From: an uncultured archaeon
GTDB taxonomy: Archaea > Asgardarchaeota > Jordiarchaeia > Jordiarchaeales > Jordiarchaeaceae
Assembly: GCA_964510585.1 (NCBI GenBank)
Contig: CAZECW010000212.1
Location: 13,122-45,121, forward strand
Direction: 5' to 3'
Length of the DNA: 32,000 nucleotides
A program made the translations under genes and the position numbers. The notes beneath the pieces are model-generated. The model was given only the letters and a program-made list of their open reading frames with translations, was not told the DNA's origin and did not search any database. Positions 1 through 32,000 of the stretch are shown here, piece after piece (positions within the stretch are counted from its first letter, which is position 1; each line of letters begins with the position of its first letter).

Positions 1-1
1 A

Positions 2-859
2 TATAAAGTGACCTACAGCCTCTGTGTACCACCCCTACTCAACCTGATAGTGAGACATCTTGAGAACCCACAAGTCAAGGGCTACGATTGGTCTTCTTTC
101 CATGTGATGGCTAATGGGGCAGCGCCTGTCCCCACTGAGCTCGCCAAAAAGTTTGAAAAATTAGCGAAGGAAAAGTGTAGGGGGACAGAGGATCTTCTGG
201 TTGGTCAGGGATGGGGGCTCTCTGAGGCAGCTCCGGTGGCTGCAAATCCCTTCCACAGGAATAGGTTAGACACTCAGGGAATACTTATGCCGGACACCTA
301 CCACAAGATAATAGATGTCTTGACAGGTGAGGAGCTGCCTGAACCTGGCCAGATGGGAGAAATAGTAATTAGGGGGCCCCAAGTTTTTAAGGGGTACTGG
401 AAGAGACCGGAAGCCACGGAGCAAGCCTTCTGGACTGATCCAAAAACTGGACTGAAATGGTTCCGGACAGGTGACGTCGCATTTATAGATGAGGAAGGTT
501 ACGAACACTTGGTTGATAGGATGAAGGAGATGATAAAATATAAGGGCTACGCTATTGCACCAGCCGAACTTGAAGACCTACTCTTCAAGCACCCCAAAGT
601 ATTGGATTGCGCCGTGATACCAAAGCCGGCACCCGACCCAGCGCTTGGAGAAATTCCCAAAGCATTCATAGTGCCCAAACCCGAATATAAAGGCAAAATA
701 ACTGAGCAAGAAATAATTGACTGGGTGGCTGAGAGAATAGCTCCCTATAAAAAGATTAGGGAGGTAGAGTTTGTAGAGGGTATACCGAGGGTTATTACCG
801 GAAAGATTCTCAGAAGAGACCTGATAAAGAGAGAACGCGAGAAAATGGGACTAAAATAA
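2..859 (+). CDS. Acyl-CoA synthetase / AMP-binding enzyme, C-terminal part (5' end lies outside the window)
   Basis: Frame is open from the window start. It carries GQGWGLSEA, GEIVIRGPQVFKGYW, FRTGD, DRMKEMIK and the C-terminal GKILRR catalytic Lys motif of ANL-superfamily ligases. Confidence 0.93.
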   Translation, partial: YKVTYSLCVPPLLNLIVRHLENPQVKGYDWSSFHVMANGAAPVPTELAKKFEKLAKEKCRGTEDLLVGQGWGLSEAAPVAANPFHRNRLDTQGILMPDTYHKIIDVLTGEELPEPGQMGEIVIRGPQVFKGYWKRPEATEQAFWTDPKTGLKWFRTGDVAFIDEEGYEHLVDRMKEMIKYKGYAIAPAELEDLLFKHPKVLDCAVIPKPAPDPALGEIPKAFIVPKPEYKGKITEQEIIDWVAERIAPYKKIREVEFVEGIPRVITGKILRRDLIKREREKMGLK

Positions 860-886
860 GGAAAATGGTCACTTTTCCATTTTTTT
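860..886 (+). terminator. Probable terminator (short hairpin plus T-run)
   Basis: GGAAAA (860-865) / TTTTCC (873-878) stem followed by T7 (880-886), immediately after the stop codon at 859. Confidence 0.45.
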
Positions 887-1088
887 ATTCTTCACTATTA
901 TTTTTCGAAAGTTTAGGGCTGAGTCAGCTTCCAGTAGGGGATAGGCTTTGCTCCCAAAGATTTTCCTTTTTTTGAGTGAGTCGATGGTTTGAGAATTTAC
1001 TCTGGAAGAGGTTAGGATTTTTTTGAAGACTAAATGGGTGTCAAACAATTTTTAAATGGGTAGTTGCCAAGAATAACTCTCTACCTAT

Positions 1089-1907
1089 CTATTTTAGGAA
1101 GCATGCCCCCATCCCCTGTGCCCCTTTTATGCAAATCCACTCTTTATTTCCATATTTCTCAGCTTCCAGCTTTTCAGCCATTGCTATTTCTTCTTGCGTG
1201 TAGGTAGACTGTTTAAATTTAGTGTTTAATGACTGTGCATATCCCTTAATTATGTTATTTACGATTGTGTTTTCGACGTAGAGGTGGTCTATACATTTTT
1301 GGTTGAGTTCCTTTTTGACCGTAGTGTACCCACTTTCCACTTTCTCCAGTAGGGAGGGGTTTATTTTTTCTTCGGGAATGTTGATTACTTTTAGCATTGT
1401 TAGAATATCGTAGTCTATGAGTATTGTTGAGTGGAACAAGAATGTTGAAGAAGCTGCGTGGATTCCGCTTCCCGCAATTTTTTTGCCATTAACAATGATA
1501 TCAGTGGTTTTATAGCAATATGCAGCATTTATGTTTAGAGATTTTAGTCCGAGAAGTACGCCTTTATTTAATAGTTCGAATTTTTGCGAAACTTTTGAGG
1601 GATACGTTCCATCGTCTGAGATGATGAGGGTGATTCCGATTTGTGAATACCACTTGGGACACCCCATTATTATTGCGCCTCCCCCAGTCATTCTTCTTGT
1701 GAGGCTCATATTATTCCTCTCTATGAATTCAAGGTTGACGTCGCTTATGTCTTGGCTGTGTCCAATAACAACTGATGGACGGGAGAAAAAATAGAATCTT
1801 AGGACATTTGGGGATTTATGCTCCTCCACTCTCCTCAATAAAGTTTCATCCAAGGCCAGACCCTTGGGGGCAGGGTAAGCCTTATCCTTGATAACACGCC
1901 ACTCCAT
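1089..1907 (-). CDS. lplA: Lipoate-protein ligase / octanoyltransferase family protein (BPL_LplA_LipB catalytic domain only)
   Basis: Motifs ALDETLL, RPSVVIGHSQ, RRMTGGGAI, NGKKIAGSG and FHSTIL. A GGGGTGA RBS precedes ATG 1907. It is the third gene of the lipS operon. Confidence 0.9.
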   Translation of the reverse strand: MEWRVIKDKAYPAPKGLALDETLLRRVEEHKSPNVLRFYFFSRPSVVIGHSQDISDVNLEFIERNNMSLTRRMTGGGAIIMGCPKWYSQIGITLIISDDGTYPSKVSQKFELLNKGVLLGLKSLNINAAYCYKTTDIIVNGKKIAGSGIHAASSTFLFHSTILIDYDILTMLKVINIPEEKINPSLLEKVESGYTTVKKELNQKCIDHLYVENTIVNNIIKGYAQSLNTKFKQSTYTQEEIAMAEKLEAEKYGNKEWICIKGAQGMGACFLK

Positions 1908-1925
1908 AAGTAAATCACCCCTTTT

Positions 1926-2903
1926 TCATTTTTCTTGTGCTTTAATATCCTTGAAAATTAGCGAACAGCAGTGGTCATTAAACTCCAATCTGAAACCCTT
2001 TTTCTCGGCGTAATCTGCTCCTTCCTGACTAATGAAGGCTATACCGTTAACTCCGGATTTAATAGCCAAAATGTCAGTGGAAATCTTATGAGCGCCCTTA
2101 GGGCGGGCGCAGCCCAGGATTATTGGTGTTTTCGGCAGTTTTATCCGGCTATATGTGATGATATTAGCTATACTAGCTGGTTTCGGTGGCACGGTGTCCT
2201 GCATTGGTGTGTTTTCTAATGGCATAAGCGCAACTATCACTAGGGCTTTGGGTTTGTATTTCGAAATCATATCAACAGCGTTTAACTCGCCAACAATTTT
2301 TCCGTAGTTTAGCCCTACGACAATGTGTGGAACACTTGGAATATTATACATGTCGAGTAGTTCGAGTGAACGTTCGAAATCTCTTGTAGTTTTTTGTAAA
2401 TGATACACTTTTCGGATAGTTTCATTGTCACCAATAATGTCAAGCATTACTGCATCGACCCCCACCTCAGCAAGGCTTGAAGCTAAATCTTGATTAATTA
2501 AACCAGTGTGCATAACTATGGATAAATCATATTTTTCTTTGATTTTTTTAAGAGTGGGGATGAATTTCAATAGTGGAACGGTGCCGTCTAATCTTGATCC
2601 ACCGCTAATTAGAATTCCCTCGGTTCCTTTACTCACAAAATTATTGATTAGGGCTTCTAGGCGTTCAGGGGTTTCGGCTGGAAACATTGATTCTAAAATT
2701 TGTCCTCTACAATGATCACATTGAAGCTGGCATTTACTTCCAGTGATACTTATTGGGCAAAATCTGAAATTATCTGCAGGTTTGTGTTGGTCGATGGAAT
2801 AAGTTTGTATGGACGGTGAATAGCACCAGATACTTTTCCCAAAATTTTTAATTTTTATATCTAAAGCTTTCTTTTGTTCCACAATATTTAGTGTGGTGCT
2901 CAA
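1926..2903 (-). CDS. lipS1: Radical SAM lipoyl synthase subunit LipS1 (archaeal LipS1/LipS2 type)
   Basis: CxxxCxxC motif (CQLQCDHC), plus GCAR and a C-terminal CC (DHCCSL), the LipS1 motifs described in Thermococcus kodakarensis. Start moved to TTG 2903 because the ORF-track start overlaps the upstream gene; the exact start is uncertain. Confidence 0.82.
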   Translation of the reverse strand: MSTTLNIVEQKKALDIKIKNFGKSIWCYSPSIQTYSIDQHKPADNFRFCPISITGSKCQLQCDHCRGQILESMFPAETPERLEALINNFVSKGTEGILISGGSRLDGTVPLLKFIPTLKKIKEKYDLSIVMHTGLINQDLASSLAEVGVDAVMLDIIGDNETIRKVYHLQKTTRDFERSLELLDMYNIPSVPHIVVGLNYGKIVGELNAVDMISKYKPKALVIVALMPLENTPMQDTVPPKPASIANIITYSRIKLPKTPIILGCARPKGAHKISTDILAIKSGVNGIAFISQEGADYAEKKGFRLEFNDHCCSLIFKDIKAQEK

Positions 2904-2946
2904 TGTTTTCCTTCCCTGCCGGCTGATCCTGTTAAAGTTTGGCTTT

Positions 2947-4044
2947 TTATGGGAAATCTTCAGCCAGATTAATCGTGGGGGCAGCTGGTTTGTTTGAGTA
3001 ATCAAAAATTTGTTTCTTTATTATGGATATATCTTCCTGGTTTGGTTTAAATGGGAAGTTTCTCAACTCACCCATATATGCTTGAAATGGTGTACAGTCG
3101 GAGTAGGGTCTGTTGCAAGCCACATCCAAAGTTTTACCGGGGCATCCAGTCGTCATAAACGGTGTCCCCTTTGAAATGTGAAGATCCAATTGCTCCGCGT
3201 CCAAACCATAATCTACTATTTGACCCAATTCGTTGAACTCCAGCTTTTCAAAATGGGTTAAATTGTTGGAAATCAAATAGGACAGTAACTGGATACGGCG
3301 GTACTGACCAATACTTGGTTGGGGGTGATTCTCCATAAGAGAAAAGGGCTCCGGAAAGAATGAGAATAAGTGAACTCGCGCCCCCATATCTATTATTTTT
3401 TGAATGAGAAATGCCATTTCGGATTCGGACTCGCCGAGACCCACTATTATGTGAACCCCAACATTTCCTGTTCCAAACACATCAAGAGACTCTTTTATAA
3501 CATTCCAGTAATGAGACCACTTATGCGGCCCCTTTACGCCCTTACCCCTCAATCTGTCAAACAATTCCGGCGTTGCAGCATCAACAGCAACACCAACTTT
3601 GTCGCAGCCATGCTCTTTCAACTTGTTCAGCCAATTTCCCTTTATAATTGTTGGACAGATTAACGTAGAAATAAGATGTTTGGTCCGCGTTCTAATTCTT
3701 TCAACAACTGTAAGTGTATCGGCGCATGCTCTTGGATTTGTAACCATTGAAACACAAACCCGCTCAACATGAGCGCAAGAGGAGGAGTTCAACGCAGAAA
3801 CAATTTTGTCCAATGAGTAAATCGGCCAATCTACGCGAATAAATGATTTGTCCCTAAAGTGTTCACCAACCTTTCTGCCACGGCTCAAACCACAATACGC
3901 ACAATTACCTCTACAACCTTCCTCATAAGTTAAAAGTAGATTAATACAGTACAGTTTAGCCCCACGATAAAATAAACCATTTTCGAAACCTAAAGTCATC
4001 GCAGCAGCCAAACTCACCTGCAAGTAATCAGGACTTTCCAACAA
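2947..4044 (-). CDS. lipS2: Radical SAM lipoyl synthase subunit LipS2
   Basis: CRGNCAYC radical SAM motif and TTGCPG...CNRP, matching the LipS2 TxGCPxC(N/D)RP motif with a short insertion. Start set at TTG 4044 behind a GAGGAGG RBS. Confidence 0.82.
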   Translation of the reverse strand: MLESPDYLQVSLAAAMTLGFENGLFYRGAKLYCINLLLTYEEGCRGNCAYCGLSRGRKVGEHFRDKSFIRVDWPIYSLDKIVSALNSSSCAHVERVCVSMVTNPRACADTLTVVERIRTRTKHLISTLICPTIIKGNWLNKLKEHGCDKVGVAVDAATPELFDRLRGKGVKGPHKWSHYWNVIKESLDVFGTGNVGVHIIVGLGESESEMAFLIQKIIDMGARVHLFSFFPEPFSLMENHPQPSIGQYRRIQLLSYLISNNLTHFEKLEFNELGQIVDYGLDAEQLDLHISKGTPFMTTGCPGKTLDVACNRPYSDCTPFQAYMGELRNFPFKPNQEDISIIKKQIFDYSNKPAAPTINLAEDFP

Positions 4045-4454
4045 TGCATCCTCCTCAACAAACAAATCTAAACAACCTCCAAAATTCCAAGTTCTCCTTC
4101 CAATCAACTGTATAATAGTAATCAAAGAAAAACATAAATTTTAACTATTTCGCCCCCTTCCTGAAACGATTCCAGTGTTTCGCAGAAACATACAGGAAGG
4201 AGTCTCCTCTAAAGACAGGTAACGCAGAGTCCGCATCCTTTTAACACTCTTGGCGCTTGCCTGAGGCGTCCTACTCTCACAGCAAAAATCAAAGAAAGAT
4301 AAATACACGCAAGGAGTATATAAATCTGGCTAGTTTGGTGACTCCGGGTTTAACGTGCAGATTATATAACCAAAAAATGGGGGGGTAAAATCGATTAACT
4401 CTGCATCGCCGCTTAAGTCATAAAAAATGAAAAGGGAATATTGTGTTTTGATCC

Positions 4455-4901
4455 TTAGTAGCTGCTTCCTTGAATTCCCAACAAGAGTTCGAGTTCTGTT
4501 ATGTGTTCCTGCTCCTCCGTAAGGATGTGTCTCACTTCATGTTCAAGCAAGTGGTCGTAGTATCCCTTCCCCTTTTCCTTCTTGAGGGCTTCAAGGATTC
4601 CCCTGTATGTGTCCACTGCTTCTTTCTCGTTTTTCAGGTTCTGTTCAAGGATTCCCTTCACATCCTTAGCAGGATAGGTGGCCGCTATACCCATACTGGG
4701 CACACCGCCAAGTGCTCCAATGAGTGTTCTAAACTTTTCCTGATGTTTCAGCTCATCGCCAGCAATTTCCTTAAGCCTCGCAATTATGGGCTCAGCGTTA
4801 ATTCCATCCACAACTTCAGCATGACTTAGATATTGGACGTAGGCAGCATGCTCCAACTCAAGGGCGTGGTTCAATAACTGTAGAATACTTTCTTTGGTCA
4901 T
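4455..4901 (-). CDS. Ferritin-like (bacterioferritin/Dps-like) diiron protein
   Basis: Four-helix-bundle pattern with E (LELEHAA), ExxH (DELKH), E (NEKEA) and ExxH (EQEH). Strong GAGGAG RBS. Confidence 0.85.
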   Translation of the reverse strand: MTKESILQLLNHALELEHAAYVQYLSHAEVVDGINAEPIIARLKEIAGDELKHQEKFRTLIGALGGVPSMGIAATYPAKDVKGILEQNLKNEKEAVDTYRGILEALKKEKGKGYYDHLLEHEVRHILTEEQEHITELELLLGIQGSSY

Positions 4902-5327
4902 TAATATCTCCTCTTACGCCTCCTCAATTGTGAGAGAAATACTTGCCACGAAACAATATAAACCTTTTGTTGAATGCTCCTAACACATATGCTGGAGATA
5001 GCAGAATTACGCATTATATTAAAATTTTTCAAATCACAAGCTAAAATTGCAAAAATCATCAAAACACCCAAGAAATAAGTAAGTAAAATTTTGCCGCATA
5101 ACATTTTGATGCCGGGCTAATTGGAACAAGCCCTATTTCCCAATTTTTGATACTAAACTGGCGAAAGCCCATAAATTATCCTGCTTTGAGATGATGCAAT
5201 TTCTTTTTGGCACCTTTTTTGAGTTCTTCGATTAAGATTAGCTTTTATTTTCTGCTAGCCATAACATATTTATCACTAGTTGTCTGTGAAGCGATAAGGA
5301 GAAAAAAATGAGTGAAATTGCTGAAAA

Positions 5328-7004
5328 TTAGTAGAGAAATCCTGCACCCTTAGATGTTGGTTTGACAATCTTTGAGTATACGTCAAGGACTCCTTTCTTG
5401 ACCTTGGGCTCTGGAGGCTTCCACTTCTTCAATCTTTCTTTCAATTCTTTTTCTGGAATCTTTAGATCCAGTATGCGGTTTGGAATGTCTATAGAAATTA
5501 TGTCGCCATCTCTGACCACCGCTATGGGTCCTCCCTCCATGGCTTCGGGGTCTACATGGCCAATGCAGGGTCCCCTAGTGGCACCCGAGAATCTACCATC
5601 GGTAACTAGCGCGACACTATTTCCGAGACCAGTGCCTATCAGTGCTGCGGTGGGCTTAAGCATCTCCTTCATTCCTGGTCCGCCCTTCGGCCCCTCATAC
5701 CTTATCACCACGACTTCTCCAGCGTTTATTTTCTTTCCCATAATTGCTGCCTGAGCATCCTCTTCAGAATCAAAGACTCGCGCCTTGCCCTCGAACTTCA
5801 GCATGTTTTCGTCCACGCCGGCCTGCTTAACCACAGCACCGTTGGGTGCCAGTGTTCCCTTCAGTATTGCGAGTCCTCCCTCTTTGTGCACTGGATTGTC
5901 TTTCGGTCTAATCACATCCCTATTTATCACAACTGCGTCTTTTACGTTTTCTCCAAGGGTTTTTCCAGTAACAGTCAAGGCGTCTTTGTGAATGCAGTCT
6001 TCTAATTCTTTGATAACAGCGGGTATTCCACCAGCCTCATCAAGCTCCTGTACTGTATAGGGTCCGCTGGGATCCATGTTGCAGAGGTGTGGAGTTTCTT
6101 TGCCGATTTTGTCGAATAGTTCTAGTGGCAAATCTATGCCCACCTGTGCGGCAATCGCGGGAAGGTGAAGCACGGTGTTCGTGGAGCCACCCAGCGCCAT
6201 ATCTACATGGATGGCGTTTTCGAATGCTTCTTGGGTCATTATATCGCGGGGTCGTATGTCTTGCTCTATAAGTTTCATTATTTGCATCCCTGACTGCTTA
6301 GCTATTCTTAGTCTTCTGGCGTCAACCGCTGGAATTGTAGCGGATCCAGTTAATGACATTCCAAGCGCTTCAGTTAGGCACGCCATAGTGTTTGCGGTGT
6401 ACATGCCCTGGCAGGAGCCGCAGCCCGGAACTACGACTTCGGATATCTCTCTTGTTTGCTTTTCCAGTTGAGGGCTTGGGCCCAGCAGGATGTTCAGGAA
6501 TTGCATTTCTAGCGCCCTTCTCCCAGTTATTTTCTGTCCCTGATAACATCCGGGAAGCATGGGTCCACCATTAACCACAATCGCGGGGATGTTAAGGTAG
6601 CCTGCAGCCATCAGCATTCCTGGAACTATCTTGTCGCAGGAGCCTATTAGAACCATGCCGTCAAGTGAGTGTGCTTCCACCATCATTTCCACTGAGGCCG
6701 CTATTAAATCCCTGCTCGGGAGGGGATATCTCATGCCCGGGTGCCCCATGGCAATGCCGTCACAGATTGCAATGGTGTGGAACTGGAGTGGTGTGCCCCC
6801 GGCCATTCTCACCCCTGCTTCAACCGCGTCAGCTACAGTATTAAGGTGTACGTGTCCGGGCACTATGTTAGTCCAGCTGTTTACGACTGCCACCAGTGGT
6901 CTGTCGAGTTCCTCCTCAGTGAATCCGCAGGCCTTCAATAGGGTACGTGCCATGAAACCTTCAATTTGACCATAAACCTTCCTACTTCTCAATTCAGAAG
7001 ACAT
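5328..7004 (-). CDS. ilvD: Dihydroxy-acid dehydratase
   Basis: All canonical motifs present: [35 protein letters not shown] and TDGRFSG. Start set at ATG 7004 (MSSELRS) behind a GAAGGTGG RBS. Confidence 0.9.
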
Positions 7005-7325
7005 AAAATCAACCACCTTCTCCAAAACATCTTGGACAATTATTAGACATTTACTAAAATGAAACATAACTAAAAAGTTTCCTATTCCTAAAAATCAAGG
7101 CAAGTTGGTTTCTGCACTCTTGAGATTAACTTCCTGTTCATCGACTTCGGATTTTAATAGTTCTGTTGGAGGAACCTTCGTGATGTATGTTTCTAATTTC
7201 TTACTGTCCCTAAATTCAACTAGAATGTGGATTATAAGGGAGCAAATTTAACTTTGGCAGAATTTAAATTAAGATTATATGTAAATAAGATGAGGGGATG
7301 GGTGGGATTTATGTGTGTTTCTTTT

Positions 7326-9194
7326 CTATTTGCCTTTTTGGGCGTTTTCTAGTTTTTTTAGCTCGTCTTTGAGGCCCAGCTCTATTAGTTTTTGTTTTGT
7401 GGGTATGCCTGTTTTTTTGTCCCAGCCTCTCTCATTGTAGTACTCGTCAAGCATTTCTTCAACCATTTCCCTCGTTATTTCTCCTTTGCCGGTGTATTCC
7501 ATGAATCGGGGTTCGGTGAACCACTGTTCTGGGGGTTTGTCCCGGGTTGTGAAGCCTTCTCTGACGTTTGCGATTTTTAATAGGTTGTATATTCTTTCAC
7601 CTGCTTTGAGCATTTCCTCTTTGGTTTTTTCTATTCCAGTTGCGGCTGCATATAGTTCGGGGTAGAGGTCTGCGTAGTAGAAGCGGTTTATCTGTGCTCT
7701 GGCGCATATTCCTAGGGCCGCCATTACCATGAAGTTGTCGTGGGCGTATTTTAGCAGTATGCCAACCTTTAATTCCTTTAGTTGAGGTAATATTTTTTCT
7801 ATGGTTTCGTCTGGGACTCCTATTTTGTTTAGTAGTTTGGGGAATTTGTCTAGAGGCCTCTGAGCAAAGTATGTGGGTGAGCCTCCTGTGGCGGCGTGTG
7901 GGCCTCTGGGGTCTATGATTTGCCCCAGTTCCATGGTGCCCATGTACTGCCAGGGTAGGGGTCCCTTTGGATTTATGTATGTGACCATCCCCCTACTGGT
8001 TGGAGGTGCTAATTCTCGGGCTTCCTCGCCATACTCTTTTACTATTCCCTCTACTCCTTCAGCCAGAAGGTCTCCTAGTCCTTCTCGGTATGCTACCTTT
8101 TTTATCCATTTTTCCAGGTTCTGGTAGTCGTAAATAATTTTGGAGTCTGGATAGTCTCCCAGTAGATTTTTCTCGACGAGTTTTTTTGCGAGGTCCAGTG
8201 TTCCGAAGAATTCAAAAATGTCCATTCCGTAGTCATCTAGATAGGAGGTGAGCTTCACATACTCCTGGTAGTCGGATATTCCGTAGAGCATTGGAAGGAT
8301 AAGGTTAACCGTGGAAGATGTGATTTTTGTGAAGCCCTTAAATTTTCCCTCCCGGAGTTGCAGGTAGTCTTTATCCCCTATGGGGCATCCTATGCAGGCC
8401 ATCCTTGCTTTAAAGAGTTTTTCCAAGTACAGGTTTTTGTCTATGTAGGGGAGGCTCATTATGAGCCCCAGTTTTTGCCATTCTTTTAGCTGGTCATATT
8501 TTCGAATTCTCTCATAGAGTCCATCGCACACCTTCTTGAACCTCTTTTTATTGGAAACCCTTACTCCCTTCCTGCCCCTTACTATTACGGCTTTGAGTTT
8601 CTTTGAACCAAAAACTGCAGCCACTCCCCCTCTCCCAAAGGTGGATGCCCTATCAACCATAGCTATGGAATACTTTACCAAGTTTTCTCCTGCCTGGCCA
8701 ATTGCAATAACGCCCAAAGGCCTACCATACTTATCATATAATGTGTCTGTGGCTTCGTCTATGCCTTTTCCCCAGAGGGATTTTGCATCGCAGAATTCAA
8801 CCTCGTCATCAAAAACCTTCAAGTACACTGGTTTATCCGATTTACCACTAATGACTATGTGATCGTAACCGGCGCATTTTTGCATACAGGCAAAATGCAT
8901 TCCTCCACCGCCACACCACCCAATGGCATTGTTTATGGGCAGTTTGGTTGTGGCGAAAATTCTAGTTGCTCCTGGAGCATAGGTACCCACCAGGACTCCT
9001 GCCCCAAGTATTATCAGATTCTCCGGAGATAGGGGATCAACTCCAGGCTTCATCAGATCGTATGCCAGTTTAATGTTGACTCCTAATCCACCGATAAATC
9101 TTTCAGCAGTATCCAGGTTTAGGTCTTCTTTTTCCACTATGCCCTCGGACAGGTCTACATGTAGGATTTTTCCAGCGTATCCTCCAGTTTCCAC
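7326..9194 (-). CDS. Aldehyde:ferredoxin oxidoreductase (AOR/WOR, tungstopterin) family protein, divergent
   Basis: N-terminal GYAGKILHVDLS, GRGGVAAVFGSKKLKA, DDYGMD pterin-binding motif and C-terminal EYYNERGWDKKTGIP. The GTG start directly follows the ferredoxin stop codon. Confidence 0.88.
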   Translation of the reverse strand: METGGYAGKILHVDLSEGIVEKEDLNLDTAERFIGGLGVNIKLAYDLMKPGVDPLSPENLIILGAGVLVGTYAPGATRIFATTKLPINNAIGWCGGGGMHFACMQKCAGYDHIVISGKSDKPVYLKVFDDEVEFCDAKSLWGKGIDEATDTLYDKYGRPLGVIAIGQAGENLVKYSIAMVDRASTFGRGGVAAVFGSKKLKAVIVRGRKGVRVSNKKRFKKVCDGLYERIRKYDQLKEWQKLGLIMSLPYIDKNLYLEKLFKARMACIGCPIGDKDYLQLREGKFKGFTKITSSTVNLILPMLYGISDYQEYVKLTSYLDDYGMDIFEFFGTLDLAKKLVEKNLLGDYPDSKIIYDYQNLEKWIKKVAYREGLGDLLAEGVEGIVKEYGEEARELAPPTSRGMVTYINPKGPLPWQYMGTMELGQIIDPRGPHAATGGSPTYFAQRPLDKFPKLLNKIGVPDETIEKILPQLKELKVGILLKYAHDNFMVMAALGICARAQINRFYYADLYPELYAAATGIEKTKEEMLKAGERIYNLLKIANVREGFTTRDKPPEQWFTEPRFMEYTGKGEITREMVEEMLDEYYNERGWDKKTGIPTKQKLIELGLKDELKKLENAQKGK

Positions 9195-9431
9195 TCAATC
9201 ACCCTCCTCAATTTTTTCCAATGCTCCGTAGAAACAGTATTCAGCACATATTCCACAGTCTGTACACTCATCGGTGAAAACTATTTTAGAGCCCTCAGGA
9301 GACCACTCAACAATTATTCTCGCCTCCAGGGGGTTAAATCTATCAGTATAAGTAAAAGAACACGCAAGCTGACACGTTAAACATCCCACACAATTTTCGG
9401 GGCGGACCCTTACCTTTTTCGATTCAACCAT
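9195..9431 (-). CDS. 2x[4Fe-4S] ferredoxin-like subunit, coupled to the AOR gene
   Basis: CVGCLTCQLAC and CTDCGICAEYC motifs. Start set at ATG 9431 (MVESKK). Its TGA is adjacent to the AOR GTG. Confidence 0.88.
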   Translation of the reverse strand: MVESKKVRVRPENCVGCLTCQLACSFTYTDRFNPLEARIIVEWSPEGSKIVFTDECTDCGICAEYCFYGALEKIEEGD

Positions 9432-9630
9432 TAAATCATTTCCCAACCTTTTTCTAAACAGGATATACACCATATTCTTAAACTTTAGCACTAAAACCAA
9501 GCCAAAAATTCGACTTCAAATTGAACTGTAAGACGAAAAAAGAATTGGGGGTTTAAGAAATCTTAATTAGACAACACTCTGTCCATTGACGCCTCTTGGA
9601 TTTGTTGAACTGCCGCGAATTATTGGTGGA

Positions 9631-10068
9631 TTATTTTCTTTTATATTTACCCATGAGAACTGCTTCCGCTATTTTGTTTTCCTCCACCTTCTTGTAGAAG
9701 CTCCTTTTATCGTTTACACCCTCCAGTTTATCAACCTTAAGAGCGTAGAGCTTAAAGAAGTATCGATGTGTTCCACTGGGCGGGCAGGGCCCACCATACT
9801 CAACTTTTCCAAAATCGTTTTTAACTTGTCTAGCATTTCTAGGCAGGCCATTTCTGGGAATACTTTTTACATTTGGCGGGATATCGCATACCAGCCAGTG
9901 AACCCATGTTCCCACGGGTGCGTCTGGATCGTCCACAATTAATGCGAAACTCTTGGTTTCCTTGGGTGCCTCACTCCACTCCAAGTGCGGTGAAATATCT
10001 GGGCCGTCACAAGTAAACTGGGAGGGTATCATACCCTCATGTTGGAAATCCTTACTCCATAACTTCAT
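9631..10068 (-). CDS. YbhB/YbcL family (PEBP/RKIP-like) protein
   Basis: Motifs FTCDGPDISP, LIVDDPDAP, WVHW and YGGPCPPSGTHRYFFKLYAL. Start set at ATG 10068. Confidence 0.92.
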   Translation of the reverse strand: MKLWSKDFQHEGMIPSQFTCDGPDISPHLEWSEAPKETKSFALIVDDPDAPVGTWVHWLVCDIPPNVKSIPRNGLPRNARQVKNDFGKVEYGGPCPPSGTHRYFFKLYALKVDKLEGVNDKRSFYKKVEENKIAEAVLMGKYKRK

Positions 10069-10246
10069 AGCCCCAACTCCAATAATTTGATTATCATATT
10101 GGAGCTTTAAGGTTAAAGAGTTTTCGCAAATTTTTTCAACTATTTCCAACCAGCTCTGCCAAATAAATCTTCATTTAAAAATAATATGCGAAGGATAGAT
10201 GGAAAAAATAAAAGAGGGGTTACCCTTCTCGCAAGGTTTTCTATGT

Positions 10247-10966
10247 TTATTTTAGTTTTCTATGGCCAACCTTGTAGAGTACTGCGCCAATTAGAGCAGC
10301 CAATCCGCCTACGAACGCGTTTTCAGGAGGACTGAAATTGAGCATAACCAAGATTGCAAGAATAACGACCAGAATTAGAACCATGTTCGCCCTCTCCAAA
10401 AGTTTCTGGGATCCTAAGGCCATTGAGAGTGAGAAAATTATTATCGAAGCTATAAAACTCAAGATTACGAACCAAAAGTCCAATGCGTTAGGCGCAAGAA
10501 GATCACCTATTCTTGTACTGGGAAGAAGGTCAAAGACATTTATAATTATGCCTAAAAGACCGCCCAGAAACATCAATAGTCTACCTGCTCTCATCTGTTT
10601 CTGAGAAGGTTCAATTTCCTCTGCCAACACGTAGGGCAAAACAACATAGAAAAGCGCTGCTAGAACAACTACTGCAACAATAATGGCTATGGTTGTGAAC
10701 GTTAAAAACCCCCAGAAATAGCCAGATGAGGGCTGTATAGTGTACCAAAGATACCCAAGCGCTGCTGTGAAACCATAATTGGTGGAGAGGTAAACTAGTG
10801 TAACAATTGTTTCAAAGGAAAACTCCTTTGGCAGCTGAGGTCCTACAATCCAAGTTATGAGAGCTCCAAAAGCACTAAGTATCAAGATTATCAGTGCAAC
10901 TGTTAGGATGATTCTCTTCCTAGACTTTTTAACATCTTCCATAAAAGGCAACTTCCATTTATTCAC
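10247..10966 (-). CDS. Uncharacterised multi-pass membrane protein (paralog of 11147-11485 with an extra C-terminal TM domain)
   Basis: Several hydrophobic segments. The N-terminal half aligns with the neighbouring 112-aa ORF. The start may instead be ATG 10942. Confidence 0.75.
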   Translation of the reverse strand: MNKWKLPFMEDVKKSRKRIILTVALIILILSAFGALITWIVGPQLPKEFSFETIVTLVYLSTNYGFTAALGYLWYTIQPSSGYFWGFLTFTTIAIIVAVVVLAALFYVVLPYVLAEEIEPSQKQMRAGRLLMFLGGLLGIIINVFDLLPSTRIGDLLAPNALDFWFVILSFIASIIIFSLSMALGSQKLLERANMVLILVVILAILVMLNFSPPENAFVGGLAALIGAVLYKVGHRKLK

Positions 10967-11146
10967 TCCAAGAATTTACGACAGTTCAAATCTTCAGCTT
11001 TATTTTGACATCCACTTCTAGTCCCCAAATGTGGAAGCTTCCAAACGGGCTCCACACGCATTTGGAGTGAGGGAAATTAAACTTCCTATTTATTAAATTT
11101 TTCTAAAAAATGTTGGGAACGAAAAAAGTGCATAAAGGGTTTGAAC

Positions 11147-11485
11147 CTACTTCTTTATTTTTTCCAATTCCCTTCTCTCTGCTTCCCATATGGGGAAAAC
11201 ATAGTAAAACAAGAATGCAAGAACAACAAGCGCTATCACCATGGCAACTAGTAAACCCCAAACCCATCCAAAAGAGGGCTGCGAACTGTACCAAAGATAT
11301 GCAAACGCCACCAAGGGACTAAACTCCGTCGAAAGATAATTTAAAGTAACCAGCAATTCAAAGCTCAGCTTTGGCATCTGAGGTCCCATAAGCCACATCA
11401 CAACAACTACAGTAGGAATAGCTATTAGAAACGCTCCCACCACCAGTAAAAGTATCCTCGTCCTACCCTTCATTAAACCTTCCAT
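11147..11485 (-). CDS. Uncharacterised small membrane protein
   Basis: GGAGG RBS before ATG 11485, two long hydrophobic segments, and clear similarity to the 10247-10966 product. Confidence 0.75.
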   Translation of the reverse strand: MEGLMKGRTRILLLVVGAFLIAIPTVVVVMWLMGPQMPKLSFELLVTLNYLSTEFSPLVAFAYLWYSSQPSFGWVWGLLVAMVIALVVLAFLFYYVFPIWEAERRELEKIKK

Positions 11486-11637
11486 TTAGCTTCCTCCATA
11501 CACAAATTTTTGGATAAATCATCATTATATCCTTTTTAAAATTTATTCTCATATTTTTTTACAGTGAAACTTCTTTTCGAGTTTGTATTTAAAAAACGGA
11601 GTTTTTTCTTCTCATTAATTCTTCCTACAAGCACCTG

Positions 11638-12828
11638 CTAATCCATTACTGCTGCCACCACCATATCTGATAGTCTCTGATGACGCATGATGCTGTGTCC
11701 CTCTTCTAGGAGACCCGCTGAAAGGAAAACATAGGTAAGGTCCCGTGAAGGATCAACCCAGAACACTGTTGAACCCGCTCCCAATCCTCCAAAAGTAGCT
11801 GGAGATGTGGTTAGCCCTAGGGGAGTGGGAAATATGCCCTCTCCTCTGATGAAGAAGCTGAGTCCCAGGTTGGCGGGGAAAACCGGCCACCCGTACATCT
11901 CGCGACAATAGTCAAAGAGGTGATTTGGAAGATCACCGGTATGGATAGTGGTAGCATACTTAACCATGTCCGGAGATAGGAGTCTGACCCTGTTCAGGGT
12001 TCCGCCCCGCCTGAGCATTTCTGAGAAGCGGAAAATGTCAAGGACCGTGGATACCGCCCCACCTGCTGGGAGCTCTGTCTCCTCGGTGGCAAGGAAGTTT
12101 AAGGACTCCAAGAGTAATGGGTCGAAGAGTCCAGGTGTTTTATCCCTCACCTTAACGGGTACGATGCGGCTTTTGAGCCGCTCCGGTAGTCCGAGAGCAG
12201 TGTCCTTCATCCCTAAGGGCTCGAAAACATCCTCTCTAAGGATTTGTCTGAATGGGCGTTTCCTTTCATCTAAACGCTGGACAATTGCTCCCAAGAGGGA
12301 AAACGCCGCTATGGCATTGTAGGAAACCATCCGTCCGGGGAGGACGAGTAAGCGTTCATTACTCATGGCGGCGGTGACTGCTTCAATATTTCCCACTTGG
12401 TCGATGGGTAGCCCGAAGGGAAGTTCGGTGTTTAAGCCGCTGGTGTGGGTGAGTATGTGGCCTATGGTGACCTTCTGCTTGCCCTTTATACCAAACTCTG
12501 GAATGACCTCACAGATGGGTGTGTTGAGGGTGAATTTTCCCTGCTCAATATCCATGAGAACCTTTGTTGTGGTTAACTGCTTGGTGATGGACATGATGAA
12601 GAATACGTCGTCGACTTTTGCTTGGCGATTTTTCTCTAAGTCCGTTTTTCCAACCGCCTCGTACATGGCTATCTTGCCATGACGCGCTACGATAAAGGCG
12701 GCTCCATCATAAATGCCTTCCTCAGTGTCCTTCTCAATTGTCCGCTTCAACCGATTGAGGCGTTCCGGGTCTAGGCCCACTTTTTGGGCAGGTACCACTT
12801 CGCTGGAAAAATCTTCTTTATTATCCAT
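11638..12828 (-). CDS. Beta-lactamase (class C-like) family serine hydrolase / esterase
   Basis: SxxK (MSITK), HILTHTSGL, catalytic Tyr (SYNA), VFEPLGMKDT and VFWVDPSRDLTYVFLS. Confidence 0.88.
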   Translation of the reverse strand: MDNKEDFSSEVVPAQKVGLDPERLNRLKRTIEKDTEEGIYDGAAFIVARHGKIAMYEAVGKTDLEKNRQAKVDDVFFIMSITKQLTTTKVLMDIEQGKFTLNTPICEVIPEFGIKGKQKVTIGHILTHTSGLNTELPFGLPIDQVGNIEAVTAAMSNERLLVLPGRMVSYNAIAAFSLLGAIVQRLDERKRPFRQILREDVFEPLGMKDTALGLPERLKSRIVPVKVRDKTPGLFDPLLLESLNFLATEETELPAGGAVSTVLDIFRFSEMLRRGGTLNRVRLLSPDMVKYATTIHTGDLPNHLFDYCREMYGWPVFPANLGLSFFIRGEGIFPTPLGLTTSPATFGGLGAGSTVFWVDPSRDLTYVFLSAGLLEEGHSIMRHQRLSDMVVAAVMD

Positions 12829-13239
12829 AAAAGCCCTCCAAACTAATATTTAAAAACCCTCAAACCCAAAAAAATGGATTTTTAAAATCTAGTTAATAAC
12901 GTATCTAATAAACTTTATGTTCAATCATTTGGCAGCACAATCCTCCACTGTGGCTACCTCTTTAACCCCTCTTTTTAAGGCGTGAAAATAATTTTTTATC
13001 AAATAATATGCACTGATTTAGGGTGCTTCATAATTTTCATTTCAGCCACAAGTTGCCCACAATAGGTGAAACCATAGTTAATAATACCAATTGTTATTAA
13101 ATAGCACAACACATTTGTGTATAGAATATGAAGGTGTATTAAAAATCACTTAACCTTTGTTTGTATGGACAATTTATGAAGATGTTTTTGTAGCAATGAT
13201 TGTGTTTGGCTGAAAACATAGTTTGATAGGTGAGGGTTT

Positions 13240-14940
13240 ATGTCTAAGATTTCTCAGGAATATTTTCCAAAACTTTTAGAGTTAGCTGCAAAGGTGGATA
13301 CTCCTAAATGGTTCTACAAGTCTTCGGGTTTTATTGATGAGGAATTGGGGCGTCCACTCATAGGTATTGTGAATACCTGGCAGGAGGCCACATTGGGACA
13401 CATGCATCTGAGGCAGGTGGCGGACGCCGTTAAGGCAGGAGTTTACCTTGGTGGTGGTACTCCCATAGAGTTTAATTTGATGGGGCCCTGCACAGGGTAT
13501 TCAGAGGCAACTCGTAATTATCGTTTTGATCTTCCGCAGAGAGATGCGATTGCGGATTCTATGGAGATTCAACTCGAAGTTCTTAGATGCAAGGGTATTG
13601 TTTGTATAGCCACCTGTGACAAGGAGATTCCCGGTGTTTGGTTGGGAGCAGCGAGAAAGGATCTTCCCACAATTATTATTACTGGTGGGCCGGCTCTACC
13701 TGGAAAGTTTAGGGGAGAGGACATAACTTTTCCTACAGATTGTCTGGTGCCCTGCGCACGCGAAGTTATTTTGGGAAAAATGTCTGAGGAGGAATTTTGG
13801 AGTATTACCCGTAAAATGGAGGAGGAATGGGTTTCCACATGTGGTGCCTGTCCCGAGATGACCACCTCAAACACGCTTCAAATGTTGTCTGAAGCTCTGG
13901 GCCTTTCTTTACCCGGAGCAAATACTGCTCCCGCGGTTAGTATGAAAAAAATTAGGTTCGCTAAAAAAACAGGCATCCAAATAGTGAAACTGGTGGAGAA
14001 TCAGTTAAACTTCTCAAAAATTGTAACCAAGAAATCATTAGAGAATGCTATAAGGGTTCTTATGGCAGTTTCTGGGGGAACAAATGGCGTCTTGCACCTT
14101 TTAGCACTGGCAAATGAGCTCAAATTGGACGTTACACTGGAGGATTTTGACCGCCTTGGCAAAACCACGAAGTATCTTTCACACCTCAGGCCCAGCGGAC
14201 CCTACACTGTAGTCGATTTTGACAATGCAGGAGGAGTACCCGCCCTAATGAAAGAATTGGAAAAAGACCTAAATCTCGATTGCATAACAGTTACCGGAAA
14301 AACAGTCAGAGAAAACCTCGCAGACGCCAAAGTTCTGAATCGAGAAGTAATAAGACCCAGAACAAACCCCATACTCAACGAGGGGGGAATAGCTGTCCTT
14401 AGAGGAAACCTCGCCCCCAATGGTGCCGTAACCCGATTTACTGTGGTTAAGAAGGAACTCCACGAGTTCGAGGGCCCTGCCAAGGTTTTTGACACCGAGG
14501 AGGAAGCCATGTTGGCCATAGCATCCGGAAACATTAAGTCCGGTGACGCTGTTGTGGTTAGATATCAGGGGCCTAGAGGAGCACCGGGCATGCCAGACAA
14601 TCTAGTGGTAGTTTTTATGGTGAGCATGATGGCGCTGGAGAACGTGGCAGTGGTTAGTGACGGAAGATTCTCTGGAACAACCATAGGGGCATTATACGTT
14701 GGACATGTTTCACCAGAAGCATTTGTGGGAGGGCCAATCGCTGTTGTTGAGAACGATGACCTGATCAAAATTAGTATAGCGAAAAGAAGAATCGATGTTA
14801 GCCTCACAGATAAGGAGATTAAAGAAAGATTGACTAATTGGAAACCGCCAGAACCAAAAGTGAAGAAGGGAGTTCTTGTAAGCTGGCTGGAAACCGCTGA
14901 GCAAGCAGAAAAGGGCGCAGTGCTAAAACGCCACCTATAA
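13240..14940 (+). CDS. IlvD/Edd-family dehydratase, divergent second paralog (substrate unknown)
   Basis: Motifs RPLIGIVNTW, TCDK, CGAC, SGGTN, LRGNLAPNGAV and SDGRFSG. GGTGAGG RBS. Confidence 0.88.
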   Translation: MSKISQEYFPKLLELAAKVDTPKWFYKSSGFIDEELGRPLIGIVNTWQEATLGHMHLRQVADAVKAGVYLGGGTPIEFNLMGPCTGYSEATRNYRFDLPQRDAIADSMEIQLEVLRCKGIVCIATCDKEIPGVWLGAARKDLPTIIITGGPALPGKFRGEDITFPTDCLVPCAREVILGKMSEEEFWSITRKMEEEWVSTCGACPEMTTSNTLQMLSEALGLSLPGANTAPAVSMKKIRFAKKTGIQIVKLVENQLNFSKIVTKKSLENAIRVLMAVSGGTNGVLHLLALANELKLDVTLEDFDRLGKTTKYLSHLRPSGPYTVVDFDNAGGVPALMKELEKDLNLDCITVTGKTVRENLADAKVLNREVIRPRTNPILNEGGIAVLRGNLAPNGAVTRFTVVKKELHEFEGPAKVFDTEEEAMLAIASGNIKSGDAVVVRYQGPRGAPGMPDNLVVVFMVSMMALENVAVVSDGRFSGTTIGALYVGHVSPEAFVGGPIAVVENDDLIKISIAKRRIDVSLTDKEIKERLTNWKPPEPKVKKGVLVSWLETAEQAEKGAVLKRHL

Positions 14941-15034
14941 AGAACTTACAGCAAATGGGCGCTTCGCTGTTGTGGTTACATAATAATTATTTGAATCTCC
15001 TTCATGAGAAGTGAATTAAGTGGGGTGTATTCTG

Positions 15035-16138
15035 ATGAGTGGTGATGTTGTCTATATTGATGTGGCGACGCTTCGCAATTTTATGGTTGATGTTTTTGTT
15101 GGTGTGGGTGTTCCGCGCGTGGACGCTGATATTTGCGCCGAGGTTTTGATTACCTCTGATCTTTGGGGTATTGATTCTCACGGCATCCAAAGGTTGAAAA
15201 TGTACTACGACCGCATAAAGGAGGGAAAACAGCTCCCTATCACAAAAATCAGCATTGTGAGGGAGGGTCCTACGACTGCTCTCATTGATGGCGGAAACGG
15301 TATGGGCCACGTGGTGGCTTACCGCGCTATGCAAATGGCCATCGCTAAGGCTAAAGAGTATGGCACCGGGGCTGTCGCTGTGAGGAACTCTAACCATTTC
15401 GGTATAGCAGGCTACTATGCTTTGATGGCGGTGAGGGAGGGAATGGTGGGGATGGCAGTTACAAATGCTAGACCCGCCGTTGCTCCCACGTTTGGAGTGG
15501 AGCCAATGCTGGGGACCAATCCTTTAACTTTTGGCTGCCCCACAGACGAGGAGTTTCCCTTCCTAATCGATTGTGCCACATCTATTACCCAGAGAGGAAA
15601 AATAGAAGTTTTAGACAGGCTCGGTGAACCCACCCCTGAAGGCCTAGTTATCGATGCCAACGGTGAACCTCTAACTGACACCAAGTCTATACTTAAAGGT
15701 CTAATCGAGGGCACCGCTGCACTTCTACCACTTGGCGGATTGGGCGAAACTACTGGAGGACACAAGGGCTACGGCTACTCCACCCTAGTTGAGATTCTCA
15801 GCGCCGCTTTTGGAGGCGGCCCCTATCTTAAGGGTCTCGCTGAGGCTGATAGGGACAAGAAAACCCCTTACAGGTTGGGCCACTTCTTTCTCGCCATAAA
15901 TGTTTCCAGTTTCACATCCCTGGAGGAATTTAAGCGTACGGCGGGAAACATTGTGAGGCAGCTGAGAAGCTCCAAGAAGGCCCGGGGTCAGACTAGGATT
16001 TTCACCGCTGGCGAAAAAGAATACGAGAAGCAAAAGGAGAGACTAAAAACAGGCATACCCATAAATCCCAACCTGCAAAAGGACATACTAGTAATGAAGA
16101 ATGAACTCGGCCTAAACCAGTACCAGTTCCCCTTCTGA
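15035..16138 (+). CDS. Ldh_2 family NAD(P)-dependent 2-hydroxyacid dehydrogenase (malate/L-lactate/sulfolactate/ureidoglycolate type)
   Basis: Motifs GIDSHG, NSNHFGIAGYY, GTNPL and GGHKGYG. Start set at ATG 15035 behind GGGGTG. Confidence 0.9.
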   Translation: MSGDVVYIDVATLRNFMVDVFVGVGVPRVDADICAEVLITSDLWGIDSHGIQRLKMYYDRIKEGKQLPITKISIVREGPTTALIDGGNGMGHVVAYRAMQMAIAKAKEYGTGAVAVRNSNHFGIAGYYALMAVREGMVGMAVTNARPAVAPTFGVEPMLGTNPLTFGCPTDEEFPFLIDCATSITQRGKIEVLDRLGEPTPEGLVIDANGEPLTDTKSILKGLIEGTAALLPLGGLGETTGGHKGYGYSTLVEILSAAFGGGPYLKGLAEADRDKKTPYRLGHFFLAINVSSFTSLEEFKRTAGNIVRQLRSSKKARGQTRIFTAGEKEYEKQKERLKTGIPINPNLQKDILVMKNELGLNQYQFPF

Positions 16139-16389
16139 TAAAAACGGGATTTTGGGCAATCACCAGAAAGGAGAGCATTTTAACATTTTCTAATTTGAAG
16201 CATTTCTCATTCAATAACAATAAAAGTACTGGGAGAAATGGGAACGATAATCCCCTATATATTTCTTTGTGGGAATTTAGTTGTGGTTATTGGTTTCATG
16301 GTTTTTGGTTCTCTTTGCATGATAATTTTTTAATATTTTAAGAGTTACTATAGGACAACCCAAAAAGGTGTTTTTATGGGAGGCTATTT

Positions 16390-17394
16390 ATGCCGGTGAG
16401 TGTTACCTGTGTGGGAATAATGGTGGTGGACTTCATAGCAGCAGACCTGCAAAGGGTTTCAGCTCCGGGGGAGGTTACATTCACTCCAGTTGGGATGCAC
16501 ATAGGTGGGCATGCGGCTAATGTTTCAATAGATCTAGTAAAGCTTGGATTAAAGAGGGGAGAAGTAAGCAGTATAGGTTCGGTGGGGGAAGATTTGCTGG
16601 GAACCTTTGTGGAACAGAACCTAAACAGTTTTGGGGTGGTTACCCATTTAATTCGGACGCGTAAGGCGGATACTTCAAAAGACATAATATTGGTGGTTAG
16701 GGGGGAGGATAGGAGGTTCCACTTTGATGTGGGAGCCAACCTCTACTTGGACCCCGAATTTGTGAAGGGAGTACTCAAGTCTGAAAAGCCCCTCATACTT
16801 TATGTGGGTGCTGTGGGTCTTTTGGGCGAGTTTGACGAGAAGCTACTAGAAGTTCTCAAAATGGCTAAAGAACTGGGCTGCTTAACTTTCCTTGATCCCA
16901 TCAGACCCTACAGTAAGGGTTGGGACTTTCTGGTAAGTGCGACTCCCCTAATAGACATATTCCACTGCAACAATTTGGAAGCCGCAGAAATCACCGGCAA
17001 AGAACAGTTGAGAGATGCTGTGAAGGAATTAGCAAATCTGGGAGTTAAAATGGCTGTAGTAAGCATAGGCGATAAAGGCCTGGTCGCAGCCTACGAAGGA
17101 GAAATATACTCTATGCCCGCCTTCAAGGTGGACGCCATAGACCCTACTGGAGCTGGAGACGCCTTCTGCGCCGGCTTCATCAAAAAATTACTAGATTTGA
17201 AGGGTAAAACACTGAATGAAGGAATCAAACTGAATGAAGCCCAGCTTTTGGAGGTTCTAGCTTATGGAGAGGCTGCGGGTGCCGTCTGCGTTACGGCGCC
17301 GGGCACTACCACTGCGGTGGATAAGATGAAGGTTGAGAAACTGCTAAAAGAACAGGGCGAAAAAGTCCTATCAAAAGTGAAAAAAGTAAAATAA
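16390..17394 (+). CDS. PfkB/ribokinase family carbohydrate kinase
   Basis: GGHAANVS (PfkB signature 1) and DPTGAGDAFCAGF (signature 2). GGAGG RBS. Confidence 0.92.
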   Translation: MPVSVTCVGIMVVDFIAADLQRVSAPGEVTFTPVGMHIGGHAANVSIDLVKLGLKRGEVSSIGSVGEDLLGTFVEQNLNSFGVVTHLIRTRKADTSKDIILVVRGEDRRFHFDVGANLYLDPEFVKGVLKSEKPLILYVGAVGLLGEFDEKLLEVLKMAKELGCLTFLDPIRPYSKGWDFLVSATPLIDIFHCNNLEAAEITGKEQLRDAVKELANLGVKMAVVSIGDKGLVAAYEGEIYSMPAFKVDAIDPTGAGDAFCAGFIKKLLDLKGKTLNEGIKLNEAQLLEVLAYGEAAGAVCVTAPGTTTAVDKMKVEKLLKEQGEKVLSKVKKVK

Positions 17395-17426
17395 ATAGTA
17401 GAATAAAAGATTTTTTTATTGTGGGT

Positions 17427-19076
17427 TTATGCTTTTTCTCCCTCGTATGCGCCCTGGAACTCTTTTCTGAGTACTTTTTTGAGGATTTTTCCGCTGGGAT
17501 TCTTGGGAAGTGTATCCAGGATTATTACCTTTTTGGGTACTTTGTATCCTGCTAGGTTTTGTTTGCAGTATTGGATGATTTCCTCTTCTGTTAGGGTTTG
17601 GTTTGGTTTGGGCACTACGAAGGCGGTGACTGCTTCCACCCATTTTGCATGTGGGAGACCAACCACGGTTGCTTCAGCTACTTTGGGATGTCTGAATATT
17701 ACTCCCTCAACTTCAACGGTTGAAACGTTTTCTGCTCCAGTTTTTACAATGTCCTTCTTTCTGTCTACAAAGTAGAAGTATCCCTCTTCATCCATTATTC
17801 CTAGGTCTCCGGTGTGCAGCCACCCGTTTCTGAAGACTTCCGCGGTTTTCTTGGGTTCCTTGTAGTATCCCAGCATTACGGAGGGGCTTCTAATAACCAG
17901 CTCTCCAATTGTTCCTGGGGGCACCTCATTATCATTCTCGTCAAACACCTTCATTTCCACGGTGTGGTGGGGTTGCCCTATTGGTTCTGCTCCACCATAC
18001 TTTTCATTTGCCTCCCTTAGTTTTCTTATGAAGTCGGGGTGCTGAATGGTTGTTCCCAGGGGTGTGGATTCGGACTGTCCATAATAATTCATGAAGTAAA
18101 CGTTGGGGAGTAGTTCCATAAGTTTGGTCAGACTAGCCTCTGCTATGGGGGAGCCAAAAACGATGGCCTTCTTTACGCTTCCAAAGGCTTTACCCAGAAA
18201 TTCAGCCAGATTAGGTATGTTTAGTGAGAGTAGGTTGGTGAAAACTGTTGGGGGATAAACTATGGATGTCACTTTCTCGTTCTGAATTAGGGAAATAATT
18301 TCTATGGGGCTGGGCTCATGGTGCATAATCACTCTGGCTCCCGCCGCCAGAGTTGCGAAAAATAGGTATTGTCCCGCTACGTGGTAGAGGGGTATGGAGT
18401 CTATTACGGTGTCTTCCCTGGTCATGTGCAAATCTACTGGGGCGCTCATGAATGTGGAGTACCAATTGCCGTGGGTGTTGAGAACTCCCTTGGGCATAGC
18501 TTCTGTTCCACTGGTATACATGAGGGTTAAAACGTCATCCGCATTTATTATTACTTCGGGTTCAGTGTCTGGATACTTGTCTGACATAAGGTCGTCGAAA
18601 TCGATCCAGCCTTTGGGAAGTTTCACTTCGTTCTTGAGGTTTATCATGCTGTATATTTTCACGCTGGGCATTTCTTTTGCGAGTTCCTTGACGTGTTCAA
18701 CTAAATCGTCTTCTACGAAGAGAATTTTTGGCTTGGCGTGGTTTATTAGATCAGTAATCTCTTTTCCTCTAAGGGCAAAGTTTAGGGGGCATATCCAAGC
18801 TCCAATTTTCGCTATTCCGTAGAGGTACACTCCCATCTGTACACTGTTGTGCGAAATTATGCCTACAATGTCCCCCTTCTTTACACCCATTTCCAGCATG
18901 GCATTGGCAAACCTGTTAACGAGTCTGTTAAATTCTTCGTAGGTGAGCCGATGTGTAACTTTACCCTTATAGCTGTAAACAAAGGCTTCCTTCTTAGGCC
19001 ATCTCCTTGCTGTTCTCCGAATCAAATCTCCCACACAAAACCTTCTCATAAGATTCATTTGCAAATCGTCAGCCAT
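17427..19076 (-). CDS. Long-chain acyl-CoA synthetase (AMP-forming)
   Basis: Motifs YTSGTEAMPKG, YGQSE, WLHTGDLG, DRKKDIVKTGAENV and PSGKILK. Confidence 0.93.
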   Translation of the reverse strand: MADDLQMNLMRRFCVGDLIRRTARRWPKKEAFVYSYKGKVTHRLTYEEFNRLVNRFANAMLEMGVKKGDIVGIISHNSVQMGVYLYGIAKIGAWICPLNFALRGKEITDLINHAKPKILFVEDDLVEHVKELAKEMPSVKIYSMINLKNEVKLPKGWIDFDDLMSDKYPDTEPEVIINADDVLTLMYTSGTEAMPKGVLNTHGNWYSTFMSAPVDLHMTREDTVIDSIPLYHVAGQYLFFATLAAGARVIMHHEPSPIEIISLIQNEKVTSIVYPPTVFTNLLSLNIPNLAEFLGKAFGSVKKAIVFGSPIAEASLTKLMELLPNVYFMNYYGQSESTPLGTTIQHPDFIRKLREANEKYGGAEPIGQPHHTVEMKVFDENDNEVPPGTIGELVIRSPSVMLGYYKEPKKTAEVFRNGWLHTGDLGIMDEEGYFYFVDRKKDIVKTGAENVSTVEVEGVIFRHPKVAEATVVGLPHAKWVEAVTAFVVPKPNQTLTEEEIIQYCKQNLAGYKVPKKVIILDTLPKNPSGKILKKVLRKEFQGAYEGEKA

Positions 19077-19766
19077 ACAAACTTACCTTCCTACAACTTA
19101 TTTGAGATTTTAGACAGTTATAACTCTCTGAGTATATAAATTGTGCGACAAAATTAGAAACAGTCATACCCTCCATTAGGGAAATTTTAGTGTTTTCGAG
19201 AATCCCAAATCAAGAGAAAAAGCTTTTTAGTGCTTCATTCCCCAAAAAGAGACATATAAATAGTTCTTTGGACAGAAGGTTTAATATAGACCATATGTTT
19301 AAACGACACTCCCTAATGCTGGTTTTATGTTTTGTCCCTGTCCTTTTATTCTATCTTCGCAATACCTCCCGCCCCCACTTTATACATGATGGTGTTAAAA
19401 AAATTGGAAATACCCATTTCCCCCAAATAACTCCACAAAAAGGAACCCACAGAAGGGAAGTGCTCCCTAAAAATATGGATATAGAAATTTTGAAATCACT
19501 ATGAGCCACCATTTTCATTGGGGAACATCGCGTCGCTCTGGGAACGCTTAAGATACCCGCCGTTCCCTGAATTATCGGTGAATACACATAAAACTGGGCG
19601 CTGGTCGAGGGCGCTGAGTGTCAATCCTTAAAAAATTTGATTGCCTTTTTGTCTAATTCTTGGGGAGTGAATGTTGTTTTTATGTGAATGCTTTTGCTAT
19701 AAAATTTATATATAAACTTTTAATATGTAAACCAAATTGAACAGGGTCAAATCAGGGTGAAGCCTT

Positions 19767-20321
19767 GTGGAAGAGTACTCGCACCCACAACAAATCGAAA
19801 CACTACTCAAAAAAATGCTTAGCGAGAAGCCGCCCTTCGTTCTTCTACATCAAATCAGAGGAATGATAGACAAAGAAGTTGATTCCCACCTCCAACGAGA
19901 ATGCCAAATCACTCTGGCACAGTTCCGCGTCCTCGCATTCCTTTACCATAGTATGCTTCATGGTGAGCGGGTTCCATTAAGCGAATTAGCAGAGATTCTA
20001 ATGGTGACCAAAGCAAACATTACAGGTCTAATAGACAGACTGAGAGCCCAGAGATACGTGAGGAGGGTGCGGGACAGAAACGACCGCCGGCGAATCTTTG
20101 TAGAAATAACACCCGAGGGCTCCACAAAACTTGAAGCTGCGATTCTACACTTTGAAAATTTTATGCAAAGCCTTATGGGCTCCGTTTTTACAAAGGAAGA
20201 AAGGGTACAGTTCCACAGGCTTCTAAAAAAATTTAACGAAAAGCTACCCTCAGTCTTAAGCGAAATCAAAAACCAGCTTAAAAACTTACAGTGCCAAAAA
20301 AGGGTGAAACCATGTACATGA
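19767..20321 (+). CDS. MarR family transcriptional regulator
   Basis: ITLAQFRVL, SELAEILMVTKANITGLIDRL and DRRRIFVEITPEG winged-helix pattern. AGGGTGA RBS. The stop overlaps the ABC ATPase start. Confidence 0.9.
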   Translation: MEEYSHPQQIETLLKKMLSEKPPFVLLHQIRGMIDKEVDSHLQRECQITLAQFRVLAFLYHSMLHGERVPLSELAEILMVTKANITGLIDRLRAQRYVRRVRDRNDRRRIFVEITPEGSTKLEAAILHFENFMQSLMGSVFTKEERVQFHRLLKKFNEKLPSVLSEIKNQLKNLQCQKRVKPCT

Positions 20322-21298
20322 TAGAGACACGTAAACTTGTCAAAAAGTTTGGAGACATAACTGCTGTGAATGGAATAGACCTCAAAGTCAAGGAAGGAGA
20401 AATATTTGGTCTCCTTGGACCAAACGGCGCCGGGAAAACAACCACACTCTCCATACTCTCATGCATGCTTCTTCCAACTTCTGGTGAAGCTTACGTTAAC
20501 GGCTACAATGTTGTGAAGCAACCAGACCAGGTAAGAAAATCCATAGGAATAGTTTTCCAAGACCCAGCCCTAGATGACCAGCTAACCGGCCGCGAAAACA
20601 TGGAGATACATGCAATGCTCTACAATGTCCCCAAGGAAGTCGCGAAAAAAAGGATAGATGAAGCTTTAGAACTCGTAGAATTAACTGACAGAGCAAAAAA
20701 TCTTGTAAGAACCTACTCCGGAGGAATGCGCAGACGACTCGAAATTGCACGAGGCCTAATACACAGGCCAAAAGTACTCTTCCTTGACGAGCCCACCATT
20801 GGGTTGGATCCCCAGACTCGGGAGCGAATATGGCGATACATTGAGGTGCTGACAAAGAAGGAAAAAATAACAACTATTCTGACCACTCACTATATGGATG
20901 AGGCGGACAGGCTTTGTGATAGGTTGGCGATTATTGATTTTGGCAAAATTAAGGCTGAAGGGACCCCTGAGGAACTCAAAAAGCAGCTGGGTGGGGATGT
21001 GATTACTGTGAAGACCAAGTATGCTGATAAACTGGCAAAGATGGTTTCTGAACTGGAATTTGTGAAAAGTGTGAAGAAAACAAGTGATTCGGTGAAGATA
21101 GGTCTCCAGAATGGTGAGGAGCACATAACTGATGTGGCTTGCTGGGCGAGGGACAAAGGCATCCCTATCGAGTCGCTCACTCTTCAAGAGCCCACTCTGA
21201 ACGATGTTTTCCTGTACCACACTGGTAGGGAAATACGTGAGGAAGGACCAGCAACGCCATTTATTATGGGACCTATGATGAGGAGGCCTCCTCGTTGA
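20312..21298 (+). CDS. ABC exporter ATP-binding protein (DrrA/NodI-like)
   Basis: Walker A GPNGAGKTT, signature YSGGMRRR, Walker B LFLDEPT and H-loop TTHY. Start is ATG 20312 or 20318. Confidence 0.93.
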   Translation: MYMIETRKLVKKFGDITAVNGIDLKVKEGEIFGLLGPNGAGKTTTLSILSCMLLPTSGEAYVNGYNVVKQPDQVRKSIGIVFQDPALDDQLTGRENMEIHAMLYNVPKEVAKKRIDEALELVELTDRAKNLVRTYSGGMRRRLEIARGLIHRPKVLFLDEPTIGLDPQTRERIWRYIEVLTKKEKITTILTTHYMDEADRLCDRLAIIDFGKIKAEGTPEELKKQLGGDVITVKTKYADKLAKMVSELEFVKSVKKTSDSVKIGLQNGEEHITDVACWARDKGIPIESLTLQEPTLNDVFLYHTGREIREEGPATPFIMGPMMRRPPR

Positions 21299-21335
21299 AG
21301 AAAGAAGAGGAACGATTTGTGAGGAAGGTGAAGGT

Positions 21336-22205
21336 ATGAGCAAGAAAAATGTAAGGTCTAAGTTGGTTGTGGAGGGAAGGATTAGTGGTGAGACGTTTGC
21401 CGAGTTGCGAGGCGTGTATGCTGTGTGGCTTAGGGAGGTTAAGAGGTATTTAAGGGATAGGATGCGCATTTTTACTGCGGTTACTGCTCCCATAGTGTGG
21501 CTGTTGTTGTTCGGTGTTGGGTTTTCCAGTTTCTTTAGGCAGTCGGGTGGCATTAACTACATTAACTACATGTTTCCCGGTATTATTGCGCAGTCTCTTC
21601 TTTTCACTTCTGTTTTTCTGGGGATTTCTGTGATTTATGATAGGCAGTTTGGGTTTTTGAAGGAGATGCTTGTTGCTCCCATAAAGAGGATTTCGGTTTT
21701 TTCAGGTAAGATGCTTGGTGGGGCTACTGATGCGTTGTTTCAGGCTTCGATTGTACTATTGTTGTCAGTGTTCTTTATTCCTGTGCAGCCTGTTATGATG
21801 CTGGCCTGTTTACCGATTATGCTTTTGACTACTGTTGGTTTTGTGAGTATGAGTATAATTATTGCTTCGAGGCTGAAAACATTGGAGTCTTTTGGCTTAA
21901 TTATGAACTTTGTTAACTTGCCTCTATTCTTTTCGAGCGGAGCTCTTTTCCCAATAAGTAGCGCGCCAGGCTGGCTTCAAACATTGGGCTACTTTAATCC
22001 CTTAACTTACGCTGTGGATGCTATGAGGGGCCTTCTGCTAGGCCACACTATAATATCTTTTAGCTCAACAACATTCCTGTACGATGTTATTCGCTCATTG
22101 CTGCTTGGAAATAACATGTTTCCTCTCTGGTTTGACCTGGCTGTGCTGGGTGGCTTTGCTGGAATAATGATTCTTTTGGGGGCAGTGGCATTTGCAAGGA
22201 GATGA
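21336..22205 (+). CDS. ABC-2 type permease (DrrB-like)
   Basis: Motifs YMFPGIIAQ, DRQFGFLKEMLVAP, FSSGALFP and NPLTYAVDAMR. Confidence 0.92.
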   Translation: MSKKNVRSKLVVEGRISGETFAELRGVYAVWLREVKRYLRDRMRIFTAVTAPIVWLLLFGVGFSSFFRQSGGINYINYMFPGIIAQSLLFTSVFLGISVIYDRQFGFLKEMLVAPIKRISVFSGKMLGGATDALFQASIVLLLSVFFIPVQPVMMLACLPIMLLTTVGFVSMSIIIASRLKTLESFGLIMNFVNLPLFFSSGALFPISSAPGWLQTLGYFNPLTYAVDAMRGLLLGHTIISFSSTTFLYDVIRSLLLGNNMFPLWFDLAVLGGFAGIMILLGAVAFARR

Positions 22206-22321
22206 AACGCCGTAACACCAAAAATCCTATTGAGAATTCCAAAATTTATTCGTTGATGGGCACTCACATTTTTGCGTTTGGCGTTTCTCTTCTCCTATTT
22301 TTTGGTGGTTTTTGGGTTTGG

Positions 22322-23236
22322 TTATTTTGTTTTTATGGTTCTGAGGTATTCGGTCATTCCTGTTCCCACTTCGCCGGTTTCTTTGCATTCCATTATTGCC
22401 ATTTGTTCGAAGAGTTCGGTGTATCCTCCCGGAAAGTTTCTTGCGAATCTTAGGTAGGTGTTTTTTCCCAGTAGCTTGGATTTGACTGTGAAGGTGTTTC
22501 CTTTTATGTCTGTTATGTGGTATGTTGATGTGAGTGGGGTTTGAAACTGGTCGTTGTCGTTGATGGTTTCTATTTCCACTTTTGCCAGGGGGGTGTTTCC
22601 ATTTTTTGTGGATACCGATCCGGAGAGGTCTATGCGGTTTCCTTGGTGGTCTTTTCGGAAGGCGCAGCTCCAGTCCCGGAATTGTATGTGTGTGGCGTAC
22701 CATTTGTCGAATTGGTGCCAGTCTCTGTAGCCCCAGCTTTTGTCGCGTTGTCCGTAGCCTTTGAAGCTTCTTTTTGTTCCGTCATTATACTTTATGGTGC
22801 CGTTTACTTTTCCTGAGGCTTCGAAGTGGCCGTGCCAGGAGGCTGAGCTGTCTCTGCCGAAATCGTATGTGGGGAAGCGGGTTTCCCACGTTAGCCTGAA
22901 TTCTAGTTTGGGGGTGGTGTATAGTATTTTCCATGTTTGGAATGGTTTGACCAGCTGGTATGTGAGGATGTTGTCTGTGAGCATTTTGTTGATGTCTTCC
23001 ACGTAGCTTTCTAGTGGGGGCTCCTGGTAGTGTACCTCCATTTTGTCATCTATGAAGAGTAGGAAGACGAATTCTCTTCTCTTCTCGTTGGGCAGTATTC
23101 CAATGGTTGTAAAGCCGGAAACATTGTTTTCAGCGTCTACCCAGTTGAAGTAATAGGATTCCCGCCATTTCTGCCTTTCATCAGGCCTATGAAGCAGCTC
23201 GTCAGAATCCATAAGGCTTGGGGATTTACCAACCAT
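22322..23236 (-). CDS. Uncharacterised protein, probably of the AttH/CrtC/tocopherol-cyclase-like beta-barrel group
   Basis: Trp/aromatic-rich, beta-strand-like sequence with WRESYYFNW, HFEASGKVNG and GQRDKSWGYRDW motifs. The family assignment is recalled pattern similarity only. Confidence 0.6.
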   Translation of the reverse strand: MVGKSPSLMDSDELLHRPDERQKWRESYYFNWVDAENNVSGFTTIGILPNEKRREFVFLLFIDDKMEVHYQEPPLESYVEDINKMLTDNILTYQLVKPFQTWKILYTTPKLEFRLTWETRFPTYDFGRDSSASWHGHFEASGKVNGTIKYNDGTKRSFKGYGQRDKSWGYRDWHQFDKWYATHIQFRDWSCAFRKDHQGNRIDLSGSVSTKNGNTPLAKVEIETINDNDQFQTPLTSTYHITDIKGNTFTVKSKLLGKNTYLRFARNFPGGYTELFEQMAIMECKETGEVGTGMTEYLRTIKTK

Positions 23237-23482
23237 TTTATAATCCCTCGAACATAACTATTGTAAGTTTCCGACTCTAAAAATATATCCCCAAAATTAT
23301 CTGTGCGAATCACGCTGTTTGAAGAATCAAGACTGGAAGGGTGGGGTGAACCCGGGTGATTCAGTGCTGAAGTGTTTCCCTCCCATACTTAAACTAATTC
23401 TTCGACTCAATTTCTGTGTTCTTGGAAAATTATAAAAGCCTGAATTTCGAAAATTTAAGGAAAAGCTTGGTGCATAATTAAG

Positions 23483-23623
23483 ATGGAAGAAAAAGTAAAA
23501 AAGGAAGTAGTAAAATCGGCAAAAAAGTTGGTAACAAAAGAAGTACAGAAACAGTTGGGGATTAAACCAAAGCAGAAAAAGCGCAAAAAGAAGGCAAAAA
23601 AAGTAGAAGTATACTACTATTAA
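23483..23623 (+). CDS. Putative 46-aa lysine-rich small protein (MEEKVKKEVVKSAKKLVTKEVQKQLGIKPKQKKRKKKAKKVEVYYY)
   Basis: ATG...TAA frame below the ORF-track cutoff. GGTG lies about 11 nt upstream and a TTATAAAA box about 50 nt upstream. 17 of 46 residues are Lys. Confidence 0.5.
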   Translation: MEEKVKKEVVKSAKKLVTKEVQKQLGIKPKQKKRKKKAKKVEVYYY

Positions 23624-23769
23624 AATCCAAAAAATGTTTTTATGCGGACACCAAAAAAGACAAAAAAGTCGCCCAACATGTGAATTCTCTGGATTCAGAA
23701 TAAGTTTCTTTGTTTTACCTGCAAGAAAGGTTTCCCCCTTATACTTCATAACAGTTTCCAAATACTGGG

Positions 23770-23965
23770 ATAGGCTTCCTGTGTTCTTTTTGACACTCTC
23801 CGCGACTAAAGTCGGGAGATTCTTGCTTCTGGCTCATCGGGAGCCTTCGAAGCAATGGGTGTGCCACCACCCAGTTAACACGCCCTTCCCTTTAGGGGAA
23901 CTGCGTCTATGTTGGCACCCTCATGGGGGCTGCGTCTTGTTTAGCCCCTTAAGCCCAAGCCAAAC
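23770..23965 (-). ncRNA. Putative TnpB omega-RNA/reRNA-like structured RNA (scaffold about 23965-23790, guide about 23789-23770)
   Basis: At least five short stems plus the right-end hairpin, ending in TCAA. The position matches reRNAs at IS605 right ends. Expression and boundaries are inferred. Confidence 0.5.
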
Positions 23966-24065
23966 CCTTCAGCTACCAACAACTATTTATATACCCTACT
24001 TTCAAATAAGCTTTTTGGCGATTCATCCCCACAACTAAAGTCGGGGGCTTTCTCGCCAAGGTTTT
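23790..24065 (-). mobile_element. Non-autonomous IS200/IS605-family mini-element (PATE/MITE-like), with no tnpA or tnpB
   Basis: Minus strand left end: TTAC|AAAACCTTGGCGAG-AAAG-CCCCCGACTTTAGTTGTGGGG. Right end: GAAT-CTCCCGACTTTAGTCGCGGAG-AGTG-TCAA. Both are subterminal imperfect hairpins sharing a GACTTTAGT core, with IS608-like guide/cleavage tetranucleotides. Confidence 0.85.
23984..23993 (-). promoter_or_regulatory. Archaeal TATA box inside the mini-element, pointing toward the right end
   Basis: TATATAAATA on the minus strand, preceded by purine-rich GAAAGTAGGG. It lies just inside the left-end hairpin, where the tnpB promoter would be expected. Confidence 0.5.
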
Positions 24066-24182
24066 GTAAATTTTTACAATGGGAGGTAATAAATATTAAG
24101 TATGCATCCCTCATGTTTTGGGTTTAGAATTTTTTTAAGGAAGGCTTGTTTTGGGAAAAAGGCTTAAAGTGAGAAAGGTGCT

Positions 24183-24890
24183 TTATTTTCGGCATAGAAC
24201 AAAGGTGATGGCTCCTTCCTTTATGCCAAGTCTCATAGATTGGAATCTTTTGAAGCCCAGTTTGGACAATTTTTTAACCAAAACATATTTGGGAAGAGAG
24301 GTGGAGAAGATGAATTTTCCTCCCTTTTTTGTAACCCGGTATATTTCTGCCAGTGCTTCGTCTCTTCCAATTAGTAGGGTGTCTAGCACTTCGTGGCAGG
24401 CGACTAGGTCAAAGGTGTTGTCGTCGAAGGGAAGCTTTCGTGCGTCAGCTTGCTGAAATTTGACTTTGTGGGATACACCTTCTATTTTAGCGTTTTCCTC
24501 CGCGTGTTCCATGGTGTTTCCGCTGACACCTGAGAGACTAAGTGGGGACCAGGTGTCTATTCCTATTACCTTGCATTTCTTGCAGGCCTTTGCAAGAGAT
24601 ATTGCCACCAATCCTCTACCTGTGCCAACATCCAACATTAAAGAATTTTCCTTAGGCTGAGCGAATTCCACAAGCAAAGTACTTTTCTTAACTCTAAGGG
24701 GAGTAGTGCTCTCATAGAACAATAACCCAACAATCATTGCCAACGCAATTACAATCACCGTGAAAATATATCTTACAACCAAATCATTAACAATGAGGTA
24801 AAGGATGAAACATAAAATAATTCCAAATAGGAGAAGACTCAAAATAAGCGGGGAATAAACTCCGTAACTTACATGTTCTTCCTCGGTCAA
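24183..24890 (-). CDS. Class I SAM-dependent methyltransferase with two N-terminal TM helices
   Basis: Motif I LDVGTGRG, QADARKLPFDDNTFDLV and EIYRVTKKGG, with a hydrophobic N-terminus. Confidence 0.88.
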   Translation of the reverse strand: MTEEEHVSYGVYSPLILSLLLFGIILCFILYLIVNDLVVRYIFTVIVIALAMIVGLLFYESTTPLRVKKSTLLVEFAQPKENSLMLDVGTGRGLVAISLAKACKKCKVIGIDTWSPLSLSGVSGNTMEHAEENAKIEGVSHKVKFQQADARKLPFDDNTFDLVACHEVLDTLLIGRDEALAEIYRVTKKGGKFIFSTSLPKYVLVKKLSKLGFKRFQSMRLGIKEGAITFVLCRK

Positions 24891-25213
24891 GCAGCAGGCC
24901 TCACTTAGACTTTAGTAAAATTATCTTTTATATTTTTTTAAACAAAATCTAAAAAAGTGGTAGGTTGTACAATTATTAAATTTTGGTAATGGAGTCCCGC
25001 CGAAAACAAGTTTCCCCCTCAGTGAAAATACTGGCGCAATGCATGTCTACTCCAAAATTTTTGAATATGATCTTGAGAACGATCTTTTGCCTAAATTCTC
25101 CTTTTCGAAAAAACCAAATAAGGCGTTTTATTGAAATTCCAAAAACAGAGGTTCTTTAAAAAACCTAAAAGCTGTAACGAGGAATATAATGTTGGAACTA
25201 GCTGGGTGACTTT

Positions 25214-26392
25214 TCATAAGGTTGTCATTAAGTCGTCTACGAGCTCTACGAGGTCCTTAACCTCAGGATAGTTTTTATCAGGCTCTGAAGAGTCCTTGAA
25301 GTTTAATTCGCAGAAGGGACAGGCTGTTAAAAGCAGTTTGGAGCCCGTGGTTTTCGCTTCTTCCAATCGTTCTTTAGCAGACCATAGGGCGAAGTCGTTA
25401 AATGCTGCCTTTACGCCTGCTCCAGCTCCACAGCACCACGAGTTGTCCATTTTTCTATCCATTTCCACTAGTTTAAGTCTCGGGACAGCGTTTAATATTT
25501 TTCTTGGCTGATCGTAAATGCCTGCAAGCCTTCCCAGATGGCAGGGATCATGATATGTGACTATTTGACTTAATTCCTTAAACTTTATTTTTTTGTTTTC
25601 CAAGAGTTGGGAGAGAAACTCCACCATGTGCTGGACCTCGAAATTTAGCCTTCCTCCAAGTTTGGGGTAGATTGACTTAAAGGTCTCATAGCAACCGGGG
25701 CAGACGAAAAGAAGTTTCTTTAACCCAGACTCTTCTATTTTTTTCAAATTGTGTTCCATAAGCTCCCGAGCTTTATGAGCCAGACCAACTCTATATAGTA
25801 CTCCTCCGCAGCAGTATTCCTCGTCTCCTAATACTTTGAATTTTATGTTGAGCTTTTTTAGAATGTTTACTGTGGCATTGGCAACGTTAGGCAACCTGTA
25901 GGGGATAGTGCAACCGATGAATAAGCCCATTTCTGCCCCATCTTCCTCTTTGCCTTCTTGGGGCAACCATTTGAATCTAGCTTCGTGTGGTTCGCCGTAG
26001 GGGTTATGATGCCTTTCTACGTTTTCAGCAAATTTTTTGTGCTGCTCCAAGGGACCCTTACCATCGCTTACACACTTGAACCTTAATTCTTGGAGAACTT
26101 TTAGAGGCTCCATTTTTGCTTGGTTACGTCTGCAGGTTACTTCACACCCTCCGCAGAGGGTGCATGTATATATTATCTCTAAGAGTTTAGTACTGTAGTC
26201 CAACTCTCCTCTTAGTAGAGCTCGGGCGATGTCCATACGGCCCTGTGCAGAATAGGCGTCGAAAAGAAACTTCTTGAGACTGGGACAGATGTAGCTAAAC
26301 TCTGCGTTCTTAACGTCCCAGTCGCAGATCCATTTGCATCTTGAGCATCTGAAACAGAGTTCTAAAATTGATTCACATTCTTCAAGAGGCAT
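25214..26392 (-). CDS. Fe-S oxidoreductase, HdrD/GlpC/GlcF-like (ferredoxin motifs plus two CCG domains)
   Basis: CFRCSRC and CTLCGGCEVTC, followed by FIGC, YCCGG, CPGC, YHDPCHLGR, WCCGAGAG and TACPFC. Confidence 0.92.
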   Translation of the reverse strand: MPLEECESILELCFRCSRCKWICDWDVKNAEFSYICPSLKKFLFDAYSAQGRMDIARALLRGELDYSTKLLEIIYTCTLCGGCEVTCRRNQAKMEPLKVLQELRFKCVSDGKGPLEQHKKFAENVERHHNPYGEPHEARFKWLPQEGKEEDGAEMGLFIGCTIPYRLPNVANATVNILKKLNIKFKVLGDEEYCCGGVLYRVGLAHKARELMEHNLKKIEESGLKKLLFVCPGCYETFKSIYPKLGGRLNFEVQHMVEFLSQLLENKKIKFKELSQIVTYHDPCHLGRLAGIYDQPRKILNAVPRLKLVEMDRKMDNSWCCGAGAGVKAAFNDFALWSAKERLEEAKTTGSKLLLTACPFCELNFKDSSEPDKNYPEVKDLVELVDDLMTTL

Positions 26393-26404
26393 AACACTTC
26401 CTTC

Positions 26405-27838
26405 CTAAAAACAGAGTTTTCCGGGGTTCATAATGTTGTTGGGGTCGAAAACCTCCTTAACCTCTTTTAAAATCCGGGCATAAGCCAAGTTTCTCTGGTA
26501 AGTCATTTTTGATAGGAATGAACCGTAGGGTCGGGAGAAGAAGGCCCCACCATCAAACAGGCATTCTACGAGTTTCTCATAAGTCTTTTTAATCTTCTTT
26601 AACTGTTTATCGTTGTTGGAATCGTAGAAGAGTGTGAATTCCATGTGGCAGGCACCACCCCTCACTAAGGGTTGAATATAGCAACCCACCTCGTCCATAG
26701 GGTAACCTAGTTCTGAAGAGATTTTCTCTACAACCTCAAAGTAGTGTGGAGTCTTATCGAGTGTGGTGACGAAAAATATGTCTTGGAAATCGCCCTTCCA
26801 CATTTGCTTCCAGTACTCCCCCTTGTAGGATTGGCGGAGCATTAATAGAACCTTTTCTTCCAATCCCTCCAGTTTGGTTGAAGGCCCAACTCTGAATCCC
26901 CTTAATATTTCTAGAAAATCTTCTTCCTCCTGCTTTAATTTCTCCTCCGTAAGTTTCACTCCTCCCGAAAGGCAAACAATCAGAGTCCAACGAGCCAGTT
27001 TGCGCCTCAAAACTTCTATTTCCGATTTTTTGTCGGCAAGAATCGTTGCCAAGTCTAAATCGTTCAGCACCAAGCACTCGTAACCCAAAAGATACCTCTG
27101 AATTTCGTATAGGGGGTCCACCAGTTCCTCCAGACTATTTGAGGAGAGGAAATATAATTTATCAAGCTTAGGGAGATGTTCTATTTTTACGGTGGCGCTG
27201 GTAACTATTCCCAACGTTCCCTGTGCACCCTGAAAAATTTGGTTCCAGTTCAGTCCAGGCCCGAATGGTACCACATATTCGGCAAACTTGCTGGGTTTAA
27301 CTGCCGCAGAGCCTGTTCGGAGAATTTCCCCGGTGGGCAAAACTACCTCCATGGTTAGTATGGGCTCATAATACTCAAGTTTCGGTACAAGTAAAGGCTC
27401 CCTTTCAAGATAACTGGTCAACACAGACTTTCTCTCGGGAGCACAGAGTGGGAATAGGGGCAGTAACCCCTTTTCTTTTAGGCTTTCAAACTGCGAAAAT
27501 GTTACCCCAGCCTCTATGGTGGCGTTTTTGTTCCTATCGTCGAATTTAACTATGCGGTTCATTTCACTCAAGTCAACTATAATTCCCCCATCCTTGGGAA
27601 CGGTTCTACCGTAAAAGTGCACTCCCGAGCTGCTGGGAACCAGTGGAATTTTGTGTTTATTGCAGAACTCTACAGTTTTTTGAACCTCCTCCACAGTCCT
27701 TGGTTTACAGATGCAGATGGGCACATTCATTGGGTCTAAACAACTTTTATCCGCCGAGTAAGAACTTAATGCGCTGGGAGTTCTTATGACATGCCCCCCG
27801 CCTAGAATTTGTTCAAGTTCCTTTACTGATTTGGACAT
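26405..27838 (-). CDS. FAD-binding oxidoreductase (FAD_binding_4 / VAO-PCMH / GlcD-like)
   Basis: Motifs VDLSEMNRI, EAGVTF, EVVLPTGEILRTG, GAQGTLGIVT and FDPNNIMNPGK. GGGGTGA RBS. Confidence 0.88.
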   Translation of the reverse strand: MSKSVKELEQILGGGHVIRTPSALSSYSADKSCLDPMNVPICICKPRTVEEVQKTVEFCNKHKIPLVPSSSGVHFYGRTVPKDGGIIVDLSEMNRIVKFDDRNKNATIEAGVTFSQFESLKEKGLLPLFPLCAPERKSVLTSYLEREPLLVPKLEYYEPILTMEVVLPTGEILRTGSAAVKPSKFAEYVVPFGPGLNWNQIFQGAQGTLGIVTSATVKIEHLPKLDKLYFLSSNSLEELVDPLYEIQRYLLGYECLVLNDLDLATILADKKSEIEVLRRKLARWTLIVCLSGGVKLTEEKLKQEEEDFLEILRGFRVGPSTKLEGLEEKVLLMLRQSYKGEYWKQMWKGDFQDIFFVTTLDKTPHYFEVVEKISSELGYPMDEVGCYIQPLVRGGACHMEFTLFYDSNNDKQLKKIKKTYEKLVECLFDGGAFFSRPYGSFLSKMTYQRNLAYARILKEVKEVFDPNNIMNPGKLCF

Positions 27839-27850
27839 GCGTTCACCCCT

Positions 27851-29362
27851 TCAAGTTTTTGTGACATCTATAGGGTATGGGGGGTTTGAGACATTGTTGG
27901 GGTCGAGTTTCTTCTTGATTTTTCTTAACAGTAATTGATAGTTACCATAAGAGGGTCCTAGAATATCGTGAGCCGGCCCCGCGGAGCCTGTGACATACAT
28001 TTTCTGCTCTGCGTCCTGTCTTATGCCTATGTTCTGACACTCCATAGCTTCGTCCAGCTGTGTTATTGGATCATAGAGTATGCTGAGTTCAATGTGGCCA
28101 TAATGCCCAAGCTCCAGGGGAATCATATAGTAGAAGTGGATAAAGTCGCGGTATTTTTCCTCTAGAAAAGCTTTAGCTTGCTTAAGCTGGTCTAAGAGCT
28201 TGTCCAGAGACTCTGCCCAAGATCTAAAAACATCGTACCCTCCCATGGGGTTGAGTATGCGCATTGAAACAGCGCTCCTTATTGTCTCGGGGATTCCTTC
28301 CTGAAGCGATTCAACCATCTCGTCTGGTATAAGGTATCCCCTATTTTCCTCGACAATTTTCTGTAAGACTTTCCTGTCGTACTCCATTACTCTTGGAGAA
28401 GTTTTAAAGCTCATGAACAGAATGAACTCCTTTATATCCTTAAATGCTTCAAGGAGGTTGAGGAACTCCTCTCTGCTTTTTGCCATGGGAGCCATAGCCA
28501 TTGTGGTGCTCAAGAGGTGGAGTGACATACCAATCTCGGCTCTACAAATCTCATATAAAGCGTTAACTGCATCCTCAGTGCTGGGAAATATGGCCAAGTA
28601 AAGCTTTGCTAAATCTTTTGGAAATTCAACCACTTTTTCAGGAAACACCCCCCTACAATGGAAGGCCTCTGGCCCCGTCCATGGATACAGTCTAACAGCC
28701 ATCTTTGTAACCACTCCCAGGCCCCCAAGCGCACCCACGTAGCCCCTCATAAGTCCCCTCAAATCGGGACCAGGCCCCTCACCCCAAAAATAATCGTCAC
28801 CATAGCCAGCTGAACCCAGCTTTAGGATTTCCCCGGAAGGTAAAACCCACTCTACACCAAGTACTGCGCGGGCATAATAGGGAATTCTATGCATAGCGAA
28901 GTGTGAACCACAGAAAAGGTGGTTGGCGAGAACAGAAGTGTTTCCGCCACTGGAAGGGACTGGAAGCCACAATCCCCTCTTCATGGCTTCGGCTTGAAGC
29001 TGGGTATAAGTTACATAAGGTTCTATAACGGCGTATTTGTTTTTCTCATCGATTTTTAATATTTTATCCATTCTTTTAAAATCCAGAATTATTGTTTCGG
29101 GATATGTGGCTTGGCAACTCCAGTGTAGGAAGCTTCCAACAGGAATGAAGGGAACCTTATACTTATTTGCAATTCTCACAATGGCTTGAACTTCTTGCAC
29201 GGAGCTAGGCAAGACCACAAAACCGGGTCTTCTCTTCAGCTTCCGACCCAGAATCCAACCCGTTCTGGAGTACGCCTCCAGAACAGCTGGATCATCTGAA
29301 ACATAATCTGGCCCTACAGTTTCTTCAAGCAGCTCATAAATTACTTGGTGGTTAACAGGCAA
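27851..29362 (-). CDS. FAD-binding oxidoreductase (FAD_binding_4 / VAO-PCMH / GlcD-like), second subunit
   Basis: Motifs LDFKRMDKI, EPYVTY, EWVLPSGEILKLG, GALGGLGVVT and LDPNNVSNP. Start set at TTG 29362 because the ORF-track GTG 29374 lies inside an AGGTGA RBS. Confidence 0.88.
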   Translation of the reverse strand: MPVNHQVIYELLEETVGPDYVSDDPAVLEAYSRTGWILGRKLKRRPGFVVLPSSVQEVQAIVRIANKYKVPFIPVGSFLHWSCQATYPETIILDFKRMDKILKIDEKNKYAVIEPYVTYTQLQAEAMKRGLWLPVPSSGGNTSVLANHLFCGSHFAMHRIPYYARAVLGVEWVLPSGEILKLGSAGYGDDYFWGEGPGPDLRGLMRGYVGALGGLGVVTKMAVRLYPWTGPEAFHCRGVFPEKVVEFPKDLAKLYLAIFPSTEDAVNALYEICRAEIGMSLHLLSTTMAMAPMAKSREEFLNLLEAFKDIKEFILFMSFKTSPRVMEYDRKVLQKIVEENRGYLIPDEMVESLQEGIPETIRSAVSMRILNPMGGYDVFRSWAESLDKLLDQLKQAKAFLEEKYRDFIHFYYMIPLELGHYGHIELSILYDPITQLDEAMECQNIGIRQDAEQKMYVTGSAGPAHDILGPSYGNYQLLLRKIKKKLDPNNVSNPPYPIDVTKT

Positions 29363-29769
29363 GGTTCTATTCACCTATCGGAATAAATAGTACTAGAATT
29401 TATAGCTAAAGTTCTGAGATGAGAGGTTGGGTTTGGCCCTTTGAAATCTGAGGAAATTGAATCTCGATTTAATCAATGCTCTTTCCACTTTTTAAATAAT
29501 TCTGTTATAAAAATCGAGATTAAAAATTCCAAAACTTCAAGTTAATTATAATAATTATCTTGGATGTTCTGGGTGCCATATAGTTTAAGCTTTTTTATTC
29601 GTGGCCTAAAGTGTTTAGAAGGAAGTTATATTTCTTACGAGTGGAGAGCATTATTGTTGTGTACGAAACAGTTGTCTGGAATCAAGTATTTGTTTTTGAA
29701 GTTTGTTCAGAAAAAAATGAAAAAAGGGGTGAAGGATTTTTTTCTTTGCAAGTTTATTAGTTGGGGATT

Positions 29770-31560
29770 TTAGTCTGGGGGGATATTTCTAAAGATTTCT
29801 GATAGGTCTATTCCTGCTTTTCTGTTTCGCCTACGCATGTAGAGATAAATTATTGACCCAATAAGGTAAACTATAACTATAACGAGAATTGAGCCTATGT
29901 TGAAGGTTACGAGTGCTCCTAGTATTAAGGGCACCGCAAAAAAGGCTGAGATTATGCCGCATATAGTTATTATGGGAACTCCTCTGATTTTGGGGTTGTA
30001 CGTTCGTTCCGCTAGGTCTTTCCTTCTTCTGTTGAAAAGGATTCCTGCGATAACTGTTAAAACTATAGATAGGATTCCTAGAAAAACTGCGTTAATCGCT
30101 GCCTGAATGGTGCTTATGGAACTCAGAACTATTCCGATAATAGCCACCAGCATAGATATTCCAACGGCGTATATGGGAGTAGTTGTTCTCTCACTCAGAG
30201 TGCTAATTTTCGTGGGCATTATTCTATCGAAACTCCATGCAAAAATATATCTAGAACTGGTAAGCAACATAGGCGTGATGGAATTGATTAGCCAAAGAGC
30301 ACCAGCACCAATTATGAATAACCCTAGCCAGTTTAAGCCAGCAAGTGGAGCAGCAAACAAAGGTATGCTAGCAGGGAAGGGAGTGGGAACTTTTCCCGCG
30401 TAAAGCCAACCTCCATACAGTATCCAGTATTGCAGAGTGTCCTTGGAGAGCATACTACCCCAACCACTAAGCCAAGAAAATTCACCGCTAAACTGGGGTA
30501 ATGACCACCACACCATGCCAAAAATGGGATCCTTAGTGTATATTAGGAAGTCATAGAGTTTGATAAATTCTCCCCAGTTACTCTGAAGAGGATAAAGAAG
30601 CGCAGCATACAGAAAAGCGATGATTGCAATGCTTACCACCATGGCTATGTAGAATGTTCTCCTCGTATCTCTAACCTCTCCACCAATGAGGCTTAGGCTG
30701 TAACCACCACCTAACGCAAACATAGCTATAATTACAGCTGACAAAGTAGCACTCATAGAACCGCTCAAAGAATTGAAATAGTAGGATAACCAGAAATACT
30801 GGACGGGAAACATAAACGCCACACGGAATAGGTCTCCGAAGGCTCCCGGAAGAATGTCCATTGTTGTGCCCCAACCGAAAATGTTATTCCAGGCCCACAG
30901 CATATCGAGGGGAGAGTGGGTTAAAAGAACCCAAATCGTTGCTAGGATACCTATTATGGGAATGATGAAAAGAACACGAATAAGCCACAGGGAAGCTTTA
31001 AGGCTGACGATTAAGAATCCACCGAATATTAGAACCAAAGTTATGCCAAAAAGCACACCCCAGATTGGGTCTGTTAACCATATCGACCAACCTAGTAGAC
31101 TGGGATTCCAGGTGAAAAGGCCGAGCTGCATAACAAAATAGCTAATGAACGAGATAGCCTGATAGGACAATATACCCATGGTGAGGAGAGTGCTAATCCA
31201 AACACCCCAAGATGCAACAAAGCCCAAACCCGGACCTAGAATCCTACTGACAAAAATATAGTCTCCACCACTACGAGGCATAGCTCTTGAAAATATTGCA
31301 TAAACCATGTAAAGGGGAAGCACAAAAATCAATCCAATAAGATAAGATACGGACAGGTTGGCTCCGGGAAAATAGCCGGGCTGCAAAGCCTGAACTGAAA
31401 GGAACAAAATGCCACCGCCGATTACAAGAGAGAAAACAATCATGAAAGCATCCCTAATGCTAACTTCTCGAACCAAACCCGTAGCGTCTCTCGTGAAAAC
31501 AATCCTCCTAGGACGGCTAGCATCACCGGAAGAAGCAGGATTACTGCCTTTTCTATCCAT
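29770..31560 (-). CDS. APC superfamily amino acid/polyamine permease
   Basis: Motifs FTRDATGLVRE, AMPRSGGDYIFVSRILGP, SRYIFAWSFDRIMP and TPIYA, with about 12 or more TM segments. GAGGTG RBS. Confidence 0.9.
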   Translation of the reverse strand: MDRKGSNPASSGDASRPRRIVFTRDATGLVREVSIRDAFMIVFSLVIGGGILFLSVQALQPGYFPGANLSVSYLIGLIFVLPLYMVYAIFSRAMPRSGGDYIFVSRILGPGLGFVASWGVWISTLLTMGILSYQAISFISYFVMQLGLFTWNPSLLGWSIWLTDPIWGVLFGITLVLIFGGFLIVSLKASLWLIRVLFIIPIIGILATIWVLLTHSPLDMLWAWNNIFGWGTTMDILPGAFGDLFRVAFMFPVQYFWLSYYFNSLSGSMSATLSAVIIAMFALGGGYSLSLIGGEVRDTRRTFYIAMVVSIAIIAFLYAALLYPLQSNWGEFIKLYDFLIYTKDPIFGMVWWSLPQFSGEFSWLSGWGSMLSKDTLQYWILYGGWLYAGKVPTPFPASIPLFAAPLAGLNWLGLFIIGAGALWLINSITPMLLTSSRYIFAWSFDRIMPTKISTLSERTTTPIYAVGISMLVAIIGIVLSSISTIQAAINAVFLGILSIVLTVIAGILFNRRRKDLAERTYNPKIRGVPIITICGIISAFFAVPLILGALVTFNIGSILVIVIVYLIGSIIYLYMRRRNRKAGIDLSEIFRNIPPD

Positions 31561-31879
31561 TTAAACGACACCTCTCTAGTTTTTACAATAAAATAGCTTA
31601 ATCTAAAACCTTGTGCAATTTGGTATATAAAAATTCGTACAGTAAAAGTTTGGAAAAGCTATCCGTTGAAACAAATAAAATCGCTTTCACATTTGAGTAA
31701 CCAGACGAGAATTCAAAACTTTTTAAAAACTGTTACTGGTACATAATCACTCCAGAAAAACAGGGAAAAAAAGAACATTTTCAGATAATAGTCCCGTTAG
31801 GAAAACGGTTCCACCTCACCAATTGCAGTTTTTTATTAATAATTTTTCCATGTTTTTCCAAGGAGGAGGGAAAGATTAT

Positions 31880-32000
31880 GTGGTTAAGAGGGTGAGGAAA
31901 ATATTTGAGGGAAGAGTGGGGGACGCTGAGGGCGAGGTGAAGGAGATTATAGACCAGCTTCTAGAGAAACTTAAGCCCCTGAAGGGCAAACACCTAGTAA
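31880..32000 (+). CDS. 5' end of an unidentified CDS running out of the window (MVKRVRKIFEGRVGDAEGEVKEIIDQLLEKLKPLKGKHLV...)
   Basis: GGAGGAGG about 10 nt upstream of GTG 31880, with the frame open to the window end. An in-frame ATG at 31850 is an alternative start. Confidence 0.55.
   Translation, partial: MVKRVRKIFEGRVGDAEGEVKEIIDQLLEKLKPLKGKHLV

Follow-up and report, generated by a model that had tools for sequence, protein, structure and literature searches.

The window, that is, the whole 32,000-nt stretch of Jordarchaeia DNA analyzed here, carries between positions 23,790 and 24,065 a short mobile element without a protein gene, which reads on the minus strand. Together with the bases that adjoin it, the element is composed of the following parts.

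23790..24065, minus strand: whole 276-bp protein-free IS200/IS605 mini-element (a PATE, termed A-type), delimited by aligning 31 full copies whose flanks are unrelated
24066..24069, minus strand: TTAC, target and left cleavage site in the flanking DNA, in register at 80 of 90 left junctions
24015..24059, minus strand: left end, with an outer stem TTGGCGA/TCGCCAA around the AAAG guide and a bulged hairpin, from sequence and fold
24053-24059 and 24015-24021, minus strand: outer stem arms TTGGCGA and TCGCCAA, read from the sequence
24048-24051, minus strand: AAAG guide, abutting the foot of the left hairpin, read from the sequence
24027-24047, minus strand: left hairpin with arms CCCCCGAC and GTTGTGGGG and one bulged T, read from the sequence
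23986..23993, minus strand: TATA-like box TATATAAA, from the alignment of PATE and IS left ends
23923..23975, minus strand: 5' module of the putative RNA, predicted by RNA folding to pair with the scaffold start and common to a second PATE family
23790..23922, minus strand: omegaRNA-type scaffold that shares homology with the tnpB 3' end and the adjoining right end, by covariance model R1 (160.2 bits)
23794..23822, minus strand: right end, comprising the GAAT guide, a bulged hairpin and a 4-nt linker, kept in all element families
23819-23822, minus strand: GAAT guide, 5' of the right hairpin
23798-23818, minus strand: right hairpin with one bulged C, read from the sequence
23790..23793, minus strand: TCAA, right cleavage site and final bases of the element, GTCAA ending all aligned copies
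23770..23789, minus strand: flank that a read-through omegaRNA would contain as its guide (AAAGAACACAGG...), by its position and by analogy with TnpB omegaRNAs

When the 31 full copies were aligned with 40 nt of flank, their similarity ended exactly at 24065 and 23790. An earlier note on this DNA had described two subterminal hairpins, their guide and cleavage tetranucleotides and an extent of 276 bp, all of which were recovered in place; since the edges were obtained independently from the aligned copies, this extent is correct. The attribution of AAAG/TTAC and GAAT/TCAA to IS608-type pairs also holds, as IS608 has the same four tetranucleotides, TTAC as CL, AAAG as GL, GAAT as GR and TCAA as CR (PMC5934647). 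In the window copy, the left hairpin includes one G.T wobble and its foot lies 18 nt from TTAC, a stretch holding one outer-stem arm and AAAG, while the linker between the right hairpin and the terminal TCAA is AGTG. The two ends are asymmetric, subterminal imperfect palindromes and not inverted repeats of each other; terminal inverted repeats and a target-site duplication, by which classical MITEs are defined, are both absent.

According to the ORF list, the open reading frames that overlap the element are spurious, apart from a remnant of a decayed TnpB tail. The previous statement that neither TnpA nor TnpB is encoded inside is accordingly correct with regard to intact ORFs, but it needs amendment in one respect: a tblastn search detected a decayed TnpB C-terminal tail in element copies, 60-65% identical over about 40 residues (TnpB residues 326-366). 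Next to the right end, two candidate ORFs overlap each other, one on the plus strand (23483-23623; 46 aa, Lys-rich) and one on the minus strand (23327-23761; 144 aa, Phe/Leu-rich, no Pfam match).

The window's own assembly (G000; 3.78 Mb in 217 contigs) was searched for further copies. BLAST returned 144 matches to the element, including 31 of full length with 84-97% identity (at least 90% in all except one) and about 100 that are 140-nt pieces at contig ends; 40 or more matches have 91-100% identity. More than 100 of the 217 contigs terminate within the repeat. Because so many of the matches are contig-end pieces, this single repeat accounts for the fragmentation of the assembly into 217 contigs. 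Pattern counts gave about 90 left and 78 right junctions of the family, each with different flanks, and a covariance model of the right part gave 86 matches, approximately 71 of them belonging to the A-type family. The 276 bases in the window are one of roughly 75-90 copies.

Multiple copies inserted behind TTAC had been anticipated and were indeed observed. TTAC stands in exact register at 80 of the 90 left junctions, the remaining 10 being one-base register slips that come from the gap-free pattern match, and it precedes 30 of the 31 aligned full copies, the other being preceded by TCAC. In both the junction patterns and the aligned copies, the flanks at the right end contain no motif and target duplication is absent.

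Outside this genome the family is sparse. No full A-type copy is present in the 40 relatives searched, five of which belong to the same genus and two of which are named Candidatus Jordarchaeia MAGs. Of 100 other genomes sampled from the phylum, 21 contain the scaffold family, with 1-16 copies each compared with 86 matches here, which makes the expansion species-specific. A recent expansion confined to this hot-spring Jordarchaeia species is one component of the overall explanation developed below, and it shares the high confidence placed in that explanation as a whole.

Full-length relatives of the element reside in the same genome, where four Y1_Tnp loci were identified with Pfam. On contigs C7, C169 and C162, TTAC is followed by the left end, an AT-rich block, a Y1 tnpA (Pfam Y1_Tnp, E 3e-37 to 2.5e-32) and then tnpB. 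The left ends of these three are about 90% identical to that of the mini-element, and the TnpA copies next to matching left ends retain HLH as their HUH motif, while their catalytic Tyr lies in SYFVST. On C8, C45, C152 and C54, the 3' end of tnpB is followed by the matching right end, whose hairpin is distinguished from that of the mini-element by a compensatory C:G to T:A change. A parental IS with the same ends, as predicted in the earlier note, is thus represented by both its left and its right portions. The proposal that the element is non-autonomous and would be served in trans by a TnpA encoded elsewhere gains support from these full-length IS copies, which share its ends and are predicted to encode an intact Y1 TnpA.

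Two further loci of this group deserve description. At C81:5075-6787 (L034), a 571-codon open frame fuses a decayed tnpA, with YIQ in place of the HUH motif, to an intact-looking tnpB without an intervening stop; the tnpB frame continues past the right end, and its stop codon is reached only in the flank. In addition, C98:1-350 and C130:1-350 share an identical 322-nt flank that ends in TTAC and is followed by two different left ends, one A-type and the other diverged, which look like alternative occupants of a single target site in the population.

Precise empty sites were found for two insertions in congeneric Jordarchaeia genomes, and these sites read TTAC and then directly the right flank. 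The copy at C72:57273-57551 is precisely missing in G001 and G004. G004 also reads ...AACTTAC|TCATAATAACGAC, in which the left flank of the window copy is joined straight to the right flank of the copy at C72:56538-56816, and this left flank adjoins the DNA from C72:56817 onward in three congeners, at L093 (G004:C219), L092 (G003:C158) and L050 (G001:C568). The earlier expectation of vacant sites was therefore realized by precise TTAC|right-flank sites in congeners, but not in the predicted form, as TTAC+AAAGAACACAGG is absent from the 40 relatives and from the own assembly. The right flank of the window copy is located elsewhere in the relatives; in G003 and G004 it lies near C79-like DNA, where intergenic divergence is too high to delimit a site. 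Since the predicted empty site is missing and the right flank lies elsewhere, in the window contig the left junction belongs to one insertion and the right junction to a different one. This contig is either recombinant, by exchange (inversion) between copies, or a chimeric assembly join at the repeat, and contig joins across the repeat in general may be recombinant or chimeric. In a strain of approximately 97% identity from hot-spring runs X3 and X4, the left flank continues beyond 24066 into dissimilar DNA for about 3.8 kb, and the contigs of four public DNA runs break inside the repeat.

A vacant arrangement is also found within the own assembly, where C154 has TTAC directly before a flank that in C12 lies behind an element copy. 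Empty sites in relatives and within the assembly, in conjunction with roughly 75-90 copies that have identical ends and unrelated flanks, leave only a vanishingly small probability that the hairpins are a chance pair or that the element is an immobile relic of one ancient insertion.

The comparison of C154:1-2321 with C12:8676-9153 revealed a larger difference. C154 begins with the right half of C12's element copy and continues for about 2 kb up to a TTAC, directly behind which stands the C12 right flank at 98% identity; the 2-kb segment is missing from C12. An adjacent deletion, recombination between two copies or strain variation could each be responsible. Elsewhere, the 50 nt beyond the right end of the C62 element are found again in identical form on C75 (C62:12656-12707 and C75:18685-18736), directly after TTAC+AA and in otherwise unrelated surroundings, possibly as a result of flank transduction or as a vacated site.

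The interior of the element was then compared with the resident IS copies. Its right-hand 133 bases align with the last tnpB codons and the right end of the copies on C8 and C81. The omegaRNAs of TnpB are encoded across the tnpB 3' end and the right end. On the evidence of this homology, the interior is not filler: its right-hand 133 bases are an omegaRNA-type scaffold derived from the 3' end of tnpB, and covariance model R1 scores 160.2 bits at C212:36911-37043 (window 23790..23922).

The predicted fold was assessed across five families with the common core GTTAACTGGGYGRTGGCACACCC, namely the mini-element, the resident tnpA-tnpB IS, the C81-type IS, a 205-nt PATE from G004 and a PATE of about 400 nt from the own genome. 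RNAalifold, applied to the element families, returned a stem in which both partners of five pairs are changed. The helix that closes a variable insert was misaligned by MAFFT and was instead compared by direct tabulation of end pairing and by model-based alignment. It reads TTGCTTC/GAAGCAA in the mini-element and TTGGAGG.../...CTTCCAA, TGCTTCTGAGG/CCTTAGAAGCA and TTGCA.ATAGCC/GGCTGT.TGCAA elsewhere, so that its sequence differs while its pairing is kept in all five families. In the model-based alignment across families, which was fitted to the model and is thus biased towards the structure, the paired cells amount to 93.9%, and changes on both sides affect 19 of the 37 pairs, compared with 3-8 in slid controls and with 500 shuffles, none of which reaches the observed value. 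This compensation may date from ancestors that carried tnpB, before the PATEs came into being. Conservation among the PATE copies themselves is no sign of selection, because the copies are only about 5% diverged. A long-range helix, UGGCAC/GUGUCA, is invariant across families, and covariation for this reason neither supports nor rejects it.

The minus strand of 23770-23990 is predicted to fold with -83.6 kcal/mol (z = -3.66), which is more stable than all 200 shuffles. A local hairpin suggested by the single-sequence fold, UGGGUG/CACCCA, was discarded because a T-to-C change in the IS families breaks it. No Rfam 15 family matched the window at gathering score or positions 23400-24500 at E values up to 10, and the weak matches seen within 23400-24500 lie outside the element and look like chance.

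Scaffolds of this kind are not restricted to the A-type family. A 5' module like that at 23923..23975 is also present on C58, C107 and C21. Other PATE families comprise one of about 400 nt in this genome (C58:28222-28557, C107:6905-7233, C21:224-398 and C32:13043-13215) and one of about 205 nt in the congener G004, with at least 10 copies (loci L059-L067). In all three PATE families the order is TTAC, left end, AT-rich block, scaffold and right end.

The AT-rich block, which contains TATATAAA and follows the left end in each of these families, aligns with a block of the full IS that precedes the tnpA start codon by about 29 nt and is equally far from the left end. Given that the host is an archaeon, this block would be a TATA box, and TATATAAA can be regarded as a presumptive archaeal promoter element inherited from the full IS. 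As both the TATA-like block and the entire scaffold are kept, each copy can probably give rise to a guide RNA in which the right flank of that copy acts as the guide.

It is nevertheless possible, if on the whole rather unlikely, that the element is a PATE mobilized by TnpA in trans whose scaffold is a mere passenger left by the deletion, neither usefully transcribed nor used by TnpB. The family is young (91-97% identity), so that decay would not yet be visible; the TATA-like block is among the stretches that vary most between copies; and no cognate TnpB with the same scaffold has been assembled. This reading does not readily explain why three independent PATE families retain about 120-200 nt on the right side, when 45-56 nt of the IS608 right end were enough to obtain robust TnpA complexes in vitro (PMC3201880), or why the same AT-rich block precedes the scaffold in every one of them. 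Variants common to at least three copies also fall mostly in predicted loops, which is a weak argument since the structure was derived from the same consensus.

If guide RNAs are made, their possible targets can be sought with the right-end flanks as guides. For 145 such flanks in the own genome, no exact match to TTAC plus the 16-mer was found apart from the element's own vacant site, and only two further matches exist, each with 2 mismatches. The possibility that the guides are aimed at distant targets was rejected on these grounds.

The candidate protein partners have an unusual active site. C81 encodes a full-length TnpB of 424 aa with the RuvC-III Asp and a zinc ribbon, whereas for the autonomous IS only fragments of TnpB are assembled, with the middle third missing and residues of about 158-242 on no contig. 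The A-type scaffold is identical to that of no assembled tnpB, and the C81 scaffold has a large insertion relative to it. In the C81 TnpB and the G004 L068 TnpB, the RuvC-II Glu is replaced by Gly (VLGRL and VVGNL), and Gly is likewise found at the expected RuvC-II Glu in the autonomous-IS TnpB. These Glu-to-Gly proteins fit the 'rearranged' TnpB class of Altae-Tran et al. (2023), which is predicted to stay active (PMC10691335).

The lack of the canonical RuvC-II Glu could also be read in another way, namely that some or all copies have been exapted as small-RNA genes whose RNA, alone or with a rearranged TnpB, regulates near or distant genes. A precedent exists in Halobacterium, where a PATE-derived RNA is expressed and its overexpression improved growth (PMC4615843). 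Such a role is very improbable here: the guides offer only the two 2-mismatch matches mentioned above, the copies occupy unrelated contexts with junctions of the transposon type, and the Glu-to-Gly class is predicted to remain catalytically active (PMC10691335). A broader proposal, in which the roughly 75-90 cassettes form a genome-wide, trans-acting guide set for the Glu-to-Gly TnpB and the genome is actively reshuffled through the copies, is improbable as well. Reshuffling would proceed by recombination between copies or by TnpA-mediated adjacent deletion. Two arrangements hint at it, the window copy joining flank A to C where relatives have A beside X, and the absence from C12 of a 2-kb segment that ends in TTAC.

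Taken together, the explanation that accounts best for the locus, and in which high confidence is warranted, is that the element is a PATE, a gene-less deletion derivative of an IS608-like IS that would be mobilized in trans, carries a putative guide RNA and has recently expanded. Judging from the signatures at its ends, TnpA supplied by the full-length IS copies would recognize both bulged hairpins on the minus strand, with the AAAG and GAAT guides directing cuts 3' of TTAC and 3' of TCAA, respectively. The element would leave as a single-stranded circle and re-enter 3' of another TTAC without target duplication. The scaffold and the TATA-like block would give rise to a guide RNA with the right flank as its guide, and TnpB made in trans may use this RNA to cut the vacated TTAC+flank, after which repair would restore the element.

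Among characterized systems, IS608 of Helicobacter pylori provides the model for the ends. The two have in common the four tetranucleotides, bulged subterminal hairpins and insertion 3' of TTAC without duplication. Spacing is slightly different, with 18 nt from the left hairpin foot to TTAC here and 19 nt in IS608 (PMC3201880), and with TCAA ending 8 nt past the right hairpin foot here but lying 10 nt 3' of the foot in IS608. In contrast to IS608, the present element lacks tnpA and tnpB, is unrelated in its remaining sequence and resides in an archaeal host. With regard to the interior, the likeness is to TnpB omegaRNAs of the ISDra2 type, in which the scaffold also stops at the right end, the flank is the would-be guide and a multi-helix fold covaries; unlike these, the scaffold described here has no tnpB in cis and no Rfam match, and its RNA is putative.

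In REPINs, short REP sequences are arranged as inverted pairs, and a single domesticated RAYT gene serves them. Like the A-type family, REPINs are short, carry hairpins, reach high copy numbers and, being non-autonomous, rely on a Y1 HUH enzyme, whereas the present family has asymmetric IS ends, a TTAC target and a transposase encoded inside ordinary IS copies. The closest counterparts are the PATEs of IS200/IS605, which occur in Haloquadratum walsbyi and Halobacterium. These PATEs also have no protein gene, share their ends with resident IS605-family elements and need TnpA in trans. The family described here differs from them in its Asgard (Jordarchaeia) host, in its unusually high number of ~75-90 copies within 3.8 Mb, which fragments the assembly, and in a likely archaeal TATA box upstream of the scaffold. 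Among the papers that a literature search listed, none mentions Jordarchaeia. Meers et al. (2023, doi 10.1101/2023.03.14.532601) described PATE-like elements in Geobacillus stearothermophilus and stated that an omegaRNA is often encoded by PATEs and has to be used by TnpB in trans. Guide-RNA-carrying PATEs are thus already described, and the element adds a clean Asgard example and no new principle: the modular arrangement of TnpA, TnpB and omegaRNA in trans, as in Geobacillus, is predicted to extend to Jordarchaeia at high copy number.

Follow-up and report, generated by a model that had tools for sequence, protein, structure and literature searches.

Introduction

Hairpins that are similar at both ends of an element and lie in the same orientation are a signature of the IS200/IS605 family, unlike the ends of inverted-repeat transposons. 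In IS608 of Helicobacter pylori, the tetranucleotides TTAC and AAAG mark the left end, and TCAA and GAAT the right end. Gene-less IS200/IS605 elements, the palindrome-associated transposable elements (PATEs), were named in 2011 in Haloquadratum walsbyi (PMC3119063). The PATE-like elements of Geobacillus stearothermophilus "often encode omega RNAs", for which TnpB is needed in trans, and the published model of retention has the empty donor joint as the target (PMC10055086). An expressed PATE-derived RNA, VNG_R0052 of Halobacterium salinarum, was reported in 2015 (PMC4615843), and the sotRNAs are held in Rfam as RF02656 and RF02657 (PMC4615843, PMC12558985). The omega RNAs of TnpB and the guide RNAs of Cas12 share a universal layout, in which three consecutive stem-loops lie upstream of the guide and the first of them, the nexus, forms a pseudoknot with the 3' end of the scaffold (10.1101/2023.11.20.567912). 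In TnpB itself, a change of the RuvC-II Glu to Gly that is compensated by an alternative Glu has been regarded as a rearrangement that probably leaves the site active (Altae-Tran et al. 2023, PMC10691335).

Here we describe an element of a hot-spring archaeon from the Jordarchaeia/Freyarchaeota lineage of the Asgard archaea; every DNA run that contains most of the locus derives from a hot-spring metagenome. It lies in a contig stretch of 32,000 nucleotides that was analysed as a whole, hereafter the window, and is a non-autonomous, protein-free PATE/MITE of the IS608-like IS200/IS605 family. Like known PATEs, it is gene-less and multi-copy, has hairpins at its ends, is probably mobilised in trans and has retained the omega-RNA region. 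Unlike them, it resides in an Asgard host, is present in at least 68 copies in 3.8 Mb, and contains a probable archaeal TATA-box tnpA promoter and a family-specific internal module of ~70 nt. With IS608 it shares all four tetranucleotides and their placement relative to the hairpins, as well as insertion 3' of TTAC without duplication, but it measures 276 bp and has neither tnpA nor tnpB. Similarly to VNG_R0052 and the sotRNAs, it is an archaeal fusion of a left and a right end in which the structured RNA next to the right end corresponds to the 3' end of tnpB. It differs from these in that the Rfam models do not match, that the RNA is predicted here from sequence and that the TnpB belongs to a different, RuvC-II-rearranged clade.

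Results

An IS608-like element without genes

The borders of the element were placed by aligning 30 full copies with their flanks, and it occupies 24065-23790 on the minus strand of the window (Table 1). The shared borders are sharp, with TTAC followed by AAAACC on the left and GAGAGTGTCAA closing the element on the right. In the alignment the first shared letters behind TTAC are AAAACCTTGG and the last are GGAGAGTGTCAA, and the sequence outside them is unrelated from copy to copy. All features of the original prediction were found in place; the repeated unit is longer than the 23770-23993 then described, which had missed the left end.

The two ends are direct repeats (23797-23821 and 24026-24050) that are 80% identical, lie in the same orientation and each form a hairpin. 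The left hairpin is immediately preceded on its 5' side by AAAG and the right one by GAAT; the cleavage sites are TTAC and TCAA. The copies have inserted 3' of TTAC into unrelated flanks without target duplication. No protein gene lies within the 276 bp, as the ORFs there cross its borders and only relic codons of the TnpB C-terminus are left. The minus strand of 23770-23993 folds at -83.6 kcal/mol (z = -3.7; 1 of 200 shuffles was as stable). A long-range stem of this single-sequence fold, joining element positions 87-96 with 151-160, was not counted as RNA since it lies upstream of the expected start site.

Table 1. Features of the element and its flanks, in window coordinates.
Feature	Position	Strand	Observation
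TTAC, target site, left cleavage site and expected TnpB TAM; in the flank, outside the element	24066..24069	minus	Precedes 29 of 30 full copies; flanks diverge upstream of TTAC
Left end: AAAACCTTGGCGAG, then AAAG (24051-24048), then subterminal hairpin	24027..24065	minus	Direct-repeat copy of the right-end hairpin; 89-93% identical to the tnpA-adjoining left ends on C169, C7 and C162
Left-end hairpin CCCCCGAC-TTTA-GTTGTGGGG	24047-24027	minus	Second hairpin, absent from the original prediction
TATA box TATATAAATA	23993-23984	minus	Probable retained tnpA promoter
Internal module/leader specific to the MITE family, including the GGGGCT/AGCCCC stem	23912..23983	minus	No homolog in IS-A or IS-B
GGGGCT/AGCCCC stem	23926-31 / 23943-48	minus	Present as predicted
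Direct repeat CTGCGTCT	23901 and 23930		Both copies present as predicted
Scaffold hairpin A: outer stem ACGC/GCGT, inner stem TTCCC/GGGAA (23886-90 / 23896-900)	23880..23906	minus	Helix 1
Scaffold hairpin B, the nexus: TGGGTG-GTGGCA-CACCCA (stem 23856-61 / 23868-73)	23856..23873	minus	Helix 2; also encodes the relic TnpB C-terminus NWVVAHP
Scaffold hairpin C: TTGCTTC/GAAGCAA around GGCTC/GAGCC	23824..23854	minus	Helix 3
GAAT (23822-19) and right-end subterminal hairpin D, TCTCCCGAC-TTTA-GTCGCGGAGA (23797-23819)	23797..23822	minus	Helix 4
GTGTCAA tail, in which TGTCA (23795-23791) forms the pseudoknot with the loop TGGCA (23866-23862) of hairpin B	23790..23796	minus	Pseudoknot covariation
TCAA, right cleavage site	23793-23790	minus	Ends all 30 full copies
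Flank AAAGAACACAGGAAGCCTAT, putative guide	23770..23789	minus	Flanks differ among copies right after TCAA

In the element's own genome (3.78 Mb, 217 contigs), blastn returned 144 HSPs, including 30 full copies of 84-97% identity. Ninety-one HSPs touch contig ends, most of them breaking off after ~140 nt of the element, which is thus chiefly responsible for the fragmentation of the assembly. A motif count found 74 right-end junctions with at least 20 nt of flank, of which 68 belong to the MITE type and 4 to the full-length IS-A type described below; copy number is stated here as no fewer than 68 right-end junctions of the MITE type, no two of which have the same flank.

Full-length relatives and their TnpB

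Parents of the MITE were sought in the same genome by profile search (Pfam Y1_Tnp, OrfB_IS605 and Cas12f1-like_TNB) followed by tblastn, and two related full-length elements, IS-A and IS-B, were identified. IS-A occurs about four times and is split by the assembly: the left end, a 129-aa TnpA and the TnpB N-terminus lie on contigs C169, C7, C162 and C15, and the TnpB C-terminus with the right end on C8, C45, C54 and C152. The left end with tnpA is present three to four times and tnpB has been assembled only in part; the last 99 nt are 78% identical to those of the MITE. PF01797 (Y1 TnpA) scores 113-129 bits on C7, C169 and C162, and the TnpA at C169:18588-18974, a full-length Pfam match with HLH and SY motifs, looks intact. 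IS-B (C81:5075-6787) has a degenerate tnpA, an open tnpB frame and a left end unlike that of the MITE. Over 42 nt, the right ends of IS-B and the MITE are 93% identical, and the 29-nt segment that encodes ...NWVVAHPLL... and spans hairpin B is identical at 27 of 29 positions between IS-B tnpB and the MITE. The tnpB 3' ends and right ends of both elements match the last 97 nt of the MITE. These matches identify the final ~100 nt of the MITE as a tnpB 3' end followed by the right end.

This homology to IS-A and IS-B agrees with the predicted origin of the element as an internal-deletion derivative of IS200/IS605, which kept the transposase promoter region and the scaffold and whose guide would come from the flank. 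The TnpB with matching ends that the prediction called for also exists, as a TnpB ORF and an intact-looking TnpA are encoded elsewhere in the same genome. In hairpin B and in the closing stem of hairpin C the MITE does not differ from IS-B, yet its left end is of the IS-A type, and IS-B (on C81) or IS-A is the candidate TnpB partner.

The TnpB ORF of IS-B (C81:5075-6352) spans 426 codons, including two ahead of the likely Met start, and retains D185, E324 and D358, which are invariant in 18 homologs including IS-B (20 aligned, 18 scored). At the position of the canonical RuvC-II Glu, IS-B TnpB and its clade have a Gly (motif IVxGDL), and IS-B TnpB additionally has R instead of the following D. 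The lack of the canonical Glu would suit a nuclease-dead, TldR-like TnpB that represses host loci with the MITEs as a domesticated guide library, and a nuclease-dead derivative had been considered in the original prediction. We regard this as extremely unlikely. The combination of Gly with an alternative invariant Glu is the known rearranged configuration of RuvC-II, published as probably active (PMC10691335), so that a dead enzyme is not indicated, and the TnpB genes lie within transposon ends.

A covarying omega-RNA scaffold

Homologs of IS-B TnpB were sought in 151 genomes of the phylum, 29 of which were positive at E <= 1e-20. These tnpB loci have a common 3'-end layout that consists of a two-tier hairpin A, TTAAC, hairpin B with a nearly invariant GUGGCA loop, a length-variable hairpin C, AGAAUC, the right-end hairpin D and GUGUCAA. 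Owing to length variation, hairpin C, the loop of which ranges from 5 to ~70 nt among relatives, was missed by MAFFT and RNAalifold alone. A covariance model, R1, was therefore built with a hand-given structure from nine sequences of tnpB 3' ends. R1 gave 36 matches in 50 sources and matches the window exactly once, over its full length, at 23790-23910 on the minus strand (95.7 bits).

Covariation was assessed in two sets of sequences. Set 1 holds 35 distinct sequences from TnpB loci of the phylum. Set 2 holds 65 sequences collected by an exact-pattern scan for the right-end 35-mer, a pattern found in at least 63 contigs from many archaeal phyla; it spans Methanoculleus, Methanomethylicota, Archaeoglobi, Bathyarchaeia, Nitrososphaeria, Aenigmarchaeota and Hermodarchaeum, and also includes contigs of Jordarchaeia/Freyarchaeota genomes of set 1, so that the two sets are not fully independent. 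In set 1, 88.7% of cells are standard pairs compared to 63.8% in column shuffles, and double changes occur in 25 of 29 pairs (205 double-change cells versus ~65 in shuffles); in set 2, 95.3% are paired compared to 81.1% in shuffles, with 203 double-change cells versus 57, all of these values coming from interrelated sequences in alignments that were fitted to the model and so are biased towards the structure. When the 3' partners were slid by 1-3 columns, pairing in set 1 fell to 45-52%, and slid controls remained below 59% across both sets.

For helix 1 (hairpin A), 7 of 7 pairs display compensatory changes in both sets, with 85% and 92% of cells paired. Double changes are found in 4-5 of 6 pairs of helix 2 (hairpin B; 94-96% of cells paired) and in 5-7 of 7 pairs of helix 3 (hairpin C; 88-90%). 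Helix D is fixed in set 2 by the selection pattern, while helices A-C still covary; helix D is also the TnpA-binding DNA hairpin, and TnpA binding alone would conserve it. The 5-bp pseudoknot between UGGCA and UGUCA is paired in 99.3% of cells with 4 double changes, and either value was reached in 0 of 1000 shuffles. Its terminal A-U has changed to G-C in two sequences and to C-G in two others, and its central G.U to A-U or G-C in seven.

We conclude that the last ~122 nt of the MITE are an omega-RNA scaffold, modelled as four hairpins and a nexus-to-3'-end pseudoknot that covary in tnpB-bearing relatives. The covariation analysis by which the original prediction was to be judged thus came out in its favour, with the four helices and the pseudoknot backed by compensatory changes in both sets. 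A complete omega-RNA-type scaffold homologous to tnpB 3' ends is present as proposed, but conservation is confined to the 3' 122 nt (23911-23790) of the ~175 nt of structure that had been described. The suggested link to sotRNA models did not hold, since there was no Rfam match, RF02656 and RF02657 included: no family reached its gathering threshold in the window, and at E<=10 the region 23700-24150 gave only two chance-level matches to unrelated families.

As in the omega RNA or reRNA of ISDra2 and of IS605/IS607 IStrons, stem-loops B, C and D lie directly upstream of the boundary, the first loop pairs with the 5 nt before the boundary and the guide would be taken from the flank, an order that conforms to the universal nexus and pseudoknot layout (10.1101/2023.11.20.567912). 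Unlike in those RNAs, there is an extra two-tier hairpin A upstream, the last stem-loop doubles as the TnpA-binding right-end hairpin and no tnpB is present in cis.

A probable promoter and a family-specific leader

The MITE sequence GGTATATAAATAG and the IS-A sequence GGTATATTGATAG are located at the same offset from the left end, and the IS-A box begins 29 nt upstream of the tnpA ATG. Such a spacing is in keeping with an archaeal TATA box from which a leaderless, or nearly leaderless, tnpA mRNA is transcribed. The box of the full-length element, TATATTGATA, is in register with the MITE TATA box, TATATAAATA, and homology and position together indicate that the latter is probably the retained tnpA promoter. 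As the host is an archaeon, the promoter is properly judged as an archaeal TATA-type one, and scanning for bacterial sigma-70 promoters and terminators tells little in this case.

The TATA box is oriented outwards, through the right end, and has no terminator-like site downstream, although the scan was bacterial and uninformative for this host. On this basis the element could be a mobile outward-reading promoter, or the source of a small regulatory RNA, acting chiefly on its neighbours, here a DUF7065 gene 550 nt downstream on the same strand; the changes in the TATA core described below could then reflect selection against read-out at some sites. However, the tnpA promoter of the parent element explains the same structure, and we consider an action on neighbours very unlikely.

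The original prediction spoke of a promoter fused directly to the scaffold. In the 276-bp element the two are not adjacent, as a family-specific leader of ~55-60 nt separates the expected start site from the conserved scaffold. The internal module (23983-23912) displayed no blastn similarity to IS-A or IS-B, shared no exact 21-mer with 185,579 species genomes and is absent from the shorter MITE of a same-genus genome, G004. Weak in-frame relics within it (GANI) suggest decayed tnpB RuvC-III codons. Its GGGGCT/AGCCCC stem has no counterpart in tnpB-linked relatives and is not conserved; it contains an A.C mismatch in 23 of the 30 full copies and is perfect in seven, including the copy at 24065-23790. 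In the G004 relative, which measures ~210 nt, the scaffold, from its first base on, follows the tnpA TATA region with hardly a gap, and the phrase of the original prediction fits that element more than the 276-bp one.

Variation among copies

The copy at 24065-23790 differs from the family consensus at seven positions, and one pair of hairpin A is lost in it through a private C-to-A change. Across 65 right-end halves, variants common to at least 5 copies were found at 7 of 33 unpaired versus 2 of 84 paired scaffold sites (Fisher p = 0.002). Of the two shared variants at paired sites, one is partly compensated and the other is accompanied by an insertion that restores pairing. Singleton mutations in the same 65 halves are spread evenly over paired and unpaired sites, giving no sign of selection on individual resident copies. 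These two distributions indicate that the lineages that multiplied kept their stems and that resident copies decay neutrally. An excess of G.U over A.C mismatches, taken as a test of strand, gave counts that are not decisive (32 versus 19 and 28 versus 22). No part of the element is more polymorphic than the TATA core: TATATAAATA is exact in 13 of the 30 full copies, including the copy at 24065-23790, and altered in 17, so many copies may be silent.

This decay raises the question of whether the MITE is an inert hitch-hiker, mobilised by TnpA, with a scaffold inherited from the founding deletion that is neither transcribed nor used by TnpB. Singletons as frequent in stems as in loops, a TATA core mutated in more than half of the full copies and a per-column diversity that is alike across all regions of the element are each in keeping with this view. 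In contrast, the variants that have propagated avoid paired positions. Furthermore, TnpA should need the terminal hairpin region alone, yet the whole scaffold from its first hairpin has been kept in three differently built mini-elements, namely the 276-bp family, the ~210-nt G004 element and gene-less elements of left end plus scaffold that we also found on Bathyarchaeia and Methanomethylicota contigs. In another archaeon, moreover, a PATE RNA is expressed (PMC4615843). We therefore hold that an inert element is possible but rather unlikely.

Putative guides, targets and flanks

The flanks after TCAA all differ among the right-end junctions, and the dispersed set of potential guides that was originally proposed is thus present, in at least 68 copies. 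When every 16-nt guide was searched against the genome, there was no second target save a TTAC-adjacent allele of the C12 flank on C154 and two short duplications. Where an element is inserted, TCAA instead of TTAC stands ahead of the flank that matches the guide, and the expected target is therefore the empty donor joint rather than a host gene. Regulation of host loci, which the original prediction had also raised, finds no support here, as the one TTAC-adjacent second target is an empty-site-like allele. Guides without a second genomic target, and TCAA in place of TTAC ahead of the flank, likewise speak against a TldR-like repressor. Lost RuvC residues, immobilised genes and guides to host promoters are the marks of TldRs; here D185, E324 and D358 are invariant in the 18 homologs, the tnpB genes lie within IS ends and the guide search gave no additional targets.

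The joint 23789/24066, which would represent the empty site, was absent from the contigs of four hot-spring metagenome DNA runs; one contig of those runs holds a variant of the element with a 90-nt internal deletion. For the C12 copy, one empty-type junction of TTAC with the flank was found, but its left flank is different. Runs X3 and X5 hold a strain that differs at about 2-3% of flank positions and lacks the MITE at both flank junctions. There, the contigs with the right-end flank (up to 23789) extend beyond it by 13.9 and 20.8 kb of DNA absent from the window, and the contigs with the left-end flank (from 24066) carry 3.8 and 13.4 kb of other sequence ahead of it. In same-genus genomes the methyltransferase gene (24183-24890) and the DUF7065 gene (22322-23236) lie on different contigs or, in a closed genome, ~460 kb apart. 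Together these contigs and gene positions indicate that the two flanks are not ancestral neighbours. Either the MITE mediated a rearrangement, or contig C212 was mis-joined through the repeat. The junction of right end and flank, and hence the putative guide, is unaffected by this uncertainty.

There is a parallel case for the C12 copy. A JGI contig, L173, joins the C12 left flank via a MITE to C154, and C154 runs a further 1.98 kb to a TTAC, behind which comes the flank adjoining the right end of the C12 copy.

Discussion

Based on the results above, we propose, with a probability of roughly 0.6, that the element is a PATE/MITE with a tnpA promoter and an omega-RNA scaffold, which is moved by TnpA, whose RNA is served by TnpB in trans and which is retained by cutting of the empty site. 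TnpA from the full-length IS-A copies would move the element as single-stranded DNA. Transcription from the TATA box would start near 23968-23965, ~25 nt after the box, and yield a ~195-nt RNA with the ~55-60-nt leader, which TnpB would trim to the scaffold and 16-20 nt of flank. Following excision, a TnpB supplied in trans by IS-B on C81, or by IS-A, would cut the empty site TTAC+AAAGAACACAGGAAGC, and repair from a sister copy would then restore the element.

A more far-reaching version, which we put forward tentatively and consider unlikely, is that the ~70 promoter-equipped copies act as a dispersed array of guides in trans for the RuvC-II-rearranged TnpB, with gene-drive-like retention, and that their right ends additionally drive TnpA-mediated joining to the next TTAC. 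Such joining would produce adjacent deletions and rearrangements and would explain the non-ancestral flanks of the copies at 24065-23790 and on C12.

The general idea is already in the literature, both for PATEs with omega RNAs served in trans (PMC10055086) and for an expressed archaeal PATE RNA (PMC4615843). What is new here is the comparative RNA model, the decay of the TATA core in over half of the copies and the finding that the flanks are not ancestral neighbours. In practical terms, the contig breaks in this MAG, and possibly mis-joins too, are due mainly to the element. Overall, the MITE provides a well-supported Asgard example of a guide-RNA-only transposon derivative, and it leaves the current picture unchanged since the concept has been published. 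Additionally, the results supply a structural model of the omega RNA for the RuvC-II-rearranged TnpB clade, which is found in many archaeal phyla. This model could aid annotation and could help in choosing compact, probably thermostable pairs of TnpB and omega RNA.

Variation among copies of the mini-element

Polymorphism within the MITE, the protein-free 276-bp IS200/IS605 mini-transposon of this Asgard archaeon, peaks at the TATA core (window 23984-23993 and the equivalent position in the other copies). The core is exact in only 13 of the 30 full-length copies in the genome and is wholly replaced in two; its variants include TACATAAATA, TATGTAAATA, TATACTAATA and TATACCAATA.

The flank of one MITE copy, on contig C62, has a 52-nt duplicate elsewhere in the genome, on contig C75. 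There the guide-matching sequence is preceded by TTACAA, that is, TTAC followed by two extra A. Near the window copy, a small lysine-rich ORF ends 166 nt before the MITE right end. The minus-strand ORF that overlies it (144 aa) looks spurious, because it is Phe/Leu-rich and antisense to the lysine-rich frame.

Coordinates of elements, loci and reading frames
Feature	Location	Strand	Remark
IS-B tnpB	C81:5075-6352		clade relatives at loci L064-L092
IS-B tnpA	C81:6362-6787		
Gene-less left end + scaffold element	L119:4958-5380	-	Bathyarchaeia MAG
Gene-less left end + scaffold element	L133:88-520	-	Methanomethylicota MAG
Possible rearrangement locus	C12:8676-8955		
Possible rearrangement locus	C154:1-2321		
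Possible rearrangement locus	L173:2098-2377		
C62 MITE	C62:12658		
Copy of C62 MITE flank	C75, around 15962	-	
Lysine-rich ORF	window 23483-23623	+	46 aa
Overlying ORF	window 23761-23327	-	144 aa

Possible rearrangements at MITE borders

In a closely related strain, represented by hot-spring metagenome runs X3 and X5, the left and right flanks of the window MITE are not adjacent; on these contigs, which lack the MITE there, other DNA begins precisely at its borders (23789/23790 and 24065/24066). The flank genes in same-genus genomes (G002-G005) lie on separate contigs or about 460 kb apart. The non-adjacent flanks reflect either a MITE-mediated rearrangement or a chimeric join in contig C212, which carries the window. 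At the C12, C154 and L173 loci two arrangements were found, B-MITE-Z(1.98 kb)-TTAC/A' and B-MITE/A, the second missing Z exactly as far as a TTAC. This loss resembles an adjacent deletion that ran from the right end as far as the following target site, or else the outcome of recombination between two copies.

IS-B and the distribution of the family

The canonical RuvC-II Glu position is Gly in the TnpB clade of IS-B, a full-length relative, and an invariant Glu lies 47 residues downstream; by these two features the clade matches the published 'RIIr' rearranged class. The Asp following the Gly is replaced by Arg or Asn in IS-B TnpB and its two nearest relatives. IS-B tnpA is degenerate, with GYIQLF in place of the HUH motif, and is read through with tnpB as a single 571-codon open frame. 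The left-end hairpin of IS-B is unlike its right-end hairpin.

The two gene-less elements share a homologous internal module, which looks like decayed tnpB zinc-finger/RuvC-III codons. The 35-nt right-end pattern was found on at least 63 contigs (L093-L155), whose hosts include Jordarchaeia, Freyarchaeota, Hermodarchaeum, Methanoculleus, Methanomethylicota, Archaeoglobi, Bathyarchaeia, Nitrososphaeria and Aenigmarchaeota, together with a few bacterial MAGs. This host range points to one IS family that has spread widely by horizontal transfer.
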